In this document: piece by piece, positions 1 to 32,000 of the stretch
Layout of the letters: each line of letters opens with the position of its first letter
How positions within the stretch are numbered: position 1 is the stretch's first letter
NCBI RefSeq assembly: GCF_000018105.1
Contig: NC_009925.1
Location: forward strand, 2,520,001-2,552,000
Reading direction: 5' to 3'
Length of the DNA stretch: 32,000 nucleotides
Origin: Acaryochloris marina MBIC11017
Lineage (GTDB): Bacteria; Cyanobacteriota; Cyanobacteriia; Thermosynechococcales; Thermosynechococcaceae
The notes under the pieces: model-generated
Seen by the model: only the letters and a program-made list of their open reading frames with translations
Database searches by the model: none
What the model was told of the DNA's origin: nothing
Made by a program: the position numbers and the translations under genes

Positions 1-2
1 TG

Positions 3-1853
3 ACCTTTGAATGGGCCTCAGCAGGAGCATTTCACCTGACGATGGGCTATACCATCGATCATCTGACCTCCTTGATGTTAGTGGTGGTCACCACTGTTGC
101 CTTCCTGGTGATGATCTATACCGATGGGTACATGGCTCATGACCCCGGTTATGTAAGGTTTTATGCATATTTAAGTCTATTTAGCTTCTCCATGTTGGGG
201 CTCGTGGTTAGCCCGAACTTGGTGCAAATTTATATTTTTTGGGAATTGGTAGGGATGTGTTCCTACCTGCTGGTGGGATTCTGGTACGACCGCAAGCCCG
301 CCGCCAACGCCTGCCAAAAAGCATTTGTAACAAACCGAGTCGGTGACTTTGGGTTACTGCTCGGTATTTTAGGCCTGTACTGGGCAACGAATAGTTTTGA
401 GTTCGACATTATGGGAGAGCGATTGCAGTCCCTCGTGTCGACCGGTGAACTCAGCGGGGTGGTGGCTGCCATCTTCGCTATTTTGGTGTTTATGGGACCC
501 ATGGCTAAATCAGCCCAGTTCCCCCTCCATGTCTGGCTGCCCGAAGCCATGGAAGGTCCGACCCCCATTTCGGCCCTGATTCACGCAGCGACCATGGTTG
601 CCGCTGGTGTTTTCCTCGTGGCTCGGATGTTCCCTGTATTCTCGGGCATCCCCACCGCCATGCAGTTTATTGCCTGGACGGGCGCGATTACCGCCTTCTT
701 AGGCGCTACGATTGCGGTTACTCAAAACGATATTAAGAAGGGTCTAGCCTACTCCACCATCTCCCAATTGGGCTATATGGTGATGGCTATGGGCATCGGT
801 GCCTACTCCGCAGGTCTATTCCACCTCATGACCCATGCTTACTTTAAGGCCATGTTGTTTCTAGGGTCTGGCTCTGTGATCCACGGTATGGAAGCGGTGG
901 TGGGCCATAACCCTGCTTTAGCCCAAGATATGCGTCTGATGGGCGGCCTGCGCAAGTACATGCCCTATACCGGCATCACATTTTTAATCGGTTGCCTAGC
1001 GATTTGCGGTATTCCGCCTTTTGCGGGTTTCTGGTCTAAAGACGAGATTCTCAGTTCCGCCTTTGAAGCCAATCCAGCCTTATGGTTGGTGGGCTGGCTA
1101 ACGGCAGGTCTGACTGCCTTCTATATGTTCCGGATGTATTTCTCCACCTTTGAAGGAGACTTCCGGGGTAATATCAATGCTTTGCGTGAGCAGATTGATG
1201 GCAAATCTCCAGCCCTCAACTTCGGCCCTGGCGCCATGGATCCCCGGGAGTTGACTATGGTGGCTGAGCAAGAGGCTCATCATCATGACGATCATCACCA
1301 TGCGGATGAACCCCATGAATCTCCGATTACCATGACCTTGCCGCTCATGGTGTTAGCGATTCCCTCCATTGCCATCGGTTTGCTAGGAATGCCCTTTAAC
1401 AACCGGTTTGAAGCTTTTATTTATGCTCCCGGTGAAGCCAATGCAGCCCTTGAAGCAGCGGCTGAGTTTGAATGGTCCGAGTTTCTGCTGATGGCCGGAA
1501 ATTCCGTCGGTATCGCTTTAATCGGCATTACTCTGGCTTCGCTGATGTACCGGACTCGGAAAGTGGATCCGGCTGCGATCTCAAACCGGTTCCCATCCCT
1601 CTATGAGTTCTCCCTCAACAAGTGGTTTATTGATGACCTCTATGAGCGCACCATCATCAAGGGCTGTCGCCGGATTGCTCGTCAGGTTCTAGAGGTTGAC
1701 TTCAAAGTCGTCGATGGCATCGTTAACTTCGCTGGATTCCTCGCAGTATTGACTGGGGAAGGGCTTAAGTACTTGGAAAGTGGCCGTATCCAGTTCTACC
1801 TGTTCATCATCTTTATGGCAGTCTTGGGGATCTCGATTGCCACGGTCATCTAA
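3..1853 (+). CDS. ndhF: NAD(P)H-quinone oxidoreductase subunit 5 (NDH-1 NdhF, NdhF1-like); 5' end cut by the window edge
   Basis: Frame 3 is open from base 3 (TFEWASAGAFHLT precedes the listed Met at 42). NuoL/NdhF antiporter-like motifs are present: WELVGMCSYLLVGFWY, KAFVTNRVGDFG, SAQFPLHVWLPEAMEGPTPISALIHAATMVAAGVF, TQNDIKKGLAYSTISQLGYM. Many hydrophobic helices. ndhD follows directly. Confidence 0.95.
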   Translation, partial: TFEWASAGAFHLTMGYTIDHLTSLMLVVVTTVAFLVMIYTDGYMAHDPGYVRFYAYLSLFSFSMLGLVVSPNLVQIYIFWELVGMCSYLLVGFWYDRKPAANACQKAFVTNRVGDFGLLLGILGLYWATNSFEFDIMGERLQSLVSTGELSGVVAAIFAILVFMGPMAKSAQFPLHVWLPEAMEGPTPISALIHAATMVAAGVFLVARMFPVFSGIPTAMQFIAWTGAITAFLGATIAVTQNDIKKGLAYSTISQLGYMVMAMGIGAYSAGLFHLMTHAYFKAMLFLGSGSVIHGMEAVVGHNPALAQDMRLMGGLRKYMPYTGITFLIGCLAICGIPPFAGFWSKDEILSSAFEANPALWLVGWLTAGLTAFYMFRMYFSTFEGDFRGNINALREQIDGKSPALNFGPGAMDPRELTMVAEQEAHHHDDHHHADEPHESPITMTLPLMVLAIPSIAIGLLGMPFNNRFEAFIYAPGEANAALEAAAEFEWSEFLLMAGNSVGIALIGITLASLMYRTRKVDPAAISNRFPSLYEFSLNKWFIDDLYERTIIKGCRRIARQVLEVDFKVVDGIVNFAGFLAVLTGEGLKYLESGRIQFYLFIIFMAVLGISIATVI

Positions 1854-1909
1854 AGTCTTTTCATTTTTTCCTCGTCGTTGCTCAATCCGTTGAATAGAGA
1901 TAGCGGTTC

Positions 1910-3514
1910 ATGAATCCAGATACATTTCCTTGGCTGTCAACCCTGATTTTCTTCCCAATTATGGCCACCGTCGCCCTGCCCTTTATTCCAGATCCAAAGG
2001 GTAAAGGTGATCCCATTCGCTGGTATGCACTGGTGATTGGCCTGATTGATTTTGTGTTATTGATCTACGCCTTTTACACCCAGTACGACTTTGCCGAGTC
2101 TGGGCTGCAAATGGTGGAACACTACGACTGGCTGCCCCAACTAGGGGTGCAATGGTCTGTTGGGGCAGACGGCTTATCCATGCCCCTGATTTTGCTTACG
2201 GGATTTATTACTTCTTTAGCGATCCTGGCCTCCTGGCCCGTTACCTATAAGCCCAGACTTTTCTATTTCTTGATTTTGGCCATGTACGGTGGTCAGATTG
2301 CGGTGTTCGCTGTTCAAGATCTGCTGGTCTTTTTCTTGGTCTGGGAATTGGAATTAGTGCCAGTGTATCTGTTGCTCTCCATTTGGGGCGGCTACAAACG
2401 GCTTTACGCAGCGACGAAATTTATTCTCTATACCGCCATCAGCTCCCTATTTATTCTGGTAGCAGCTTTGGCAATGGCCTTCTTTGGTCCCGACCTCACC
2501 TTTGACCTGCAGTCCCTAGCGGCAAAAGATTATCCGTTAACGTTCCAACTGCTCTGTTACACGGGCTTTTTGGTTGCCTTTGCAGTCAAGTTGCCAATTG
2601 TGCCCCTACATACCTGGTTACCGGATGCCCACGGCGAAGCCACAGCTCCAGTCCATATGCTGTTGGCCGGAATCCTCCTAAAGATGGGAGGCTATGCGTT
2701 AATTCGCATGAATGTGGAGTTACTCCCTGATGCCCATGCCTATTTTGCTCCCGCTCTGATTATTCTGGGTGTCGTCAATATTATTTACGCGGCCCTCACC
2801 TCGTTTGCCCAGCGCAATCTCAAACGAAAAATCGCCTATTCATCCATTTCCCATATGGGCTTTGTCCTGATCGGCATTGCCTCCTTTACGGATTTGGGAA
2901 TGAGTGGTGCCGTTCTGCAAATGGTCTCTCACGGCTTGATTGGTGCTAGTCTCTTCTTTTTAGTGGGAGCGACTTACGATCGCACTCACACTTTGATCCT
3001 GGAAGAGATGGGAGGCGTGGCCCAGAATATGCCCAAAATCTTTGCCATGTTCACCACCTGTTCCATGGCGTCTTTAGCCCTACCAGGGATGAGCGGTTTT
3101 GTCGCGGAACTGATGGTGTTTGTTGGACTAGCCACCAGCGATGCCTATAGCCTCGCTTTCCGCGTACCGGTGGTGATTTTGGCAGGCATTGGTGTCATTC
3201 TGACGCCAATTTATCTGCTGTCCATGCTGCGGGAAATCTTCTATGGCCCTGAGAACAAAGAACTCACGTCCCACGAGAAGCTAGTCGATGCCGAACCTCG
3301 GGAAATCTTTGTGATTGCCTGCTTACTCGTGCCCATTATTGGTATTGGCCTCTATCCCAAAATCATTACCCAGATTTACGATGCCAAGACCACCCAGTTA
3401 GTGGCTTATATTCGCCCCTCTGTTCCTTCTATAGCCATGCGAGAGGCGGCTACAGTGGCATCTGTTTCCGATATTGAGATGGACAGCTCTTATCAAGCTC
3501 CCGCGATTAAGTAA
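1910..3514 (+). CDS. ndhD: NAD(P)H-quinone oxidoreductase chain 4 (NDH-1 NdhD, D1/D2-like)
   Basis: 534 aa. N-terminus [12 protein letters not shown], then [73 protein letters not shown] and [15 protein letters not shown] are NuoM/NdhD hallmarks. Lies 56 nt downstream of ndhF on the same strand. Confidence 0.95.
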
Positions 3515-3557
3515 GTCGCTCACTATTTCACACCTAAAATTTATTTAATAGGTATAC

Positions 3558-3590
3558 AAACCCCCATGCTGAAATTCAGTGTGGGGGTTT
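3558..3590 (+). terminator. Hairpin downstream of ndhD (putative intrinsic terminator)
   Basis: AAACCCCCA (3558-3566) pairs perfectly with TGGGGGTTT (3582-3590). The loop contains a further CTGAA/TTCAG pairing. It is followed by TTTCTGACATTT, starts 44 nt after the ndhD stop, and has only a weak U-tract. Confidence 0.55.
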
Positions 3591-3791
3591 CTGACATTTG
3601 ACATCGATTGAGACATCTCTACCAACTATTCAGAATCTTGGGGGCATTGCCCCCCTCAGTCTCACTTGTTCAAACGATATTTTCAATCTTTCAAACTATT
3701 GCCATATCAACGCTCAGCCCAGCTTTGATATGGGTTCTATAAGAGCAGATATTGTTATCACCGAAAACCTTCATAGTTCAGACTGCCATCT

Positions 3792-4337
3792 ATGTTCAAT
3801 CTTCAATATGAGATCACGGCTGAAGACTATCTTGAGGCTGATATGACATGGTTCTCTCGCCCTTGGTTTCAATGGATAGTAGTTCGTGGTGTCCCAACAG
3901 GCTTGATCCTATTTTGTCTAATCTCGAGCCTATTTTACGACCAACTCTATGCTGCTGAATCAGAATACGATCCACTGTTTGTTCGCTGGATATTAGTTTT
4001 TTACGCTTTGGTTGGCTTGATCTTTTCTATCGTTATGCAACCCCAAGTTCTCTCTAAACAGAGGCGTCGGATCATTAATCGAGCCATAGCCCAAGACCCA
4101 ACACGCATCGGTCATCGGCAAACAATGGTGAATGAAACAGGCATTTACCTGGATAAACTCGATCAATTTGATCGCAAACGACTTTTATGGCAACAGATCC
4201 GCCGATGGCGCGAAACAGAACACTTGTTTATTTTCGACTTCAGATACCAGCGTCAATGCACGTTCATTCCCAAACGAGCCCTAGAATCCAAGCAGCATAT
4301 AGATGCGTTTAGAAGTGTGATTCAAGCTTGCATTTGA
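3792..4337 (+). CDS. Hypothetical membrane protein, YcxB-like
   Basis: 181 aa. N-terminal FNLQYEITAEDYLEA, two hydrophobic helices (VPTGLILFCLISSLF; ILVFYALVGLIFSIV), and a C-terminal segment LWQQIRRWRETEHLFIFDF...TFIPKRALES that resembles the YcxB-like domain pattern. Assigned by motif memory only. Confidence 0.45.
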   Translation: MFNLQYEITAEDYLEADMTWFSRPWFQWIVVRGVPTGLILFCLISSLFYDQLYAAESEYDPLFVRWILVFYALVGLIFSIVMQPQVLSKQRRRIINRAIAQDPTRIGHRQTMVNETGIYLDKLDQFDRKRLLWQQIRRWRETEHLFIFDFRYQRQCTFIPKRALESKQHIDAFRSVIQACI

Positions 4338-4511
4338 CATTTCCAAGCATCACTTCTTTTCGCTACAAGAGTTGCACCTTGAACCGTTCCGACATGCCTC
4401 ACACTGTTTTTCGATATTCAGTCAACTTAGCAACACGTTTGTCAAAACCATGCCAGTATTGGTGTCAGCTTCACTTCCTCGTAATTTGTGCTCTTTGAAG
4501 CCAGCAATACC

Positions 4512-5495
4512 ATGCAGAAATGGATGAGTTTGGTCGTTTGCGTTCCAGCAGCGGTAATGACACCACAGGTTTATGCTCAAGAGCAGCAAGCGAGGCCTTT
4601 TCAGGTCGTTCGTCTCGATCAAGCGTTTGATCAAGCTCTACAAGCTGCTCCAACACCTCCTACCCAAAGCGATATCACCCGCTTGGCCCAAGTGATTGCT
4701 GAGCATCAACCCATCTATGCCAGGCTCGGCCATAATGCCCCTAAGCTATATGCAAAAATCGCGTTTTCTAATCATGCAATCGCTCAAGATAATGTTAGAA
4801 CCCGAGCCTATTTCAACCAACGAGATTTAACTCAAGAGGTTAAACGTTTACGCCAAAAAACGATCAAGGCGCTTGGAATCCAACCTCGTTATCCCACCGT
4901 CTATTATTTGGCCTATGGATACCGACGGGGCACCAATGCTCAAACGCAAAGTGGTGCAACAACAAAAGATGGCAAAACTCATGTTTATCTCAATTTAGTA
5001 GCCCTTGCGCGTCAGCGCCATTGGGAATCAGCAATAGTGCATGAAACGATTCATACTCTGCAAGGGTTAGTGCTGCCGAAAGAGACCACTTTGCTGACTC
5101 GGACCATGCTAGAAGGCGTTCCCACATATCTCGCTCAAGCTATTCAGGGCCATTTAAGCGATGCAGATGCGATGTTCTGGTCACCCGAACAATGGCAAGC
5201 AGCAGAAAAACATCGTCAAGCCATTATCCAAGCCTTTGCTCAACAGCGGCATGTCACTGACCCTCAGCAAATGACCACTTTTCTCCAACTTCACAAACCA
5301 TTGCAGTCGGTCCCTGGTGCACCAGATCGTACGGGTTACTATGTGGGCTTTTTAGCAGTTAAAGCATGGGTTCGCCAAAACCCAGAGCGCCCCCTTCAAG
5401 AGTTGTTGTCAGTTTCACCCAAAGAGTTTTGGCAGGCCCTTGAACAAGATATGCAGAATATCTCAGTAACTCAAAGGGATAGAACGATATTGTAA
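4512..5495 (+). CDS. Secreted hypothetical protein with HExxH motif (putative zinc metalloprotease, possibly DUF2268-like)
   Basis: The ORF is open from 4488, but the ATG at 4512 gives MQKWMSLVVCVPAAVMTPQVYAQ, a plausible signal peptide. HETIH lies at 5040-5054. The C-terminal GYYVGFLAVKAW resembles predicted Zn-protease families. No closer identification is possible by eye. Confidence 0.5.
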   Translation: MQKWMSLVVCVPAAVMTPQVYAQEQQARPFQVVRLDQAFDQALQAAPTPPTQSDITRLAQVIAEHQPIYARLGHNAPKLYAKIAFSNHAIAQDNVRTRAYFNQRDLTQEVKRLRQKTIKALGIQPRYPTVYYLAYGYRRGTNAQTQSGATTKDGKTHVYLNLVALARQRHWESAIVHETIHTLQGLVLPKETTLLTRTMLEGVPTYLAQAIQGHLSDADAMFWSPEQWQAAEKHRQAIIQAFAQQRHVTDPQQMTTFLQLHKPLQSVPGAPDRTGYYVGFLAVKAWVRQNPERPLQELLSVSPKEFWQALEQDMQNISVTQRDRTIL

Positions 5496-5577
5496 GCACT
5501 CAAAAACAAAGTTAAAAAGAGATTAAATAATTGATTCATCTACCTATAAGTTGCAAGTCATACATAACAGAACAACC

Positions 5578-6027
5578 TCAACGTATGATTTGATGTTTGA
5601 TGACTTCTGGATCAGCCTGCGGCTCATAATCAGCCAGATATCCAACTCCTTTCAGTTGATGAACAATACTCCACACCATGTTATGTACATTATCCTGATC
5701 GAGCCCACTCTGACCTAGGACGGGGCTGATGCGTAAGCAATCGTACAGCAAGGCAATGAGGTAATTAGAATCACACGGTAAGTCACGCTGGTGGCAATCA
5801 CAGCAGAAAAGACACGCTACCACGTCATACCAATAATGCATCAGGGACACGTCAAGAAGAATCGTGATCAAGACTCGGACTATAGGGTTCCAACTTACCG
5901 TTTCAGCGAGAGCGATAATCTCTTCTGAAATTACATCCTCCGTTGCTTCATCCTGGAATTTTGGATCTGTAAAGATCTTGAGAATCTGCGGTTGAAGCTG
6001 CAAGTACTTTAGTCTCTCGTGATTCAC
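5578..6027 (-). CDS. Hypothetical protein with a Cys-rich central segment
   Basis: 149-aa ORF with no recognisable family. Contains VVACLFCCDCHQRDLPCDSNY. Divergent from the AAA+ ATPase gene, 123 nt apart. Confidence 0.4.
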   Translation of the reverse strand: MNHERLKYLQLQPQILKIFTDPKFQDEATEDVISEEIIALAETVSWNPIVRVLITILLDVSLMHYWYDVVACLFCCDCHQRDLPCDSNYLIALLYDCLRISPVLGQSGLDQDNVHNMVWSIVHQLKGVGYLADYEPQADPEVIKHQIIR

Positions 6028-6150
6028 AATAATCTTGAAGGCTAGCTTCCAGTCAATTAACCTTTACATCAAATCATCTTGGCAAAGGAAGAGCCACGAT
6101 AGCCAAAATACCTGATAATTGCCAGTGTCTCTGATCTTTTGCAATACGCT

Positions 6151-7275
6151 ATGGCTGCTAAGACAAAAAAACAGTCCTCGAAAACATTCGAGCCTCAAAC
6201 TGCAATTCTGCGACAACATGCCGAGCAACAGTTTGCAGCCGAACTGGAAGAACTTCGCAAAGCAGACACGCGTCAACGTCCCGCAAACTGGCAGCTTTCG
6301 CCTTGGGCCGTCTCCACCTATTTATTAGGTGGCACCTTAGAAAACGGCTTTGAAATCTCCGCTAAATATATTGGCAATCGGCGACTGATGGAAATCGCCA
6401 TTGCCACCCTGACAACGGATCGTGCTTTACTGCTGTATGGGGTTCCAGGGACAGCTAAGTCTTGGGTATCAGAACATTTAGCAGCTGCGATCTCAGGAGA
6501 TTCCACCTTACTCATCCAAGGCACCGCTGGCACCAGTGAAGATGCGATTCGATATGGCTGGAACTACGCCAAGCTCTTAGCAGAAGGTCCCTCCCTAGAT
6601 GCGATCGTGCCGAGTCCTCTCATGCAGTCCATGGGCCAGGGCAAAATCACTCGCATCGAAGAACTCACCCGAATTCCTGCGGATGTCCAAGACACCTTGA
6701 TCACCGTCTTATCTGAGAAAACGTTGCCCATTCCCGAACTCGGAGAAGAGATTCAAGCCACCCAAGGCTTTAATGTAATTGCCACCGCTAACAACCGAGA
6801 CAAAGGCGTAAATGACCTGTCTAGCGCTCTAAAGCGTCGCTTTAACACCGTCGTTCTGCCCTTACCCGATGATGCTGACTCTGAAGTCAAAATTGTCCAA
6901 GAGCGGGTGCAAAGCTTAAAGACAGCCCTTGATCTTCCAGCTGAAGCGCCAGCTCTCGCTGAAATTCGACGGGTCGTCACTATTTTTCGGGAATTACGTA
7001 GCGGCAAGACAGAAGACGGTAAAACCAAACTCAAATCGCCCAGTGGCACCCTCAGCACGGCAGAAGCCATTTCCGTCGTCAATAGTGGTTTATCCCTGGC
7101 TGCCCATTTTGGAGATGGCTCCCTCCAGGCTCATGACTTAGTGTCTAGTCTAGTGGGTGCCGTGGTCAAAGATCCCGTTCAAGATCAAGTGGTCTGGAAA
7201 GAATATCTGGAAACTGTAGTCAAAGAGCGAGACAACTGGAGTGACTTATATAGAGCTAGCCGCGAAATTCTCTAG
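6151..7275 (+). CDS. MoxR-like / AAA_5-type AAA+ ATPase
   Basis: Walker A GVPGTAKS (6439-6462). Walker-B-like ITRIEELTR followed by ADVQDTLITVLSEKTLPIP. Sensor/Arg-finger region NVIATANNRDKGVNDLSSALKRRF. The track starts at TTG 6139; ATG 6151 (MAAKTKKQ) is the more likely start. Confidence 0.75.
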   Translation: MAAKTKKQSSKTFEPQTAILRQHAEQQFAAELEELRKADTRQRPANWQLSPWAVSTYLLGGTLENGFEISAKYIGNRRLMEIAIATLTTDRALLLYGVPGTAKSWVSEHLAAAISGDSTLLIQGTAGTSEDAIRYGWNYAKLLAEGPSLDAIVPSPLMQSMGQGKITRIEELTRIPADVQDTLITVLSEKTLPIPELGEEIQATQGFNVIATANNRDKGVNDLSSALKRRFNTVVLPLPDDADSEVKIVQERVQSLKTALDLPAEAPALAEIRRVVTIFRELRSGKTEDGKTKLKSPSGTLSTAEAISVVNSGLSLAAHFGDGSLQAHDLVSSLVGAVVKDPVQDQVVWKEYLETVVKERDNWSDLYRASREIL

Positions 7276-8126
7276 GATTCCGGTTGGCATTGAGGGCAAA
7301 AATGGGTGGAACGGCCAACGAGTTTGATCCGCTCAATGGTTTGACCACAGGTTCGACAGGGTTGACCTTGGCGTCCATAGACCCAAGCCATACCGCCATA
7401 ATTCCCGTTCACCCCTTTGAGATCTCGAAAGTCGCTGAAGGTGGTCCCACCCGCGCCAATACTGGTCGACAAAACCTCAATAATCGCCGTTCGTAGTCGC
7501 TGCACCTGTTCCGTCTGCAGCTGATGGCACGCTGTCGTGGGGCGAATCTCACTCATAAATAAGGCTTCATCTGCATAGATATTGCCGACTCCTGCCACCA
7601 AAGCCTGATCTAACAGGGCGCTTTTAATGGAACGCTTGCGCCCCTGTAACGATTCCCAAAAATAGTCTACAGAAAACTCTTCAGAGAATGGCTCGGGTCC
7701 CAACTTCTGTAGACCACTAATCACTTGTTTTGGATCTTCCGTCGGAGCCACCCACCACATTTGGCCAAAGGTCCGCTGATCTACAAATCGGAGCTCGCGG
7801 TTATTCACAAAAAATAGACGCACTCGAGTATGTTTCTGGACGGGCTCATCTTGCGCCACCCAGAGCAATTGCCCTGTCATGCGTAGGTGAACACCCAGCC
7901 ATCCCGACGGCTGCTGAGTAGAGAAAGAAAGCTGACTCAGTAAATATTTTCCACGTCGCATCCATGATAAAAAGGTTGCATCTTGCAACCCTTGAATAAA
8001 TACTTGTGGCGATTGAGGATGAGCAATCGTTCGTGGATAGAGAACTTCGCCACCCATAATTTGCATCCCAACAGTCACCTTTTCTAAGCCCAGCCGAACT
8101 GTTTCTACTTCAGGTAGCTCAGGCAT
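7272..8126 (-). CDS. mutM: Formamidopyrimidine-DNA glycosylase (Fpg/MutM)
   Basis: Canonical N-terminus MPELPEVETV (catalytic Pro2, Glu3). H2TH region LLDQALVAGVGNIYADEALF. C-terminal zinc finger CRTCGQTIERIKLVGRSTHFCPQCQ. Confidence 0.95.
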   Translation of the reverse strand: MPELPEVETVRLGLEKVTVGMQIMGGEVLYPRTIAHPQSPQVFIQGLQDATFLSWMRRGKYLLSQLSFSTQQPSGWLGVHLRMTGQLLWVAQDEPVQKHTRVRLFFVNNRELRFVDQRTFGQMWWVAPTEDPKQVISGLQKLGPEPFSEEFSVDYFWESLQGRKRSIKSALLDQALVAGVGNIYADEALFMSEIRPTTACHQLQTEQVQRLRTAIIEVLSTSIGAGGTTFSDFRDLKGVNGNYGGMAWVYGRQGQPCRTCGQTIERIKLVGRSTHFCPQCQPES

Positions 8127-8167
8127 TAAAACAGACTGTTGGGACGAAGAGTAGACACGAAGGTAAG

Positions 8168-8437
8168 TTAGCCTTCTGCCTTAGGCGCTGCAGCAGGCTT
8201 AGCAGCAGGTTTCTTACCCCCTTTGGGTGCCTCAACTTCTTCCAGTTCGTGAACCCCGAAGTTATTGGTGTTGATACCAGCAGCCGTGCCACTGATCCCG
8301 TTGTAATTACAGGTATCAAAACGAACAATCACAGGATATTTAATACCGCTTTGATCAACGGAGGCAACGGTGCCGATTTCACGAAACCAGTAAGACTCCG
8401 GGCGGAGAATTCTAACCTTAGAACCGCGTTGAACCAT
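8168..8437 (-). CDS. psaE: Photosystem I reaction centre subunit IV (PsaE) with a Lys/Ala/Pro-rich C-terminal extension
   Basis: [68 protein letters not shown] is a textbook PsaE SH3-like core. A 21-aa tail [21 protein letters not shown] follows (8171-8233). Confidence 0.95.
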
Positions 8438-8535
8438 GAATCTTTTACCTTATTGAAATTGCAAACGAAGCATTGATCTCAGACTACTATGGTCTTGGTG
8501 CAGTCCTATGCCAAAATCTATAAAATTTTATAACT

Positions 8536-8553
8536 GTTATCAAAATTGATAAC
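8536..8553. promoter_or_regulatory. Inverted repeat GTTATCAA-AA-TTGATAAC upstream of psaE and downstream of sasA
   Basis: Perfect 8-bp arms with a 2-nt spacer, about 100-115 nt upstream of the psaE ATG (8437) and 36 nt downstream of the sasA stop. The loop is too short and the arms too AT-rich for a terminator, so it looks like a dimeric protein-binding site. Function is unproven. Confidence 0.3.
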
Positions 8554-8588
8554 TTTATCGTTCATCTAGTGACATTTTGGGATCCATA

Positions 8589-17359: not shown

Positions 17360-18577
17360 TTGAGATCCATGCAACCTCGAACTGCACTGCTGGCAATCTT
17401 TTCCACTTTTCTGCAATTTGAGACGGATCATGTCCACACCTGGGCCAGTGATCCAAAGCTGCGGCGCAGTATGCAGATCCACCTTGAGCAATCCCAACAA
17501 ACGGATCTATCGGCGAAGTTTTGGTCCCTGTACTGGCATAAGCGATGGCGAGCAGACACTATGCAGAAGGTTGCGGCAGGACACTTAGCGGCCTATTTAC
17601 AGGAAGCTTGTTACTGGACGGCCCAGAAAACATCGACGCGATTTAGCAGTAGCCGCTATGGGGTAAGCGACTATTTTCAAATTGCGATGGCGCAGGTGGA
17701 CAAGATCCTCAAAGGATTTAACTCTGATCAGGGCTTTAATCTGCAAAATTATGCCAGCGCCACCTTTGCCAGCCTGATGCGGGAGACCCTTCGGCAACGC
17801 CGCGAAATTGATATTTGTAGTGATTGGGCATTGCTGCGGAAGCTGAGCCAAAAGCGGCTGGTCGAAGCGTTGAAAAATCATGGTATGCCCCAAGACACGA
17901 TTAATCGTTACGTTTTGGCTTGGACGAGCTTTAAGGCAATTTATGCCCCTCAACAGGCAACGGGGACGCAGAAGCTGGAGAAACCCGCGGCTGAGGTTTG
18001 GAGTGCGATCGCAACCCAATACAACCAGGAACGCACCACTCAACTGCTCCCCAACGCGGCTGCCATCACCGTTGAAGAACTCGAAACGATCCTGATGACC
18101 TGTGCCAAAGCCGCCAGAGCTTACCTGTATCCAGCGCAAATTTCCATCAATACGCCTAGGCCAGGACAAGATGCTGGGGAATTCCTCGATCAGTTACCCA
18201 ATACAGAGCAAGCGTCTTTACTGGAGGAGATGATCGCCACAGAAGACGTCAAAACCCGACAAACCCAGCATCAACAAATCGGTGAGGTGCTAGTCACCGC
18301 GATTCAGGCTCTGGATCCGCCTTCTCAATCCCTTTTGCAACTCTATTACTCCCAAGCCTATACCCAACAGCAAATTGCCGAGAAATTAGAGATGAAGCAG
18401 TACACCATCTCGCGACGATTAACCAAACTCCGCAAGACATTATTGACGGCCTTAGCGACCTGGAGCCAAGAAACCCTGCATATTTCACCCGACTCGGACG
18501 TACTCAAAGCCATGAGTTCTTCCCTAGAAGAATGGCTGACGGGACACTACGGCCCGCCCCCACTGCCCCTGCATTAG
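17360..18577 (+). CDS. Atypical sigma-70 family RNA polymerase sigma factor with a long N-terminal extension
   Basis: Divergent region-2-like segment DYFQIAMAQVDKILKGFNSDQGFNLQNYASATFASLMRETLRQ. Clear region-4 HTH LLQLYYSQAYTQQQIAEKLEMKQYTISRRLTKLRKTLL. The track start is TTG 17360; ATG at 17369 is the alternative. Confidence 0.7.
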   Translation: MRSMQPRTALLAIFSTFLQFETDHVHTWASDPKLRRSMQIHLEQSQQTDLSAKFWSLYWHKRWRADTMQKVAAGHLAAYLQEACYWTAQKTSTRFSSSRYGVSDYFQIAMAQVDKILKGFNSDQGFNLQNYASATFASLMRETLRQRREIDICSDWALLRKLSQKRLVEALKNHGMPQDTINRYVLAWTSFKAIYAPQQATGTQKLEKPAAEVWSAIATQYNQERTTQLLPNAAAITVEELETILMTCAKAARAYLYPAQISINTPRPGQDAGEFLDQLPNTEQASLLEEMIATEDVKTRQTQHQQIGEVLVTAIQALDPPSQSLLQLYYSQAYTQQQIAEKLEMKQYTISRRLTKLRKTLLTALATWSQETLHISPDSDVLKAMSSSLEEWLTGHYGPPPLPLH

Positions 18578-18578
18578 A

Positions 18579-19733
18579 GTGATGATCATGACGTCTGATT
18601 TAGCCTTATTTGATGCCACCTATTTAGAAATTGATGCGGATAGTCAAGCCCAAGCTTGGCAACAAAACGACGGCCCTAGCCGATGGCAAGCCTATTTAAA
18701 TCAGCTCTGCTTGGAAACGGTGATTCCCTGGTTACGGGAAGATCATGCTCTGCGAGCAATACCCGCGTTGAAAACTCCTTCGTTGCAAAGTATTTGGGCT
18801 GTGGTGACGGGGACACCGATTCAGGTAGGGGCACAAAAAATAGTCCTGATTCCCACGGAAACAATTGATTTAGATGAACTGCGGGTTCCCCAAGAATGGA
18901 TCGATATTCCCAACTGGATGGCGGATTATTATGTGGCGACCCAGGTGAATCCTGATGAAGGTTGGGTGAGGATCGGTGGGTTTACCAAACACTTACAGCT
19001 TAAGGAACAGGGGGCGTATGATTGGTGCGATCGCACCTACACTCTCAACGATATGGATCTGACGTCGGACCTGAATGTGCTCTGGCTCACCCAGCAATTC
19101 AATCCACAAGAGATCACCCAAGCAGCGGTCAATCCCTTACCGGCACTCTCCAAAACCCAAGCCGATCAACTCATTCAACGCCTCGGCAATTCAGACCTCG
19201 TGACTCCTCGCTTAGCCATTCCTTTTGAAGCATGGGGCAGCTTAATGGCCCACGGCGGTTGGCGACAGCGGTTGGCGGCACAACGACGTGGCATCACCGA
19301 ACAGCCCTCAGTAGGTCAATGGCTACAAACGGGAATGACAAATCTGGCTCAGCAGATAGGCTGGCAAGCAATTACATTACAACCTCAGCTCTCTGCTGCA
19401 CGAGGCGATCAACCCTCAACACCGACTGCAGCTATCTCACGACAGTTACAGATTGAGGGTCAGCCCTATGAGTTGAATATCTATGCAGTGGAAGCTGAGT
19501 CAGCGATATGGCGGTTTGAACTGCACCCTGTGACCCCTGGTGCCAGGATTCCAGCAGGTTTTGTGCTGAGATTACGAACGGAAGAACTAGAGGCTTTTGA
19601 GGGGAATGAGGATCAAGCGTCTGAACCTGTAGATCGGCTCTATATTGATGTCGCTTTGGCATCTGGGGAAGCTCTAGTCTGGGCGATTGAACCGCAGCCA
19701 GAACAATACGATCAAGAAATTTTGCGTTTTTAG
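18579..19733 (+). CDS. DUF1822-like cyanobacterial protein, tightly coupled to the sigma factor gene
   Basis: Candidate starts GTG 18579, ATG 18582 and ATG 18588 lie 1-10 nt after the sigma stop (TAG 18575-18577). N-terminal RWQAYLNQLCLETVIPWLRED resembles the DUF1822 N-terminal pattern as I recall it. The family call needs an HMM check. Confidence 0.5.
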   Translation: MMIMTSDLALFDATYLEIDADSQAQAWQQNDGPSRWQAYLNQLCLETVIPWLREDHALRAIPALKTPSLQSIWAVVTGTPIQVGAQKIVLIPTETIDLDELRVPQEWIDIPNWMADYYVATQVNPDEGWVRIGGFTKHLQLKEQGAYDWCDRTYTLNDMDLTSDLNVLWLTQQFNPQEITQAAVNPLPALSKTQADQLIQRLGNSDLVTPRLAIPFEAWGSLMAHGGWRQRLAAQRRGITEQPSVGQWLQTGMTNLAQQIGWQAITLQPQLSAARGDQPSTPTAAISRQLQIEGQPYELNIYAVEAESAIWRFELHPVTPGARIPAGFVLRLRTEELEAFEGNEDQASEPVDRLYIDVALASGEALVWAIEPQPEQYDQEILRF

Positions 19734-19791
19734 ATTAACTAATTTGTGTCTTCGATGCTTCTACTTAGACTTTGATAGCCCCATCAATACC

Positions 19792-22497
19792 TCAACAAGT
19801 AACGCTGGGCTGACCAGAATTATGTGCCGTATGTTTAATATTGTTAGTCAGCACAATACGTCCTTGCTTATTCCGAGTCCATCCTTTGGCTTCCTCAATG
19901 TGAGAAATGGGAACTGATTGAGGAGGTTGATTAGGACTATCCATCTCAGGAGATGAGTCAGATTTTAGATGGTTCTGCTCAGAAAACGATTTTTCGTTCA
20001 GTATTGGAAAACCTCGCAAATCATGCCAAATTGATGGAGCAGTTTGTAGCTGTGTAGGAGCTAATGGAGTTCCGCCACGCCCAACATGTACAAAAGTACT
20101 GCCTCCTAGTGTTTGACCTGGACGGCACCCTTGTGTAATGGGTGGGTTCACTTCGATAGTCTCAGGAAGGTCAGCCAAGCCATCACTGGGATCAACTTCA
20201 GGATCTTGAATTTCAATGGTTCCACTAACCCCAAACTCAGAACTAGCAGTGATATCGCTAGTAGAGCTGAGTTGTTCACGAGGAACTAATCCAAAAATGC
20301 CTTGTGTTTGAATTTGAATCTTGCCACCCCGGCCTGTAACAGCATTTGCAACAATGTCACTATTCTCAATTGGAGGCGCAATGATGAATTTAGCTCCAAT
20401 GTTTATATTGCCACCCTCACCCGTACCATCTGCATTTGTGGAAATCAAACTCTTATTACGCAACAGTAAGTTCTCTTGAACTCTCAGGAGAATATTGCCT
20501 CCTTTACCAGAAGCAGTAGAAGCAATTATCTCTCCCATGCTATCCAGATAAATAGAATTAGCAATAACTTCAAGATTACCAGCATCACCTGCATTAATAC
20601 TGTTTACTGCAAGTTCTGCTCCATTACGAAGAATGAGCTGATCTGTGATTAAGCTTAAATCACCTGCATCGGATGATCCAAAGCTACTTGCACTGACAGC
20701 ACTTTGTAATAGCCCATCTCGTGGAGAAAAAGAAAACCCACTAATATCGATTACCTCAGACGCTTCAATAGATAAACTTCCAGAGGCTCCAGTTGCAAAA
20801 CTAGCTGCTTCAACGGCTCCCCCATCGCGGACTATTAATCTCTTGGTCTTGATAGCAAGAGATTGAGTGTCACCAGAGCCAAAAGATGCGACAGAAAGAC
20901 GGCTTCTAGAAATCGCTAGATTGGGTGGAAGGCTATATCTTGAAGTTCCAGAGACTTCCACTGAGTCCGATGCATTGACAACTATGCTGCCTCCATTTCC
21001 GCTAAATAATGGGCCTGCTGTCACGAGACCACCATCACCAATAATTAATTTTTTGGCATCAATTAGGATATTTCCCGCACGACCTGAACCTATACTGGCA
21101 GCTGATATATTACTGCTAAGCGTAATGGATCTAAAAGAAGCATCGCTAAATCCAGGGACATCAAACCCAAACGGGAAAAATCTTTCTGGGACAAAACCTA
21201 GAGGAATAGATTGGCCTGAAATATCTACAAACCCAGCAACACGAATAGACACATCTCCTCCTCGCCCTAAACCGAAGCTAAAAGCAGCAATCTCGGCACC
21301 TTGCTCGACTATCACTTTGCCTGCTTCTATTTCTATATTTCCTGCTTGGCCCTCACTAAATGAACTTGAAGTAATATTTGTTAGGCGGGGAGTAAGGATT
21401 CCTGCTGCAGCTAAGCGAGTATCCAGCGGACCGTTTGTTAACGTATTTCCCAAAACTTGCAAAGAATCAGTTGCAGAAATAGTTATTGTTCCACCAGGTT
21501 TATTTCCTAAAGTATTCGACTGGATAAGAGAGCCTTCATTCAGTTTTACTTGTTGGCCTCTAATCTGAATTTCTCCTCCACCATCACCGCTAGCATCAAG
21601 AACAGCCAGATTGGAAAACAGAATATTCTGGAACTTTTCTACACCGTCGTAATTTAATGAGAAAGTATTCACATTTTCAGAAGATTGAGAAATTTGAACA
21701 TAACTGTTCGCTCCAACTGCCCCAACCTCTATTCGGCCTCCAGAAGTTTGAGCATTTGAGCCCAACTGACGGCCTTCTAATGTAGCCCCAACTCCTGACA
21801 AATCAATAGTTCCTCCAGCCGATGTAAGATAACCGCCCTCCACGTTGACGTCTCCGCCCACCAAGGCTAAGGTCTTACCAGGTTTTACCTGGAGACCGAC
21901 TAAAGATTCCATCCCGTTTTGCCCAATTTGGGTTGCCTGAGAACGATTGATCACTGTTCTGGGAGATTCACCAAACTGAAGCCCTACAGGAGTACTAATT
22001 GTCAGGAGAGTAGGTGTTTGATGGTCGACAGCACTAAAAATACTGCCATCTCCAAAGTGTAGGCTATCTGCAGTAGAAGCTATAAAAGAACCACCAATAT
22101 CAATTTGTCCATTAGCTCCAAAGATTAAACCGTTAGGATTAATTAGAAAAAGGTTGGCGGTACCGTTACCTGTAATAAGCCCATCTATTGTGGAAACGTT
22201 CCTTCCAGTAATGCGGGTAATGACATTACCTATAGAAAGGTCATGATCGAAAATTGCTACGCTATCTGTTGAGACAGAGAATTCCTTGAAGCTATGAAAT
22301 AGATTGTTGCCTACAGTTGTACCACCAGTAATACGCTGAAGATTACCTTGGATATCTACTACAGAATCACTAGGAAGTGTAGCATCAGGGACTATTTGAG
22401 CGACAGCTTCCATACATGCCAAAAGCTCAAGCAATATCAAAGCAAGGCATTGCCATAATAACAAATGTCTACTTTTTAGGAAACTATTTAGCTGCAT
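19792..22497 (-). CDS. Two-partner-secretion exoprotein (filamentous-haemagglutinin N-terminal TPS domain + beta-helix repeats)
   Basis: Signal peptide followed by AQIVPDATLP. TPS-domain motifs NLFHSF (22288-22305) and LINPNGLIFG (NPNG at 22129-22140). The long Gly/Ser/Asn/Ile-rich repeat body is typical of a right-handed beta-helix. The C-terminal motifs HVGRGGTPLAP and AKGWTRNKQGRIVLT are seen in cyanobacterial members. Confidence 0.85.
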   Translation of the reverse strand: MQLNSFLKSRHLLLWQCLALILLELLACMEAVAQIVPDATLPSDSVVDIQGNLQRITGGTTVGNNLFHSFKEFSVSTDSVAIFDHDLSIGNVITRITGRNVSTIDGLITGNGTANLFLINPNGLIFGANGQIDIGGSFIASTADSLHFGDGSIFSAVDHQTPTLLTISTPVGLQFGESPRTVINRSQATQIGQNGMESLVGLQVKPGKTLALVGGDVNVEGGYLTSAGGTIDLSGVGATLEGRQLGSNAQTSGGRIEVGAVGANSYVQISQSSENVNTFSLNYDGVEKFQNILFSNLAVLDASGDGGGEIQIRGQQVKLNEGSLIQSNTLGNKPGGTITISATDSLQVLGNTLTNGPLDTRLAAAGILTPRLTNITSSSFSEGQAGNIEIEAGKVIVEQGAEIAAFSFGLGRGGDVSIRVAGFVDISGQSIPLGFVPERFFPFGFDVPGFSDASFRSITLSSNISAASIGSGRAGNILIDAKKLIIGDGGLVTAGPLFSGNGGSIVVNASDSVEVSGTSRYSLPPNLAISRSRLSVASFGSGDTQSLAIKTKRLIVRDGGAVEAASFATGASGSLSIEASEVIDISGFSFSPRDGLLQSAVSASSFGSSDAGDLSLITDQLILRNGAELAVNSINAGDAGNLEVIANSIYLDSMGEIIASTASGKGGNILLRVQENLLLRNKSLISTNADGTGEGGNINIGAKFIIAPPIENSDIVANAVTGRGGKIQIQTQGIFGLVPREQLSSTSDITASSEFGVSGTIEIQDPEVDPSDGLADLPETIEVNPPITQGCRPGQTLGGSTFVHVGRGGTPLAPTQLQTAPSIWHDLRGFPILNEKSFSEQNHLKSDSSPEMDSPNQPPQSVPISHIEEAKGWTRNKQGRIVLTNNIKHTAHNSGQPSVTC

Positions 22498-22816
22498 ATT
22501 GGATATGGATCAAATATTTGGCCTAGTCTAGGAATCTTCCAAAATATATTGAGATATGAGATGACGTACTCCTAGAATTCTTAAAATGAGGCCACCAAGA
22601 AAACCTAGATCACTAAAACTTTCTATCTACATTGACATCAGATATTAAGTATAAGAAGCACTAAATTCTCCTTTGCAAAAATCTAAAAGAGGATTAGCCC
22701 TGATAAGGCCTCAGCATGTATTTGACGTTGCAGGTGTTTAATAACAACTAATGTAAAGCCCTTTATAAGGCATGGTAATTCATTGTTGTTTGCCGACTCT
22801 TTCTCAATTACTTCTA

Positions 22817-25555
22817 TCATTTAAAGTGAGGATATACATCGCGTTCAAATAAATCTTTAACTTTCTCTTTGTAGGATGACGGTTCTATCTTTTTAAGCTT
22901 ATCTGTATAGTCTTTCTCTACACTGTAATCATCTTCACGTTCAGGCGGAGAATGAAGTTCACTTAACCAAGTTGCATGAATGGTTACACCTATATTCATT
23001 TGAGGATGGCTAAGTCTATAAAGAGGACCTTGATGCAAATCTTGAGCATCAAATATCCAAAATTCACAAAACTTTTTGTCTTCTCTATTCTCTGGCTCAG
23101 TATAGGAATGGTTTGTTGCAATCACTAGGCAAACAATATAGCCATTCGTTGGGCTAGGATCTGAAGAATGAAAATCACGAGGGACAAATTGCGGTGAATT
23201 AGCAAAAAAACCTCGTGGAAAAATGTATGAGTCTACAAGATCTAATTTAGGTTTTTTACATTGTATAGATTGTTTAATATGAAGTAAATTGGGCTGTTTT
23301 CCCTCATTGACAATATTTTTAAATAGATCTTGTATATTATCTGGTCGATCTTTATATAGTTCGAAATAGTATTCAGTCAAGGTATTAGGCCATGCACCCC
23401 AACAATTCCAGTAAATGTCAGTGATATTATCTGAACATTTTTCATGCCAAGTATATAGTGCTGTTGCCCATAACTTATCGTTATATTTATCATCTAAAAA
23501 ATCTTTTTCAATCAGACGCTCTTTTATTCTAGTGGTATAGTTTTCAATATCAAGGATCCAAGTACCTATGCGACAGTTATCCATACCGCTTGGTCCAATT
23601 CCCGCGCGTTCTTGAAGTTTTTTACTTACGTCTTCATTACAGGTCTGGATAACAGTAGGGTCTTGAGGTCTATAACCGCAAAGAGCCTCATCAATTTTAT
23701 GAATAAATTCAGCCGGATCATGAGCAGCTGTATGTGCTATATGCAGTATTATCTTGCCTTCGGGATTCTCATAATTAGTCACAAAATGCGCTGTTTCAGG
23801 TTCAATCCGAAAATGACGTGCATGAATTATCTGTCTAGCCTCAGAGGTTTTACCAAGTTTTTTATATATATTAGAAGGGGCTAAACTTTTCTCTTCTAAG
23901 CGATCAGGCCTATCAATGACGTAAATATCAGTGTATGACCTTTGCGGGTAATTTACGTACCTTAGTAAAAATCTAGTGAGACTTATTCCTGGGTTTCTAA
24001 AAAATTTTTCTCGAATGCTGGAGTCTAGCAAAGATCGCATCCAAAGAGTTCTGTAAGAAGGGTTGGGAAACTCTTGAATTTGTTTTGGAAACTCTTGAAT
24101 TTGTTTTGGAAACTCTTGAACTTGCTTAAAAACCTCTTGAATTTTTTTTAATGGTACAAGGAAGTATGGTGGATTAAAAATACTAGGGATTACATCTGCA
24201 AGAACTAGCTTGAAGCTGGAATCTGACAAGATAATATAGTCTTTAGTAATACCCATTTGATGCAACGAATGAGGAATTTTTATAGAGCAACCATTGCTGT
24301 CCACTACCTCCCATTTATCTATATCTTGAATTTCTGCTCTTTTTCCATCCCAACGATAAAGATAAAGATGATTTTCGCCACCTATTCTAATAAAACTCAA
24401 GAAATTTATTGCATAGTGAATAATACAAGCAATAAATCTAGTAAGCGACCAGAAAATATACTGACTTGACTTAGAAAAAGATTTTTTTTCGAAATACTCA
24501 AAAACACCACGTTTAAAGTTAGGTAAAGTTCGCGGAATAGAAAGCATCGTTGGTAGTGATTTAGTGGCATTCACTACATAAACTATATCCTTATCAGGAG
24601 CATATACAGGATGGGCTACTGCTAGAGTAATAGGAAAGACTTGGGTCAGTAATGGAATCTCACGATTTGGTAAAATTTGTTGGACAACAGGCAAATTTTT
24701 AAGTATTTTATGTAAATTTTGAAAAACCCTGGATAATCGATTTATTTCAATTAGCGGTAACCAATCTTTGTTCAATCCAACTGGTCCTACTAGATCTAAT
24801 GTGTAAGGGTTCACTTCATAAGGGCGGCCGGCATCCCACACCAATAAAAGTCTCTCTTTACCTGATTTGTCGTTAGGTTTCATGGGTAGTAAAGCTGTAT
24901 TGAGGAGATTGCGACCCCCAAGTCTAAAAGATAGCCGCGTGATAACAGAGTCATAAAACTTAGATTCACGATATTCGACCCTAGACCATGGCAAAGTCCC
25001 TGAAGGATGCGTTTTTTTGCTATTTATATACCTAGGATCATAATTACCACCAGGCAAAAGAGCTTTATCAACATAATAATCAGGTGTTTTAATTAGTTTC
25101 GTTGATAGAAAAGCACCGCCTTTAGCTAGTTTTGTATCTTGTATATAATTATCAGAATTTTCATCAGAGCTATCATCTATTTGACCGGAATGATGGAAGT
25201 CTAATCTATAAATCATCCCATCTCCAAAAAACAGGTGTGTCCAACCATCAAAGGTTGGAACAACAATATTTTCTTGGCCCTTCGATTCTAGTGAACCTGC
25301 GGGACCAACTATAAATACATGCCCTTCTAAATCCTCTGGAAGTGAATCAGCTACCCAATTATTAGCATTTAGAAAATCTGATTGAGAGGCGTCTATCTCA
25401 GTCTTATCTTTGCGTTTCAGAATCTTGAGCCTAAGAGGCTCTTTATCAGAGCCTTGTCCATATTCTTCTCTATTAACCGAGAGCACCGCTTTGGGAAACA
25501 ATCCCTCTTCTCTATCGGTAAATGAGTGATTGGAAGACGAAGCTGAGTTTTCCAT
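22817..25555 (-). CDS. Oversized carotenoid-oxygenase (CCD/RPE65) family protein, 912 aa
   Basis: Family motifs occur in order: HLFFGDGMIYRLDF; NTALLPM...LLLVWDAGRPYEVNPYTLDLVGPVG; AVAHPVYAPDKDIVYVVN; LHQMGITKDYIILSD; AHFVTNYENPEGKIILHI; SPQFVPRD...NGYIVCLV...EFWIFDAQDL..GPLYRLSHPQMNIGVTIHATW. The four candidate Fe-ligand His codons are at 24611-24613, 24260-24262, 23786-23788 and 22976-22978. Confidence 0.7.
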   Translation of the reverse strand: MENSASSSNHSFTDREEGLFPKAVLSVNREEYGQGSDKEPLRLKILKRKDKTEIDASQSDFLNANNWVADSLPEDLEGHVFIVGPAGSLESKGQENIVVPTFDGWTHLFFGDGMIYRLDFHHSGQIDDSSDENSDNYIQDTKLAKGGAFLSTKLIKTPDYYVDKALLPGGNYDPRYINSKKTHPSGTLPWSRVEYRESKFYDSVITRLSFRLGGRNLLNTALLPMKPNDKSGKERLLLVWDAGRPYEVNPYTLDLVGPVGLNKDWLPLIEINRLSRVFQNLHKILKNLPVVQQILPNREIPLLTQVFPITLAVAHPVYAPDKDIVYVVNATKSLPTMLSIPRTLPNFKRGVFEYFEKKSFSKSSQYIFWSLTRFIACIIHYAINFLSFIRIGGENHLYLYRWDGKRAEIQDIDKWEVVDSNGCSIKIPHSLHQMGITKDYIILSDSSFKLVLADVIPSIFNPPYFLVPLKKIQEVFKQVQEFPKQIQEFPKQIQEFPNPSYRTLWMRSLLDSSIREKFFRNPGISLTRFLLRYVNYPQRSYTDIYVIDRPDRLEEKSLAPSNIYKKLGKTSEARQIIHARHFRIEPETAHFVTNYENPEGKIILHIAHTAAHDPAEFIHKIDEALCGYRPQDPTVIQTCNEDVSKKLQERAGIGPSGMDNCRIGTWILDIENYTTRIKERLIEKDFLDDKYNDKLWATALYTWHEKCSDNITDIYWNCWGAWPNTLTEYYFELYKDRPDNIQDLFKNIVNEGKQPNLLHIKQSIQCKKPKLDLVDSYIFPRGFFANSPQFVPRDFHSSDPSPTNGYIVCLVIATNHSYTEPENREDKKFCEFWIFDAQDLHQGPLYRLSHPQMNIGVTIHATWLSELHSPPEREDDYSVEKDYTDKLKKIEPSSYKEKVKDLFERDVYPHFK
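24065..24148. repeat. Four tandem copies of a 21-bp unit, in frame within the CCD-like gene
   Basis: Units are 24065-24085, 24086-24106 and 24107-24127 ((G/T)GGAAACTCTTGAA(T/C)TTG(T/C)TT), plus a degenerate fourth at 24128-24148. They encode QEVFKQV-QEFPKQI-QEFPKQI-QEFPNPS on the minus strand. Confidence 0.9.
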
Positions 25556-25685
25556 ATGACGAAGATAGTCTGACCGAAGAATTGAATACCTTCCACATTA
25601 AACCTAGTACAGGGTGTACTTTAAATTACATATAGAAAAATTAGGATCATTCTACTCGTTCATCATAGAATAAGCGCTACTCATC

Positions 25686-32000: not shown

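What the first reader, a model, noticed from the sequence alone, without database searches (positions are those of the whole stretch)
22817..25555. 912-aa carotenoid-oxygenase homologue, about double the usual size, retaining all four putative Fe-ligand histidines
Seen in sequence:
- Ordered CCD/RPE65 family motifs are present.
- His residues sit at the four expected motif positions: AHP (H315), LHQMGIT (H432), AHFVTNYE (H590), IHATW (H860).
- The protein has large insertions. One is a hydrophobic segment YIFWSLTRFIACIIHYAINFLSFI between H1 and H2.
- An insertion of about 150 aa between H2 and H3 includes the heptad tandem repeat.
- There is also an insertion of about 200 aa before the last blade.
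- It has acidic N- and C-terminal extensions.

Established knowledge: characterised family members (Synechocystis ACO, lignostilbene dioxygenases, plant CCD/NCED, RPE65) are roughly 480-650 aa seven-bladed propellers with a 4-His Fe(II) site.

Inference: this is probably an active dioxygenase with novel accessory domains and an unknown substrate. Its position upstream of a secreted TPS protein on a foreign island is unexplained.
Basis: partly seen in the sequence, partly recalled or inferred. Interest (0 to 1): 0.65.

Follow-up and report, generated by a model that had tools for sequence, protein, structure and literature searches.

The report
Enlarged cyanobacterial carotenoid-oxygenase homologue, TPS-linked
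The 912-residue Acaryochloris marina protein AM1_2511 is a real but very divergent member of the iron-dependent carotenoid-cleavage-oxygenase family; it belongs to an uncharacterised 'long-form' cyanobacterial subfamily whose genes nearly always lie next to either a secreted TPS-domain protein or a giant sensor kinase, which points to an undescribed functional coupling.

Summary
The ORF is real: 22817-25555, minus strand, 912 aa. It is AM1_2511 of Acaryochloris marina MBIC11017, annotated 'carotenoid oxygenase family protein'.

- **Family:** it passes PF03055 at 76.8 bits. A confident AlphaFold model has only carotenoid cleavage oxygenases as best PDB matches.
- **Iron site:** H315, H432, H590 and H860 are invariant in 80 homologues and align with the canonical iron ligands. 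The second-sphere Glu triad is not kept: Asp241 is invariant, Ser787 is near-invariant, and the third position is unclear.
- **Extra length:** the additional 447 aa are not added domains. They are loop and helix expansions spread along the propeller, and most are shared by a distinct cyanobacterial subfamily with a median length of about 750 aa.
- **Subfamily size:** only 405 representative clusters among 1.84 billion proteins reach E<=1e-30.
- **Gene neighbours:** of 87 loci, 29 have a TPS-domain gene beside the oxygenase and 41 have a Pkinase-AAA_16-GAF-histidine-kinase gene. None has both.
- **Substrate hint:** some TPS-linked loci add an ABA4-like membrane protein (fused to the oxygenase in one protein) and a carotene-desaturase-like flavoprotein. 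This hints at a carotenoid substrate.
- **Origin:** the window's gene pair is a low-GC insertion.

Verdict: a new variant of a known enzyme kind. Its biochemistry is untested.

The parts
22817..25555 (-). Long-form carotenoid cleavage oxygenase (CCO) family gene, 912 aa (AM1_2511, ABW27519.1, WP_012162979.1)
   Evidence: ORF. PF03055 76.8 bits. 100% match to the A. marina record. AF2 model pLDDT 85.4, pTM 0.89. Foldseek top hits are all CCOs.
24611..24613 (-). Codon of His315 (Fe ligand 1, motif AHP)
   Evidence: Invariant in 80 sequences. Aligns with NOV1 H167 and with canonical TAHP.
24260..24262 (-). Codon of His432 (Fe ligand 2, motif LHQMGIT)
   Evidence: Invariant. Aligns with NOV1 H218 and with canonical MMHDF.
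23786..23788 (-). Codon of His590 (Fe ligand 3, motif AHFVTNYE)
   Evidence: Invariant. Aligns with the canonical VFHTLNAYE by hhalign.
22976..22978 (-). Codon of His860 (Fe ligand 4, motif IHATW)
   Evidence: Invariant. Aligns with NOV1 H476.
24392..24472 (-). Hydrophobic helix, residues 362-388, inside the family-wide H1-H2 helical hairpin insertion (residues ~333-395)
   Evidence: AF2 helices 340-357 and 362-388. The best 19-residue Kyte-Doolittle window is 1.66 here and 1.9-2.8 in the other Acaryochloris-type proteins, against a family median of 1.3. Indels between orthologues flank it.
23936..24202 (-). H2-H3 helical insertion, residues ~452-540. It is about 70 aa longer than in the rest of the subfamily, and its centre has low model confidence.
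   Evidence: H2-H3 spacing is 158 in the query, 89 as the family median and 64 in the canonical CCO. pLDDT is below 50 for residues 485-512. There is a 21-aa indel against the orthologue.
24066..24149 (-). 21-nt tandem repeat, 4.0 copies, encoding the heptads QEFPKQI
   Evidence: TRF score 119, 84% matches. Peptide positions 480-493.
22498..22816 (-). 319-nt spacer between the oxygenase gene and the TPS gene
   Evidence: Coordinates. It is partly conserved with the orthologous spacer in L093, best in the ~50 nt before the TPS ATG. Promoter-like and terminator-like matches are not above the shuffled expectation.
19792..22497 (-). Partner gene: TPS-domain (filamentous-haemagglutinin N-terminal domain) exoprotein, 901 aa. 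It has an N-terminal signal-peptide-like segment, beta-helix repeats and a conserved Cys-containing C-terminal region.
   Evidence: PF05860 189.8 bits. TIGR01901 72.5 bits. Orthologues beside long CCOs are 42-55% identical with the same architecture. Adjacency is conserved in 29 loci.

Best explanation
AM1_2511 is a long-form member of the carotenoid cleavage oxygenase superfamily.

- **Fold and metal site.** It is a seven-bladed propeller that most likely binds Fe(II) through four histidines. It probably cleaves, or otherwise oxygenates, a conjugated C=C bond of a lipophilic polyene, most plausibly a carotenoid or apocarotenoid.
- **Extra length.** Its ~450 extra residues are expansions of propeller loops. 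By their position relative to the His ligands, these correspond to the loops that form the cap and membrane-binding face around the substrate tunnel in ACO and RPE65. Here they include a hydrophobic helix that may hold the enzyme on a membrane.
- **Location.** The protein has no signal peptide, so it should act on the cytoplasmic side.
- **Gene module.** It is encoded as a two-gene module with a secreted TPS-domain protein. Relatives in the sister lineage are instead paired with a cytoplasmic Ser/Thr-kinase/AAA/GAF/His-kinase. The oxygenase therefore looks like an accessory 'plug-in' whose product or state serves its partner.
- **Origin.** In this genome the module is a low-GC insertion next to dnaE-N.

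Shown: family membership, fold (predicted), conservation of the four His, purifying selection, and conserved, mutually exclusive gene linkage. Inferred: iron binding, catalysis, carotenoid substrate, membrane association, and the nature of the coupling to the TPS protein.
For: **Family and fold**
- PF03055 is above its threshold.
- hhalign to a canonical CCO gives probability 97.8% over its whole length.
- The AF2 model has pLDDT 85.4 and pTM 0.89.
- The top 50 Foldseek PDB hits are all CCOs (LSD, ACO, RPE65, NinaB, CAO1, NOV1, CCD1), with TM-scores of 0.57-0.69 normalised to the target.

**Active site**
- The four His are invariant in 80 homologues and aligned with the known ligands.
- The NT(A) and GDGM motifs are kept.
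- Asp241 is invariant at the first second-sphere position, and Glu or Asp is accepted there (PMC12051055).

**Selection**
- dN/dS is 0.25 against the syntenic orthologue, and indels are confined to the insertions.

**Subfamily**
- The genome scan found 351 relatives, and the 80 best loci are almost all from cyanobacteria.
- Only 405 representative clusters reach E<=1e-30 in 1.84 billion proteins.
- Median length is 751 aa.

**Linkage**
- Of 87 loci, 29 are TPS-linked, 41 are kinase-linked, none is both, and only 7 assessable loci have neither.
- The window groups with other TPS-linked Acaryochloris proteins in 98 of 100 bootstraps.
- CCO and TPS distance matrices correlate at r=0.78, with 0 of 2000 Mantel permutations as high.
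- The orthologous locus L093 has the same gene order.

**Carotenoid hint**
- An ABA4-like (PF14108) gene lies between TPS and CCO in 6 loci and is fused to the CCO in P0049.
- A flavoprotein whose best NCBIfam matches are HpnE, zeta-carotene desaturase and CrtD/CrtI occurs in 5 loci.
Against: - No biochemical data exist. Literature searches for the gene or for this linkage found nothing.
- Two of the three canonical second-sphere Glu are not kept. Ser787 replaces one (78 of 80 sequences). The third position is acidic in only 43 of 80 sequences. Fe affinity or reactivity may therefore differ from characterised enzymes.
- The window has no ABA4-like or desaturase-like gene, so the carotenoid hint comes only from relatives.
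- The oxygenase (no signal peptide) and the TPS protein (exported) should be in different compartments, which makes a direct enzyme-substrate relation unlikely.
- No TpsB transporter gene is in the window.
- The linkage is one-sided. Only 3 of 45 assessable close TPS relatives have a long CCO next door.
Confidence: 0.6

Rival explanations
1. It keeps the metal site but is not a cleavage dioxygenase. It would act as an RPE65/NinaB-like isomerase, or as a sensor of iron, oxygen or oxidised carotenoid that signals to its partner: the TPS protein here, a GAF kinase in the sister lineage.
For: - The second sphere is remodelled, with Ser787 in place of a canonical Glu.
- Strict pairing with large non-enzymatic or signalling partners, a TPS protein or a Pkinase-AAA_16-GAF-HisKA-HATPase, suggests a regulatory role.
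- RPE65 and NinaB are among the equally good structural matches.
Against: - All four His and the surrounding CCO motifs are invariant, as in catalytic members.
- Co-location and fusion with ABA4-like and desaturase-like genes suggests metabolism rather than sensing.
- No known CCO is purely a sensor (own knowledge).
Confidence: 0.15
2. It is an active alkene-cleaving dioxygenase whose substrate is not a carotenoid. The substrate would be a stilbene-like, isoeugenol-like or other aromatic/conjugated metabolite, as with lignostilbene dioxygenases.
For: - The best PDB fold match is Pseudomonas lignostilbene dioxygenase 5v2d, E 3e-17.
- The best PDB profile hits are LSD and NOV1.
- The only NCBIfam hits are LSD models.
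- An ABM-type monooxygenase gene lies between the CCO and TPS genes in 4 loci.
Against: - The NCBIfam LSD scores are 19-21 bits against cut-offs of 650-800.
- Foldseek scores for ACO, RPE65, NinaB and CCD1 are practically the same.
- The neighbours and the fusion partner point to isoprenoid chemistry.
- Stilbenoids are not typical cyanobacterial metabolites (own knowledge).
Confidence: 0.15
3. The adjacency to the TPS gene has no functional meaning. The two genes merely travel together on a mobile low-GC island.
For: - The pair is low-GC (36% and 43% against ~50%).
- Its dS is lower than that of the flanks.
- Most close TPS relatives have no CCO neighbour.
Against: - Adjacency recurs in 29 loci from many cyanobacterial genera with different flanks.
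- It holds at 30-45% protein identity and in two orientations: tandem, and divergent with ABA4-like between.
- In most of these loci the CCO GC equals that of the flanks, with a median difference of -0.009.
Confidence: 0.05
4. It is a decaying xenologue, a non-functional remnant inflated by repeats.
For: - Low GC.
- A tandem repeat and length-variable insertions.
- dN/dS of 0.25 is higher than for the housekeeping neighbours at 0.03.
Against: - The 912-codon frame is intact, and so is the 954-codon orthologue.
- dN/dS is well below 1.
- All family-invariant residues are kept.
Confidence: 0.03

Closest known systems
Synechocystis apocarotenoid-15,15'-oxygenase ACO (PDB 2BIW) and other canonical cyanobacterial CCOs (~465-500 aa)
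   Same: - Same superfamily (PF03055) and the same predicted seven-bladed propeller.
- The four His are at homologous positions, and the GDGM, LLxxW[ED]xGxP, HxxxxYE and FVPR motifs are recognisable.
- Foldseek E is 1e-15, with TM 0.66 on the target.
   Different: - Only about 11-13% structural-alignment identity. Single-sequence phmmer against the PDB is not significant, E 1.7.
- 447 extra residues lie in at least 8 insertions plus a conserved two-helix C-terminal extension.
- ACO Glu150 corresponds to Asp241 and ACO Glu426 to Ser787.
- It is encoded with a TPS gene.
- A. marina has four canonical CCDs of 479-488 aa in addition. The 2012 survey listed those and missed this gene (PMC3299332).
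Lignostilbene/stilbene dioxygenases (LsdA, NOV1, P. brassicacearum LSD 5V2D)
   Same: - Best fold match (5v2d, E 3.3e-17) and best profile-to-PDB sequence matches.
- NOV1 H167, H218 and H476 align with H315, H432 and H860.
   Different: - NCBIfam LSD equivalog models score 19-21 bits against cut-offs of 650-800.
- NOV1 Glu418 corresponds to Ser.
- Size, insertions and gene context differ.
RPE65 / NinaB (animal retinoid isomerase and isomerooxygenase)
   Same: - Comparable Foldseek scores, TM 0.62-0.66 on the target.
- These are monotopic membrane proteins whose membrane-binding loops lie roughly 15-25 residues after His1 and His2 and in the N-terminal blades (own knowledge of RPE65 segments 109-126, 196-202 and 261-271). 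These are the same loop positions where AM1_2511 has its largest insertions.
   Different: - RPE65 keeps all three second-sphere Glu (own knowledge).
- No evidence here for ester or isomerase chemistry.
- The insertions here are far larger and helical.
Kinase-linked long-form CCOs of other cyanobacteria (e.g. Microcystis, Nostocales, Microcoleus; 650-770 aa, or ~1400-aa tandem doubles)
   Same: - Same long-form subfamily.
- Same insertions, the same invariant residues including Asp241 and Ser787, and the same C-terminal helices.
   Different: - 27-33% identity.
- The partner gene is a Pkinase-AAA_16-GAF-HisKA-HATPase protein of 1800-2350 aa instead of a TPS protein.
- The strongly hydrophobic helix is less pronounced.

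Membership tests
Carotenoid cleavage oxygenase superfamily (Pfam PF03055, RPE65) | Significant match to the family profile above the curated threshold | tested here: met
   76.8 bits, E 2.4e-21, against a cut-off of 27. There are two local stretches, the best being residues 71-454 to profile positions 20-226. hhalign to a canonical CCO covers its residues 16-458 at probability 97.8%.
Carotenoid cleavage oxygenase superfamily (Pfam PF03055, RPE65) | Seven-bladed beta-propeller fold with a cap | tested here: met
   Prediction only. The AF2 model has pLDDT 85.4 and pTM 0.89. The best 50 PDB matches are all CCOs, E down to 3e-17 and TM 0.57-0.69 on the target.
Carotenoid cleavage oxygenase superfamily (Pfam PF03055, RPE65) | Four conserved His that ligate Fe(II) | tested here: met
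   H315, H432, H590 and H860 are invariant in 80 sequences and aligned with the known ligand positions. Their 3D geometry and metal binding are not testable here.
Carotenoid cleavage oxygenase superfamily (Pfam PF03055, RPE65) | Three second-sphere carboxylates (Glu/Asp) hydrogen-bonded to three of the His (PMC12051055) | tested here: not met
   Position 1 is Asp241 in 80 of 80 sequences, which is acceptable. Position 3 is Ser787 in 78 of 80 and Thr in 2. Position 2 is uncertain: Asp693 in the query, and acidic in only 43 of 80. This makes it a variant of the site and does not exclude it from the superfamily.
Carotenoid cleavage oxygenase superfamily (Pfam PF03055, RPE65) | O2-dependent cleavage of a conjugated C=C bond | not testable with these tools
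   No assay is possible, and no literature on AM1_2511 or on long-form members was found.
Lignostilbene-alpha,beta-dioxygenase (NCBIfam NF053778 / NF053780 equivalogs) | Score above the equivalog cut-off | tested here: not met
   19.2 and 21.1 bits against cut-offs of 800 and 650. Only the C-terminal ~60 residues match.
Two-partner secretion system (for the neighbouring gene 19792-22497) | TpsA with an N-terminal TPS domain | tested here: met
   PF05860 189.8 bits over the full profile 1-252. TIGR01901 72.5 bits. The NPNG motif and a signal-peptide-like N-terminus are seen in the sequence.
Two-partner secretion system (for the neighbouring gene 19792-22497) | Cognate TpsB (ShlB/FhaC, POTRA + Omp85 barrel) encoded nearby | tested here: not met
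   No ShlB or POTRA gene was found among the window ORFs scanned. A TpsB gene is present near the CCO-TPS pair in 4 other loci.
Known anti-phage defence systems (PADLOC) | Match of the oxygenase or the TPS protein to any defence-system model | tested here: not met
   No hits for either protein.

The most novel reading that the evidence does not exclude
Long-form oxygenases would be the signal-generating half of undescribed two-gene apocarotenoid modules in cyanobacteria.

- The enzyme would cut a membrane carotenoid, and its product would be used by the co-encoded partner.
- In one lineage the partner is a secreted TPS-domain surface protein, as in this window. This would imply a carotenoid-derived modification of, cofactor for, or cue for a cell-surface or secretion system.
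- In the other lineage the partner is a GAF-containing Ser/Thr-His kinase, which would imply an intracellular apocarotenoid receptor.
- A corollary: the kinase-linked members in Microcystis (L058, L063) are candidates for the beta-carotene 7,8(7',8')-oxygenase that makes beta-cyclocitral. A 2016 review still described that enzyme as not identified (PMC5133782).
Probability: 0.12. Interest if true: 0.8.

Novelty: new variant of a known kind. Interest (0 to 1): 0.55.

Why it matters
Carotenoid cleavage oxygenases make retinal, abscisic-acid and strigolactone precursors, and volatile signals. All characterised members are about 460-650 aa and share a 4-His/3-carboxylate iron site.

This gene stands for a sharply separated cyanobacterial subfamily with three unusual traits:
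- It is 1.5 to 2 times the usual size.
- Its second coordination sphere is remodelled.
- Its genes show a strong, mutually exclusive linkage to either a secreted TPS protein or a giant GAF sensor kinase.

I found no paper describing any of this.

If the linkage reflects function, it gives a direct experimental handle on what apocarotenoids do in cyanobacteria, whether signalling, surface biology or both. It also points to a possible source of so far unassigned carotenoid-cleaving activities.

If instead the protein turns out to be an ordinary apocarotenoid oxygenase with decorative loops, the finding is a modest family extension.

Tried and rejected
- **Single-sequence PDB search:** not significant, E 1.7. 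A profile and a fold search were needed.
- **Extra domains:** Pfam and NCBIfam found nothing in the insertions.
- **Spacer and gene region:** promoter-like and terminator-like matches are at the shuffled expectation (16 against 17.3, and 4 against 4.7), so nothing can be said about co-transcription.
- **RNA genes:** Rfam and tRNA scans of the window found nothing.
- **Defence systems:** PADLOC has no model matching the oxygenase or the TPS protein.
- **Literature:** searches for the gene (AM1_2511), for a long-form relative (Ava_2047), for CCO with filamentous haemagglutinin, and for the cyanobacterial TPS/CHAT/DUF928 cluster found nothing. One search failed on syntax.
- **Obligate-pair idea:** rejected. 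Only 3 of 45 assessable close TPS relatives have a long CCO neighbour; most sit with CHAT, ShlB or DUF928 genes.
- **Low GC as a family property:** rejected. The median CCO-minus-flank GC difference in 29 TPS-linked loci is -0.009, against -0.134 here.
- **Fusion artefact:** rejected, given colinear homologues and a syntenic orthologue.
- **His-His distances:** could not be measured, and the insertions could not be mapped in 3D, because model coordinates are not returned.


Full report
**1. The observation**

The window comes from Acaryochloris marina MBIC11017. The ORF product is 100% identical to ABW27519.1 / WP_012162979.1 / AM1_2511, annotated 'carotenoid oxygenase family protein'.

The ORF at 22817-25555 on the minus strand is intact and encodes 912 aa. 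So are the hydrophobic stretch at 366-389 and the heptad repeat. At DNA level the repeat is a 21-nt unit in 4.0 copies at 24066-24149.

**2. Family membership and fold**

- PF03055 is matched at 76.8 bits, E 2.4e-21, against a threshold of 27, in two local stretches.
- A single-sequence search of the PDB is not significant, E 1.7.
- A profile of 80 homologues (A1) finds LSD, NOV1, ACO and CCD1 structures. It aligns H315, H432 and H860 with NOV1 H167, H218 and H476.
- hhalign of A1 against a canonical 465-aa cyanobacterial CCO (L007:16536-17933) gives 97.8% probability over canonical residues 16-458. It aligns all four His, including H590 with the canonical FHTLNAYE.
- The AlphaFold model built on A1 is confident, with mean pLDDT 85.4 and pTM 0.89.
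- Its 50 best PDB matches are all carotenoid/stilbene oxygenases or RPE65/NinaB. E goes down to 3e-17, and TM is 0.57-0.69 normalised to the target.
- The four His are invariant across the 80 sequences.

I could not measure His geometry because coordinates are not returned.

**3. What is different about the iron site**

CCOs have three second-sphere carboxylates hydrogen-bonded to three of the His (PMC12051055). In this subfamily:
- The first position is an invariant Asp (D241, 80 of 80).
- The position of ACO Glu426 / NOV1 Glu418 is Ser (S787; 78 Ser and 2 Thr).
- The third position is poorly aligned and acidic in only 43 of 80 sequences; it is D693 in the query.

So '4-His' holds, but '3-Glu' does not.

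**4. Where the extra length is**

| Segment | Canonical 465-aa CCO | AM1_2511 | Excess |
|---|---|---|---|
| N-terminus to His1 | 164 | 315 | +151 |
| His1 to His2 | 48 | 117 | +69 |
| His2 to His3 | 64 | 158 | +94 |
| His3 to His4 | 176 | 270 | +94 |
| C-tail after His4 | 13 | 52 | +39 |

- No additional Pfam domain is present.
- The model shows helical insertions at 271-292, 334-388, 452-534 (centre at pLDDT below 50), 641-648 and 728-749, plus two C-terminal helices at 879-911.
- Most of this is a family trait. Median spacings in A1 are 121 (H1-H2), 89 (H2-H3), 249.5 (H3-H4) and 48 (tail). The median length of 87 relatives is 751 aa.
- What is specific to this protein is about 70 extra residues between H2 and H3, including the repeat. 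It also shares, with the other Acaryochloris-type proteins, a strongly hydrophobic helix in the H1-H2 hairpin.
- The 42 residues of indels between AM1_2511 and its 79%-identical orthologue fall exactly in these two insertions, while the propeller core is highly conserved.
- By position relative to the His ligands, the large insertions coincide with the loops that form the membrane-binding, tunnel-mouth face of RPE65. That comparison rests on my own knowledge and is an inference.
- The terminal extensions are mixed-charge rather than acidic.

**5. The subfamily**

- Word-indexed search found 226 relatives. Nearly all those with a source name come from cyanobacteria, and all carry PF03055. Lengths are about 660-1090 aa, plus forms of about 1400 aa.
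- A scan of 185,579 species genomes found 351 relatives.
- A few of the 80 best loci are labelled Rhizobium or Actinomycetota. They have cyanobacterial neighbours and GC (the Rhizobium-labelled L021 is 0.43-0.46), so they look like mis-binned contigs.
- An exhaustive HMM search of 1.84 billion representatives with the A1 profile found only 806 proteins at E<=1e-3 and 405 at E<=1e-30. The profile hardly reaches canonical CCOs, so the subfamily is sharply separated. The tree shows this as a very long stem.
- The ~1400-aa proteins match the profile twice and are tandem doubles.
- The 2012 genome-wide survey of cyanobacterial CCDs lists four A. marina genes of 479-488 aa. It does not list AM1_2511 (PMC3299332).

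**6. Gene neighbourhood (the main new result)**

Downstream of AM1_2511, after 319 nt, lies a 901-aa protein with a full TPS domain: PF05860 189.8 bits and TIGR01901.

The same arrangement appears around relatives of 30-45% identity in unrelated flanks:
- Acaryochloris CCMEE 5410.
- An uncultured cyanobacterium with TPS - CCO - ABM - TPS.
- A JGI metagenome.

More distant relatives are instead followed by a 1800-2350-aa Pkinase-AAA_16-GAF-HisKA-HATPase protein.

A census of 87 loci by tblastn gave the following:

| Neighbour within 4 kb | Loci |
|---|---|
| TPS gene (tandem downstream, or divergent upstream) | 29 |
| Giant kinase, adjacent | 41 |
| Both | 0 |
| Contig too short to tell | 10 |
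| Neither | 7 |

- In a neighbour-joining tree, 37 of the 41 kinase-linked proteins fall in one clade that contains no TPS-linked member. The exact membership of that clade has weak bootstrap support, 11 of 100.
- The window protein groups with the other Acaryochloris TPS-linked proteins in 98 of 100 bootstraps.
- CCO and TPS pairwise distances are correlated: r = 0.78, with 0 of 2000 permutations as high.
- The TPS partners are orthologous: 42-55% identity, about 830-900 aa, with a conserved Cys-containing C-terminal region.

The linkage is one-sided. Among the 80 closest TPS relatives in metagenomes, only 3 of 45 assessable loci have a long CCO next door. Most lie with CHAT, ShlB/POTRA and DUF928 genes. 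The oxygenase therefore looks like an accessory attached to a subset of a larger cyanobacterial TPS system.

**7. Hints to chemistry**

- In six TPS-linked loci an ABA4-like membrane protein (PF14108, E 2.6e-44) lies between the TPS and CCO genes.
- In P0049 that domain is fused to the N-terminus of a long CCO that is 35% identical to AM1_2511.
- Five loci carry a ~600-aa flavoprotein whose best NCBIfam matches are HpnE, zeta-carotene desaturase and CrtD/CrtI. All are below their cut-offs.
- Four loci have a small ABM-type protein between the CCO and TPS genes.
- ABA4 is needed for neoxanthin formation in plants (own knowledge).

Together these favour an isoprenoid or carotenoid substrate. None of these genes is in the present window.

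**8. History of the locus**

- The oxygenase gene has 36% GC and the TPS gene 43%, against about 50% in the flanks.
- In 29 TPS-linked loci the median CCO-minus-flank GC difference is -0.009, and the window at -0.134 is the extreme.
- A related strain (L093) has the same order: dnaE-N, CCO, TPS, DUF1822, sigma factor, ORF, Pkinase-TIR-AAA_35.
- Against it, dN/dS is 0.25 for the CCO and 0.18 for the TPS gene, which indicates purifying selection.
- dS of the pair (0.37 and 0.27) is well below that of the flanking genes (0.6-1.1). This is consistent with a separate, more recent history of the pair or with composition-constrained codons.

**9. Interpretation**

The best reading (confidence about 0.6) is a catalytically competent, membrane-associated Fe(II) oxygenase acting on a carotenoid-like polyene. 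It would be encoded as an accessory to a secreted TPS protein.

The rivals are:
- An isomerase-like or sensor role.
- A non-carotenoid alkene substrate.
- Meaningless hitch-hiking with the TPS gene.
- Gene decay.

How the product or state of a cytoplasmic enzyme serves an exported protein is unknown. No TpsB gene is in the window.

**10. Novelty and score**

- Family membership is already in the public annotation.
- The long-form subfamily as such, its altered second sphere and its two alternative conserved partners were not found in the searchable literature.
- I rate it a new variant of a known kind, with interest 0.55.
- A speculative corollary concerns the kinase-linked members in Microcystis (L058, L063). 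They are candidates for the still unidentified beta-cyclocitral-forming oxygenase (PMC5133782).

Noticed in passing
L005, L007, L011 and 38 further loci of L013-L092 (e.g. L058 12049-17844, L063 2896-7470): The sister lineage of long-form oxygenases is almost always followed on the same strand, with a gap of 3-370 nt, by an 1800-2350-aa Pkinase-AAA_16-GAF-HisKA-HATPase protein. It includes Microcystis, whose beta-carotene 7,8(7',8')-oxygenase a 2016 review described as not yet identified.
   Followed up: partly
P0030, P0043, P0121, P0122; L005 8001-12389, L074, L082, L088, L091: The ~1400-1540-aa 'carotenoid oxygenase' proteins of Nostocales match the long-form profile twice, so they are tandem double oxygenases. 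Some loci (L047, L051, L054, L077) have two separate long-form genes in tandem.
   Followed up: partly
P0049; L022 9214-9693, and L025, L027, L036, L050, L072: An ABA4-like (PF14108) membrane protein is fused to a long-form oxygenase in P0049. In six loci it is encoded between the divergent TPS and oxygenase genes.
   Followed up: partly
window 25686-28289 (-): DnaE N-terminal half (PHP, DNA_pol3_alpha and finger domains) ending in an intein N-fragment (CLSYDT...). This is the split dnaE gene typical of cyanobacteria, and the low-GC pair is inserted directly downstream of it.
   Followed up: no
window 19792-25555 versus L093 2831-8707: Synonymous divergence of the oxygenase-TPS pair (dS 0.37 and 0.27) is two to four times lower than that of the flanking genes (0.6-1.1) between the two Acaryochloris strains. 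This suggests later exchange of the pair or strong compositional constraint.
   Followed up: partly
window 13547-16141 (-) and 9942-13493 (-): These are Pkinase-TIR-AAA_35 (864 aa) and AAA_35-WD40 (1183 aa) genes. The kinase domain matches PADLOC PD-T4-6 models (E 3e-94), so this may be a defence-type or STAND-type pair. It is conserved in L093.
   Followed up: no
window 17360-18577 (+) and 18579-19733 (+): An unusually long (405 aa) sigma-70/ECF-type sigma factor is followed immediately by a DUF1822 protein, convergent with the TPS gene. The pair is also present in L093 but is not recurrent in other oxygenase loci.
   Followed up: partly
window 8589-9761 (-): A KaiB-domain + HisKA + HATPase_c protein of 390 aa, the SasA-type circadian output kinase architecture.
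   Followed up: no
window 16363-17268 (-): A 301-aa ORF with no Pfam, NCBIfam or PADLOC match. It is conserved in position in L093 but is only 68% identical there, the fastest-evolving gene of the block (dN 0.21).
   Followed up: no
L094-L173: Close relatives of the TPS protein mostly lie in clusters with CHAT-TPR, ShlB/POTRA and DUF928 genes. This is a recurrent cyanobacterial TPS gene set, and a literature search for it (cyanobacteria, two-partner secretion, CHAT domain, DUF928) found no paper.
   Followed up: partly
L021 (labelled Rhizobium sp. MAG), L037 (labelled Actinomycetota MAG): These contigs carry long-form oxygenases with cyanobacterial-type neighbours. L021 also has a GC of 0.43-0.46, which is cyanobacterial-like. 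They are probably mis-binned cyanobacterial contigs.
   Followed up: no
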